A DNA stretch of 63,985 nucleotides, filler included, from Octopus bimaculoides (taxonomy: Eukaryota), in the NCBI RefSeq assembly GCF_001194135.2. It is 5 parts of 4 records of this genome, joined end to end, with 100 filler letters (N's around TTAATTAATTAA, not from the genome) between each part and the next. Parts side by side here need not be neighbours in the genome. Positions count along the whole stretch, not along the records: positions 48,193 to 62,872 come from NC_068981.1; 4 more parts are not named here. One strand, given 5' to 3'. The notes under the pieces are model-generated. The model searched no databases and was not told where the DNA came from. It worked only from the letters and a program-made list of their open reading frames with translations. Shown in pieces: positions 1-63,985 of this stretch. Both the position numbers and the translations under genes were made by a program. The first letter of the stretch is position 1, and the number at the start of each line of letters is the position of its first letter.

Positions 1-494
1 TATATAATGGAAATAAACTTAAAAAAACAAAACTTCGCCTAATCATGTCAGATATATACTATTCCAAGTAATGGGGCTCGCATACCATGCCAAATACAAA
101 TAAATAAATAATTAAATAATTAAATAAATAAATAAAATTATTGTCTGTCTACCTTACAACATCAGGTTAAATAATTATTCTTTGATACTGGAAAGGAGCC
201 GCTACATCTACACACTAGCTTTAAAGGAAGCCGGCTCTGAACAAAAAACAGTATAACAAATATGTATCACAGTAGAATTCTGCTCACACTAGGAGGGAAT
301 TCGGTAGCATGTCGCTTTTGGTTAGATGAGACGCCATCAATGAAGTTGCGTGGTTTGAAGTCATTTCGTCCTCTCTGGTTAACTATGTGGATTCATTGTA
401 GAGTTGACGGAGAGCTGCTGTCGAGACGTCTACCTTCCACGAAGTTCAGCAAGCCAAAAAAAAGGTAGAGAGATGCTGGAACGCTTGGATGTTG

Positions 495-720
495 GATGAC
501 CACGCATGCGCACGAGGGACTTCTTGCATGGCTTCCGGAAGACTAGTCCCTGCGCATGCGTGGATAAACTCTCCAAAATGGCGACTGGTATCAGGCGCCA
601 CTACAATATCTTACCTTCTAAATATCTTACCTTCTACAATATCTTACCTTCTAAACAAAGCGGCGAACTGGCAGCATCAAACACAGGTCAGATGTGAGCG
701 CATGCGCCTGTAGAGAACTC
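495..720. promoter_or_regulatory. Housekeeping-type promoter-like region (NRF1-, ETS- and YY1-like motifs)
   Basis: Three GCGCATGCG-type motifs (503-512, 551-560, 698-707), palindromic CTTCCGGAAG (532-541) and CAAAATGGCG (574-582), all in a locally CpG-rich stretch. The downstream gene was not identified. Confidence 0.55.
605..653. repeat. 16-17 bp tandem repeat x3 (aatatcttaccttcta)
   Basis: Three direct copies read in the sequence. Confidence 0.9.
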
Positions 721-744
721 TAGGGTTCAACTCGGAAAATTGAG

Positions 745-960
745 CAACATGGCCAAACATAGAGTCGTCAGCTCTTCGGATACAATTTTCAGCGGTACTT
801 CTTCAGGCACTTTACGTTTCCGAATTTAAATTCCACTCGTTCAACTTTGCCTTTCATTCTTCCGAGGCTGATAAAATAATAAAATAAGACCAAGTACTGG
901 GGGTCAATGTAATCGACTGATCCCTCCCCAAATTTCAGGTCTTGTGCCTATATAAGAAAC
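745..960 (+). mobile_element. SINE family A, degenerate copy
   Basis: Shares aaattcc..actttgcctttcat..agtactgggggtcaatgtaatcgac..cttgtgcc with intact copies such as 4723-4922. Confidence 0.7.
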
Positions 961-1128
961 TTAACTTCTAAGCAAATCTTTTGGCGTATTATTCAGCAAA
1001 AATTTCAAACTAAGGAAGTTATCAATATTTTAATCATTATTCCTCGATCACCTCAACCAAAATTAAACCAACACTTAGCACTCACCAATTAAACTACCAA
1101 AGCAAATAATTAATTAATTATACACATT

Positions 1129-1516
1129 TAGGCGCAAGAGTGGTTGTGTAGTAAGAAGCTTGCTTCCCAAGCACATGGCTTCGGGTTCAGTCCCACTGCG
1201 TGGCACTTTGAGCAAGTGTGTCTTCTGCTACAGCCTCGGGCCGACCAAAGCCTTGTGAGTGGATTTGGTAGACGGAAACTGAAAGAAGCCCGTCGTATAT
1301 ATGTATACATATGTACATGTGTGTGTGTGTGTGTGTATGTTTNNNNNNNNNNCCGATGCTGCTGTGTTTACGTCCCCGTAACTTAGCGGTTCGGCAAAAA
1401 GAGACCGATAGAATAAGTACTAGGCTTATAAAGAATAAGTCCTGGGGTCGATTTGCTCGACTAAAGGCGATGCTCCAGCATGGCCGCAGTCAAATGACTG
1501 AAACAAGTAAAAGAGA
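1129..1516 (+). mobile_element. tRNA-derived CORE-like SINE family B (head, internal microsatellite, 3' module)
   Basis: A-box tggttgtgtag, B-box ggttcagtccc, CORE-like tgagcaagtgtctt, (TA)/(TG)n linker, then the gataagtactaggct..ctccagcatggccgcagtc module. Repeated more than 10 times in the window. Confidence 0.85.
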
Positions 1517-2227
1517 GTAAATAGTATTTGTAGGTGTGGCACTTTGGGCGAGAGTGACTTTCTACTATAATAGCCTTGGGCCGACCAATGCCTTGTGATG
1601 AGTAGACTGCTTCGTCTTGACGGATGATAGCCGTCCCATCAACACACACACACGCATCACTCCCCATCACACAGCACAGTCCTCCCGTTGATGAGCCCTC
1701 AGATAACTTTTAAGACCAGCTGCTGACTGACAGACTTTAAAACACAATTGACAGATATCATTCAAGTTTCTTCTGTATCTTTGCCGTTTGGAATCTGATT
1801 CTGAAGAAATGGTTGCCAACTCGGTTAACTCATAGCATTAAGTAGATGAAATGCTCGGAAGCCACTAATTTTGATAGCAATAAGCTGTTGATGAAGGATT
1901 AGCGTGATTATAATAAGCGGCTTCCTCAAATCGATAATGGAAATATTAAGATGGATATCACAGATTAAAACACCTTTGAAGGGCTATCCCAGCATGGGCG
2001 CAATCCACTGAATGTAAAGGCATGTAACTAAATTGAGGGAAAGATTTTGTCCATCGATCTATTGATGCTGCTATCTAGCATCCCCACGATGACTTGATAT
2101 AATAAACACATTATCGGATCAATAGCGATTAATTGATTGATTTTTATGGGAATTAGGTCAATATGTAGTGAGAAAATGTGATAAGTGAGTGACATCGATA
2201 TGTGTTTGATCGAAAATGCAAACATGG

Positions 2228-2755
2228 GAGGAGGAGGAGGAGGAGGAGAAGAAGAAGAAGAAGAAGAAGAAGAAGAAGAAGAAGAAGAAGAAGAAGAAGG
2301 AGAAGAAGAAGAAGAAGAAGAAGAAGAAAGCGGAGGAAGAGGAGGAAGAGGAAGAAGAAGAAGAAGAAGAAGAAGAAGAAGAAGAAGAAGAAAGCGGAGG
2401 AAGAGGAGGAAGAGGAGGAGGAAGAAGAAGAAGAAGAAGAAGAAGAAGAAGAAGAAGGAAAAGAAGAAGAAGAAGAAGAAGAAGAAGAAGAAGAAGAAGA
2501 AGAAGAAGAAGAAGAATAATTTCGCTTTGCATATATCATGGTAATTGTGTCCACCACACTGTTTCANNNNNNNNNNGGAGGAAGAGGAAGAAGAAGAAGA
2601 AGAAGAAGAAGAAGAAGAAGAAGAAGAAAGCGGAGGAAGAGGAGGAAGAGGAGGAGGAAGAAGAAGAAGAAGAAGAAGAAGAAGAAGAAGAAGGAAAAGA
2701 AGAAGAAGAAGAAGAAGAAGAAGAAGAAGAAGAAGAAGAAGAAGAAGAAGAATAA
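2228..2755. repeat. (GAA)n/(GGA)n microsatellite
   Basis: Pure purine triplet array. It is duplicated across an N10 gap. Confidence 0.95.
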
Positions 2756-3574
2756 TTTCGCTTTGCATATATCATGGTAATTGTGTCCACCACACTGTTT
2801 CACCAGAACCAAATCTGGGAAGAGGGTCGGGAAGTAAGGTCGATATACACAAACAAACGCACTAATAGTAGTGCTCCAGCATGGCCACATTCCTTAGCTG
2901 ATACTAGTAGCAGATAAAAAAGATAAAACAAAATATATAAGCCTAAAGAAATTCGATCTCAATTCTAAATTCTGAAGTCGAATTATTCAGGGCTATACGA
3001 TCAAGAAGTTTGATCCCCGCAAACCATATTAGAAGTTTGATCCGTCCGTGCGACACCATTGGCCAGTACTTTTTTTAACTAATAATATCGAGTCCACCGC
3101 ATTCTTGTGCATGGAACTTGGTAGATGGAATTTCAGTCGAAGCATAAATAAAAAGGGTGCCTGTTCTTCATTCGTAGAATTAATCAGTCGCCCGATTTAA
3201 CTACTTCACTGACTGACTCTTGTAAGCGTTCAGCGCTGTGATTCTCATCCGGGGTCCATTTGACTCTCGGGACTCCACATAAAACTTCGTTGTTCAAATG
3301 TATGTGGTGCAAAGTAGTTATACTTCTACAATACACATGATATTTTAATAATATTTTTAATTCAGTAAAGTTTATTTGCCAGCAGAATGTTACTACTGTT
3401 TCGCCTCAGGAAAACAACTTTCTCAGCTGGCTACCGACACACATTTTGTGTCCGGATAGTATGAGCAAGGAAGTTTATCGATCCCAGCTCTAGCCTTCGT
3501 GTCTGGGTTGTTTCCCGTCTTCGCTGCGAGATAATCACAGGCCAGCGATGATGCTTATTCGACTTGCTCATACT

Positions 3575-3967
3575 CCTTTACTCTTTTACTTGTTTCAGTC
3601 ATTTGACTGCGGCCATGCTGGAGCACCGCCTTTAGTCGAGCAAATCGACCCCAGGACTTATTCTTTGGAAGCCTAGTACTTATTCTATCGGTCTCTTTTG
3701 CCGAACCGCTTAGTTGCGGGGACGTAAACACACCAGCATTGGTTGTCAAGCGATGCTGGGGGGACAAACATATACACGCACATACATATATATATATATA
3801 CATATATACGACGGGCTTCTTTCAGTTTCCGTCTACCAAATCCATTCACAAGGCTTTGGTCAGCCCGAGGCTATAGTAGAAGGCACTTGCCCAAGGTGTC
3901 ACGCAGTGGGAGTGAACCCGGAACCATGTGGTTGGTAAGCAAGCTACTTACCACACAGCCACTCCTG
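3575..3967 (-). mobile_element. SINE family B, full length
   Basis: Reverse complement of 1129-1516. Confidence 0.85.
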
Positions 3968-4722
3968 TGAAAATACGACTTAAAAAAAAAAATCAAACGG
4001 TTATGAGGGTCCACCTGAGTAAAAGAGAGATCAAAAGGTTTCAGAGGTGAAAAAAAAAAATGGTTGAGAACCCCTGATTTAGCGGGTGCACTCTGTTGTA
4101 AGCATTTAACTCCAGGTTTCAGGTATGAGAAAAGTTCCTACTTATATCCCATCAAGGGTATGCTGTCCTTCTTTCCTTGAACCAAGTAATAGAAAAAAAT
4201 TATGCAAAACATTTTTTCTTATCACGTCACTCCAGGAGGGAAATGGGGCCTGAGAAATGCTTCGTGTTACTTCAGGAAGGAATGGTGCTAAAGAAATGCT
4301 CCAGAGAAATGCATTCTTTAGAAATGAGGGAACAGACAGGGATGATTGAAGCCACTAGCAAGTTGAGCATTCGCCCGAGGCGTCACGTGCGTTGGAGTGC
4401 CATGGCATGTTAAGGACCTTAACTCTCTGAGATCTCTATAAATCTAATGTAAAAATCTCATCTCTAAGTGACGCAGTCTGTATATCATAATTAACTTATA
4501 TACAACACTGAAAGGCGCGGTGCTGTGTTTTTTTGTCTGAGAGAAAAGCTCTTCTTAAACTTGTTAAGAACACAATGTATAGCGGAGCGAGAAAAACATA
4601 GTTCCAGCAACGACTCTCGGAAACGTCAGACGCACTTCGCCTTCTTGGAGCTTATCAACGATGTATAACCTGTAGTCACATGCCTAAACAAAAATTATCA
4701 CTTTCGATATATAAAGAACAGT

Positions 4723-4922
4723 AAGGCGGCGAGCTGGCAGAAACGTTAGCACGCCGGGCGAAATGCTTAGCGGTGTTTCGTCTGTCTTTACGTTCTGAGT
4801 TCAAATTCCGCCGAGGTTGACTTTGCCGTTCATCCTTTCGGGGTCAATAAATTAAGTAGCAGTTGCGTACTGGGGTCAATCTAATCGACTAGGCCCCTCC
4901 CCATTGTGCCTAGAGTAGAAAA
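4723..4922 (+). mobile_element. tRNA-derived SINE family A
   Basis: ggcggcgagctggcagaaacgttagc (A-box) and gttctgagttcaaattcc (B-box). About 20 copies in the window. Confidence 0.85.
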
Positions 4923-5114
4923 CGATATATAAAGAGCAGTGAATAATACATTCACTGATATTGCGGAAAGCTTGCCGAGCTGGAATAAACACGGTGTACG
5001 TAATTGAAACATAATTTGACGTATATACATCATTGACAGGCCTGATACAGTGGTTTTTGGTTGTATTAAGAGAACAATAAATATCGGAGCAACACGATAT
5101 TATTTTACAATATT

Positions 5115-5520
5115 CTTTTCTACACTAGGCACAAGACCCGAAAATTTTTGGGAGGGGCCAGACGATTAAATGGACCCCAGTACGCAACTGGTACATAATT
5201 TATCAACCCTGAAAGGATGAAAATCAAAGTCGACCTCGGCGGAATTTGAACTCAGAACATAAAGACAGACGAAATGTTGCTAAGCATTTCGCCCGGTGTG
5301 CTAACGTTTCTGCCAGCTCGCCGCCTTTACTCTAGGCACAAGGCCCGAAATTTTTGGGGAGGAGGCCAGTCGATTAGATCGACCCCAGTTCGCAACTGGT
5401 ACTTAATTCATCGACCCACGAAAGGAGGAAGGGTAAAGTCGACCTCGGCGGAATTTGAACTCAGACGAAATGTCGCTCAGCATTTCGCCCGGCGTGCTAA
5501 CGTTTCGGCCAAGCTCACCT
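5115..5520 (-). mobile_element. Two tandem SINE family A copies
   Basis: Two reverse-complement copies of 4723-4922. Confidence 0.8.
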
Positions 5521-6057
5521 CCTTTCCTCTTTTACAGAATAAAAAGAAAATAAACTATCAAAGGCAAAAAAAAAATAATTTACCAGAATTCTAAATCCGA
5601 AACTAAATCAGAAATAGTCGACACTATTGTCAAAAACAACCTCCTTTGTTAATAAATGTTAATAAAATTCCGCCTTTTCCTGGCTGTCTTAATATCTTTC
5701 CAACCTTATCATTTAAGGTCTAAGGGAGATAACTCTTTTACCTTTTTTTTAAACTTTTGATTTCATACTTTTTATTTTTTACAGTTTAGTTTTTTTGTTT
5801 TCGTTTTCCGTTGTTTACTGCCTGCATTTTCTAAATGCTGCCTTTTCAGTTTTTTTCGCGTTTGTTTTGTTATTCAATTTTTCTTGTTTAGTTCGTTATG
5901 ATATGCTGTTTGCGCCTGAAGTATATGTTTGAGTTTTCTCAACATATGAAACTATTAGTAGCGCTTTAATACATGTATTGTGACATTTAAATAAATAATA
6001 TTTATCTCTCGCCAGATGGACTGATATTTTGCTGAATTTTCTATCACGGAATAGTAC

Positions 6058-6123
<66 letters not shown>

Positions 6124-6889
6124 TACTAGGACTTACAAAGAATAAGTCCTGAGGTCGATTTGCTCGACTAAAGGCGCTGCTCCCACATGGCCGCAGTCAA
6201 ATGACTGAAACAAGTAAAAGAATGAAAGAATATATAGATAGATAGATAGATAGCCAGGCAGACAAGCGCGCGCGCGCACAAGGGCTATGCGAAAAGGGAG
6301 GAAAGCTTGTATTGACAGTCGAATGACATTGGAGTCTAATTCAAGGGAAAGAACTCTGACAGTAAAGCTATTTTCTAGAGGTATCAATTTTTACTTTTGG
6401 AACTGAAATTAAATTTTCTCAATATTTCCCAGATTATTCTTCAGGAACCAGATGGTAAATTTCACCCGAGAGAAAAAAAGCTCCAGACTTCTCAAAGAAG
6501 AATCCACGCGTCAAGGCTTTCGATGTGATTCAGCTGCACGATGCTATCAAGAGAGAAGTTTGGAGACAAGTTGAAGAGCGCGACGAGGACTACAATTCAA
6601 CTGTTTGTATGCCAGCGAGAAGTGCATGCCAGCAAGAACCAATCGAAGAAATCTTGGAAGAGAGGAAGAAAATAACTGAGAAATGGAAAGCTATAAAGAG
6701 GAACACAAATGATCACATCGAAAATTCCGTTCTCTGTAAAAGGATCGGACAATATTTAGACTTCAAAAATTATAGACAGTAGACTGTGATGCCGGTTGCG
6801 GAGGAGAGGAAAAGTCTAAAACAGATGTGTGTGTGTGTGTGTGTACATACATACATACATACATATACACGTGTGTGTGTGTGTGCGTG

Positions 6890-7108
6890 CGTATTCTTTT
6901 ATTTGTTTCAATCATTTAACTGCAGCCATGCTGGCTGCCTTCAGTTGAGTAAATCAACCCAAGGACTTATTCTTTGTAAGCCTAGTACTTATGCCATCGG
7001 TCTCTTTTGCCGAACCGCTAAGTTACAGGGATGTAAACACACCAGCATCGGTTGTCAAGCGATGCTGTGGAGGGGGTGGGCACAGACACACAAACATATG
7101 AATACACA

Positions 7109-7166
<58 letters not shown>

Positions 7167-7810
7167 TGTGTGTGTGTGCTTCTTTCAGTTTCCGTCTACT
7201 AAATCTACTCATAAGCTACTTACCACACAGCCACTCCTGCACCTATAAAAGGTAGACAGCAGGATGGTCACGATTGAAATACCTTTCCGCAATAATCAAA
7301 AATGTGCTTAATCAAAAATCGGAAGGGATTAAATCGAGTCTAGGATTTGAACTTATTACTCAAAGGGACGCAATCAAATAAAAGCTAGTGAATATTCGTC
7401 CGCTGTTTTACTGATTCTGACATAGTCTTATATGTATGTATGTATGAAGCTTGCTTCCCAGCCACATGGTTCCGGGTTTATTTCCACCGCGTGGCATCTT
7501 GAGTAAGTGTCTTCTACTATAGCCTAGGGCCAATCAAAGCCTTGTGAGTGGATTTGGTTGACGGAAACTGAATGAAGCCTAAGTTACGGGGACGTAAACA
7601 CACCAGCATCGGTTGTCAAGCGATGTTGGGGGGGGGGGAGGAAACACAGACACACAAACATATGCACACACATACATATATATATACATATATACGACGG
7701 GCCAAATTCACTCACAGCGTTTTGGTCGGCCCGAGGCTATAATAGAAGACACTTGCCCAAATTGCCACGCAGTGGGACTGAACCCGGAACCATGTGATTC
7801 GTACAGCCAC
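6890..7810. mobile_element. Cluster of SINE family B pieces in both orientations
   Basis: Matches to head and 3' modules of family B. Confidence 0.75.
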
Positions 7811-7854
7811 GCATATATGTAGATATGTATGTATGTATGTATATATATTTGTGT

Positions 7855-7885
<31 letters not shown>

Positions 7886-8636
7886 CGTATCTGCCCCCCC
7901 TCCAAAATCGCTTGACAACGGATGTTGGTGTGATAATCACCTGCAGCCTGCCTCGGTATTGGTTTGTTTGCGTCCCTATTACTTAACAGCTCAGCAACTG
8001 ACTTTAAATACAGAATAAACAAACAAACAAAAAACAAACACAAGCATAGGGCTCGATTTGTTGGACTAAAACCCTTCAGGGCGGTGCTCCAGCATGACCA
8101 CATTTCCATGACTGGAAGAATTAAAAGATAAAACTTTAGCTGCCCGAACGCACATCTCTATGTTAGTTATATAAAAATTTACAAATAGGAATTCCGTTTT
8201 CCAGGAGAAATTGAACAAAGACTATATATTGTAATATAAATTTCATCAACATTTACGAAATATCGTTATTTTCTGTGAAATAGTCCAAGGGAGATAATCA
8301 GAACATAAACGATTTGGATACTTTCTGTCGGTAGGGTTCTCGTTCGATATTTTGTCTCCCATAAACGTTTTTCACTACATAGAATGTGTATATGTATATA
8401 TGTGCTTATGTATGTACGTACGTATGTATGTATGTATGTATGTATGTATGTATGTATGTATGTATGTATGTATGCATGTAATTATGTATGTGATTATTCA
8501 GTTTTATTTAAAGATTTCTTGCCGATAAAGAGCCGGTTTGTATGTATGTATGTATATCTACGCATTCTTTTTCTCTCTCATCTCTCATCTCTTTCTCTCC
8601 CCCCCCCCCCNNNNNNNNNNNNNNNNNNNNNNNNNN

Positions 8637-8678
<42 letters not shown>

Positions 8679-8839
8679 CTCTCTCTCTCTCTCGATATAT
8701 ACAGAGTCCTGTTGCCAGACATAGGATCTTCCAGCAGCCATCCTCTTACCCCAGGGCAGCGCAACATCGGTTATCAAGCGATGGCGTAGGGAGGGGGAGT
8801 AACACACACAGACATAGATAGATAGATAGATAGATAGAT

Positions 8840-8872
<33 letters not shown>

Positions 8873-9104
8873 AGGCGGCGAGCTGGCAGAATCGTTAGCA
8901 CGTCGGGCGAAATGCTTGGCGGTATTTCGTCTGCCGCTACGTTCTGAGTTCAAATTCCGCCGAGGTCGACTTTGCCTTTCATCCTTTCGGGGTCGATTAA
9001 ATAAGTACCAGTTACGCACTGGGGTCGATATAATCCACTTAATCCGTTTGTCTGTCCTTGTTTGTCCCCTCTGTGTGTAGCCCCTTGTGGGCAGTAAAGA
9101 AATA
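8873..9104 (+). mobile_element. SINE family A with alternative 3' tail
   Basis: Same head and body as 4723, but the tail is ttaatccgtttgtctgtcc..gtaaagaaata. Flanked by (GATA)n. Confidence 0.85.
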
Positions 9105-10244
9105 AGATAGATAGATAGATAGATTTACACACACTCACGCACACACACGGACAACAGCGAGCAGACACGAAAGATATCGTTAAAATATGTCTGAATGCGA
9201 GGTAGGCTGGTGGTGGTCATGCCTGGTATGCCATAGAGCATATAGACTATCACTCTGAACGGTCCTTCGGCTAAGCCAAAAGGACATCAATGCTAATTGC
9301 TGAAACGGTTAGAAAGTAGACCTGTGATAGAAAAGCTATTAAAGGGAGGTAACTCTACTTAACTTACTGTCATTAATACAGCTTGTTGGTAACGCGACGG
9401 GCAAAATGCTTAGCGTTATTTCGTCTGTCGTTACGTTCTGAGTTCAAATTCCGCCGAGATCGACTTTGCCTTTCGAGTATTGGAGGGAATGTGATCGAGT
9501 TATCTTTTCCCTCGAGATTGCTGGCCTTGTGCCAAAAATTTGGAATCAATATTTGTACGTACGAATGCACCTAAACGGCTGTGCAGGCGCACACACATAC
9601 GCTTAAACATGCATAAAAGATATATATACGTACGCTCATAAGTTATCAGCACATACATAATGTATATGTTTTGTTTATACGCCCATTTGCTACGGGACAG
9701 CGTCCTGGGAACGTTCTCTACACGACGGCAAATGGGCGTAGAAAAAAAGCACATACATTACATACATTATATATGTGCGTCCGATAATGTTTACAGTACC
9801 AGAGGTACATTCCATTTGTAATTTATTTTATGATATAATATATATATATATATGTATATATATNNNNNNNNNNNNNNNNNNNNNNNNNNNNNNNNNNNNN
9901 NNNNNNNNNNNNNNNNNNNNNNNNNNNNNNNNNNNNNNNNNNNNNNNNNNNNNNNNNNNNNNNNNNNNNNNNNNNNNNNNNNNNNNNNNNNNNNNNNNNN
10001 NNNNNNNNNNNNNNNNNNNNNNNNNNNNNNNNNNNNNNNNNNNNNNNNNNNNNNNNNNNNNNNNNNNNNNNNNNNNNNNNNNNNNNNNNNNNNNNNNNNN
10101 NNNNNNNNNNNNNNNNNNNNNNNNNNNNNNNNNNNNNNNNNNNNNNNNNNNNNNNNNNNNNNNNNNNNNNNNNNNNNNNNNNNNNNNNNNNNNNNNNNNC
10201 ACAAACATACATATATTTACACGCACACATATACATACACAGTA

Positions 10245-10594
10245 TGATCTCTTGTTTGTATTTGTCAGCTTCCTTATATACTGAAAACAGTTCTTTGTTT
10301 TGCTTGTGTTTTGTGGCTATTTGTATTAGTTTTCCTTGCTTCTGAAGTAGGTATTTTTGCAATCCTATGGTGGTTATTTTATAGTAGCTTTGCAGCTGTA
10401 TAAAGCCTCTCCGACCTTCTGTACGTTGTATATAAAGCCTTTCTATGTCAGATTTTGGGTGGTGCATCCTAGATCCTGTCATTATTTTGCTTGTTTCCCT
10501 GTCTATTTTCGTTAGTTCATTTAGTGTCCAGTTAAGGATATTGTAGCTGTAACTTATAACTGGGACGGCTACTTGTTTTTAACATTGAGCTCTG

Positions 10595-10595
<1 letters not shown>
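10245..10595 (-). mobile_element. R4/Dong-like non-LTR retroelement, RT thumb fragment
   Basis: Minus strand reads ..ELTKIDRETSKIMTGSRMHHPKSDIERLYIQRTEGRRG.., a typical R4-clade post-RT motif. Its 5' end abuts (ATT)n. Confidence 0.8.
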
Positions 10596-10649
<54 letters not shown>

Positions 10650-11165
10650 GTTTCAGATACACTCATCAGATTAGACTGTTGGAAAAGAAAAAAGTCCTAA
10701 TATCGAGCTACATGTAGCTTTAGATGTCAAGAACCTTCCTATTGGGTTACAGCAAGTAAATTTAGATTTCAAGAACCCTCCTAAGTATCTTAGCTGTCCC
10801 TAATAATACTATTGTCTGCAGCTGTACTAAACTAGGTTTTATGCCTATTTCCTCTATCCATCTGTTCAAATCTTTAGGGGTAGTTCCTAATGCACCTAAT
10901 AACTGGGGTACATTTTACCCGAACTTACCATAGACCCAGTACTTTGCTATTTTTTTTATTCCTCTCATATTAATTTTTTCATCATTTGGGACTGTAAAGT
11001 CAATTGTCTGGTACTTTATATTTTCTTTATCTGTTTTTACTAAATCAGGTCGTCTAGCTTCTATTACTCTGTCAGTCTGAATGTTAAAGTCCCACAACAT
11101 CTTATACTTCTTACTTTCTAGTACTTTACTAGGTTCATGTTCATACCATTTATCAGTATGATCAA
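10650..11165 (-). mobile_element. R4/Dong-like element 3' fragment (RLE domain and 3'UTR), family B
   Basis: KWYEHEP..LWDFNIQTDRVIEARRPDLV. Same family as 29540-33010. Ends in (TAA)n. Confidence 0.85.
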
Positions 11166-11519
11166 TCTGCGTGTTTCTTACAGTTACTTGCCGAGACACA
11201 CCCAGTGTCCTGGAGCGAGTGACGGATAAGAGATGTTACAGTATGACTGAAAGTTTGGGGAGGGGAAGTAGTGAAATATCTTCATGTAATACAACACAGA
11301 CATTTAAATGGTTAAGGTTTTTCTAATGATGTGGACAGTACTTGTCAGCACAATCTTTTGCACATCTCTGAGATATGGTTCTCCTGGGATTTTATCTAGA
11401 TGTTTCTGACATCCCTTTTCTATCATGCCTAGGTATGATAAAACAGGAACAGTTCTCGTTTTAAGATGCCACATCTTTTGTATTTCAATTTCCAGGTCCT
11501 TATATTTACTTAGTTTGTC

Positions 11520-11521
<2 letters not shown>
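11165..11521 (-). mobile_element. R4/Dong-like element 3' fragment, family A
   Basis: KLSKYKDLEIEIQKMWHLKTRTVPV..IIRKTLTI*. The 3'UTR matches 33207-33360. Confidence 0.85.
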
Positions 11522-11597
<76 letters not shown>

Positions 11598-11683
11598 CGC
11601 ATTAGTTGCTGCTGTTACTATCGTTGGCGTGTCACTCGGTGAAGTTAAAAGAAGAGAAAAACAGAAGACAGAAAACGTGATTG

Positions 11684-11839
11684 TTACTGGTTGTTTATTT
11701 TGTCGTGGATCCAATCGAAGAAATAATTCACGTTTGAGTAGGCTCCTGGATATCTCCCACATTTGTAACCGTATGATATTATTCCAATAATATGCCACTT
11801 GCCGTTCCTGTAACACTGAAGTGGCCCACCGGAATCACC
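11684..11839 (-). CDS. Terminal coding exon of an S1 (trypsin-like) serine protease
   Basis: Acceptor tttgtgtttatacggcag, then GDSGGPLQCYRNGKWHIIGIISYGYKCGRYPGAYSNVNYFFDWIHDKINNQ* (52 codons). It contains the catalytic Ser motif GDSGGP and the S-Y-G..C..PG.Y..V...DWI signature. Too short for the ORF track. Confidence 0.9.
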   Translation of the reverse strand, partial: GDSGGPLQCYRNGKWHIIGIISYGYKCGRYPGAYSNVNYFFDWIHDKINNQ

Positions 11840-11929
11840 CTGCCGTATAAACACAAAACAAATATATTAGAAAAATCAATACATATCTACGTCGAATCAA
11901 CATGATATATATGCGTTTCATTATTAAAC

Positions 11930-12170
11930 CGGTACTCCGTCGGTTACGACGACGAGAGTTCTAGCTGATCCAATCAACGGAACAGTCTACTCGTGAAATT
12001 GACGTGCAAGTGGCTGAGCACTCCACAGACATGCGTCCCCGTAACGTAGTTCTCAAGGAGATTTGGCATGACACAGAGGAATAAAGTCTCTTACTCAAAG
12101 ACACAAGGCGAAGCCGGGAATTGAACTCACGTCCTTACAACCGTGAGCCGAATTCCCTACTTAGTCACGC
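11930..12170 (-). mobile_element. SINE family D, partial
   Basis: Matches the tail of 48193-48510 and 56040-56422. Confidence 0.7.
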
Positions 12171-12365
12171 ACCAGTACAACATTTCCTTGTATAACATAA
12201 TCACAAGTGGGATAGTAGCCACGAGTTGATGCTGTTGTTTTTGGTAAGCCCAATGTTGGCCTCCACTAAGCAGGCCTGTGGTCAAACATGTTCAGGCTAC
12301 GATCATCCAGTATTTTGTTATATCTAGAGCTAGACTCTTCAATGGATGGTGTCTTNNNNNNNNNN

Positions 12366-12408
<43 letters not shown>

Positions 12409-13059
12409 TGAGTCTCATGGCTAGTTGCTGACATTTTTTTTTAGGTGCAGGAGTCGCTGTGTGGTAAGTAGCTTGCTTACCGACCACATGCTTTTCTAAT
12501 ATAAACTGGTTGCGCTTATATCAGAATAGCAAACGGTCCATTTGCTTATGTGTAAAAAGGCTTTGTCCAGCTTAAATAAATTAAAGGCGCACTTAGCCAC
12601 GAAGATGTCATTCATGTCCGAGTGGTGTATTTACAGTCATATTGTGTATAAGGAGAATGTCTCTTCTGGTGATAACTTGCGCAGCGTATTGTCTTTCCAT
12701 GTCCGAATGTACACGAACATGTTACGTAAAACTGTACATAACTACATTTAATTCAATAGTTAAGGTTAGAAAAAAAACAAACAAATTACAGTTCTATGTC
12801 ATTCCTGTCATTAGACAAGCTGTTATCCAATGATTAAACAGTTTAAAACCTGCATCTAACGGTACTATTCTTCGCAAATTCCAATATAATAAAAGATAAA
12901 GAAAGTAATACAAATCACGTAAAGAACTCGCGATGTGCATCTGCAACTCTTTATCTAACCACATGTATTCTACAAGTGAAGAACGAGTGGCTAGATGAAG
13001 TGTTGAAGGTGAACTCCAGCCTGAAAATAAGTCATAGACACGCGGGCAAAGGAAGGGAA

Positions 13060-13400
13060 CCGTGAGAAAAATAGCAACCAAATTTCCCTCGGCTTGGTAG
13101 TAACATCAGCTAAATTTCTACCACTTGATAGAAATAGCAGCTAAATTTCCTTCAAATCAGTAGAAATAACAATCAAATTTCCCTCGACTTATTAGAAATA
13201 GTGATTATATTCCGCCCCTACAACTAGTAGAGAAAGCAGTTAATTTCCTTCGATTTCGAAGAAATTGCAACCAAATTTCTATTTACTTGCTAGAAATAGC
13301 AACCAAATTTTCCTTAACTTGATAGATATAGAAGCCAATTTTTTCTCGATTTGCAGAAATGACAGCCAAATTTCCTTATATCCTTCAAATACATTCTCCT
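13060..13400. repeat. Degenerate ~33-bp minisatellite (tagaaatagcagccaaatttccctcaacttg-like)
   Basis: About 9-10 diverged tandem units. Confidence 0.7.
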
Positions 13401-13599
13401 GTCTGAAGAATTGGAGAATGCATTGGCTATATTATCCAATAAAATCTTACAAGCATAGTTTGAATAAAAACAGTATGCAATGGTCACGCTTGAAGCGCTT
13501 CAGATGATAGGTTTGTTCGATCAAGGCTAATATGGGAGCTCACAACAGCAATAACAACTTGAAACGGGTAATAAAACAATTCTTTCTAATTTTGGCACA

Positions 13600-14205
13600 A
13601 GACCAGCAATTTTGAGGGCAAAAGAAGACGAGCACATCGACCTCACTGCTTGAAAAATACTTATTTTAGCGGCTCCGAAAAGATGAAAAGCTTCGGCGGG
13701 ATTTTAATTCAGAATGTTAAGAACCGGAAGAATTGCTACCAGACACTTTATCCGATGCGGTAACGGTTCTCCTGGCTGGGCGCCTTCTAATAATGTGTTC
13801 TACTATAAGCACAAGACCTGAAATTTCGCGGGAGGGGTCAAGTCGACTGCATCAAACCCAGTATTTGGACTAGTACATGTTTTATCGATCCCGAAAGGAT
13901 GAAAGGCAAAGTCCAAGTCCACCTCAGTGACATTTGAACTCAGGATGTTACAGGTCGGATCAAATACCGCTTTCACGTGAAATAAACTAATCCTTTCTCG
14001 TATAGGCACAAAATCTGAAAATCTGAGGCGATGGATTTATCGATAACACCGACCTAGTACTCGACTGGTACTTATTTTATCGACGCTGAAACGGAAGAAA
14101 GTCAAAGTCGACCTTGGCAGGATTTGAACTTGGAACGTAAAGGTGGACGAAAGACCGCTAAGCATTTTGTCCAGCGTGTTAACGATTCAGATAGCTAATC
14201 GCCTT
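13600..14205 (-). mobile_element. Three tandem degenerate SINE family A copies
   Basis: Repeated aaaggatgaaaggcaaagtc..ggatttgaact modules. Confidence 0.7.
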
Positions 14206-14433
14206 CATCTATACCAGCGGTTCCCAACCTTTTCACAGTGGTTCCTAGCAGTGGCTCCCAGCCCTTTTATTTATATATATATATATATATACCGGAGTAA
14301 GCACATGAAATGTGCAACAAGGTAGAAAAAAGAGTACTCAAATACCAGAGGTAGAGTAATATGCTTTATTTAAAAGCAGCAGAAATATAACAAAAGACTG
14401 TTACTCTGAGTTTCACGTTCCCGTTCATCGAAA

Positions 14434-14473
14434 ACTGTCCGATGAACGGGAACGTGAAACTCAGAGTAACAGT
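14434..14473 (+). ncRNA. Minimal type I hammerhead ribozyme motif
   Basis: ACTGT-CCGATGA-ACG(GGAA)CGT-GAA-ACTC(A)GAGT-A-ACAGT: helix I, core (U4C variant), helix II, GAAA, palindromic helix III and a GUA cleavage triplet. Confidence 0.7.
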
Positions 14474-14509
14474 CTTTTGTTATATTTCTGCTGCTTTTAA
14501 ATAAAGTAT

Positions 14510-14609
14510 NNNNNNNNNNNNNNNNNNNNNNNNNNNNNNNNNNNNNNNNNNNNTTAATTAATTAANNNNNNNNNNNNNNNNNNNNNNNNNNNNNNNNNNN
14601 NNNNNNNNN
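14510..14609. other. Artificial scaffold-join linker N44-TTAATTAATTAA-N44
   Basis: Exactly 100 bp, with a six-frame stop 12-mer at 14554-14565. Identical at four sites. Confidence 0.95.
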
Positions 14610-17389
14610 GAGAGAGAGAGAGAGCGGGGGGAGGAGAGAGAGAGAGAGCGGGGGGAGGAGAGAGAGAGGTGAAAAAAGAAAGAGAAGAAATATTGCATTC
14701 ACGACGTGATTCAGAAAAATAATGGAATTTGTAATATCAATGACGACAGATAGCTACAGCATCGTTCATACATGCGTATTTTTCTTTTTTCTTGTAAAAT
14801 ATATTATTATTACGAATGGCAGAATCATTAGAATGCTAGATTAAATATCTTTCAGTACTAAGTTACTCATTGAGTTCAATTCCTGCTGGAGTCGACATTT
14901 CTAAACATAGTTCCGGAATTGCTAAAATAAAGGCTTCTCGAGTACTGGTGCGATATTGCGCACTTCATATAAAGATTAAAAACAAATTGTTTTAAAGCTA
15001 AACAACTAGCACTCCATGCTAGTATTCCAGTTGATCCGATCAACGGAACAGCTTGCTGGGGAAATTAACCTGTAAATAGCTGAGCACTCCGCAGACACCT
15101 CTATAACCCTTACTGTATACTATTTGAGAACCACTGCACTAGGGTATGATTTAAGAGAGGTTTAAGGTTGCTGTTTCTTGCAGGTAGAGCGATGAGGTAG
15201 ACGCTTTGAATGGAAGCAAAAGCATAACAAAAATGATTCAAAACATTTTGTCTGTCATTCTAGCAATAATATTATTGGCACAATATTACAAGTAAATTGT
15301 CACTTGATTTCCTTTACACCGCAAAATTGAAACTTTGCGAGAACCTCTTCTATATTATTTTTAAAAAAGGAAGAACGCGAGAGATATTGTAATCTTCGAT
15401 GCACTAGGTCTTATAAAGACGAGATAGTCATGGCTGGACCGACTCTGGTTGTATATTTGCTGGATCAGAGTTGTTAGAGAGGTGGATGGAATACCTCATA
15501 GTATTTTTTTTTTTTTATTTTGAAATATTTGCCCTCTGAACTCAAATACTACTTAAGTATTTGAACTCAGAAGGCATTGAGTCGGAACAAATATTTTTTA
15601 TTGGGGTCGATAAATAAATGTCAATGCAGAACGATATGTTGATGGAACTGTTAGAACATCGAGCGAAGAACCATGCATTTTATTGTCCGTTTTTTTTTTT
15701 TGCGTTCTGGCAGCAACGACGGCGATGACAATGGGTCCAGGTTGTATTGGTACATGTCTGCACTCTTTTCCTTGGACAGACATCGGTGGCGTGGATAAGG
15801 TAGACATGCATGTATTGGGAAACTTCTCGGCATCTTTAAAACGTCAAGCCCAGATTTGGACATGTATCTGCAGATGAATAGTCAACACTGACCGACGGAT
15901 GCCCAAAAGAACCGACCGTCACTTAGCAACAAATAATGGTTTCAAATTTTGTCACAGGGCCAGAAGATTCTGAGGGAAGGGGGTTAGTCATTTATATCGA
16001 CCCAAATACTAATAAGGATGAAAGGTAATGTTGACCTCGGTGAAATTTGAGCTCAGAACGTAAAGAAGAACGAAACGTCGATAAACATTTCGTCTGGCGT
16101 GCTAACGGTCCTGCAGCACGCTGTATTCTTAACAACTAATGATAGGCGATTGCACAATCCTAGATTGCATTTCCTCTAATCTTTTCCATTTTTCATTCGG
16201 AAAGACCCATCAAGTGCTAAAGTGCATGGTGTTACAGCATCTGTAAATCCACATTGCAAAAGTCCAATCAGACTAAACTAGTATGAGGCTACGTAGTCTA
16301 TACTTCACTAAAGTGATCAAAACAGGACCGAAAGTGTTTTGAATCGTCCCCCACGCTACATTTTAGAAAATTAAAATAAAATTAGGCTTTGGCTTAATAT
16401 CAATTTTTTTTTATTTGCTGCATCATTACTTCTAGTTAACTTTTTAATGTTTCATGCCTTAAATAAGTTAACACCAACTTGCCTAAAATATCTATGACTT
16501 TAGTTTGTTAAAGCTGAGTCATTCGTTCTGAACAACTTCAAAATTAAGTAATTTTCAGGAAACACTATAGACACATTATTTTTCATGTCAGAGACGATAG
16601 TAAATGTCTGTCAGTAGATATTGATTTCTTAGGTACACTACCACAAATTTACAAGTAAATAGAAGTAAATGAAATAAACTGGCTCCAACTAGGAAGCGAA
16701 AGCAAATTCTGGTTTTAGTTCGCTCGGAAATTACATCATCTTCCTGATTCATTGACATATTTGTTGTGGTTGTTGGTTCTGTTTAATACCGCATCAGCTC
16801 TAATTGGATAAGAATTATAAGCAGAAGCAGTCATAATCATCCTATATTATGTTTTTTAGACATAGTGTTCCTCAGACTACATTATTCGATGTGTCCTTTC
16901 TTTTAAGACGGCAGTGTAATATATGAGAGATTTGATTGATATTTCTTGCCGGTTGAGCGGCCAAGTACAAATTCGTTCATTGGAACTAAAGATAGTCAAT
17001 AAATGTTTTTGCAATTATATGAATTTAATAAAAGCTTATAGCACTTTTACTTGTTATTACTATGTTGAATTAAATAGTGAACAAATTTTCCTTTTCAAGT
17101 ACATAAGATCAAATAATGTATTTGGAGAAAATGTTTTACATGTTAAAACTTACCACATCTCTAAAACAAGGAGTATAATTAGTCCAGTAAACGTTGGAGG
17201 TCGGGTGACGGAACCAAGTTCCATTTGGAAGACAATCTTTGAAAGCAAACGCTAAAAGAGAATAGAAATAGTAATGTACATAAAATAGTAATTCTTTTTT
17301 TAAAATTATAAATTAATTTTTTGAATTTAAAATTTGACCAAAAGCATTTTTCTTTATTCTACTCTTCAGCTAGAAGATTAAACACAATT

Positions 17390-17680
17390 TCATTCATTCA
17401 TTCATTCATTCATTCATTCATCTCCCATTATCCCTGGGTGTTGAGTCCTTACGCATCTCCTCCATTGAGACCTGTCAGCAGGAACCGTCATTAGACTTTC
17501 AGATGGATTCCAAGAAGAAATAAGAGACCAACTGAGACTGGATATTATCCAACCATCTTGTTCTTGACCCACTCCTCGGTTGGCTCGGTTTGAAGAATCG
17601 TCTTGCGATTCTTTCCTACAACATTCTGGTCACATGTCTGTTATACCGAAGCGGTGACCTCTTAATGCGAAATATAAGAC
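17390..17680 (-). mobile_element. RTE-like LINE 3' end, degenerate
   Basis: Minus strand resembles RHVTRM..RIARR..PRSGSRTRWLDNI, followed by a (TGAA)n tail. Confidence 0.55.
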
Positions 17681-18252
17681 CAAAAGTTTAAAAATTTGAT
17701 AAAATAGATAGAATTTTGCTGTAGCTTCAGCAGATGATGTTTTCTCACCCACAGACAAACTACTACAGATGTTAGTTAAGTTAATGTTGACTTATTTAAT
17801 GCAAATGTCATTAAGAAGCTAATTACAAATAATAATCCAGTGAAAAAAATAATTGCTTCTAATATAAGAACAAAACTAATAGTTTTGAGGGGAAGGGATT
17901 TGATAATACCATCTGATCCAGTATTTGATTGGTAATTCATTTTATCTACACCTGTAGGGGTGGTAGGCAAAGTTGACCTTATCCGGATTTGAACTCAAAA
18001 CTTAAAGAACCGGAATAATAGGCGCAATGCATTTTCCGATGATCAAACAATTCTGCCAGCTCGCTGCCTTTGCACCGAAAAAAAATATTCGTAAATAACA
18101 TTAGAATGATTTCAGTAAGTATAGGAAAATATGTTTCATTCTTATTATGACTTCATTAGCAAAGACTTCCCCATAATTGTCAACGTAGTGATGGAAGAAA
18201 TACTAAGCAAACGTATAGGACTGTAAATTAGTTGGTGTAGGAAAATATAAAT

Positions 18253-18304
<52 letters not shown>

Positions 18305-18655
18305 TATTATTATCTGATATATTATCTTGAATGAAATAGAAAAGATTGATAAATATGGAGACCTGAGAATCGAGATCGCCAAGATGTGGCAGCCACAAGA
18401 GTCAAACGTAAAGGTTGTCCCTGTTATTACCGGAGCATTGGGTTCAATATCACCCAACCTGAAGGAACATCTGGAAACTTTAGAAATACCCTATAATCTA
18501 GGTGCATTGCAAAAATCGGCATTACTTGGAACTGCACGCATATTGCGTAAAGTACTGTCAGACTGAGGTCCTTGTTGTGACTCCCGGTAGACACAATATC
18601 TTCAATCAACAACATCACGATATTGGATACTGTGCAACGTCTTAAATAATAATAA
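18305..18655 (+). mobile_element. R4/Dong-like 3' fragment (RLE C-terminus and 3'UTR)
   Basis: EKIDKYGDLRIEIAKMW..VVPVITGALG..LQKSALLGTARILRKVLSD*. Preceded by (TAA)n and ends in aataataa. Confidence 0.85.
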
Positions 18656-19181
18656 CCACCCTCACAAAATGTAACAAAAATTGTATTAGTGTATTTCATG
18701 TAGAAGCACTTAAAAGCTGCTTGAAATAAATATCAGTCGATGACTATCATTATTTTAATTATTTCGGTAAGTTTGTTCGATCACATGTAAAGAAGGATAT
18801 TCAACAACTACTATAAACTTCCTGTTTCCTAATTTATATTTTAATGCTCGTAAAGATTTTCTGAACGGCTTGACGATCAATTCCGACCCGTCACCTGCTA
18901 ATCTGTGGAACAGAAGACATTATATAGAGCTACATGTATGATGTCTGAACGATTAAAAGCCAATCTTTCTTTTCAGCTTCAGACTAGTCTTGTCATTCCT
19001 GGCATTATAAAATCCAATTACTAATGAACGATGTCAATCAAATTACTAGGAGCCTGTATAAAACCTAGTGAACAATTAATAGTCCTTATCACTTTCAGAC
19101 AACCAAATATTGATTATATCGATTTTCTGTCCATAAATCGAAGTTTGTTGATTTTTTTTGCTATCTATCTATCTATCTATA

Positions 19182-19230
<49 letters not shown>

Positions 19231-19771
19231 GCCTATCTATCTGTCTGTCTATTTTTACTCAATTACTTTCAACTGGTTATTAATCTATGCAACTTTAGTC
19301 AAGGCCCATCCACTGATGTTGTCTGAAGACTCCGTCCACTAATGTGGATGGTCATTGAATAAAGTTGCAAGTAACTGGGTACAAATGCAATTACGAGATT
19401 TCTATGCAGCAGAAACGTGCGTCAGACACATTTAAATCAAATATGCTGTATAAATGACCGTTGAAATACAAAATTATGCAGATGTACTAATCTCCGTATT
19501 CATTGTAATTGTCTTGGATATACATCTGGTAGAATATTTATAATCCAGGAAAGTTAACCTGGGATGTACCCATTGGATGGAATACATTGGGATTGCTTAC
19601 CTCAAGTAATACTAAGTGCTCCTTAATTCGATGCAGTTAGCTATAACCTGGATTAAAACTGAATACTCGAACGGTACTCGCCTGGATATTTTAACCGTGA
19701 TCTATTCACTATGTATATATATGTGTGCTTGTGTGTATGTGCGTGTGCGTGTGCGCGTCTATGTATAAATA

Positions 19772-19814
<43 letters not shown>

Positions 19815-20164
19815 NNNNNNNNNNNNNNNNNNNNNNNNNNNNNNNNNNNNNNNNNNNNNNNNNNNNNNNNNNNNNNNNNNNNNNNNNNNNNNNNNNNNNN
19901 NNNNNNNNNNNNNNNNNNNNNNNNNNNNNNNNNNNNNNNNNNNNNNNNNNNNNNNNNNNNNNNNNNNNNNNNNNNNNNNNNNNNNNNNNNNNNNNNNNNN
20001 NNNNNNNNNNNNNNNNNNNNNNNNNNNNNNNNNNNNNNNNNNNNNNNNNNNNNNNNNNNNNNNNNNNNNNNNNNNNNNNNNNNNNNNNNNNNNNNNNNNN
20101 NNNNNNNNNNNNNNNNNNNNNNNNNNNNNNNNNNNNNNNNNNNNNNNNNNNNNNNNNNNNNNNN

Positions 20165-20204
<40 letters not shown>

Positions 20205-20279
20205 GTGAAAGGGGAAAACAAACGTTAAAGCAAGACAAACATCTCAAAGTATATACATCATTATTGTAAAAATTGAAAG

Positions 20280-20335
20280 TTTTTACAGTTGTTTCTGGGA
20301 TATCCCATAATATGGGATATTCCGTCATCGGAGAC
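20280..20335 (-). ncRNA. Type I hammerhead motif (left arm)
   Basis: Minus strand GTCT-CCGATGA-CGGaATATCCCAT(att)ATGGGATATcCCA-GAA-ACAACTGT-A-AAAA. The 3' strand of helix I is decayed. Confidence 0.55.
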
Positions 20336-20529
20336 AAATAGGGAAGATGACACAGAGGACAGGAGAAAAGGAATAAGGAGATGGTGAAAGAGTAGAAAAA
20401 AAAAGAAGCATAAAAGTTGAACTGTGAATTTTTATGCTTCTTCTTCTCTTTCTTCATCTCCTTATTCCCTTTCTCCTGTCCTCTGTGTCGTCATTTCATT
20501 AATCTATACCCTTCTCATTTTCCCTATTT

Positions 20530-20585
20530 GTCTCCGATGACGGAATATCCTATACTCTGAGATATCCCAGAAACAGGTGTAAGAC
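20530..20585 (+). ncRNA. Type I hammerhead motif (right arm)
   Basis: GTCT-CCGATGA-CGGAATATC..GATATCCCA-GAA-ACAGGTGT-A-AGAC. Helix I GTCT/AGAC is intact, with a GUA triplet. Confidence 0.65.
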
Positions 20586-21041
20586 TTTAAATTTTTCCAA
20601 TAATAATGACGTATATGATTTGAACTTTTTGCCTTACTTTAAAGTTTGTTGTCCTCTTTAACAATTATATATCCACTTTATCGGAAACCTACAATGGCTC
20701 CATAACTACAGTCTCGGCTATAATCGTGGAGCCCTTGAAATCCGTTACAGCACTTACCTAGCGTACCTAATCATTTAGATCACGTTTGAACTAAACTCTC
20801 ATACTTTGTATGTATGTATGTATGTATGTATGTATATACACACGCATATATACATATATTTATATATGTATATTTATATATATGTATATATATGTTTATA
20901 TGTATATACAAATATGTATATGTAGTGTAACATTTATACATATGTATGTACACACATATATACATACATATATATATATATATATAGGTATATAGATATG
21001 ATATAATATAATATAATATGTGACAATTATTCGGTTGCCAT

Positions 21042-21102
21042 AATAAAACTCCGTGTTTCGGATGTCGGGGCGGAAATCTACTCCGGCATCTCGTCAGTTA
21101 TT
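21042..21102 (-). ncRNA. Type I hammerhead motif with canonical CUGACGA core
   Basis: Minus strand AATAA-CTGACGA-GATGCCGG(14 nt)CCGACATC-C-GAA-AC(ACGGA)GT-T-TTATT. Confidence 0.65.
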
Positions 21103-21434
21103 AAGACAAACAAAAATGCTATGAAAATGACCGTTAAACAAAGAGAAATTACTATGTAAATGACCGTTATTAAGACAAACAAAAGAGCTATTAGAATGAC
21201 CATTAAACAAAGGGAAAAACCTGAAGGGGAGAAAGTAAAAAACGCTCATAGAATACGCGTATGCGCGCATGTACATACATACACATGCGCGCACGCACAC
21301 CCACGTACATGTGCCTATATGCATATGCTCACTCACACTCGCGTGAAACACATACATACACGCCCACACGCACGCCTATATGAGCACATATATATGCAGC
21401 CATACACATGTACACATATACATACCTGCACACA

Positions 21435-21469
<35 letters not shown>

Positions 21470-21589
21470 GTATATATACCCATACGCGAACAAAATTATT
21501 CATATACACGTCAATATACGTACATGAACAAAAAATGCAGGGTGAAAGGTAATATACAGAAAAAATATGTAAATATATATAAAAAATAT

Positions 21590-22725
21590 GCTTTCGATGT
21601 GAGCATGGGGTCATACGATGGAGCAGAAATATGCGATCTCATTAGACTATTCCTAATCGATACGTTGGGCAAGACTTTTCCTGACGTATATTTCACCATT
21701 TACAAAGATGATGCCCTAGCATTAACCACAAATACCAATAGACCGGCACAAGAGCGGTTTAGGAAGGACATTATCTAAATGATGAAAACTTTCAGTCTTA
21801 GCATAACTGCAGATACCAACCTGACGGTTGTCAATTTCCTAGATGTATCCTTAGATTTAGATAAGAATATTTACAAACCTAATAGGAAGCCCAACGATAG
21901 ACTTAGTTATATTAATGTAAGTTTCTGCCATCCCCCCATAGTGTTTAAAAGCTTAGTTAAAAACATTAGCAAAAGAATTTCTAGCCTCTCCTCCGATAGG
22001 GACATTTTTAATAGTGTTGCCCCAGTATATAATAATGCTCTAAAAGATAGTGGATTTAGCGAGGAAATAACCTATACACCTGTAACCAGTCCAATAATAA
22101 AGAAAAGGAAACATAGAAATAGGAAAACTATCTTGTTCACAACCCCTTACTCCCCCGAAGTGACCTTTAATATAGGTAAATATTTCTTATCACTTATAGA
22201 TAGACATTTTCCAATCGATCATAGTTACAGAAAGCTCTTCAATAGACATAACTTAAAATCAGTTTTAGCTCAACTACTAATTTAAAAAATATAATCGCAC
22301 ACAACACACAAAAACAACGAAATGAAACCAGCTGTTCATGCAGGGATAAAAATTTGTACCCGCTAAATGGAGCTTGCATGTCCGAGACCATCATTTATGA
22401 AGCCACTGTAGACTCCACAACCACTAAGGACATAGTTTCGTCAAAGAAATATGTGGGTCTCACAGAGGGGAATTTTAAAGCCAGGTTCAACAATCACACC
22501 TTGAGCTTCAGACACTGGGATAAAAGAAAAACAATCAAATTATCCAGTTACATATGGTCCTTAAAAGAAAAAGTTGTCAATTACAACATCCACTGGAAGA
22601 TCTTAGCCAAGTGTAAGCCTTACACCAACGGCAGCGGAAAGTGCGGTCTTTGTGATATGGAACGATGGCTCATCTGGAAAAGCAGCTTAGACCTCACTAC
22701 ATGTCTAAATTCAAGGAGAGAGATA
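21590..22725 (+). mobile_element. Penelope-like element fragment (RT C-terminal half plus GIY-YIG endonuclease), frameshifted
   Basis: FDVSMGSYDGAEICDL and IYKDD (RT motifs), then YPLNGACMSETIIYEATV..KYVGLTEGNFKARFNNH..KCGLC (GIY-YIG type). Confidence 0.85.
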
Positions 22726-22916
22726 GAGAATGATGAGAGACAAACAAATAGATAGATAGATAGACAGATAGCTAGCTAGCTAGCTAGCTAGATAGATAGA
22801 TAGTAGACAACAGAGAAAGACATTCGCTTCGGTAACTGTCTTCCAGAAAATATTCTTCTTATAGATTAGAGTGGTTACGCATTACCAGTTACATACAAAC
22901 ATCTCTTCAGTCGTTC

Positions 22917-23994
22917 GGCATAACTACAGAGTTGTACCCCACAGACTTTGGAACGTCATAACTTTCAGAAAAATGAATATTTTTTAATGAAATTTTCTAT
23001 GCATATAGTATTTATTATGTAGATTCCGAATATACAAAATATTTCCGGTGAAAGTGTTTTGGAATGGGGGTGGGGGACAATTTTCGGAAATTCCAACAGA
23101 GTCCACTTAAATTCTTCTTAACTTCCAGGAAAATGAATATTTTTCGTGAAATTTTCTACAAGTATACCTTGATGTATGTACATTTCGAGCATGTAAGAAT
23201 TTTGAAGGAAACAACTGCAGGTTATTTTTGAGAAGCGTTCCCCACTCGGTGGTGTNNNNNNNNNNNNNNNNNNNNNNNNNNNNNNNNNNNNNNNNNNNNN
23301 NNNNNNNNNNNNNNNNNNNNNNNNNNNNNNNNNNNNNNNNNNNNNNNNNNNNNNNNNNNNNNNNNNNNNNNNNNNNNNNNNNNNNNNNNNNNNNNNNNNN
23401 NNNNNNNNNNNNNNNNNNNNNNNNNNNNNNNNNNNNNNNNNNNNNNNNNNNNNNNNNNNNNNNNNNNNNNNNNNNNNNNNNNNNNNNNNNNNNNNNNNNN
23501 NNNNNNNNNNNNNNNNNNNNNNNNNNNNNNNNNNNNNNNNNNNNNNNNNNNNNNNNNNNNNNNNNNNNNNNNNNNNNNNNNNNNNNNNNNNNNNNNNNNN
23601 NNNNNNNNNNNNNNNNNNNNNNNNNNNNNNNNNNNNNNNNNNNNNNNNNNNNNNNNNNNNNNNNNNNNNNNNNNNNNNNNNNNNNNNNNNNNNCAGGTGT
23701 TTCCTTCAAAATTCTTACATGCTCGAAATGTACATACATCAAGGTATATTTGTAGAAAATTTCACGAAAAAATATTCATTTTCCTGGAAGTTAAGAAGAA
23801 TTTAAGTGGACTCTGTTGGAATTTCCGAAAATTGTCCCCCACCCCCATTCCAAAACACTTTCACCGGAAATTTTTTGTATATTCGGAATCTACATAATAA
23901 ATACTATATGCATAGAAAATTTCATTAAAAATATTCATTTTTCTGAAAGTTATGACCTTCCAAAGTCTGGGGTGTACAACTCTGTAGTTATGCC
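22917..23994. mobile_element. Long-TIR DNA transposon (at least 300-bp TIRs, 8-bp TSD agtcgttc)
   Basis: 22917-23218 is the reverse complement of 23694-23994. Ends are GGCATAAC..GTTATGCC. TSD at 22909-22916 and 23995-24002. The interior is an N gap. Confidence 0.9.
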
Positions 23995-24849
23995 AGTCGT
24001 TCAATGTCCAACAAGAATTGCCGTTTCTATATGTAAATAGTAAAAAAAACCCCATTTGCTGACTTGTACAATGCAAAGGTCTCTCCACGTTTGGGTGTAC
24101 ACGAGTGTATTGAATATGCACAGCTTTAGTTTAATCATTGTTACTTAGTATATTTATAATAAAATAATTTCAGCTTGACAAAGCTTTGCTCACTCCAGGA
24201 AATGCTTGCCAAGCGTTGTTTATATTTAGGAACAGCAGTTTATACTAGGCTGTGAACGATTGCAAACGAATACGTAACTGATGAAACATAAGTACGTCGA
24301 AATACGTCTAGATGACTTCGCTCAGAACAGTCTGTAGTGAGAATATCTTCTCCGGGGCAATCACAACAACAAACGTCTCCCTACGTTTGAGTACACGAAC
24401 GAGTTATATGTGTAGTGTATATGTGCGCGTGCGTGTGTGTGCGTGCGTGCGTGTCTGTGTGTGTGCACGCGCGTGTGCGTGTGTATTATTGCGGCAAAAT
24501 GGCAGAGACAGAGCGTTTGGTAGACTTGTTCCATGTAGTTATAATCAGAGCTTCGGTCTCACATCTCAGCTTTCCACCTGTTGGCCATAACCAGCGTTCC
24601 AACATCATCAGTTTGTTGCATGATTTGGTTATGTAATTTCATTTCTTTCTATCTTGCTTCCTCTGTTGTGCTTGCTTCTGTTCTTGAATTCTACTACTGT
24701 TTCAGAAATTTCAGGGGCATCTCTCGCTGTCGATAGCATTCTTTCTTTACTCCGCACAACTTAATTTTCCAAACCCAATATCGCAGTACTGACGATGCTT
24801 TCTACGTTCGATGATTCTCTGCTTCTTTCCTTTCTTAGTAGGATGGAGA

Positions 24850-25240
24850 AATGAGAGATTTACGTTTAGGGTGGTATGCGATGTGCATTGTGATTGACTA
24901 GTTCTCTTCAAGTTGCGTAACACGACCGTTGTCCGTTTTAGAAAGTGAGAAGAGTATCTTATTGCTGGCATAGCCCTTATATTTATTGCTTTGATTATAT
25001 TCCATCGATTTAATTTTGTTTCGATCACCTTCCCAATTCTCTCTCATTTCTCCATCCATTATCTTCTTGTCGTGCAGTATCCTGGTATTTGTATCCCTCA
25101 TTATTCCACAGCGATCTCATAATGTCTTGTGGTAATTTTATGCCATCAGAGTCCGCTCTTCATAATTATTAATGCTTACTTATCTATCCCAAACTGCATT
25201 CTACTATCCGTGCTGAATACTCTTACTGTTTGGATATTCT
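24850..25240 (-). mobile_element. R4/Dong-like RT C-terminal fragment, decayed
   Basis: IQTVRVFSTD..MQFGIDK, GYKY, KLNRWNIIKAINIRAMPAIRYS. Confidence 0.7.
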
Positions 25241-25289
25241 TGTTGTTGTCGCCGTCTTCGTTGTTGTTGTCATTTCATTTCTCAAAACT

Positions 25290-26000
25290 CTCAATTTCAC
25301 TTGCTCCGTAATTCTGTAAGAGCGGACAACAACCTGTCGTCAAAAGTCTCACGATACTTAACGTCCCAGTACCAGTCTCAAAATTCTCACAGTCCCTAAT
25401 AAAACAGTTTTCTGAGTATGTTCTGCCCTCATGTCAATCCCAATTTCTCCAACAAATTTCTCAAACCTGGTTGTTAATACTTCCAATGCCTCTACAACTA
25501 CTGGGATGAAGTTACTTTCTTCACTACCCACATTTGCACCATCTCATCTTTTAGCGCTTGTACTTCTCAGTCTTTTCCAGTCCTTTCCCACCAACTCGTA
25601 CATCCCTAGGTATGGCAATATCAATGGTCTTGGTTTCCTTCATAATTTTATCAGCAACAACAATGTCTGGTCTCAAAGTATCAATCACTGAATAACATTG
25701 AATTGTAAAATCTCACAAGATTTTGTACTCATTATTCTCGATGATATCTGATTTATGCTAGTACCATTTCAATGTCCTTTCAACACCGTATTTCCCACTA
25801 ATCTCCAGTTAACATTACCTACTTGCCTGCTTTTGTGATTCCTTTTGAGCCAATTTGCTACACTCATTCACAATATGTGAGGCTGTTTCATTTTAGATGT
25901 TACACAGCCTACAAACGGGTAATCCATTACACTTACTGATTTGGAACTTGGTTTAATTAGTTTTCAGAAATTGTTCCTGAGCGTTGCATATTAATTGCCC
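25290..26000 (-). mobile_element. R4/Dong-like 3' fragment (zinc knuckle, RLE, 3'UTR), decayed
   Basis: CRLC..ETASHIVSECSKLAQKE, IPVVVEALEVL, QKTVLLGTVRIL. Confidence 0.75.
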
Positions 26001-26001
26001 T

Positions 26002-28936
26002 GTGTCGTGACTCTCGCCACATCATCTCCCCTTTTGAAATTTCGACTTTCGTAGGGAAACAAAATTTATTTTAATATTTTTTTTCTTTCTTTCCAACACC
26101 TTACCTTTTTTGGGGATTTTGTTTCCCTAGAGAGTTCAATACCTTTTCCGCTTAGGAATTATTTCTAAATGTTCAGTCTGTTTACGTTTTCTATTACTCC
26201 TTCTAGGCTCAATCTCTTTCGGTGTTGACACATCGAACATGTCGTAAAACACTTCCATCGGAATTTCCTTCCTTTCTTCTATATGTTTGAGTTTTAACTG
26301 ATTTAGGTGTCGTTTATGCTGCCAATTCTTTTAGTCACTACACCATCCTGCCAACTCTCTTTACCATTCTTGTATATTTTGAAATGGACTTTGTCTCCGA
26401 CATCAAAATGTTTTGTTAAATTTTGTTTGTATTTTCTCGACACGTTGATTCCTTTGGCAGCAATTTGTTGAAAATCGATTTAATGTTTCGAGCGAACATT
26501 AGCTCTGCAGGCGACTTGCCTGAACTGGTATTCGGATTGGGCATTATTCTTTACACCCTTAAGAATTGAGTTAGTGCTTCGTTCCTTGCTATTTTTAGCG
26601 CTCGCATGAAAGTATCTATGAATCGTTCCGCCTGCTCATTTGACCTCGGGTGATAGGGCGGGGTAAACTTGTGCTTCATTGTATGCATTTTGCAGAATTT
26701 CTTGAACTCGTATCCTATAAATTGTGCTCCATTGTCCGATACTATGGTGTCCAAAACACCGTATCGAGCAAAAAGTTCGTGCAGGAACTTTATTGTTCCC
26801 TTCGAGGTAGGTTGGCAGCACCGACATACTTCCGGCCACTTGGTAAAGCTATCAACAATGATCAAGTAGTAGGCGCCATTCACTGGGCCAGTGTAGTCTA
26901 TATGTACCCTGGACACGGACTATCAGTCTCAAGCCAAGGTTGATATTTCACCGGTGGTGCCGTGGCTGCTAGCGCACAACCTCTACATGATCCTACCAGA
27001 TTCTCAATGTCCCGGTCCATTGTCAGCCAATATACGTACCTCCTCATCAAAGCTTTCATTCTTGACATCCCCGGGTGTCCACTATGAAATTCATGTAATA
27101 TCTGTTTCTGTAGTGCAGTTGGTACTACCGCTCTTTCTGTGTACATTAATACATTGTCGTAGAGTGAAAAATGGTTCGCATTCATGCTTCTCTTTTGTTT
27201 ATTTTTCAAGGTTTCCTTCATTTTTATGATGTATTTGTCCTCTGCTGATTTACTTTTAATATCTTGCACAGTCACTGGCAGCTCCTGAATGGCAATACAC
27301 ATAATGTTTTTTTAATTTTTTCTTCAATTCAGCTGATGAGTTATTTTTACTGGGACAGCCATTTATTTTCGACAGTACAGACTTATGGGAAGATCCCGTA
27401 CGTCAAACTATTCCAACCAGTCCGTACCGAACAGATTGGTTGCGTTTTTTACCACGAAAACTTTTGTTCTACAGGTTTTTACCTGAAATGTGATATCACT
27501 CCACATTTCGCCTACGAGCTGTAGTTTTTCACCTGTCACGCCCCGTGCAATTTTTGATGTTTTTCTTAACGTAGGTTTCCCAATTCTTATCCACGTGTCG
27601 GTATCAATAATCGAGATGTCGCTACCAGTACCTAGTGGTAATTTAATATTCACTTCGTTTACTTTTACGTGTATAAATTTTTGGTGTCACTTCTACTTTC
27701 CGTTGAGAAGACTTTTAGACTTCCTAACTTTGTTCGGTGATGTGAGCTCATATGTCCTACTTTTTGGCAACTGTAATATTTTTGCGTTTTGAAAGGACAG
27801 TCCTTCCTGAAATGTAGGGCTCCACATCAGTTTTTTTTTTATACCTTCCCGGTCGGCACGCTTACACTTATGAGACCTCCTCTTCAATTTTCTTTACGTC
27901 CTTCTTTACGTAAGTTTACCACTCTTTGACACTCTTCTGCAACTGTCTTCAGAGTTAAACTTTGGTCCGCTTGTTCAAGTTTTGTGAGAATTCTCGCACG
28001 TATCTACGCATCTTTGTTTGCCGTAAGCCCTTGTACAAAAATGAGGCACTTAAACATATCAGGAGTTAATTCCTTCAGTTTAAAATTTCGCACATTCGGT
28101 TTACGGTCCTGGCATACGTGATAAAGTCTTCATCCTCTCAACTAGATTCCAACACTCCCACCGAGTGTTAAAAAGGGAACTCTTACCACTGAATATTTAT
28201 AATAGCAGTTTGACTGTTTCCTGGAAACAAATTTCACTAGTTTTTGGGGGGTAATATAAAAGTACAATATTTTTTATGATCAGCCGATGCTAATTTACGT
28301 AATAATAGTCTTCCTTTCTCGTTGTTCGTCAACGACTTGCAATCTTCCCTGAAGATTTCTTCGTACCTTCTAAAGTACGCCGCAACGTTATACCCTCCTT
28401 TGGGTCATAACTGAATTCTGTTATAGAGTTCGACACGCCGTCTGGCGAAAACGAATTTATAGTGTTTCCAGACTTCTGAAGACATAGCTCCATTAACTAT
28501 TGTTGCTTTTCTTTTTGCTGTTCTTGCTGCTGTTTTTGCAACTGTATTATAGAAGCTGTATCATTAACAGCTTTGTATCACAAAAAAATTGTTAACTGAC
28601 CAGCGTGAGCGTCGAATGCTCGTCGCCAATTATTGTAACGTAAATACTCGTCGACAATTATTTTAGTATCGCCACTACAATGACGATACTTGTTTACACT
28701 ATAACAGTGTAGTAACAAAAAACATACAACGAAGCAGGGTAACAACAACGTAACAATCCAACAAACTCTCCACAAACTATACACGAACCAACAAAATATA
28801 TTCCGACAATTACCAAAACGACACCTTACGGCTTCCTGCGATTAACGCCTGCTCTCTGCAGTCTCTCACTCAAACCGGTACTATTTATAGTCATTCAGTC
28901 AAGTTTATTCTCGTAGGTGTCGTAACTCTCGCTACA
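26002..28936 (-). mobile_element. Ty3/Gypsy LTR retrotransposon, deletion derivative (gag-PR-INT, no RT/RNaseH)
   Basis: 5' LTR TG..CA at 28634-28936, PBS TGGCGACGAG at 28619-28628, gag CCHC-like motif CGALHFRKDC..CQKVGHMSSH, protease LGTGSDISII, integrase H..HPG..C..C and HIDYTGP..IVSDNG..SNEQAER, PPT at 26022-26035, and a 20-bp remnant of the 3' LTR. Confidence 0.9.
28634..28936 (-). repeat. 5' LTR of the Gypsy element
   Basis: Starts TGTAGCGAGAGTTACGACAC, matched by TGTGGCGAGAGTCACGACAC at 26002-26021. Contains TATAAATAG and ends TTACA just before the PBS. Confidence 0.8.
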
Positions 28937-28964
28937 AGTTCCTTTTTCATTATTATTATTATTG

Positions 28965-29039
<75 letters not shown>

Positions 29040-29044
<5 letters not shown>

Positions 29045-29241
29045 TTATGTTTGACTTTTGCTTTGCATTTGTACAAGTTGGATCCAAGTCTCACCCAGAG
29101 ACCTCAGGAGACAACAAGTTAGAAGTTCATGTAGGTGTTATGCCTAGGGTACCATATATTTGGATTTGTACATAGTGTTGTTCTAGAGAATGTTTAAGAA
29201 ACCATAAGAAAATTATGTGTTTATTTTAAAATTTGAGATCA

Positions 29242-29243
<2 letters not shown>
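29040..29243 (-). mobile_element. Probable 3'UTR of another R4/Dong family, between two (ATT)n arrays
   Basis: The same terminus recurs at 33119-33146, where the minus strand reads ILSM* then tctcaaattttaaaa, and at 34301-34307. Confidence 0.5.
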
Positions 29244-29312
<69 letters not shown>

Positions 29313-29313
<1 letters not shown>

Positions 29314-29402
29314 TTTTAATCTGCATATTTGTTACAATCAGTTACCGAGACACACCCAGCGACCTAGGCAAGTAAAGGATAAGAGCCGTTACAGTATGAC
29401 TA
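29313..29402 (-). mobile_element. R4/Dong family A 3' terminal ~90 bp
   Basis: Near-identical to 33207-33297. Confidence 0.75.
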
Positions 29403-29484
29403 CCGAAATATTGTGTTCAGCAAATTTAAATATGGAACTCTTCTTCTTTATTTACATATTCCCTCCAGAGGAGGGAATATTATT

Positions 29485-29534
<50 letters not shown>

Positions 29535-29539
29535 CATTC

Positions 29540-32500
29540 ATATACTCATAACAGATTAGACTGTTGGAAAAGAAAAATTCCTAACATCGGGATACAACAA
29601 GTAACCTTAGATGCCAAGAACCCTCCTAAGTATCCTAGCTGTCCCTAATAACACTGTTTTCTGAGGCTGTACTAAACTGGGTTTTATGCCTATTTCCTCT
29701 ATCCATTTGTTCAAATCTTTAGAGGTAGTTTCTAATGCACCTACAACTACTGGGATAAATTTTACCTGCACTTTCCATAGTCTTTATAATTCAATGGCTA
29801 AGTCCAGGTACTTTGCTATTTTCTCTATAGCTCTCATATTAATTTTTTCATTTGGGACTGTAAAGTCAATAATAAGTCACTTTTTATTCTCTTTGTCTTC
29901 TACCACTAAATCAGGCCTTCTAGCTTCTATTACTCTGTCAGTCTGAATGTTAAAATCCCGCGTCTTATATTTCTTACTTTCTAGTACTTTACCAGGCTCA
30001 TGTTCATACCATTTATCAGTATGATCAAATCCTAGCTTTTTACATAATCCCCAGTGGATTACTCTCACTAGGTTGCCATGTCTTTTCTTGTATTCTTTCT
30101 GTGCCAGCATGCTACATTCCCATACCGGATGAGTAACATTTCCCTCCTTTGATTTGCATAGCCTTCATGGGGAATCTACTTGGTTTTTGTCTATCTTGGC
30201 TTGTATCCAATTAATCCTTAATGCTTGATCTTGTGTTGCTCCCTTTTCAGCCTTCCTTTCTGCAACCATAACCATGTCTCACTACTACTATTTGCTGCAA
30301 CTATCTTTGGGAATCTACCATGCAAAGCTTTCTCTTGCCGGTCAGATAACTTTTGTTCTTTTTTTCTGGTTTTTAACTTAATTTGGCTTTTTGGTTTCCC
30401 TACTTCCTGCTATGACTCTAGCAGCTCTTAATAAACTTTCTTCACTATTACCTACATAGGAGTCTATATCTACTGAAGCTAACTCCACACAGTCTTCTAC
30501 CGATATTGACCCTCTTCCATCTTCCTTCTTAGGTAAGTATAATCTTGCTACTCCTGCCCTTGGGTGGAGTTCTCCATTCATATTGAATTCCTTACTAGTT
30601 CTTCTGTCTAGCTCTGTTAAATGAGATTTTGTCCAATCTACAAAAGCTGCTGAATATCCAAGTAACGATACTGCCCAAGTATTCACAGCCTTCACTAGAT
30701 TCGGATCATTTAGCTTTGACTTCATTAGCTTTCTCACCTTTCTGATGTATTCCTTCTCAATTTTTGTTTTCATTTCTATAGTTAGTACTGTGCCACTTTC
30801 TAATACTCCTAGATACTTATAACTCTCTCCTCCTTTCAATGATTTTAATGTCTAGCCATCTGGTAATTGCATGCCTTCGCTATTGACTGCCTGTCCCATT
30901 TTCATGACTAATATTGCACACTTACCTATACCAAGTTCCATGCCTATATCTTTACTGAAGTGTCTTACAATCTGTATTAAGAAATCTATCTCTTTTTCAT
31001 TCTTACTAAAAAGCTTCAGATCATTCATGCAGAGCAAATGTTTAATTTTTGCTTTGCTATTTCTAAACTGATGCCTTCCTTAGTACTAAACTGAGCGCAA
31101 TCAAATATAAGACAAATATTAAAGAGGATAACAAATCTCCTTGGAACATTCCTCTCTTGATATTAATTTTCCCTAAGACTGTTCCACCTGAATAGAGATC
31201 TACTTTCCGTTTCTTCATGCTAAAGCTAATCAATTCTCTTATGCTGTCTGCAATACTGAATATACTCATACATTCACTTATCCATGAATGTGGGATCATG
31301 TCATAGGCTTTCTTATAATATATCCATGCTATTGTTAGATTTTTCTTCATTTAGAACTGCTTTGTCTATGTATAGTAGATCATGCGTTCCTCTAGCCTTC
31401 TTCCTGCAATATTTCTGTTCTTCTGGCAGTAAATTCTGGCTGTCGAGGTACTTGTAAATGCTTTCTGAAAGCATTCCTATTAACAGCTTCTGCACTAATG
31501 GTAAGCAAGTGATTGGTCTATAATTGCTAGCTGCATTACCTTGCTTTTGTTTTTCATAAGGAGCACAGTTCTCCTTCTAGTCATCCAATCTGGTATTATT
31601 ACTCCATTAACGCAATCCCTTAACCTCCCATATAAACTACTAAATTTCTTTAGCCAGTACCCTTGAACTAAATCTAGTCATGGGCCCTTCCAATTCGGCA
31701 TTTTTCCTAATACTTTACTTATTAATGCACTAGTTATTCTTAGATCTGGCTGCTTCTCACTCACTACTTTTCCCTTCACTTTCTTTAACCATACTGCATT
31801 TCCATTATCATTATTTCAAATATTACTCTAGAACATTCTAGCTTCTTCTGCATTAGGTTTCTCATCTTCAGTACTTTCTTCTCCACTATTTATTTGGTTA
31901 TAAAACCTCCTCTGGTCTGTCTCGATACTGATCTATTCTTTTCTGATACCTGGAAAGCTACTGCAATGATACGCTGTTTCAACTCTTCTATGACTGTCCA
32001 AATTATTTCTCTTTGACTAAGTATTTTTTCTCATGGGATGATTTAAATCTTTTGTTTCCTAACTTGCTCAGTTTCCAGGCTTCTATTCTACTCAGATCTA
32101 ATCTTAAAGTCTTCACTTTATTTTGTAATCTCCTTTTCCACATTTGGTCTTTTCTAATCTTTCCTTGTGGAATATCTAATCTTCTAGTGACTACTACCCT
32201 CCTGCATATATCAATAAGTTAGTGTCTCCTATATTTTTAGTATCTATCCTACTGATACCAGAATCTACTTTCCTAGTTATGTCTAGCAACTTCCTTTTGT
32301 TGGTACCTTTAATGCTGGCGATCTTTTTCTTACTTCTTTACTCATTGTTTCCTGTAACTCATCTAAAATCTTCTGATCTTCCTCACTTAAATCGCTGGTA
32401 CCAGCTGTCTTTTCCTTATTGGTAGCGCTATTATTATGCTTTCCTTTAGGTTCTTCTTTGGTTTGAACTGTATTTCTTATGTTGTTGTTTGTCTTTCCCA

Positions 32501-33010
32501 CTATCTGGTCTTTCTTTTCTAGTTCTTTTGTGACCTTTTCCACCTCCAATTCTGTCATCCATTTTCTTCTCCTAATAGCATTAGCTTGATCAACTAACCT
32601 CCGCTCAGTCACTTTAAACATACCCTTCTTTACACAAAGTGCTAACATCCGTTTTCTATAACTCCTTCTTTTTGGTTTACTTTCTAAGTAACACTGTATC
32701 ACTATCTTATTTTCTTCGCTGATCCACTTCCTCCTCTTTACTCTATCATCTGCTGATGCTGTCTTAGGATAACAGCTATGATCAGTCTGCATCTTTACCG
32801 AACCACTGCTGAGCAAGAGGCCTTCCCTTAAAGGTCCAACCTAATTTTCGCTGATACTACCAGAGTTTTTAGGCAAACTCTAATCACTCATAAACTGTGG
32901 TATGGCAACTTTTGTCACCATTGTCATCACCACTATTATTATACGACATCTGATACTTTCAAGTAACTTTCTATTGCATCATATGCTGCACTTTTGTGCT
33001 GGTGAGGTGT
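29540..33010 (-). mobile_element. Near full-length, disrupted R4/Dong-clade RLE retroelement (family B)
   Basis: N-terminal domain RRKWISEENKIVIQCYLES, RT (WIYYKKAYDMIPH, RGMFQGDLLS, LCMNDLKLF, YKYLG), thumb, RLE (DFNIQTDRVIEARRPDL), C-terminus LLGTARILRRVLGI* (stop 29607-29609). Many stops and frameshifts. The 5' end is approximate. Confidence 0.9.
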
Positions 33011-33099
<89 letters not shown>

Positions 33100-33143
33100 G
33101 TTGTTATTNNNNNNNNNNTTTTAAAATTTGAGATCACATAGAC

Positions 33144-33206
<63 letters not shown>

Positions 33207-34130
33207 GCTTTTAATCTGCATATTTGTTACAATCACTTACCGAGACACACCCAGCGTCCTAGGCAAGTAAAGGATAAGAGACGTTACAGTATGACTGAAA
33301 GCTTGGGAAGGGGAAGTGTTTGGGGCAGTAGCGAATTAACTTCATGTAATACAACTCAGACATTTAAATGGATAGGATTTATCTAAGGATGTGGGCAGTA
33401 CTTGTCAGCACAAACTTTTGGATTTCTCTGAGACATGGCTCTCTATGAATCTTATCTAGATGTTTCTGATATCCATTTTGAGCATACCTAGGGCACCTAC
33501 AATAACAGGAACAGTTTTCGCTTTAAGATGTCACATCTTTTGTATTTCAATTTCCAGGGCCTTATATTTACTTAATTTGTCAAATTCCATTACAGATAAA
33601 TTTTTAGCAGTGAGGACACTAGTCTATAAGTTTTTCTTCCCGATCTTTAATAATTATGTCTAGTCGATTAATCTGGATCGTTCTGTCAGTGTTGACTGGA
33701 AAATCCCAGCGGATAGTGACATTTTTACCTTCAACGTCTGGCTCAGGATGATGTTCATACCAGTAAGCAGGAGTGCTGATTTTGTAGTGTTTACATATTT
33801 TCCAATGTAAATACTGTTCTACCCTATCGTAGCGATTTTTGTATTCGTTTGGTGTCAGCACAGGATATCCCGAGACAATATGGTCTATTGTTTCGTCAAA
33901 TGTGTCGCAGAATCTGCATTTAGGGTCAGAACCGTTTTGAAGAACGCTAACCTGATAGTTTTTGGTAAGCAAGTTTTGATCTTGTGCCGGCAATATGAAA
34001 CCTTCAGTCTCTGCTTTCAGTCCTAAACTTCTCAGCCACTGATGGGTTGTTGCTTGGTCTACATCAGCATTTCGATTTCGAAGTATTTACTGTCAATGCA
34101 GAGGCTCCTGGCTCCACCGCTCCTCAATTT
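33207..34130 (-). mobile_element. 5'-truncated R4/Dong element (family A)
   Basis: WLRSLGLKAETEGFILPAQDQNL..CRFCDTFDETIDHIVSG..WDFPVNTDRTIQINRLDII, then 3'UTR and (TAA)n. Confidence 0.85.
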
Positions 34131-34198
34131 GTTTCTGTCCGTTCTTTTTTGCAGAAACAAATTATTATCATCCAATTTTCCGATTAATTTGCATTTTA

Positions 34199-34300
<102 letters not shown>

Positions 34301-34307
34301 TTATGTT

Positions 34308-34407
34308 NNNNNNNNNNNNNNNNNNNNNNNNNNNNNNNNNNNNNNNNNNNNTTAATTAATTAANNNNNNNNNNNNNNNNNNNNNNNNNNNNNNNNNNNNN
34401 NNNNNNN
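34308..34407. other. Artificial scaffold-join linker
   Basis: N44-TTAATTAATTAA (34352-34363)-N44. Confidence 0.95.
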
Positions 34408-34735
34408 TCCTCTATGCTGATGACCTTGCCCTAATTGCGGAGTCACTATCAGAACTAGAGGAGAAGTTTCAGGTGTGGAAGCAAGGTCTAGAATTGAAGG
34501 GCCTTAGAGTCAACCCAGCTAAAACCAAAATCCTAATAAGTAGGAAGGTAGATAAAACACAAACCCCTTCAGGTAGATGGCCCTGCTCAGTATGTAGAAA
34601 AGGAGTAGGTAGTAACTCTATAAGATGTACCCGGTGCAAGCTATGGACACATAAGAGGTGCAGCAACATCAAAGGCAGGTTAACTAGCAAGTTAGTTTTT
34701 GTTTGTGGCAGATGTTTAGGTGCAATAAAGACTGT
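34408..34735 (+). mobile_element. RTE-clade LINE RT fragment with Cys-rich insert
   Basis: LYADDLALIAESLSELEEKFQVWKQGLELKGLRVNPAKTK..CSVCRKGVGSNSIRCTRCKLWTHKRC. Confidence 0.85.
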
Positions 34736-34789
34736 AAACAAACAGGATGATTTATATATACATACTTATATATACATATGTATGTATAT

Positions 34790-35545
34790 AACTCTTTTGC
34801 ATTCAGATTACTCTATGAAATGTAATGCTTATTTATTCACATTGTTTTTAATTAATCTTCATTATCTCCTAGCTTTGAGATTTTGATGATGCGATTATTT
34901 TTAGAATGACTTTGTAGAGTAGGTGTGATAGACTGGATATGGCCAGTTTGAACATGAAACATGAATACGTTGGCCAGGTATGGTCAGCTTAATTGCTAAA
35001 GGGTTAATAATGTAGAATTGTTGAGTTTAGAGAATAGAAGTCCCTTTTGTATGATTTTATCATTCAGTTAGCTGTTCTCCTGTGACCATGTGTGGAACGG
35101 TGGAATTCTTATCTCATTTTTAACACATTAGCATTCAAATTTCTTTGTCAAATGTAATGCTTATTTATTCATATTGTTTTGGATCAATCATGTATTATCT
35201 CATAACTCTGAGATTTCAATGATGTGATTGTTTATTTTTAGAATGACATTGTAGGATAGGTGGGAAAGGCTGGATCTGGTCAGTTTCGACATAATCCAGA
35301 ATATTTGGACTGGATTTGGCTGGTTTAACCTTTTAGCTTTCACATTATTCTGTGAAATCTAATGCTTATTTATTGACAATGTTTTCAATTAATCTTGCTT
35401 TACCTCACAGCTTCAAGATTTCAATGATGTGATCATTTAGTTTTAGAATGACATTGTTAGGTAGGTGTGAGAGGTTGGATCCGGTCAGTTTGAACATAAA
35501 ACAATTAGAATATTTGAGCCAGACATGGCTGGTTTAATTATAGGG
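34790..35545. mobile_element. Three copies of a ~220-bp piggyBac-like MITE (TTAA-CCCTTTAGCATT..AATGCTAAAGGG-TTAA consensus)
   Basis: Copies at about 34790-35008, 35135-35330 and 35325-35545. TIRs have TTAA/CCC ends. Confidence 0.65.
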
Positions 35546-35709
35546 TTAAGGTGTTAATTGTTAAGGGTGCAGTATTTTTGATCATGACAAAGGCCTCAAA
35601 AATTTGAATAAAGTCTGTATTTGTTGCTAAAGTTGTTTTAAATAGCTATCATTCTTCTTTTTTGTCTGTTGTTCTTCAAGGTTCTGTTCTTGGTTTATAT
35701 ATATTTCTT

Positions 35710-35900
35710 TATTGCCCACAGGGGGCTAAACATAGAGGGGACAAACAACGATAGACAAATTAAGTTGATTACACCGTAACCTAAAGGATGAAAGGCAAAG
35801 TCGACCTCGGCAGAAATTGAACTCAGAATGTAACGGCAGACGAAATACTGCTAAGCATTTCGCCTGGTGTGCTAATGATTCTGCCTATTCGCCATCCTTG
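35710..35900 (-). mobile_element. SINE family A
   Basis: Reverse copy with the 8873-type tail. Confidence 0.75.
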
Positions 35901-37584
35901 GTTCATATTAATATGTTGGTTGATATATCTAAGCTTGCCATCTTTGCTTGAAATTAATTACTGTTGATTAGGTCATCATTATCGTTTAACATCTGTTGTC
36001 CATGCTGGCAAGCTAGGGAGCTGGAGCAGACTGTAGTCTGATTTGGCATGGTTTCTACAACTGGATGCCCTTTCTAATGCCAACCACTTCACAGAGTGTA
36101 CAGGATACTTTTACATGGCACTGCATGGGTGCTTTTACAGGATGCTGCACAAGTGCTTTTGCATGGGTATTCTTACGTGGTGCCACATAGGCACTTTTAT
36201 CTAGTGCCACCATGAGTGCTTTGCACCACCTGAGGAACTGGTCTTAACACTTCTGCTGCTGCTGGTATGCGTTACCCTCCAAGGCACACTGCTGCTGCTG
36301 GTATGCGTTACCCTCCAAGGCACAAATCCAGGCTAGATTGTTTATGGAAGATCAGCAATCGCCCATGTATACCAGCCTCCTCTCTCCATTCCATTATATG
36401 TACTTGGGGTAAAAGGTAAAGAGCCCCTTGGGTCATGTATGACCATGGAATTGCACCTAGAAAGTTATCCTCTGAGGCAAAAGTCCTGGTAAGGCTGTAT
36501 ATGGAAGACTAGTAGTCGCCCATGCATATCAGCCTCCCCATCTCCACACCACTGATGTTATCTAAGGGAAAGGCAAAGGTTGATACTACTTGGTACCAGT
36601 TATGTTACAATTCATTTCTTCAGCTGAGTGAAGTGGAGTAACATGAAATAAAGTGTCTTGCTCAAGAACACAACACACAGCCCGGTCCAGGAATTGAACT
36701 CACAACCTCACAGTTGTAAGCTCGACGCTCTAGCCACTGAACCATGCACCTTCGCAAATAACAATATGGAGACTACTAATCACTGACTCCTTGGTGAAAT
36801 TTAATTCTTATTAAATAAAAGTGGAAATCATGTTGTAATCTTAGTGTAATTGTTACAGTAAAGCATCTTATGTGATAGTTTAGCCCTGGATCAGTTCTAA
36901 TCAAACAGAACTAAGATCAAACACATGCTAGCCATGGGAAAATATCAGTTTCTCAAAAAAAAACCACAGGTAAAAATGACAAGAATGAGATAGTACAAAT
37001 GTTCAGAAAATAGGCACTCATCAAAGAAAATACTCATGGTTATAATAGTTTTAAGTAGACAACAGCTTGGTTTATTACTATGGAAACAGGCACCAATTGG
37101 CTTTCAATTGGTTAAAATTACCCAAAATTTGCATATTTTGAAAGCTATTAATTTTTTATTAATTTATGGCAATTAATTAGTGTACAAAGCTACATTAGTA
37201 CTAAATTTGAAAACAAATGGAACAAAATTTAAAAATAGAAAACTGTGACATCAACAGAACAGATCCATGTTTCTAATTGAATAATTNNNNNNNNNNNNNN
37301 NNNNNNNNNNNNNNNNNNNNNNNNNNNNNNNNNNNNNNNNNNNNNNNNNNNNNNNNNNNNNNNNNNNNNNNNNNNNNNNNNNNNNNNNNNNNNNNNNNNN
37401 NNNNNNNNNNNNNNNNNNNNNNNNNNNNNNNNNNNNNNNNNNNNNNNNNNNNNNNNNNNNNNNNNNNNNNNNNNNNNNNGCATTTTGTCATTGGCTATTT
37501 ACAATTCTTATGTTCCATATTCAAATCTCTGGATTTCAATGCTATAATTTAATTGCAATCTTTATCATTTGCGTTATCACCATT

Positions 37585-38000
37585 TCGAGCGTGGCCGTTT
37601 TCGTGCGGGTGACACGTAAAAGCACCCACTACACTCTCTGAGTGGTTGGCGTTAGGAAGGGTATCCAACTGTAGAAACTCTGCCAAATCAGACTGGAGCC
37701 TGGTGTTGCCATCCGGTTTCACCAGTCCTCAGTCAAATCGTCCAACCCATGCTAGCATGGAAAGCGGATGTTAAATGATGATGATGATGATGATGATGAT
37801 CTTCATCATATGATGTTTGTTTTCCATGCTGGCATAGATTGGATGGTTTTAGAAAGCTCACAAGGCCATGAGCTATACTAGGTTGCATTGTCTGTTTTTG
37901 CATGGTTTCTACAGTTGAAGCCCTTTCTAATGCTGGCTGCTTTTTAGAGTGTCCTAGCTACTTTTTATGTGGTACTAGCACCATCAGTCACCCTGTACCT
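37585..38000. mobile_element. RTE 3'UTR-derived repeats in opposite orientations around (GAT)n
   Basis: ggttggcgttaggaagggtatccaactgtagaaac..cccatgctagcatgg motif, matching the 3'UTR at 41605-41880. Confidence 0.7.
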
Positions 38001-38409
38001 TGTGGCACAAAACCACACCCTCTCAATACTCTTCCCCTCTCCCAGTTGAGGGTTTTTATCAATCCTCTCATCTTATTTTGCTGATAGAGATTATCTCTTA
38101 TTGTAAGACTGTAGAGAGTGATTTGAGGAAGATTTGTTTGTTATTTTTAGCAGGTTAAGCAGCTACATATAGACTCCCATGTTGACTCGACTTGTGTGAT
38201 GTTTTATGGTTTTACACAAAAATCCCTTTGCATGTGACAAAATAAGAAACAGTAATATACCTGCAATCAATTGACTTAACCTTTTCCTTCCATGCTAGCA
38301 TGGGTTGGACGATTTGACTGAGGACTGGCGAACCAGATGACACCAGGCTCCAGTCTGACTTGGCTGTAGAAACTAGAGAGTTTCTAGAATTTTATATCGT
38401 AAATCTCTT

Positions 38410-38586
38410 AATCCCTTAGCATTTAAACTAGCCAGATCCAGCCTTTCAAGTTCAAACCGACCAGATCTAACCTGTAATACCTACCATTGCAATATCATTC
38501 TAAAAATAAACAATTACGTCATTGAAATGATTAATTGAAAAGAATGTTATTAAATGAGTATTTCATCTGAATGCTAAAGAGTTAAA
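38410..38586 (-). mobile_element. piggyBac-like MITE copy
   Basis: Reverse copy ending gaatgctaaagagttaa. Confidence 0.6.
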
Positions 38587-38783
38587 AAAAACTAGAGGCA
38601 GAGTTTCTACAGCCAAATCAGATAGGAGCCTGGTGTAGCCATCTGGCTTGCCAGTCCTCAGTCAAATCGTCCAACCCATGCTAGCATGGAAAACGGACGT
38701 TAAACGATGATGATGATATCCTAGCAAGGAAATGATTGTTATGAAGGTAGTACCTTCTCACTCAAATCTCTATTTCATTGCAG

Positions 38784-38902
38784 ATGGAACGAAAAGGCAC
38801 GAAGAAACTAACCGAATTCCTTGAAATACAGGAAGCTCAGCAAGCAAGATGGGAAAAAGAAAAAGTATTTGAAGGGGATGCACTCACTTCAGATCCTCAA
38901 AA
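38784..38902 (+). CDS. LARS1: Cytoplasmic leucyl-tRNA synthetase, first visible coding exon (119 nt)
   Basis: tttcattgcag|MERKGTKKLTEFLEIQEAQQARWEKEKVFEGDALTSDPQ(K)|gtaagt. Resembles the eukaryotic LeuRS N-terminus (ERKGT..KW..ERVFE) and splices in frame to the next exon. Confidence 0.9.
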
Positions 38903-38952
38903 GTAAGTACGAAAAAGAAAAGAATATATTTTTTTTTTAATTTAAAATTTAG

Positions 38953-39178
38953 TTAACCCTTTAGAATTCAGATTTCTTTGTCAGATGCAATGCTTATTTA
39001 TTCACATTGTTTTGAATTAATCAAGCAGTATCTCTTAGCTTCAAGATTTTGAAGATATCATTGTTTATTTTTAGGTTAACAATGTAGGGTAGGTGTGAGA
39101 GACTGGATCTGGTTAGTTAGAATGCAAAAAAAGGTAGAATACTTGGGTCAGGTATGGCTGGTTTAAATGTTAAAGATT
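38953..39178 (+). mobile_element. piggyBac-like MITE copy in LARS1 intron
   Basis: ttaaccctttagaattcag..aaatgttaaagattta. Confidence 0.65.
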
Positions 39179-39214
<36 letters not shown>

Positions 39215-39774
39215 CAGAAGTGGTGCATAGGTGCAGGAATGGCTGTGTAGTAAGCAGCTTGCTTACTAGCCACATGTTTCTGGGTTCAGTCCCACTGTGT
39301 GGCACCTTGGGCAAGTGTCTTCTACTATAGCTTTGGGCCGACCAAAGCCTTGTGAGTGGATTTGGTAGACGGAAACTGAAAGAAGCCATTATATATATAT
39401 ATATCCGTGCCGGTGACATATAAAAAGCACCAACTGATCGTGGCTGTTGCCAGCCTCCTCTGGCCCCGATGCCAGTGGCACATAAAAAGCACCCACTACA
39501 CTCTTTGAGTGGTTGGCATTAGGAAGGGCATCCAGCTGTAGAAACACTGCCAGATCAGACTGGGGCCTGGTGCAGCCTCCTGGCTTCCCAGACCTCTGTC
39601 AGATTGTCCAACCCATGCTAGCATGGGTTGGACAATCTGACAGAGGTCTGGGAAGCCAGGAGGCTGCACCAGGCCCCAGTCTGATCTGGCAGTGTTTCTA
39701 CAGCTGGATGCCCTTCCTNNNNNNNNNNNNNNNNNNNNNNNNNNNNNNNNNNNNNNNNNNNNNNATATATATAT

Positions 39775-39808
<34 letters not shown>

Positions 39809-40082
39809 GCAGTGCTCCAGCATGGCCGCAGTCGAGTGACTGAAACACAGAAAAGAATAAAAGAATATATATGTTTATGTGTGTCGTTGTTCCCTCAACA
39901 TCACTTGACAACCGATGCTGGTGTGTTTATGTCCCCTGTAACTTAGCAGTTTAGCAAAAGAGACCGATAGAATAAGTACTAGGTTTACAAAGAACAAGTC
40001 CTGGAGTTGATTTGTTCAACTAAAGGCGGTGCTCCAGCATGGCCATAGTCAAATGTCTGAAACAAGTAAAAGAATAAAAGAA

Positions 40083-40546
40083 TACATGTGTTGGTATCAG
40101 AAGGTTCCTAGACTAGTTATCGTTAATAAGAAATATCTTATTTACCTAAGTTTTAATATCATCTCCTTCAAAATAGTCACCTCGTGTAGCATCACTCTGG
40201 TCCCAGTGTTCCTGGCCCTTTTGGAATCAGGCCTGGAAGTTGTTGAGGACCTTCTGCAATTTGCTTTGGATTTTGACAACGGTGTTAAAATGGCGGCCTT
40301 TGAGCTGCTTTTTCATCTTTGGGAAGTGATAGAAATCTGCAGCTGCTAAATCTGGTGAATGGGGTGTGTACGGAAGCGATACTATGTTGTTTTGGCGAGA
40401 AACTGATCATAAAATCACAAATTTCCACAGCAGTGTCACTCGACACACTGCCTCATGAAGGTCACTGCTAGCTCTCACTGCACACGCAACAGTGTGCTGC
40501 CATCTGTTGGCATGCTACAGAACTAGTCCAGGAACTTTTTGGTACT
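40083..40546 (-). mobile_element. Internally deleted mariner element
   Basis: TIR-like ends tggtatcagaaggttcctagact and agtccaggaactttttggtacta. Minus strand reads PYTPHSPDLAAADFYHFPKMKKQLKGRHF (YSPDL-type motif)..RGDYFEGD. Confidence 0.75.
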
Positions 40547-40941
40547 ATAGCTTTGAGATTTCAATGATGTGATTGTTCATTTTTAAAATGACATTGTAGG
40601 TAAGGTGTGAGTGGTTAGATCTGGTCAGTTTGAACATAAGACAAAGTATTTGAGCTGGTTATGGCCAGTTTAAATGCTAAATGGTTAAATATAGTAAAGA
40701 TTGTTTGCCAACATAACATGGCAGTCCTGGTTTAGGACTAATGTTGCTATAATTTAGCCCCAGGAGATATCGTCTCCAGCTGGCTATACGACATGATCTG
40801 TGCCCTTATATTTTCGAAAAAGGGAATCTAGGTTAAATATAGTTTTTTTCCATTTTTAATATTCTCTAAATGTTATATATTTTGTGAAAAAAAGAAAAAA
40901 AAATTATAATGATCTTTTGAATTTTTATTTTTAATTTATAG

Positions 40942-41029
40942 AAAAAACAAATACTTTGTAACGTTTCCATATCCTTATATGAATGGAAGACTGCATCTGG
41001 GACATACATTTAGTTTGTCAAAATGCGAG
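40942..41029 (+). CDS. LARS1: Cytoplasmic leucyl-tRNA synthetase exon with HIGH motif (88 nt)
   Basis: ttaatttatag|(K)[29 protein letters not shown]|gttagt. This is the class I HIGH signature (HLGH). Confidence 0.97.
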
Positions 41030-41099
41030 GTTAGTATTAAATGTCTTATATGTATTTAATCATCCATTTCACTGAGTGTTCTTTGTTCCTTCTTGAGCC

Positions 41100-41370
41100 A
41101 TACCTGGCACATAAGGGCTAGTTTCCCAGTTTCATTGGTGTATAGGTTCCCCACCTGGACAGGATGCCAGTCCGTCACAGGTGAACTGCTAGATGTAGGA
41201 GGAAAGACTGAGAGAAAGTTGTGGTGAAAGAGTCATCAGAAGCTCGCCATTACCTTCTGCCGGAGCTTTGGTGTTTTGCTCATAAACACACACATCACCC
41301 GGTCTCTGATTTGAACTCACGATCCCTCGACTGCTAGTCCACTGCTCTAACCACTAGGCCATGTGCCTCT
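41100..41370 (-). mobile_element. SINE family D, decayed
   Basis: Reverse match to 49867-50150. Confidence 0.6.
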
Positions 41371-41604
41371 ACTGAGTAATAATAGATATATTGAATTTAA
41401 ACTATATTTAGACCAGTGTACCTCAGCCATTTTTTTCTTTTATTTTGCACTCCCTTTGATTCCCGTTTTACTCAAATAATCACTCCTAGCCCCTTTTGAT
41501 GTTTCACAAAATCCCTATTCAATTTTTATAATCAAATATTATTAGGAATTGTATTAAAAAAAAAGTATTGTTAAAATACTTTGTGTATTGTAGAAGTTTG
41601 ACTA

Positions 41605-42300
41605 ATATCATCATCATCATTTAATGTCTGTTGTCCATGCTGGCATGGGTTGGGATGGTTTGACCAGGGCTGGCAAGCTGGTGGGGCTGCACCAGACTCC
41701 AGTTTGCTTTGGCATAATTTCTACAACTGAATGCTCTTCCCAACACGAACCACTTTTATGTGGCACTGCATGGGCACTTTTAGATGACACTGCACCGGTA
41801 CTTTTACGTGACAGCACTATGAGTGCTGTACACCACCAGAAGGATTGGTCTTAACACTTCTGCTGTGGAGTACAGGTCTTTTTTCAGTACAGCCAGGCAT
41901 CTCGGTCCTTTGTCATCTCACCTGAAAGTTTCAGATTCCTGAAGTCGTCCTTCAGTTCTTCATCCCATGTCATCCTGGGTCCCCCACTTCCACATGTTCC
42001 ATCTATTTTGAGAGATTGGCTTTTCTCTATGCAACTGTCCTCGTCCATCTGCATCACATGACCAAACCAGTGCTGTCTTCTCTCTTGCACACAACGACCA
42101 AAACACTAACACTCTGCTGAACATGTACACTTACATTACACATCCAGTGGAGCATACTAGTGTCATTCCTTTCTAACCTTCGCATGTCCTCTACATTCAG
42201 GATCCACATCTTACTACCATGTAGAATTGTCCATAATGTATTGCCAATAAATTTTAACAACATCTTATTTGGATCCCATTTGAAAATGACTGGTTTAGAC
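41605..42300 (-). mobile_element. RTE-clade LINE 3' fragment with 3'UTR and (GAT)n tail
   Basis: LHGSKMW..MRRLERNDTSMLHWMC..HWFGHVMQMDED..GPRMTWDEELKDD..DRDAW, continuing into the short repeat found many times elsewhere. Confidence 0.85.
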
Positions 42301-42727
42301 CAATATTCTTACATTGAAGGTGGTATGGTGTGTCAGAGCTTATTCTAATTTTTTGTTCTTTTTTTTTTTTTGTTAGTCAGTAAAAGGTTGGAAATTCTTC
42401 TCCTTTTTGACAAGGTATTGAGTGTTGTAATCTATGTTCTGTCAGATAAAACTAAAGAGATGGATTTATTGAACAATTGAAGTTGATCATTGCTAGTGCC
42501 TGAAACAATATAAGGAAATTTGCAATCATGAAGTTTCTTAACACTGGCAATGAACAAACGTTTTTCTTGAGCAATTTAAGGTTTAAAGAATTAATAGTCT
42601 TGAAAGCCTTAGGTGTTTTGTCACCTTCTTTAGAAAGGTTACAAGGATGTCATAGGGTAGGTGTAAGAGATTGGCTCTGGTTGGTTTGAATATAAAATGG
42701 AGAATATGTTGGGCCAGATATGGCTGG

Positions 42728-44150
42728 TGTAGCAAACTCATAAGAGGCGGAGAGAGAACGTAAGTTCGTTTGCCCGAACATGAGAAATTATTGATTTCTC
42801 ATTGGTTAAAAATTACTGCCCATATACGAATTATGAACTTCGTTGAAGAAATCTTTCACGGGGTTACGGTTCTATGATTTGTGTATGATTAGTTATATAA
42901 ACCCTGATTTTCGGCAAACTCTCCAGTGATCGTTGGATGTTACTCAAGTCCATGACACTTGCTCAAGTGATTGTTGGACAGCCACTCAAATCCACGACAC
43001 TCACCCTTTTGAGTATCGGCTAATATATATGCCATGTTCCATACTCAAATCCGACAATATTGAATTGTTGTGAAACCTTATAACTAGAATGAAAAATTAG
43101 TTAATATAAAATTTAAGTCGTAATTCTCTACGACGAAATGACTTGTTTCTAAATGTTCTATAAATGTCAAAAAAAATGTATATAATAAATTAATGTAGAA
43201 ACTTAATTCCTTTTACTTCTCGTTTCTTTCAACTTGTTGAATTTATTTCTGTATATTAATGAAACTGTATTTATATCTTCAACATACATGTATATATGAA
43301 CGCACGTTCAACGTCTTGGTATGTATACATCATAACATTTACGCAGCCTAGAGTTATGCTTAGTGATAAATACTTATAATTAAGTTATAAGTAATGAGAT
43401 TATCATTATAGCTTTTTATTAAGAAACAATAATATTTGTTATAACTTACAAATGAAAACATTGTAAATAAAGATATAGTATATCTCAGACTTCAACGACC
43501 TGTGAAAACAAACATAAAAAATACAGTTTCATTAATATAAGTTCTTAATGAAGATTTTAGTTGTCTAAAATCAGAATAAGTTCTTAATGAAGATTTTAGT
43601 TGTCTATGAAATCTCTCTATCATGCCGTTAGACTGTGGATGATAAGAAGTTGTACGGATTCTTTTAATCCCCAACAATTTATTGAATTCTGCGAAAAGGG
43701 TAGACTCAAATTGTCTACCACGATCGGTTGTTATTTTATCTGGGACACCGAATCTCGATACCCAGTTACTAAACAAGGTTTTTACTATAGTTTTTGCAGA
43801 AATATCTTTGATGGGATAAGCTTCTGGCCATCTCGAAAAACGATCTATACATGTCAACAAATACATGTTATCTTCACATGGAGTTAAGGGTCCAACTATA
43901 TCAATGTGGATTTGTTGGAATCTCGCATCTGGATTTGTAAATGTACCTAATGGTGCTTTGATATGACGATGTACTTTGGATTTTTGACACTGCATACATG
44001 ACTTGACCCAGGAACTAATATCCATATTTATACCAGGTCAAACAAATCGACTTGATATTAATTTCAATGAAGCTCCAATACCTGGATGAGATAAATTATG
44101 TAAGGTAGAAAGAAACAGCTTTTCTATGCTTTTCAGGCACAAATGGTCTT
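42728..44150 (-). mobile_element. Gypsy remnant (integrase plus probable LTR) antisense in a LARS1 intron
   Basis: [64 protein letters not shown]. The LTR call rests only on a terminal TGTAGC at 42728. Confidence 0.8.
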
Positions 44151-44160
44151 GAAAAACCGG

Positions 44161-44520
44161 CTTAACCCTTTCGCATTCAGATTACTCTGTCAAATATAAT
44201 GCTTATTCATTCACATTTTCAATTAATCATGCATTATCTCATAACTTTGAGATTTCAATGATGTGATTGCTTATTGTTAGAATGACATTGTCAAATAGGT
44301 GTGAAAGGCCAGATCTGTTTAGTTTGAACATAAATGGCTGGTTTAACTCTTTAGCATTCAGGTGAAATACACATTTAATAACATTCTTTTCAATTAATCA
44401 TTTCAACGACATAATTGTTTATTTTTAGAATGATATTGTAATGGTAGGTATTACAAGCTAGATCTGGTCAGTTTGGACATTAAAGGCTGGATCTGGCCAG
44501 ACTAAATGCTAAGAGATTAA
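44161..44520 (+). mobile_element. Two tandem piggyBac-like MITE copies
   Basis: ttaaccctttcgcattcag.. and ttaactctttagcattcag..aaatgctaagagattaa. Confidence 0.65.
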
Positions 44521-44581
44521 GAGATTTATGATATACAAATCTCTTTTTTTTTCACATGCTGATTTCTTTTTCCTCTCTCAG

Positions 44582-44662
44582 TTTTCAGTTGGTTTTTGGA
44601 GATTGAAAGGAAAACATTGTCTATTTCCATTTGGACTTCACTGTACTGGGATGCCAATAAAG
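44582..44662 (+). CDS. LARS1: Cytoplasmic leucyl-tRNA synthetase exon (81 nt)
   Basis: tcctctctcag|[27 protein letters not shown]|gtaaac. Conserved Leu[14 protein letters not shown] motif, phase 0 at both ends. Confidence 0.97.
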
Positions 44663-45564
44663 GTAAACCAATTTTTATTTAAACAAAGGATTTTATATTT
44701 CAGATGATATTTTGTTTTTATAATTATTTTCTCAACGAATTTACTCCGATGGAAATGTTTTGAACAATTTTATAATGTAATTTATTTTATTCTCTTGTTT
44801 CAGTTGTTTGACTGTGGCCATGCTGGAGTATCGCCTTGAAGTGTTTTGGTCAAACAAATCAATTCCAGGACTTATTTTTTAAGCCTAGTACTTATTCTGT
44901 CAGTTTCCTTTGCCGAACTGCTAAGTTATGGCGGTGTAAACACACCAACACCGGTTCTCACACAGTGATGGAAGGGGGACAAACAGAAGGACACACACGC
45001 ACAATATATATAGGGCTTCTTTCAGTTTCTCTCTACTCTTAGAATGTCCAACTGATTGCATTTATGCAATTTGTTTTTAACATTTGATAAGTTTTATATT
45101 GCTACAAGCAGTAATACTCAGCCTTGTCTGGGTTTAGTGATATCCAATGTAAATACTATCACATCACATGGGGTGGGGGAAGAAATATTGCACTACTTGA
45201 AAACAAGTTAGGCATGGTGACAAGAAGAGCATCTGACTTTTGAAAATTCATCTCATCAAGTTTTGTGCATCTCATGCGAGTATGGAAAAGTAAATGCTAA
45301 AACGATGATGGCGATGATGTATATAAATACACACACATGTAGCTATTGGTGAGGGATTATCAATCCGGGCAAAATACTTCATAAGCTCTCTGTTGACACA
45401 CCAGGTTAACAGTATTGTTTAGATTAGTGAAGAACTCCAAGTGTTCTTATGGCAGGGTCTGAGGTTATGGTTCATCACAATTCTATATTGTAAATCTGTA
45501 GATGGGCTCCAGACAAACTGATTTTCACACAGTGTTATATATGACAAGGTATAAATAATGGTCA

Positions 45565-45830
45565 TCATCATCATCATCATCGTTTAACGTCCGCTTTCCA
45601 TTCTAGCATGGGTTGGACAGTTTGACTGAGGACTGGTGAACTGGATGGCTACACCAGGCTCCAATCTGATTTGGCAGAGTTTCTACAGCTGGATGCCCTT
45701 CCTAACGCCAACCACTCAGAGAGTGTAGTGGGTGCTTTTACGTGCTACCGGCACGAAGGCCAGTCAGGAGGTACTGGCAATGGCCACGCTCAAAATGGCG
45801 TATTTTATGTGCCACCTGCATAGGAGCCAT
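45565..45830 (-). mobile_element. RTE 3'UTR-derived repeat
   Basis: (CAT)n followed by cgtttaacgtccgctttcc..ctggatgcccttcctaacgccaacc. Confidence 0.75.
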
Positions 45831-46067
45831 ACTTTAATATATTAAATAGAAAATAAACAGGATAAAATAAAGTGAATATAACAATATATGAGTGTTTGAA
45901 ACCCTTTAACATTTAAACCAGCCACATTTGGTCCAAATATTTTACCTCTTGACAAGCACAACTCTGATAGAAAAAAGAAAATTCTAAATCACCAAATCCA
46001 TTATAATTCAGACATTATTATATAATATATAATATATATAGGTGCATTATATAATATATGATATATA

Positions 46068-46465
46068 GGTGCAGGCATGGCTGTGTTGTAAGAAGCTTGC
46101 TTCCCAATCACATGGTTCTGGGTTCTGTCCCACTGCATAATACCTTGGGTAAATGTCTTCTACTATAAGCCTTGGTCCAACCAACGCCTTGTGGGTGAAT
46201 TTGGTAGAGGAAAACTGAAAAGAAACTCGTCATATATATATAAATATATATATTTGTGTATTTGCCTCCCCACCACTATCATCTGACAACCGATGTTGGT
46301 GTTTATGTCTCCATAACTGAACAGTTTGGCAAAAGGGTCCAATAGAATAAGTACTAAGTTTACAAAGAATAAGTCCTGGGGTTGATTACTTTGATTAAAA
46401 TCCTTTAAGGCGGTGCTCCAACATGGCTGCTGTCAGATGGTTGAAACAAGTACAGGAATAAAACC
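46068..46465 (+). mobile_element. SINE family B, CpG-decayed
   Basis: Full head and tail, with CG-to-TG/CA changes relative to the 1129 and 3575 copies. Confidence 0.8.
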
Positions 46466-46597
46466 ATGAGCCTCTGAAAGTGTGTTTAATGACTAGAACA
46501 ACAGAATTAACACATCGGGTATACTCTCAGGAGAGAACCGATTAGATGTAGATATGACAATATATGCTGAATCAGAAGAATGATAATAATAATAATA

Positions 46598-46960
46598 AGA
46601 GCACTCAGAGAGTGCAAACCTCTGCCAAAGCAACACCAACGTCCTCTCAATGATTAGTCGGAGATGATTTTTAAAATGAGAATATCTGAAATAAACTCGA
46701 CTGCTCTCACAAACGAGAATACTAAAAATGAACCTGATCGCTCTCAAAAATTAAGTAAAAAAAAAACAGGAAAAATAATCCAGAATCTTTGTCCATTACT
46801 GGATCAATCCCAAAGTCTAACCAGTATGTACCAGTCATGAGGCCAAACGTCCCTGAAAGTTTCATCCGAATCCATCCAGCAGTTCTTGAGATATCTTGTC
46901 CATTTCAAACAAACAAATACAACTGAAAACAATACCTCCGCCTTCGGTAAGGCGGAGTTA
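46598..46960 (+). mobile_element. Possible non-autonomous Helentron/HINE-like element
   Basis: 5' hairpin gcactc-aga-gagtgc, a subterminal aaacctctgcc/tacctccgcc repeat, and a 3' GC hairpin ctccgcctt-cggt-aaggcggag (46936-46957). Confidence 0.4.
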
Positions 46961-47870
46961 ATAATTAAAAAATAATACAAAAAAAGATCATAATTGTTTG
47001 CTGATTGGTGCTTATATCTGCTAAATTAAAAAAAAAAATCAGTTATTTGCATTGTGTAAGTAAGATCTGGAACAAATATTTGTGTGTTTATTCTTGAATA
47101 CTCTGCAGTATTTGTTCCAACTATCTGTGTTCTGAGTTCAAATCCTGTTAATGTTAACTTTACCTTTCGTCTTGTTGAGAGATGATAAAGTACCCATCAT
47201 ATATGGGGGTAAATTCTACTCACTCCCTTCTCTCTCTCCTTCACTTCCCTCTCTCTCTCCTGCCTTCCCTTCTCTCTCTTGCCTAACCCTCTCCTTCTGT
47301 CTCTCTCTCCTACCTCCCATCCGTCTTTCCTGCTTCCCCTCTCCCTCCATATCCACCTCTCTCCTGTATCCTCTTCTCTTCTTCTGTCTCCCCCTCTCCC
47401 ACCTCTCTTTGTCTCTGTCTCACTTGAAGAAATCAGTTGTGCCCGAACCTGGTGGCCTCTGCTTCGGTTTCAAGTGCTTAACACATGCTGTATGTGAAGC
47501 TTGTGACCCTTTGGCTCTTATCACAAGTTAAGGCCATCTTATTCCACAATCATGTTATGCTGCTTTGTGGAATATAGAACTAAACTGGGAAACAATTATA
47601 TTTCCTGTATCGTTGCTAAGTAACTTTTTGTAATCTGTATATCTGTATCTCATATTATATAACTCACATTGATACGGGAACATCTATTTCATATCCTAAT
47701 CAAGTCATCAGATTTGACATCAAGCATATCTATAATACATTAAAAGGGTAATCTTCCAGTTTAGGGCCGTAAAAAAAGTAAATAAAAATACAAGGGAAAT
47801 AACTTAACGTCTTACTAGTATTATCCATACAACTCTGAAATGTGTTTTTTTTATTTTTAGCTGTTTATAA

Positions 47871-48092
47871 ATAAATCACACACATGATTGAAGTTAACTG
47901 TTTATATATAAATCACACACATGATTGAAGTTAACTGTTTATATATAAATCACACACGTGATTGAAGTTAACTGTTTATATATAAATCACACACATGATT
48001 GAAGTTAACTGTTTATATATAAATCACACACATGATTGAAGTTAACTGTTTATATATAAATCACACACATGATTGAAGTTAACTGTTTATAT
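47871..48092. repeat. 37-bp minisatellite x6 at contig end
   Basis: ataaatcacacacatgattgaagttaactgtttatat, nearly identical units, running into the linker. Confidence 0.95.
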
Positions 48093-48192
48093 NNNNNNNN
48101 NNNNNNNNNNNNNNNNNNNNNNNNNNNNNNNNNNNNTTAATTAATTAANNNNNNNNNNNNNNNNNNNNNNNNNNNNNNNNNNNNNNNNNNNN
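48093..48192. other. Artificial scaffold-join linker
   Basis: N44-TTAATTAATTAA (48137-48148)-N44. Confidence 0.95.
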
Positions 48193-48510
48193 AGACCGGG
48201 CGTTGTAAGTGTTTATTGAGCGAAAACACCTAAAGCTCCACGAGGCTCCGACAGGGGATGGTGGCGAACCCTGCTGTACTCTTCCACCACAACTTTCTCT
48301 CACTCTTTCTTCCTGTTTCTGTTGTACCTGTAATTCAAAGGGTCAGCCTTGTCACACTCTGTGTCACGCTGAATATCCCCGAGAACTACGTTAAAGGTAC
48401 ACGTGTCTGTGGAGTGCTCAGCCACTTGCACGTTAATTTCACGAGCAGGCTGTTCCGTCGATCGGATCAACTGGAACCCTCGTCGTCGTAAGCGACGGAG
48501 TGCCAACAAC
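48193..48510 (+). mobile_element. SINE family D, tail type 1
   Basis: Body agaccgggcgttg..gctccacgaggctccg, then gtcacactctgtgtcacgctgaat..cgacggagtgcca. Confidence 0.8.
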
Positions 48511-48714
48511 AACAGCGACCCTCTAAAACATTTATCTTCAAGAATGAGAAAGGGATACCATAGTATAAAGCTGCAAAATATTGTCTCACGTTGTTGCGAG
48601 TAAATGTTACAGGAGACTTGAAACGCTACCATTCTGATACTCAAAGAGACATGAAAGTCGTCTCCGTACTTCTGAACTCGATAAAATAAGAAACCAAAAT
48701 TTTAGGTCGTATTT

Positions 48715-49600
48715 CAATATTGGTTTCAAATTTTGACACAAGACCAGCGATTCCAGACAAAGGGGTAAGATGATTACAACAACACCTGTACTCAACTGGT
48801 TCTTATTTTATTGACCTTGAAAGGATTCATCCTTTCAAGGTAAAGTCGACCTCGGTGGAATTTGAACTCAGAACGTAAAGACGGACGAAATACCACTAAG
48901 CATTTCGTCCTGCGTGCTAACGTTTCTTCCCGCTCACTGCCTATGTCCTATTACATTATTACGAACAATATAGCATTGTTTTCTGGCTCATTCACAAGGG
49001 CACACATTTTGAGCCGGGGTTGCAGTCGATTACAACAACCCCTACTAATTAACACCTACGTATTTTATCAATCTTGCATGGTTGAATGGTTAAGTGGATC
49101 TCGGCGGGATTTGAACTAGTCGTAAAATAACGTAGCTAAATACTATAAGATATATTCTTCTTCACTCTACCAATTCGGCCAAACCGCCGATTTAATTTCA
49201 GTCAAAACCTGTTGAATTACTGAATTTTATCAGGATTAAGTTATATGACAGATAAGTTCTTTGCCAATGGAATTGGCGACAAAGTTTCGATAATTGCTAT
49301 AACGTCGCATTAATCACGTCGCTAATTTTCCTGGGAAAGGAATGAATATCATTCATTCCCTTATACTCGTATTTCAGGTTTTATTCCTAAATAACGTTTT
49401 CTGATTTAGGTACTAAACCAGTAATTTTAAGGAAGGGATGAGTCGATGTCTCCGACTCCGATATTTGGCTAGCACTTTATTTTATCGATTCCAAAAGGAT
49501 GAAATGCAAAGTTAATCTTGGCGGGATTTAAGCCAGAATATAAAAATCCGGAACAAAAACCGCAGGGCATTTTCTCTGACGATCTAACGATTCTGCCAAA
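48715..49600 (-). mobile_element. Three SINE family A copies
   Basis: Repeated reverse modules. Confidence 0.7.
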
Positions 49601-49866
49601 TAGAAAAAGAAAAAAAAACTTACTATATTTGGTAAACTAATGTGCATCACATGGAATGGACTTCAGAACGAATAAAATAAATTAAACTCTTATTTAAAGG
49701 TCAAACATCCCTAATCACACCCAAACACGCGATTCTTTGTTTCGCTTACACTTTGACTTATTTCAGTGAACCCCATTGTATTGTACTTTCGTTCAACGTT
49801 AAAATATTAAATGAATGAGGTAATTAAAAAGCGAATTAGATATATTCTATTTATATTGGTAAGTGT

Positions 49867-50150
49867 GGAGGCGCAATGGCCCAGTGGTTTGGGCAGCGGA
49901 CTCGCGGTCGGAGGATCGCGGTTTCGATTCTCAGACCGGGCGTTGTGAGTGTTTATTGAGTGAAAACGCCTAAACTCCACGAGGCTCCGGCAGGAGGTAG
50001 TGGCGACCCGTGTTGTACTCTTTCGCCCCAACTTTCTCTCACTGTTTCTTGAATAACACTACGATGGGCTGGCGTCCGTCCAGCTGGGGGGAACACATAC
50101 GCCATAGAAACCGGGCCCCATGAGCCTGGATAGGCTTTGAAAGGGCGACG
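49867..50150 (+). mobile_element. tRNA-derived SINE family D, tail type 2
   Basis: A-box tggcccagtgg, B-box ggtttcgattc. Tail gatgggctggcgtccgtccagctggggg..catacgccatagaaacc. Confidence 0.85.
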
Positions 50151-50569
50151 TTATATTGGTAAGTACAATTTATTTTATTTACCTTGTTTTAATGTTACTA
50201 TTTAAAAAAATTTTAATGTGCTAGTCAAACGAGGAGAGGGTAATGACTTCAAACTTTATAGTCCCTTTCTCAAACTATGGGTGAGATGGATGCCAAACCT
50301 AAACATCTTTAGGTCAATGTCTACAGGAAAACCAAGCACCTCTATGTAATCGCTTGGCTTGTTAGAAGCAGTATCCAAATTTTTACATTTAACCATACAT
50401 CCAATTATCTTACAAATAATAAGTTGGGCATGTTAAACCATCTAGCCCTAGATACACGTAAAAACACGGAATGGTCATTGCTGAATTGCATCTGATCATA
50501 GCTGTGCTAAATCAGAGTTAACCTGGAGTTTATGAAATAACACGGGCGTAGCAAAGGGTTCTTAATTAT

Positions 50570-50785
50570 TGGTTTCAAATTTTGGCACAAGACCAGTAAT
50601 TTCGGGGCAGGGGTGTAACTAGATTACATCGACCCCAGTGCTCAACTGGTTCTTATGTCATTAACCCCGAAAGAATGAACAGCAAAGTCGACCTCGGCGG
50701 AATTTGAACCCAGAACGTAAAGACGGACGAAATGCTGCTAAGCATTTTGCTCGGTGCAGTAACGACGCAGCCAGCTCGCCACCTT
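50570..50785 (-). mobile_element. SINE family A
   Basis: Reverse full copy. Confidence 0.8.
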
Positions 50786-51198
50786 AACAGCCCTTGATTA
50801 TTAAAATGGATTCACTGTTAGACTTCGAATTTGCAGTGGCTTTGTGATAAGAAGCTTCCTTNNNNNNNNNNNNNNNNNNNNNNNNNNNNNNNNNNNNNNN
50901 NNNNNNNNNNNNNNNNNNNNNNNNNNNNNNNNNNNNNNNNNNNNNNNNNNNNNNNNNNNNNNNNNNNNNNNNNNNNNNNNNNNNNNNNNNNNNNNNNNNN
51001 NNNNNNNNNNNNNNNNNNNNNNNNNNNNNNNNNNNNNNNNNNNNNNNNNNNNNNNNNNNNNNNNNNNNNNNNNNNNNNNNNNNNNNNNNNNNNNNNNNNN
51101 NNNNNNNNNNNNNNNNNNNNNNNNNNNNNNNNNNNNNNNNNNNNNNNNNNNNNNNNNNNNNNNNNNNNNNNNNNNNNNNNNNNNNNNNNNNNNNNNNN

Positions 51199-51231
<33 letters not shown>

Positions 51232-51530
51232 TGTACTTGTGTGTGTGTTTGTGCTTGTCCCACACCATCGCTTGACAACCGACGTTGGTGTGTTTACGTT
51301 CCCCCAACTTAGCGGTTCGGCAAAAGAGACCGATAGAATAAGTACTAGGCTTACAAAGAATAATTCCTGGGGTCGATTTGTTCAACTAAAGGTGTTACTC
51401 CAGCATGGCCGCCCTCAAAATGACTGAAACAAGTAAAAGAATAAAAGTATAAAGGAAAGACAAGTAAAGAAAAATATCAAGTTAGAAAATCTGTATAAGA
51501 GATGAAAGTAGTAACTATACTGAGAAGTAG

Positions 51531-51903
51531 TGTTTATCGCCACATCAATATGACTGTTCCATACGAACCGACGTTACTACCGTTTTTAACCTCAGGATGA
51601 TCCTCCTCCAGCTGGTTGTCGATGCAATCTGCACCCGATACATATTGCAAGCAAAGGAACAAACCCCTACCATCTTCTAGCAGACGACGGGACCACTACT
51701 GAGGATGGGTACAAATAGCCCGAAACTGTACGGTCAGGTAGTCCCGTCGTCTGCTAAAAGACGGTAGGGGTTCGTTCCCTTGCTTGCAATATATATTGGA
51801 TGCAGATGGCATCGATAACCAGCTGGACGAGGATCTTCCTGGAGTTAAAAACGGTAGTAACATTGGTCCGTATGGAACAGCCATATTGATGTGGCGATAA
51901 ACA
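51531..51903. mobile_element. 373-bp foldback element, two 168-bp arms with a hammerhead in the loop
   Basis: 51531-51698 is an imperfect reverse complement of 51736-51903. Confidence 0.85.
51691..51743 (+). ncRNA. Type I hammerhead ribozyme motif at hairpin apex
   Basis: gaccacta-CTGAGGA-T-GGG(tacaaatag)CCC-GAA-ACTGTACGGT-C-aggtagtc: canonical CUGANGA core, near-palindromic helix III and a GUC triplet. Confidence 0.75.
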
Positions 51904-52329
51904 GAATAAAAATATATCATATGTTAAATAATAATTGTATTAGGGGAACACAATAGCCTGATTGATACCCCTACTCTTGTGTTCTGAGGTGCTGCTTAGA
52001 TAGGTGAAGGGCGGAACTTCGACTTGTTCTTTATGTAGGTATACGCTGCCTTAGAGGTTTTCTGGAAGACCAGTTGTTTAATCCATGGCAGGGTGGTGGT
52101 TCAGTCGGTGCATCGGTACGCGGGGCCGAGAGAACTAAGATGGGACCCATGACTATCTGCCGCCCCCCGTTCAAAAATAGCAAGAAAATCACAAGGAGCT
52201 AAAACCTGAGAACCCTTAAATTCTGAGAAAACACTTTGTCAAATTTCTCTTGCAGGCCCTTTTCTCCAGGTAATCTCTGGTGAAGCAGATATATGATAAC
52301 AGAAATTATACTCTTGCATGTTTTTAGTT

Positions 52330-53670
52330 TTAGTTCTCCACTCCTTTCAATCACCACATTGGAGCATCACTTTCAAGGGTTTAGTCGAACAAATCAACCC
52401 CAGCACTTAATTATTATTTTAAAGTCTGGACTATATTCTATCAGTCACTTTTGCCGAACTACTACGTTGCTGGGACAAAACTTAAGCATACACTGATTTT
52501 CAAGCGGTTGGGCTTGAACAAAGACAAACAGACACAGACACATGCACGGACACACACGACGTCTTCCACTCAGTTTCCGTCAACCAAATTCAGTTACAAA
52601 GTATTCGTCGGCCCGGGTCTATAGCAGAAAACACTTGTCCAAGGTGTCGCGCAATAGGATTGAACTCGAAACCACGTAGTTGCAGAGCGATCTTCCTAAC
52701 CACACATTGATAATAGATATCACAATATAATACGTTTCTTCTGCCGAGGTCGACTTTGTCTTTCATCCTTTCGAGGTCGATAAATCAAGTACCAGTAGCG
52801 TACTGGAGTCGATCTAATCGACTGGCCCCCTCCCCCAAAATTTCGGGCCTTGTGCCTAGAGTATGAAAGAATATAATACATTTCTCAAAGCGACGAAAAT
52901 ATTTTTGGCAAATTAAATTTAAATGTTGAAATGAATCTAACGGTTTTTGTGTGTACCTTAAATGGCTTATAAACACCTTCCACGCTGCAATTGGTTTCGT
53001 TCCAGCACACGATCTCAGATCAGGTCACTTGCTATGCAAGTACATCTCCGTAAACATAATATGTTTATAACAATTCTTTGTAATTTTTGCGCCAGGCCAG
53101 CGGTTTTGAGGAGAGGGGACAAGTCCATTACATCGATATCAGTGCTCAACCGGTACGTTGTTTTATCGATCTGGAAAGGATGAAAGGTAAAGCTGGCATC
53201 GGCTGAATTTGAACGCAAAGAGTCGAATTAAATGCTGCAAAGCATTTTGTCCGGCGCGCTAAGGGTTCTGCCCAGCTCGCGACCTTTATAATAATGCTTT
53301 CTGTTATAGACATAGGGCCTGAAATTTGAGGGGAAGGAGACTCGTTGATTACATTGACCCAGTGCTCAGCTGGTACTAAATGTAAAGTCGGAAGAAATGC
53401 CACTAAGCATTTTATCCGACTTGCTAATGATTCTGCAAATACACCACCTCATAATAATAGAAATAATATAACATGAGAGTAGAAGTAATACAGTATACGT
53501 AGTCGTGGTGTGGCCGAATGGTTAGGAAGTTTGGTTCATAACCACGTAGTCCAGGTTTTGATACCTCTGCGTAACATTCAGTGAAAATGCTGTTTTCTAC
53601 GGCCTTGGATCGATCCATAGCTTGTGAGTAAAATTCGGTTGACGGAAACTGTAAGGAAGCTCATCGGGTG
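52330..53670. mobile_element. Cluster of SINE family B and A copies
   Basis: B(-) 52330-52700, A(+) 52740-52870, A(-) 53070-53440, B(+) 53500-53670. Confidence 0.7.
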
Positions 53671-53694
53671 GATTGTAACTATCTATCTATGGGC

Positions 53695-53991
53695 CCATTT
53701 CAAGCCTAGCCAGGCTCATGGGCCCAGTTTGCCGGTTTCTATGGCGTATGTCCCCACCCCCAGCTGGACGGTACGCCAGTCCATCGCAGCCTTACTCAAG
53801 AAACAGCAAGTAAGAATGAGAGAAAGTTGGGGCGAAAGAGTACAACAGGGGTCGCTACCACCCCCTGCCGGAGCCTCGTGGAGCTTTAGGTGTTTTCGCT
53901 CAATAAACACACACAACGCCCGCTCTGGGAATCGAAACCGCGATCCTCCGACCGCGAGTCCGCTGCCCTAACCACTGGGCCATTGCGCCTC
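53695..53991 (-). mobile_element. SINE family D, tail type 2
   Basis: Reverse complement of 49867-50150. Confidence 0.85.
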
Positions 53992-54344
53992 NNNNNNNNN
54001 NNNNNNNNNNNNNNNNNNNNNNNNNNNNNNNNNNNNNNNNNNNNNNNNNNNNNNNNNNNNNNNNNNNNNNNNNNNNNNNNNNNNNNNNNNNNNNNNNNNN
54101 NNNNNNNNNNNNNNNNNNNNNNNNNNNNNNNNNNNNNNNNNNNNNNNNNNNNNNNNNNNNNNNNNNNNNNNNNNNNNNNNNNNNNNNNNNNNNNNNNNNN
54201 NNNNNNNNNNNNNNNNNNNNNNNNNNNNNNNNNNNNNNNNNNNNNNNNNNNNNNNNNNNNNNNNNNNNNNNNNNNNNNNNNNNNNNNNNNNNNNNNNNNN
54301 NNNNNNNNNNNNNNNNNNNNNNNNNNNGGGAGTGTGTTTGTTAC

Positions 54345-54710
54345 TCTTTTACTCTTTTACTCTCTTTTACTTGTTTCAATCATTTGACTGTGGCCATGCT
54401 GGAGCACCGCCTTTAGTCGAGCAAATCGACCCCAGGACTTATTCTTTGGAAGCCTAGTACTTATTCAATCGGTCTCTTTTGCCGAACCGCTGCATCGGTT
54501 GTCAAGTGATGTTGGAGGGACAAACACAGACACACAAACACATACACACATACATATATATATACATATATACGACGGGCTTCTTTCAGTTTCCGTCTAC
54601 CAAATCTACTCACAAGGCTTTGGTCGGCCCGAGGCTATAGTAGAAGACACTTGCCCAAGATGCCACGCAGTGGGACTGAACCCGGAACCATGTGGTTGGT
54701 GAGCAAGCTT
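54345..54710 (-). mobile_element. SINE family B
   Basis: Near-identical to 3575-3967. Confidence 0.85.
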
Positions 54711-56039
54711 GTTTATTTTAAGTGATTCGTTATCATAATAGAGGCGGGGAGTGTGTTTGTTATGAACAAAAATAATATAAAATTAAAAATTCATAATATT
54801 CAGGGTAATCCCGTTATTATTTTCCATGCGCATATTTGTACATATTAAGTCCGCATATAAGTAACAGGATGTGTTTCAATAGGCGACTTCATTGGCTATT
54901 AAAAGTGTGTTTCAGTAAAGATAGATAATGGGAGAGAGAGAGATAGAGTAAGAAAGAGAGAGGGAGGAAAAAGAAAGAGAGTGAGGGTGTGAAAGAGATA
55001 CTGAAAGGAGAAAGCAGTTATTTCTAAGCCGAGAGGGGAAAGGCTTGTCAACTGATAGCTCTAAAACAGCTTTTCTGACAACAGCCTCTTGACTCATCTG
55101 CCTATTTTCTTCTAATGCATGCACTGTTGACACAATAACCCGTATCTATCAATTACCCACTTGAAACACATTGGTATAAATTGTCTGATTATGTCAGCAG
55201 GACAAACAACTACATAAAAAACAGAAGTGAAAGTTGAGAACGAGATATAATCTGTATACTCCACACGGAAGTAAAATGCAATATATATATTTACTATACT
55301 TAAAGATACTGTATCAGTGTGGACATTTTTTTTTTTTCTCTGATTTGTAACTAACGCTGTGAATCAAAAGTTTTATCGTACATTTTTCAATTTACTTTTT
55401 TATCACAGTTTCTTTCTTATTTGATTTCTAACACGCAGCTCAGCATGACATGGTGATCTAAATGATCCATTAAAACGTCGGTCTCCAAGGAGAGTGTATC
55501 TTGTATCTTGTACCTGTTACCTTTTACAGAAGTACACTAACTATAAATGAAAAAAAGAAAGAGAGAGAGAGAAAGAAGGAAAAAGCTTCTATCATTCAGG
55601 CATTTGTTTCCCGGGGTTTACAGGGGTCCTCCGAACACAATGAGTCAAGAGACAAGCCGAGCTTCGCTTCGAACTAGGCCATTGAGAGCTAATCGGGAAC
55701 AGAAAACACATTAAATAATGTAGACCTACATCTCTAACCTTTTGATTATAGGGCGTCTGCTCGATAAGCGAAAAGTTGACCTTGGACTAAACGACGAAAA
55801 TAACTGCTGTACCAAATATTCTACGTGTTTTTGACTGTCACGTAGCACTCTCAACAACAAACCAGTTTATTGCTGAATGCACAGAATGATGCATCTCAAC
55901 AGTGAGATCCAAGCATTTTTGGGTCTCACTAATGGAACACCTAAGAACCCTTAACACACACGCACGAGCGCGCACGCACACACACACACACACACACATA
56001 CACACACACACACGTACACACACATCAAGTTGCTATTTT

Positions 56040-56422
56040 TTTTGGCACTCCGTCGGTTACGACGACGAGGGTTCCAGTTGATTCGATCAACGGAACAGCC
56101 TGCTCGTAAAATTAACGTGCAAGTGGCTGAGCACTCCACAGACACGTCTACCCTTTACGTAGTTCTCGGGGAGATTCAGCGTGACACAGAGTGTGAAAAG
56201 GCTGGCCCTTTGAAATACAGGTACAATAGAAACAGGAAGAAAGAGTGAGAGAAAGTTGTAGTGAAAGAGTACAGCAGGGTTCGCCACCATCCCCTGCCAG
56301 AGCCTCGTGGAACTTTAGGTATTTCGCTCAATAAACACTCACAACGCCCGGTCTGGGAATCGAAACAGCGATCCTACGACCGCGATACCGCTGCCCTAAC
56401 CACTGGGCCATTGTGCTTCCAC
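56040..56422 (-). mobile_element. SINE family D, tail type 1, full length
   Basis: tRNA-like head at 56350-56422 and tail matching 48330-48510. Confidence 0.85.
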
Positions 56423-57046
56423 TACATCAAGCTGTATGTTCTACATAACGTGAATGCAGTGTAAGAACGGCATAATGCCGCGGTATTCATCTCGAGAGAG
56501 TATTTCATATAGACTTATAGTGCTAAAAATTAAAAAACAACAAAAAGCACAGAAGTAGCAGGAGTACAAAAAAATGCCCAGCATAGAAACATAAAAAGGA
56601 GGAGGATATGTTCTCTCTTCATCGTTTATTAACCGAAAATCATCACAATTATGCTTTGTCGATAATATTGCTCATTTTGCTGGCAAGAACAGCAAAATGC
56701 TGCTGGGTATAAATGAGTGAACATGAAGAACAGATTGAGACACATACCGAAAAGAAAAAAAAAACAAAACAAAAAACAAAAAACATGGTTTCTAGACCGG
56801 ATGGTAAGATGAACGAGTCATGAGGAAAGCGGGAAAGCATATGACATGAGAAAGCAAATAAAAAGCTTATGATAAACAACACAAGTATTTATTTTACTTA
56901 GAAGGTCTTCTGACCACACAATAGAATTATGACAAGACCTAAGCGAAGGAATCCTTATTAGGAAAGAATGTGATTCTATATAAAAAAACATGTAGGAAAA
57001 CGAGACAAACCAAGAGCTGAACTAAATTCAAAACCTAAGACAGGAG

Positions 57047-57094
<48 letters not shown>

Positions 57095-57447
57095 AACTGG
57101 AGCTGTGAGTTTCACACCAGTCCGATCATCAGGTGAAACACACTGGTGTGAAACTGAGTCATGAGACAAACCCTCAGCTGTTCTCTAGAACATGTATTGA
57201 GCACTCCCTTCTTTCTTGTTAGTCATTAATAGCATACGCATTTATATATANNNNNNNNNNNNNNNNNNNNNNNNNNNNNNNNNNNNNNNNNNNNNNNNNN
57301 NNNNNNNNNNNNNNNNNNNNNNNNNNNNNNNNNNNNNNNNNNNNNNNNNNNNNNTATAGTTGAAATTTACAGAAAAACAAAAGAGGAAGTGAGGTGTATG
57401 AACAACAAGCAGATGTTTTAGTTTGACGCTCGAGAAAGTGAGAAAGT

Positions 57448-57483
57448 CTTTTACGTTTCGAGCCTATGCTCTTCAACAGAAAG
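57448..57483 (-). ncRNA. Atypical minimal hammerhead-like motif
   Basis: Minus strand CTTT-CTGTTGA-A-GAGC(ATAG)GCTC-GAA-ACGT-A-AAAG. The core has an A6U substitution. Confidence 0.4.
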
Positions 57484-57544
57484 GAATAAGAGAAAATATA
57501 CAGAGAGAGAATAAAAGAAAAACTTGTGGATTTAGCGGTCAAGC

Positions 57545-57593
<49 letters not shown>

Positions 57594-57899
57594 CGTGTGT
57601 GTGTGTGTGTGTGTATACATATACATATATATATACACACACATGCACACACACACACACACATACACATGTACGGCCTCTTGAGTCATCTGATGCCTTG
57701 TCAGTGGAACTTAAGTAGGAGAAATCTTTGCAGAAAAAAAGGAAACCCGTTATATATATATATATATATATATATACATGATTGAACGGAAATGTATGTA
57801 GTGATGAAGCGAATTTTTTAGCCAAACGGCTTAGCCTTTGCACCTCTGACTGCACGTCTGTGACCTGTCTTTGGTTCATCAGCGGAACATCTGAGGCGC

Positions 57900-58125
57900 A
57901 TTCTTCTGTGTCTATTTTATCTTTAACTTGTTTCAGTCATTTGACTGCGGCCATGCTGGGACATCGTCTTGAAGGGTTTTAGTCGAATAAATTTACCCCA
58001 AGATTTATATCTTTAAAGCCTAGTACTTACTCTATCGATCTCTTTGCCGAACCGCTAGTTACGAGGATATTAACACACCAATACCGGTTGTCAAGTAGTG
58101 GCGGGGGACAAATACAGACACAAAG

Positions 58126-58207
<82 letters not shown>

Positions 58208-58450
58208 GTGTGTGTGTGTGTGTGTCTGTGTCTGTGTTTCTCCACCTCCACTACTTGATCACCGGTGTTAGTGTGTTTATATCCTATATATATATGACGG
58301 GCTTCTTTCAGTTTCCGTCTGCCAAATGTCCTCGCATGGCTTTTGTCGGCCTGAGGCTACAGAAAAAGACACTTACCCAAGGTGCCATGCAGTAGGACTG
58401 AACCCGGGACTATGTGGTTGGGAAGTAAGCTTCTTACCACACAGCCACGA
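57900..58450 (-). mobile_element. SINE family B with expanded internal (CA)/(TG) arrays
   Basis: Head and 3' modules separated by microsatellites. Confidence 0.8.
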
Positions 58451-59769
58451 AGAACTCCGAAAAACATAAATAAATCAGGCAGTCTTCGTCTTTCTCCAAA
58501 CGTTATTATTTATAGCTTTATCTTCTTCGAGCTTCACTGTTAAAAACGATTTATTCAACGTCTCTCGAACTTTCTAAATTCTTATAATGTAAACAATGTA
58601 CAATTACCTGTGATAAGAACAAAATTTTTTAAACAGAGGAAGAATTTCGCAGAGTTTGTTTGATCCAGTGGAAGAACATCCATCATGTTTACAGAATATG
58701 TGGGTTCTTGTCACACGGGCACCCATCGACATTTTCTATCTAAGAGGATTTTATTAAACCCAGTATTTACGCGTTATTATTCACAGCTTCATCTATTTCG
58801 AGTTCCTCCATTAAAAACAATATATTTCATTTATTTATTCTCAAGTCGAGTTCTGTGAACATGACATTCCATTCCAAACGAATTAGTTCGACGATAGTAT
58901 CACTCTTGGTGTATGTTTAGTATTAAACATGTCAGTAGGCGCACCAGCAAACTAGTCACTCGAGTAATGATCTTCCTAAATTACACGGCTGCGAATTAAA
59001 TAATTAGCGTAGATGACGAGACCAAACAATGCGGAAAGAGTTCCACTGCTTAACTGTTTCTAAGTGTTTTCCTTGTTTGATCTGTAAATTCGTCACTTGA
59101 CAACACATTACCCAGTCATTGCCACACGCAAAACATATCTCAGAATATTATCTAACGACTTACTAGTATTTCCTTGTTTGGTTTGCATAGTGTGTCACAT
59201 TATTACACATCATTCACCGCCAAACACACATCTCCACCCTCTCTCTTTTCTTCACTCGATGCATATATATATATATATATATATCAAATTAATAGCACAA
59301 AACAAATTCAGATACAAAAATAGCAATAGAAGTCCAAGGGTATTTACCGTCAATATTATTCGGTTGATATATCATGGTACATTCTATATATATACAGTCT
59401 ATAACAAACATGTATATTTAAGGCGGCGAGCTGGCAGAAACGTTAGCACGCCGAGCGAAATGCAAAGCGGTATTTTGTGGATCTATTTTAAAACGGGGGC
59501 CACATTTTTCATTAATGTTTTACGTAGTGTTTTTGGTACGGAAAGATTTTCAAACTTCGTATACTTATCTATTTTGTGTTATAGAACAGAAAAATATTTT
59601 TGTATTCGAATTTATTTCATGTAAAAAATTGTCTTATTTCGATAATTTCAACCAATCACTGACAAGTATTCAGTTGTTTATATTTACTCCTTTGGCTGAT
59701 TAAGCGATGTAAAGCGTATTTAATCTCCATACCTTCGTTTTATTTGCTTTCTTCATTTTAAATTTGCTT

Positions 59770-59805
59770 TAACCCTAACCCTAACCCTAGGGTTAGGGTT
59801 AGGGT
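59770..59805. repeat. Telomeric-like (CCCTAA)3-(TTAGGG)3 palindrome
   Basis: taaccctaaccctaaccct|agggttagggttagggt, running into an N gap. Confidence 0.8.
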
Positions 59806-60331
59806 NNNNNNNNNNNNNNNNNNNNNNNNNNNNNNNNNNNNNNNNNNNNNNNNNNNNNNNNNNNNNNNNNNNNNNNNNNNNNNNNNNNNNNNNNNNNNNN
59901 NNNNNNNNNNNNNNNNNNNNNNNNNNNNNNNNNNNNNNNNNNNNNNNNNNNNNNNNNNNNNNNNNNNNNNNNNNNNNNNNNNNNNNNNNNNNNNNNNNNN
60001 NNNNNNNNNNNNNNNNNNNNNNNNNNNNNNNNNNNNNNNNNNNNNNNNNNNNNNNNNNNNNNNNNNNNNNNNNNNNNNNNNNNNNNNNNNNNNNNNNNNN
60101 NNNNNNNNNNNNNNNNNNNNNNNNNNNNNNNNNNNNNNNNNNNNNNNNNNNNNNNNNNNNNNNNNNNNNNNNNNNNNNNNGAACCTAATAATGTTTATGT
60201 ATGTATGTAAATAGGAATACAAAAAATGGGACAAGAACGCAAAACATCCAGACAGACGATAGAAAAAAGAAGGATGTGTCATTCGGAATTTTTCTTTCTT
60301 CAGTCGATTTCCAGATTATCTGTGCCATTTC

Positions 60332-60376
<45 letters not shown>

Positions 60377-61049
60377 CATGCACACATATACAAGGCAGTG
60401 AGCAAGCAGAGTTCGAATTTCGCCGACGTCGATTTTGTCTTTCATCCCTTTCGAAGTCGATAAAAGAAGTTACCAATAGAGCACTGGGATCGATCTAATC
60501 GACTTATCCCCTCCCCAAATAACGCTGACCTTGTGCCAAAATTTGAAACCGATAACTACATATCGGTTATATAAATACATATATGTACATACATGTACTT
60601 ATATATTTATATATGTACTTATATACATATAAGCACATACACAAATGTGCCTTTGAGAGAGGGGAGGGAGAGGGGGGAGAGAGAGAGGGTGAGAGAGAGA
60701 GAGAGAAAGAAGTTTATTGAAACCGGATGCTTATCCCACGATTCGAGTTTTAAGCCTGAAGAGTGGTGTGACGCGAAACTCGAGATAACTTTTCAGTTAT
60801 CCCAATATTTTCCTGTGTTTTTATTTTTCAGTCAGTAAGGTGTGACTTGTGGGAAGTTTAGTTGTTATTTTCAGCACGTCAAGTAACCATGTGACTGATC
60901 CTTCATTTACTTCAATCCAACTATTTACGAGAAATTCGTATATTTATGTATTTGACCAATGTTGCCATTTCAATCTCGAGTAGCTTGAGTAAGTGATCCG
61001 AAACAACGAGTCGACATTTCAGAGAAACGTGCATGATAACGACAACGGT

Positions 61050-61051
61050 GG

Positions 61052-61098
<47 letters not shown>

Positions 61099-61290
61099 GT
61101 GATGGTGATGATGATGATGATGACGACGACGATGATGATGATGATGATGGTGACAATGATGATGACGATGATGGTGACAATGATGAAGACGATGATGATG
61201 ATGATGATGATGGTGATGGTGATGATGATGATGACGACGACGACGACGATGACAGTCATGATGATGATGATGATAAGGAGGAGGAAGAGG
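61050..61290. repeat. (GAT)n/(GAC)n microsatellite
   Basis: Triplet array. Confidence 0.95.
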
Positions 61291-61798
61291 ATGATATGTC
61301 GTCGTCTACATTTTTTTTTTGGTGATTCTTCTGAAAGCATTTTTTTTTACATGTTTTATAAGATTTAAAAAAAAATTTATTGCTGTTTTTGATGTTTTCA
61401 TCGTCTTCGTTGTTGTTGTTGCTGTTGTTGTTGTTGTTGTTGCTGTTGTTGTTGTTGTTGTTGTTTCTATTATAGCTCTTTTCTTCTATCTTTTCACTGT
61501 TCATTGTTAGTGTTGTTGTTCTCCACCCAACCTGCTCTCCAACTCTCCTTTTCATTCTCTCTGTTTCCCCCTCTTTCCATCCACCGTTTTCTACCCTCAC
61601 ATCATTGTTTTCATCTTTTCATCTTTTCTATTTTATTGTTAAATTCACAAATGTTATTTAATGTTTATCACTGATGACATTTTGCAATTAACTCACAAAC
61701 ACACACTCATTCGCATGCACACAGAGATATAGTTATCGATGCATATGCATATATACATATGCACCCGTGTGTGAATGTATATGTATATGTGTGTGTAC

Positions 61799-61841
<43 letters not shown>

Positions 61842-62304
61842 AACACATACACAAACAAACAACCAAGGTGACAGGCACAAAGTCAACGAAGCATATATAT
61901 GGTATTTCACTTTCCACTGTAACTGGTAAGATCATGACACGAGGACTTTGACTGCAAATAAAAGTAAAAGTCACGAAGTGACATAATTTGATACAATTGG
62001 CCTGATGTTCCATTCCGCAAGAAAGAACGAAACAAATAAACAAACTCTTTCTTTGATCCAATCAGTTAGACCCGCTGGGTGATGTGGTCGCATTCATCCC
62101 ATTTTCCCATGCTGGCATAGCCATAGGAATAGTCATGGCCATGCAGTTGAGAAATTCGCTTCGTAATCACGTAGTTTCAGGTTCAATCCCACTGCAAAGA
62201 ACCTTCATCAAGTGTCTTCTAGTATATCTCCTGGCCCACCAATGCCTTGTGAGGGAATTTTTTAGATGGAAATTGTGTAGAAGCCCATATATATCATCAT
62301 TATC

Positions 62305-62872
62305 ATTATCATCATCGTTTCACGTCCGCTTTCCATGCTAGCATGGGTTGGATGATTTGACTGAGGACTGGTGAAACCAGATGGCTACACCAGGCTCCAA
62401 TCTGATTTGGCAGAGTTTCTACAGCTGGATGCCCTTCCTAACGCCAACCACTCAGAGAGTGTAGTAGGTGCTTTTACGTGTCACCCGCACAAAGGCCANN
62501 NNNNNNNNCAGATGGCTACACCAGGCTCCAATCTGATTTGGCAGAGTTTCTACAGCTGGATGCCCTTCCTAACGCCAACCACTCAGAGAGTGTAGTAGGT
62601 GCTTTTACGTGTCACCCGCACAAAGGCCAGTCAGGCGGTACTGGCAACGGCCACGCTCAAAATGGTGTATTTTATGTGCCACCCGTACAAGAGCCAGTCC
62701 AGAGGTACTGGCAACGATCTTGCTCGAAAATCCTTACACCAGTCACGGGCACAAGTGCCAGAAAGGCGACGCTGGGCACAGGTGCCATCCCGATTTCGCT
62801 TTCGCTTGCCCCAATAAGTCTTCGCAAGCTGAGTTTCGTGTCCAATGAAGGAGACGACGTTGGCATGGATGC
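62305..62872 (-). mobile_element. RTE 3'UTR-derived repeat, long variant
   Basis: Same motif as 45565-45830, extended 5'. The reverse-orientation relative is at 63720-63985. Confidence 0.7.
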
Positions 62873-62972
62873 NNNNNNNNNNNNNNNNNNNNNNNNNNNN
62901 NNNNNNNNNNNNNNNNTTAATTAATTAANNNNNNNNNNNNNNNNNNNNNNNNNNNNNNNNNNNNNNNNNNNN
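62873..62972. other. Artificial scaffold-join linker
   Basis: N44-TTAATTAATTAA (62917-62928)-N44. Confidence 0.95.
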
Positions 62973-63130
62973 GCAAGAAGTTAAAAAATTTTTTTGACTA
63001 AAACACAACTGGAACCCTAAGTGAGGCATGTATCAAATTTGAATGAAATTGGTTGAGTAGTTCTCAAGTTTTAGGGATACACACACACAGACAGACAGAC
63101 AGACACACATTCTCATTTTTATATATATAG
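62973..63130 (+). mobile_element. Possible Helitron-like (Lep1-type) non-autonomous 3' end
   Basis: caaatttgaatgaaattggttgagtagttctc..(CAGA)n..tttatatatatag resembles recalled invertebrate Lep1-like repeats. Not verified. Confidence 0.35.
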
Positions 63131-63652
63131 ATTATATGTATTTACTTTCTCCTAATTAATAAATAACTCAGACAAAATAAATTGGTTAATAGATACCAGG
63201 GTAGCAAAGATCACAAAATGACTGTGGTGTAACTCCTGTTTATGAGCTAGAAACTCCTTGTTATTTTGGGTACTAGAGTACATATAAATTTAGTAAATGG
63301 AGTAAAACGCATATGTTAACTGCATACTTATATGCAGTTAACATATGCGTCTTACTCCATTCACTAAGTATATATATATATATATACATAAATTAAAACA
63401 ATAGGGTAAAAAATTGGATATTAATTAATATCAATTTAATACCAGGGAACAAGCACATTAAAAGAATCAAGGAGATTCAGAAAAAAATATCTGAGATCTC
63501 AAAGGATTGTTGTATATGTATATATAAATATATATAAAGGAGACCACTAGGTGGACTGCTAATGTACTAGAAGAAGATCACATGTAATGTGTCTACTAAA
63601 ACAGAATTGTTCTCAAAGGAAATTTAATTAATCTAATTTATATATATATATA

Positions 63653-63721
<69 letters not shown>

Positions 63722-63985
63722 GTACCCTTCCTTCATTGGACACTAAACTCTGCTTGTGAAGACCTGTTGAGGCAAGTGAAATCGAAATCGAACTAAATTC
63801 GATGACTGGCACCCATGCCAATGTCATCTCCTTCATTGAACACAAAACTTGGCTTCCAAAAACCTATTGAGGCAAGCGAAAGCGAAATCATGATGGCACC
63901 TGTGCCCAGCATTGCCTTCCTGGCACTTGCGCCGGTGGCACGTGAAAAGACATTCGAGCAAGATCATTGCCAGTGCCCCTGGACT

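What the first reader, a model, noticed from the sequence alone, without database searches (positions are those of the whole stretch)
51531..51903. Rod-like 373-nt foldback with a canonical GUC hammerhead exactly at its apex
Seen: two arms of exactly 168 nt pair along their length, mostly with transition mismatches. The 37-nt loop is entirely hammerhead core, helix II and helix III (CTGAGGA-T-GGG..CCC-GAA-ACTGTACGGT-C), so the long stem is an extended helix I. Unlike the other foldbacks, the hairpin promotes rather than masks the ribozyme fold. No ORF or clear TSD. Inference: a non-coding self-cleaving hairpin element resembling viroid-like or retrozyme RNAs. Cleavage after 51735 would give a nicked long dsRNA, a possible siRNA or editing substrate. 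The helix I base pair next to the core is mismatched in this copy, so it may now be inactive.
Basis: partly seen in the sequence, partly recalled or inferred. Interest (0 to 1): 0.85.

Follow-up and report, generated by a model that had tools for sequence, protein, structure and literature searches.

The report
Hammerhead-capped inverted repeat in octopus DNA
A 373-bp inverted repeat in an octopus-type genome does carry a typical animal hammerhead ribozyme motif at its tip, but it looks like one decaying head-to-head relic of a ribozyme-bearing retroelement, not a working viroid-like RNA.

Summary
Arms 51531-51698 and 51736-51903 are 168 nt each and align without gaps, with 20 mismatches, 16 of them transitions. 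The 37 nt between them (51699-51735) carry every conserved hammerhead core base in type I order.

The motif also has traits of animal type I hammerheads: a 4-bp helix II, a loop 2 containing the CAAAUA of the Schistosoma ribozyme, a bulged base before helix II, and a weak helix III with a palindromic GUAC loop. A chance origin is unlikely, about 4e-6 per foldback.

Rfam's hammerhead models do not detect the motif. The predicted lowest-energy fold pairs part of the core. Helix III is stable only as a dimer. Helix I has no internal loop to contact loop 2. The strand without the ribozyme folds better. The arms differ only by point substitutions, which points to a duplication, not an evolved RNA rod.

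I found no second copy, tandem repeat, target-site duplication, coding sequence or relative. The host is an octopus, and the tools hold no octopus genome.

Best reading: a solitary, roughly 12%-diverged head-to-head relic of a hammerhead retroelement (Penelope-like or retrozyme lineage), joined within helix I. The way it formed is inferred.

The parts
51531..51698 (.). Left arm, an inverted copy of the right arm. On + strand RNA it is the 5' strand of a 168-position extended helix I.
   Evidence: ungapped against the reverse complement of 51736-51903, with 148 Watson-Crick pairs, 5 G.U and 15 non-pairs.
51694..51698 (+). The five helix I positions nearest the apex. Three are mismatched (51694 C x A, 51697 U.G, 51698 A x A). 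This may be the remnant of the native helix I 5' strand, or the junction of the two copies.
   Evidence: 3 of 5 mismatched against 17 of 163 elsewhere, Fisher p = 0.0125 (post hoc).
51699..51705 (+). Hammerhead core, 5' half: C3 U4 G5 A6 G7 G8 A9 (CUGAGGA).
51706..51706 (+). Unpaired U between A9 and G10.1. [quoted passage not shown]
   Evidence: PMC4209133.
51707..51721 (+). Helix II hairpin: 4-bp stem GGGU/GCCC (51707-10 / 51718-21) and loop 2 ACAAAUA (51711-17).
   Evidence: helix II forms in every fold. CAAAUAG aligns with loop 2 of the Schistosoma Sm1-derived N79 ribozyme.
51722..51724 (+). Hammerhead core, 3' half: G12 A13 A14.
51725..51734 (+). Helix III: A15.1-U16.1, C-G and U.G, closed by the palindromic tetraloop GUAC. 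It is stable only as an intermolecular 10-bp duplex.
   Evidence: hairpin 0 kcal/mol, self-dimer -13.4 kcal/mol. This architecture is described in PMC4209133.
51735..51736 (+). C17 and A1.1. The predicted self-cleavage site lies between 51735 and 51736 (GUC|A).
   Evidence: Follows from the standard hammerhead numbering. Cleavage was not tested.
51736..51903 (.). Right arm, the 3' strand of helix I. It is probably the native sequence downstream of the ribozyme, because it begins AGGUAGUCC, resembling CUGGUAUCC / CUGGAUUCC of the Schistosoma-type helix I and loop 1.
   Evidence: That this is the native arm is inference.

Best explanation
This is a solitary, old, neutrally decaying inverted duplication in an octopus genome. 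It is centred on a genuine animal type I hammerhead of the classical, dimer-dependent kind.

It most likely descends from a hammerhead-bearing retroelement of the Penelope-like element / non-LTR retrozyme lineage. One copy (51699-51903, + strand) starts just upstream of the ribozyme core. A second copy, inverted and truncated at its 5' end (51531-51698), starts at or within 2 nt of the self-cleavage site. Both run outward to the same last base.

Inferred mechanism: two first-strand cDNAs, or one cDNA that snapped back on itself, were joined through the short natural complementarity of helix I. The ribozyme core was left as the unique spacer, and helix I was extended to 168 bp.

If the + strand is transcribed, it would form an imperfect 168-bp double-stranded RNA capped by the ribozyme. 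Self-cleavage at 51735|51736 is expected to be poor for four reasons: helix III needs a partner copy, the loop 1 / loop 2 contact is lost, the 1.1/2.1 pair is broken, and a competing fold is more stable.

Shown: the structure, the motif, the lack of selection signal, the solitary state within the piece, and the host clade. Inferred: the retroelement origin and the joining mechanism.
For: - Motif genuineness. All core positions and three helices are present and chance is unlikely. The motif has the specific traits published for animal type I hammerheads: a 4-bp helix II, a short helix III with a palindromic loop, and a bulged base before stem II (PMC4209133). Loop 2 and the core align with the Schistosoma Sm1-derived ribozyme (sequence from PMC12550524).
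- Duplication, not an evolved rod. There are no indels in 168 positions and 16 of 20 differences are transitions. G.U is not in excess. The minus strand folds better.
- Real and old. The arms differ by 11.9% (Jukes-Cantor 0.13), which excludes a single-molecule assembly chimera.
- Head-to-head architecture. Penelope-like element insertions often have an inverted 5'-truncated copy next to the unit, forming inverted repeats. Their hammerheads sit in the terminal repeats near the 3' end (PMC8557442). Animal retrozymes are reported as non-autonomous derivatives of these elements (bioRxiv 10.64898/2026.07.22.740005).
- Junction in helix I. Mismatches are enriched in the 5 positions nearest the apex (p = 0.0125).
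- Poor monomer activity is expected.
- Host is an octopus. Cephalopod genomes are known to hold Penelope-like elements and Hammerhead_1 loci (PMC6962438).
Against: - No other copy of the arms or the ribozyme could be examined, so there is no direct link to any Penelope-like element or retrozyme consensus.
- The tested ORFs of the 14.7-kb piece show no reverse transcriptase or GIY-YIG domain.
- No target-site duplication is present.
- Rfam hammerhead models do not match.
- Published Penelope-like element hammerheads are mostly 'minimal' variants without helix III (PMC7761336), whereas this one is the classical retrozyme type.
- A fold-back at the DNA level would give the same picture.
- The enrichment of mismatches near the apex is a post hoc test on 5 positions.
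Confidence: 0.42

Rival explanations
1. It is one copy of a dedicated hairpin-shaped mobile family. Either it is a retrozyme whose roughly 373-nt monomer is itself a near-palindrome, integrated here as a unit opened at the distal tip, or it is a MITE-like element. Its RNA would be a ribozyme-capped long double-stranded RNA, processed by self-cleavage, Dicer or ADAR.
For: - The length of 373 nt lies in the 150-450 nt range of animal retrozyme monomers, which are described as highly self-paired (PMC7229834).
- GC is 47%, below 50%.
- The two outer ends are exactly co-terminal.
- The ribozyme core is intact.
Against: - There are no tandem copies and no second copy in 14.7 kb, and no target-site duplication.
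- The perfectly symmetric arms and the better fold of the non-ribozyme strand argue against selection on the RNA.
- The intact core is not significant: P is about 0.16 that 27 constrained positions escape mutation at this age.
- Word-based protein searches of arm ORFs found nothing. This is a weak negative.
Confidence: 0.22
2. A solo genomic hammerhead was already present, left by an older retrozyme or Penelope-like element insertion. It was then turned into a palindrome by a DNA repair or replication event: fold-back priming or template switching at the short inverted repeat formed by helix I. Retrotransposition played no part in making the inverted arm.
For: - The centre of the palindrome is a short natural inverted repeat with a 37-nt spacer, which is the known substrate for fold-back inversions (general knowledge).
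- There are no indels and the divergence is neutral.
- There is no target-site duplication.
- The locus is rich in repeats and microsatellites.
Against: - This mechanism needs a second end-joining exactly at 51531.
- Nothing distinguishes it from the cDNA model with one copy.
- Inverted copies are a documented, frequent product of Penelope-like element integration (PMC8557442).
Confidence: 0.2
3. The inverted repeat has nothing to do with ribozymes, and its spacer resembles a hammerhead by chance.
For: - Rfam hammerhead covariance models give no hit at E<=10.
- The 37-nt spacer has no unusual folding energy (z = 0.13).
- A genome of gigabase size is expected to hold on the order of a thousand descriptor matches by chance (rate).
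Against: - The probability is about 4e-6 for a given spacer in register.
- The descriptor did not ask for loop 2 CAAAUA, the palindromic loop 3, the 4-bp helix II or the bulged base, yet all match the published animal type I design (PMC4209133).
Confidence: 0.08
4. It is an assembly or library artefact, a chimeric palindromic read in a draft scaffold.
For: The scaffold is a draft with five N gaps in 14.7 kb. It has a 100% identical 131-bp duplication around a 10-N gap at 62378-62629.
Against: The arms differ at 20 of 168 positions. An artefact made from one molecule would give identical arms. The foldback is 330 bp from the nearest gap.
Confidence: 0.03

Closest known systems
Classical animal type I hammerhead ribozymes (Schistosoma Sm-alpha/Sm1, newt satellite 2, retrozyme hammerheads)
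   Same: It has the same core, the type I topology and a GUC cleavage triplet. Helix II is 4 bp, and loop 2 contains the same CAAAUA as Sm1/N79. Helix III is short with a palindromic loop, implying activity as a dimer (PMC4209133, PMC7229834).
   Different: - Helix I is a continuous 168-position duplex, not about 6 bp followed by loop 1.
- The 1.1/2.1 pair is broken.
- N7 is G, and there is an extra U before G10.1.
- Rfam RF00163 and its relatives do not detect it.
Metazoan non-LTR retrozymes (PMC7229834; bioRxiv 10.64898/2026.07.22.740005)
   Same: It is non-coding with GC below 50%, carries a type I hammerhead, and has a unit size in the 150-450 nt range. The RNA would be strongly self-paired.
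   Different: Retrozymes are head-to-tail tandem repeats, each unit bounded by hammerhead cleavage sites. Here there is one hammerhead and no direct repeat, and the arms are in inverted orientation.
Penelope-like element insertions with pseudo-LTRs and an adjacent inverted 5'-truncated copy (PMC8557442, PMC4209133)
   Same: It has a head-to-head inverted-repeat architecture with a hammerhead in the terminal region. The target-site duplication is variable or unclear. Both arms end at the same base, as expected for two copies of one 3' end.
   Different: - No reverse transcriptase / GIY-YIG ORF was found nearby.
- Both copies are extremely truncated, at 168 and about 205 nt.
- Most hammerheads of these elements are minimal variants lacking helix III (PMC7761336).
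Inverted 5'-truncated retrocopies made by twin priming (L1) or by snap-back self-priming of cDNA
   Same: These give two inverted segments of one template, joined at a point of short complementarity. Here that point would be helix I.
   Different: Twin priming inverts different parts of one template and does not duplicate the same 168 nt. The analogy rests on general knowledge only.
Long inverted-repeat hairpin RNA loci and MITE-derived hairpins
   Same: It is a long, nearly perfect hairpin that could feed Dicer or ADAR if transcribed.
   Different: No target-site duplication, family or expression data are available. No such locus is known to carry a ribozyme as its loop.
Viroid-like and delta-like circular RNAs with hammerheads (Avsunviroidae, PMC7936874)
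   Same: It has a rod-like predicted fold of a few hundred nt with a hammerhead.
   Different: It is integrated in host DNA and has a ribozyme in one polarity only. The arms are symmetric and free of indels, with no sign of selection on the RNA.

Membership tests
Hammerhead ribozyme, type I | Conserved core C3 U4 G5 A6 N7 G8 A9 / G12 A13 A14 / A15.1-U16.1 / H17, in that order | tested here: met
   51699-51705, 51722-51725, 51734-51735.
Hammerhead ribozyme, type I | Three-helix junction with helices II and III closed by loops and helix I open to the flanks | tested here: met
   Helix II is 4 bp, helix III is 3 bp, and helix I is formed by the arms. This fold is 5 kcal/mol above the lowest-energy fold.
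Hammerhead ribozyme, type I | Base pair 1.1-2.1 closing helix I at the core | tested here: not met
   A51698 x A51736 mismatch. The next pair is U.G.
Hammerhead ribozyme, type I | Loop 1 / loop 2 tertiary contact of full-length natural hammerheads | tested here: inconclusive
   Loop 2 is canonical-like, with CAAAUA. Helix I has only a 1x1 C x A mismatch at position 5 and no internal loop.
Hammerhead ribozyme, type I | Match to the Rfam covariance models (RF00163 and the other hammerhead families) | tested here: not met
   No hammerhead hit at E<=1 on the piece or at E<=10 on 121 and 65 nt. The reason is not resolved.
Hammerhead ribozyme, type I | Site-specific self-cleavage | not testable with these tools
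   Needs in vitro transcription of monomer and dimer constructs.
Metazoan non-LTR retrozyme | Head-to-tail tandem repeats of 150-450 bp, each with one type I hammerhead | tested here: not met
   There is one hammerhead in 14.7 kb. The arms have no direct repeat and there is no tandem array here.
Metazoan non-LTR retrozyme | Multicopy family in the genome, expressed as circular RNA | not testable with these tools
   No octopus genome or transcriptome can be searched. Indirect searches were empty.
Metazoan non-LTR retrozyme | Non-coding, GC below 50% | tested here: met
   The arms are 46-47% GC. The ORFs have no homologues.
Penelope-like element | ORF with reverse transcriptase and GIY-YIG endonuclease | tested here: not met
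   No Pfam domain in the 8 longest non-trivial ORFs of the piece. Shorter fragments were not tested.
Penelope-like element | Inverted 5'-truncated copy abutting the unit, with a hammerhead in the terminal repeat | tested here: inconclusive
   The arrangement fits (PMC8557442). Without a family consensus, the arms cannot be shown to be 3' ends of such an element.
MITE / foldback DNA transposon | Terminal inverted repeats flanked by a target-site duplication | tested here: not met
   No direct repeat of 4-20 nt within 6 nt of either boundary.
Viroid-like / delta-like circular RNA | Self-cleaving ribozymes in both polarities and an RNA structure kept by selection | tested here: not met
   The descriptor finds no motif on the minus strand. 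The arms have no indels, no G.U excess, and the minus strand folds better.
microRNA precursors (weak Rfam hits mir-6536, MIR8788, mir-1913) | Score at or above the family's gathering threshold | tested here: not met
   46 bits against 100, 32 against 124, and 23 against 105. These are generic long-hairpin matches on both strands.

The most novel reading that the evidence does not exclude
In octopus, and perhaps wherever Penelope-like elements mobilise retrozymes, hammerhead self-cleavage and helix I complementarity systematically set the junction of the inverted copies. This would create a class of ribozyme-capped long hairpins. That would give the hammerhead of these elements, whose role is still called unknown, a concrete job in integration. 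It would also provide a source of self-nicking double-stranded RNAs for ADAR or Dicer in a heavily RNA-editing animal.
Probability: 0.12. Interest if true: 0.75.

Novelty: new variant of a known kind. Interest (0 to 1): 0.4.

Why it matters
Type I hammerheads are common in animal genomes, and cephalopods are known to carry them, so the motif alone is ordinary.

The unusual feature is the geometry. The inverted duplication is centred exactly on the ribozyme, and the second copy begins at the cleavage site. If that junction recurs across copies, it would tie ribozyme cleavage and helix I pairing to the poorly understood tandem/inverted integration products of Penelope-like elements. It would also make the open question of what their hammerheads do testable with a genome survey.

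As a single decayed copy with no sign of selection, the locus itself probably has no function.

Tried and rejected
- Rfam scans at three scales found no hammerhead family. They gave only sub-threshold microRNA-like hits typical of any long hairpin or microsatellite.
- A search for further copies in the piece by seed repeats and by blastn with word size 7 found none.
- The 20-mer GGGTACAAATAGCCCGAAAC had 0 hits in viral contigs. It had one hit in metagenome contigs, which has no CUGANGA upstream and lies in bacterial-looking sequence, so it is a chance match.
- The protein-word route to spurious ORFs of sister copies failed. The 74-aa ORF and a mixed alignment of arm peptides from four frames found nothing.
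- Exact ORFs of the window are not on record, so the source assembly could not be pulled in.
- Pfam found nothing on the eight longest non-trivial ORFs. ARAGORN found no tRNA.
- A target-site duplication search found nothing.
- A full-text search for the ribozyme sequence found nothing. The supplement of PMC8557442 is not held.
- I considered and dropped a Pol III box B reading of GGTTCGTTCCC (51768-51778), because there is no box A at the right distance.
- I considered that the foldback might be part of the adjacent SINE. It is not: the SINE tail ends about 55 nt upstream.

Full report
**1. What is there**

The piece (48193-62872) is a draft eukaryotic scaffold. It has five N gaps, CA/TA/TGA microsatellites and several interspersed repeat families, and no convincing coding sequence. 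A peptide read from one of its SINE-like repeats matches an Octopus bimaculoides uncharacterized protein at 92% identity, so the host is an octopus or a close relative.

There are 20 mismatches: 16 transitions (11 A.C and 5 G.U on the + strand) and 4 transversions. The + strand RNA folds at -267.3 kcal/mol, z = -33.6 against shuffles.

**2. The apex**

The 37 nt between the arms read CUGAGGA-U-GGGU-ACAAAUA-GCCC-GAA-ACU-GUAC-GGU-C. In standard numbering:

- C3-A9 = 51699-51705
- extra U = 51706
- helix II = 51707-10 / 51718-21
- G12-A14 = 51722-24
- helix III = 51725-27 / 51732-34
- C17 = 51735, with cleavage between 51735 and 51736

Every conserved core position is present.

A descriptor requiring the core, at least 3 bp in helices II and III, and at least 4 of 6 pairs in helix I finds only this site on both strands of the piece. 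It finds 4 sites per 20 Mb of composition-matched random sequence, or 14 per 20 Mb without the helix I requirement. About 0.005 sites are therefore expected in the piece. The chance that the spacer of one given foldback is a hammerhead in register is about 4e-6.

The motif also shows features the descriptor did not ask for. These are the published hallmarks of animal type I hammerheads (PMC4209133, PMC7761336):

- a 4-bp helix II
- a short helix III capped by a palindromic loop (GUAC)
- an unpaired base at the 5' end of stem II

Loop 2 contains the same CAAAUA(G) as the Schistosoma Sm1-derived N79 ribozyme, and core and loop align (N79 sequence from PMC12550524). I conclude that the motif descends from a real hammerhead.

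One result speaks against this and remains unexplained. No Rfam hammerhead covariance model reports it, even at E<=10 on 65 or 121 nt.

**3. Does the hairpin help the ribozyme?**

Probably not.

- The lowest-energy fold of the whole element and of a 63-nt apex construct pairs A2.1-G7 (ACUGAG) with residues of helix III. It is 5 kcal/mol more stable than the hammerhead-compatible structure.
- Helix III alone has no predicted stability. Two copies form a 10-bp intermolecular helix III of -13.4 kcal/mol. This is the dimer-dependent design known from newt, retrozyme and Penelope-like element hammerheads (PMC4209133, PMC7229834, PMC7761336), and the locus has no second copy in cis.
- Natural type I ribozymes need an internal loop in helix I to contact loop 2. 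Here helix I is a continuous duplex with only a 1x1 C x A mismatch at position 5, and the pair next to the core is A x A.

**4. Rod-like RNA or duplicated DNA?**

Several observations point to duplication.

- The arms differ only by point substitutions, with no bulges or indels in 168 positions.
- Transitions that keep pairing on the ribozyme strand (G.U, 5) are not favoured over those that break it (A.C, 11; p = 0.21).
- The RNA of the opposite strand, which has no ribozyme, folds better (-294.7 kcal/mol).
- Five of the 16 transitions lie in CpG.

This is what neutral decay of an inverted duplication looks like, not an RNA kept by selection. The divergence between the arms is 11.9% (Jukes-Cantor 0.13), so the structure is old and is not a single-molecule assembly chimera. 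The intact core is not evidence of constraint either: 27 constrained positions escape mutation with P of about 0.16 at this age.

**5. Context and family**

The left flank (about 51255-51475) is the 3' part of a SINE whose other copies lie inverted at 52380-52476 and 54383-54491. Its A-rich tail ends about 55 nt before the foldback, so the foldback is not part of it.

Within the piece:

- There is no second copy of the arms or ribozyme in 14.7 kb.
- There is no tandem array here.
- There is no target-site duplication.
- The longest ORF across the foldback (74 aa, minus strand) has no homologue or domain.

The tools hold no octopus genome, and indirect routes were empty:

- the ribozyme 20-mer in viral contigs, and in metagenome contigs where the single hit is a chance match
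- arm peptides in the protein collection
- exact ORF look-ups
- a full-text sequence search

**6. Most likely origin**

[quoted passage not shown] Retrozymes are now argued to be non-autonomous derivatives of those elements (PMC7229834, PMC4209133, bioRxiv 10.64898/2026.07.22.740005). Insertions of Penelope-like elements are typically 5'-truncated and 'often' carry an inverted 5'-truncated copy directly adjacent, which forms inverted repeats. Their hammerheads lie near the 3' end (PMC8557442).

The locus fits a minimal version of that architecture. One copy runs from just upstream of the core to 51903. An inverted copy runs from the cleavage site (within 2 nt) to 51531. Both end at the same base.

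I infer that the two cDNAs, or one snapped-back cDNA, were joined through the natural complementarity of helix I. That explains why the core is the unique spacer and why helix I appears extended. Two small observations agree:

- Three of the five positions nearest the apex are mismatched, against 17 of 163 elsewhere (p = 0.0125, post hoc). This is expected if a short native, imperfect helix I survives at the junction.
- The right arm starts AGGUAGUCC, resembling the helix I / loop 1 3' strand of Schistosoma-type ribozymes. This suggests the right arm is the native one.

Cephalopod genomes are known to hold Penelope-like elements and Hammerhead_1 loci, with 235 in the giant squid (PMC6962438).

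**7. Rivals**

- A dedicated hairpin family or palindromic retrozyme monomer cannot be excluded without the genome (0.22).
- A DNA-level fold-back at a pre-existing solo hammerhead gives the same picture (0.20).
- Chance (0.08) and artefact (0.03) are unlikely, for the reasons above.

**8. Verdict**

The claims that the hairpin favours catalysis and that the element is viroid- or retrozyme-like as it stands are not supported.

This is a new arrangement of a known kind of element, seen once and decaying. Its interest lies in the hypothesis it suggests for how hammerheads shape Penelope-type inverted insertions.

Noticed in passing
window 48193-48519, 49865-50051, 53799-53991, 56029-56422: These are four copies, in both orientations and 85-94% alike, of a tRNA-related SINE-like repeat. 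A peptide read from the first copy matches an Octopus bimaculoides uncharacterized protein (A0A0L8H1P9) at 92% identity, which identifies the host clade. ARAGORN calls no tRNA in them.
   Followed up: partly
window 51255-51475 (+), 52380-52700 (-), 54383-54713 (-), 58285-58435: This is a second SINE-like family, with an internal TG/TA microsatellite and a GTAAAAGA-type tail. One copy lies directly upstream of the foldback. Another, at 54383, runs into an N gap.
   Followed up: partly
window 62378-62629: Two 100% identical 131-bp units are separated by a 10-N gap (62499-62508). This is most likely a scaffolding or gap-closing artefact, not a real tandem duplication.
   Followed up: no
window 58064-58285: A second foldback has 79-nt arms, 85% complementary, around an (AC)n(TG)n palindromic microsatellite. 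It is probably two repeat copies lying head to head. It accounts for the sub-threshold Rfam 'mir-3149', 'mir-1277' and 'sno_ZL1' hits.
   Followed up: no
window 57552-57673, 60334-60401, 61777-61858: Rfam microRNA-family hits (mir-297, mir-466, mir-3688) have E-values down to 1e-12 but lie below their gathering scores and occur on both strands. They fall on CA/TA microsatellites and are artefacts.
   Followed up: yes
window 61052-61274 and 61409-61465: Long trinucleotide arrays, (TGA)74 and (GTT)19, create spurious low-complexity ORFs of 110-139 aa on both strands.
   Followed up: no
window 51768-51778 (mirrored in the left arm): GGTTCGTTCCC resembles a Pol III box B / tRNA T-arm (8 of 10 fixed positions), 33 nt downstream of the cleavage site. 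There is no box A at the expected distance, so it may be chance. Schistosoma Sm-alpha elements combine Pol III boxes with a hammerhead.
   Followed up: partly
window 62603-62793: There are three tandem units of about 65 nt, 60-78% alike, forming a minisatellite at the end of the piece.
   Followed up: no
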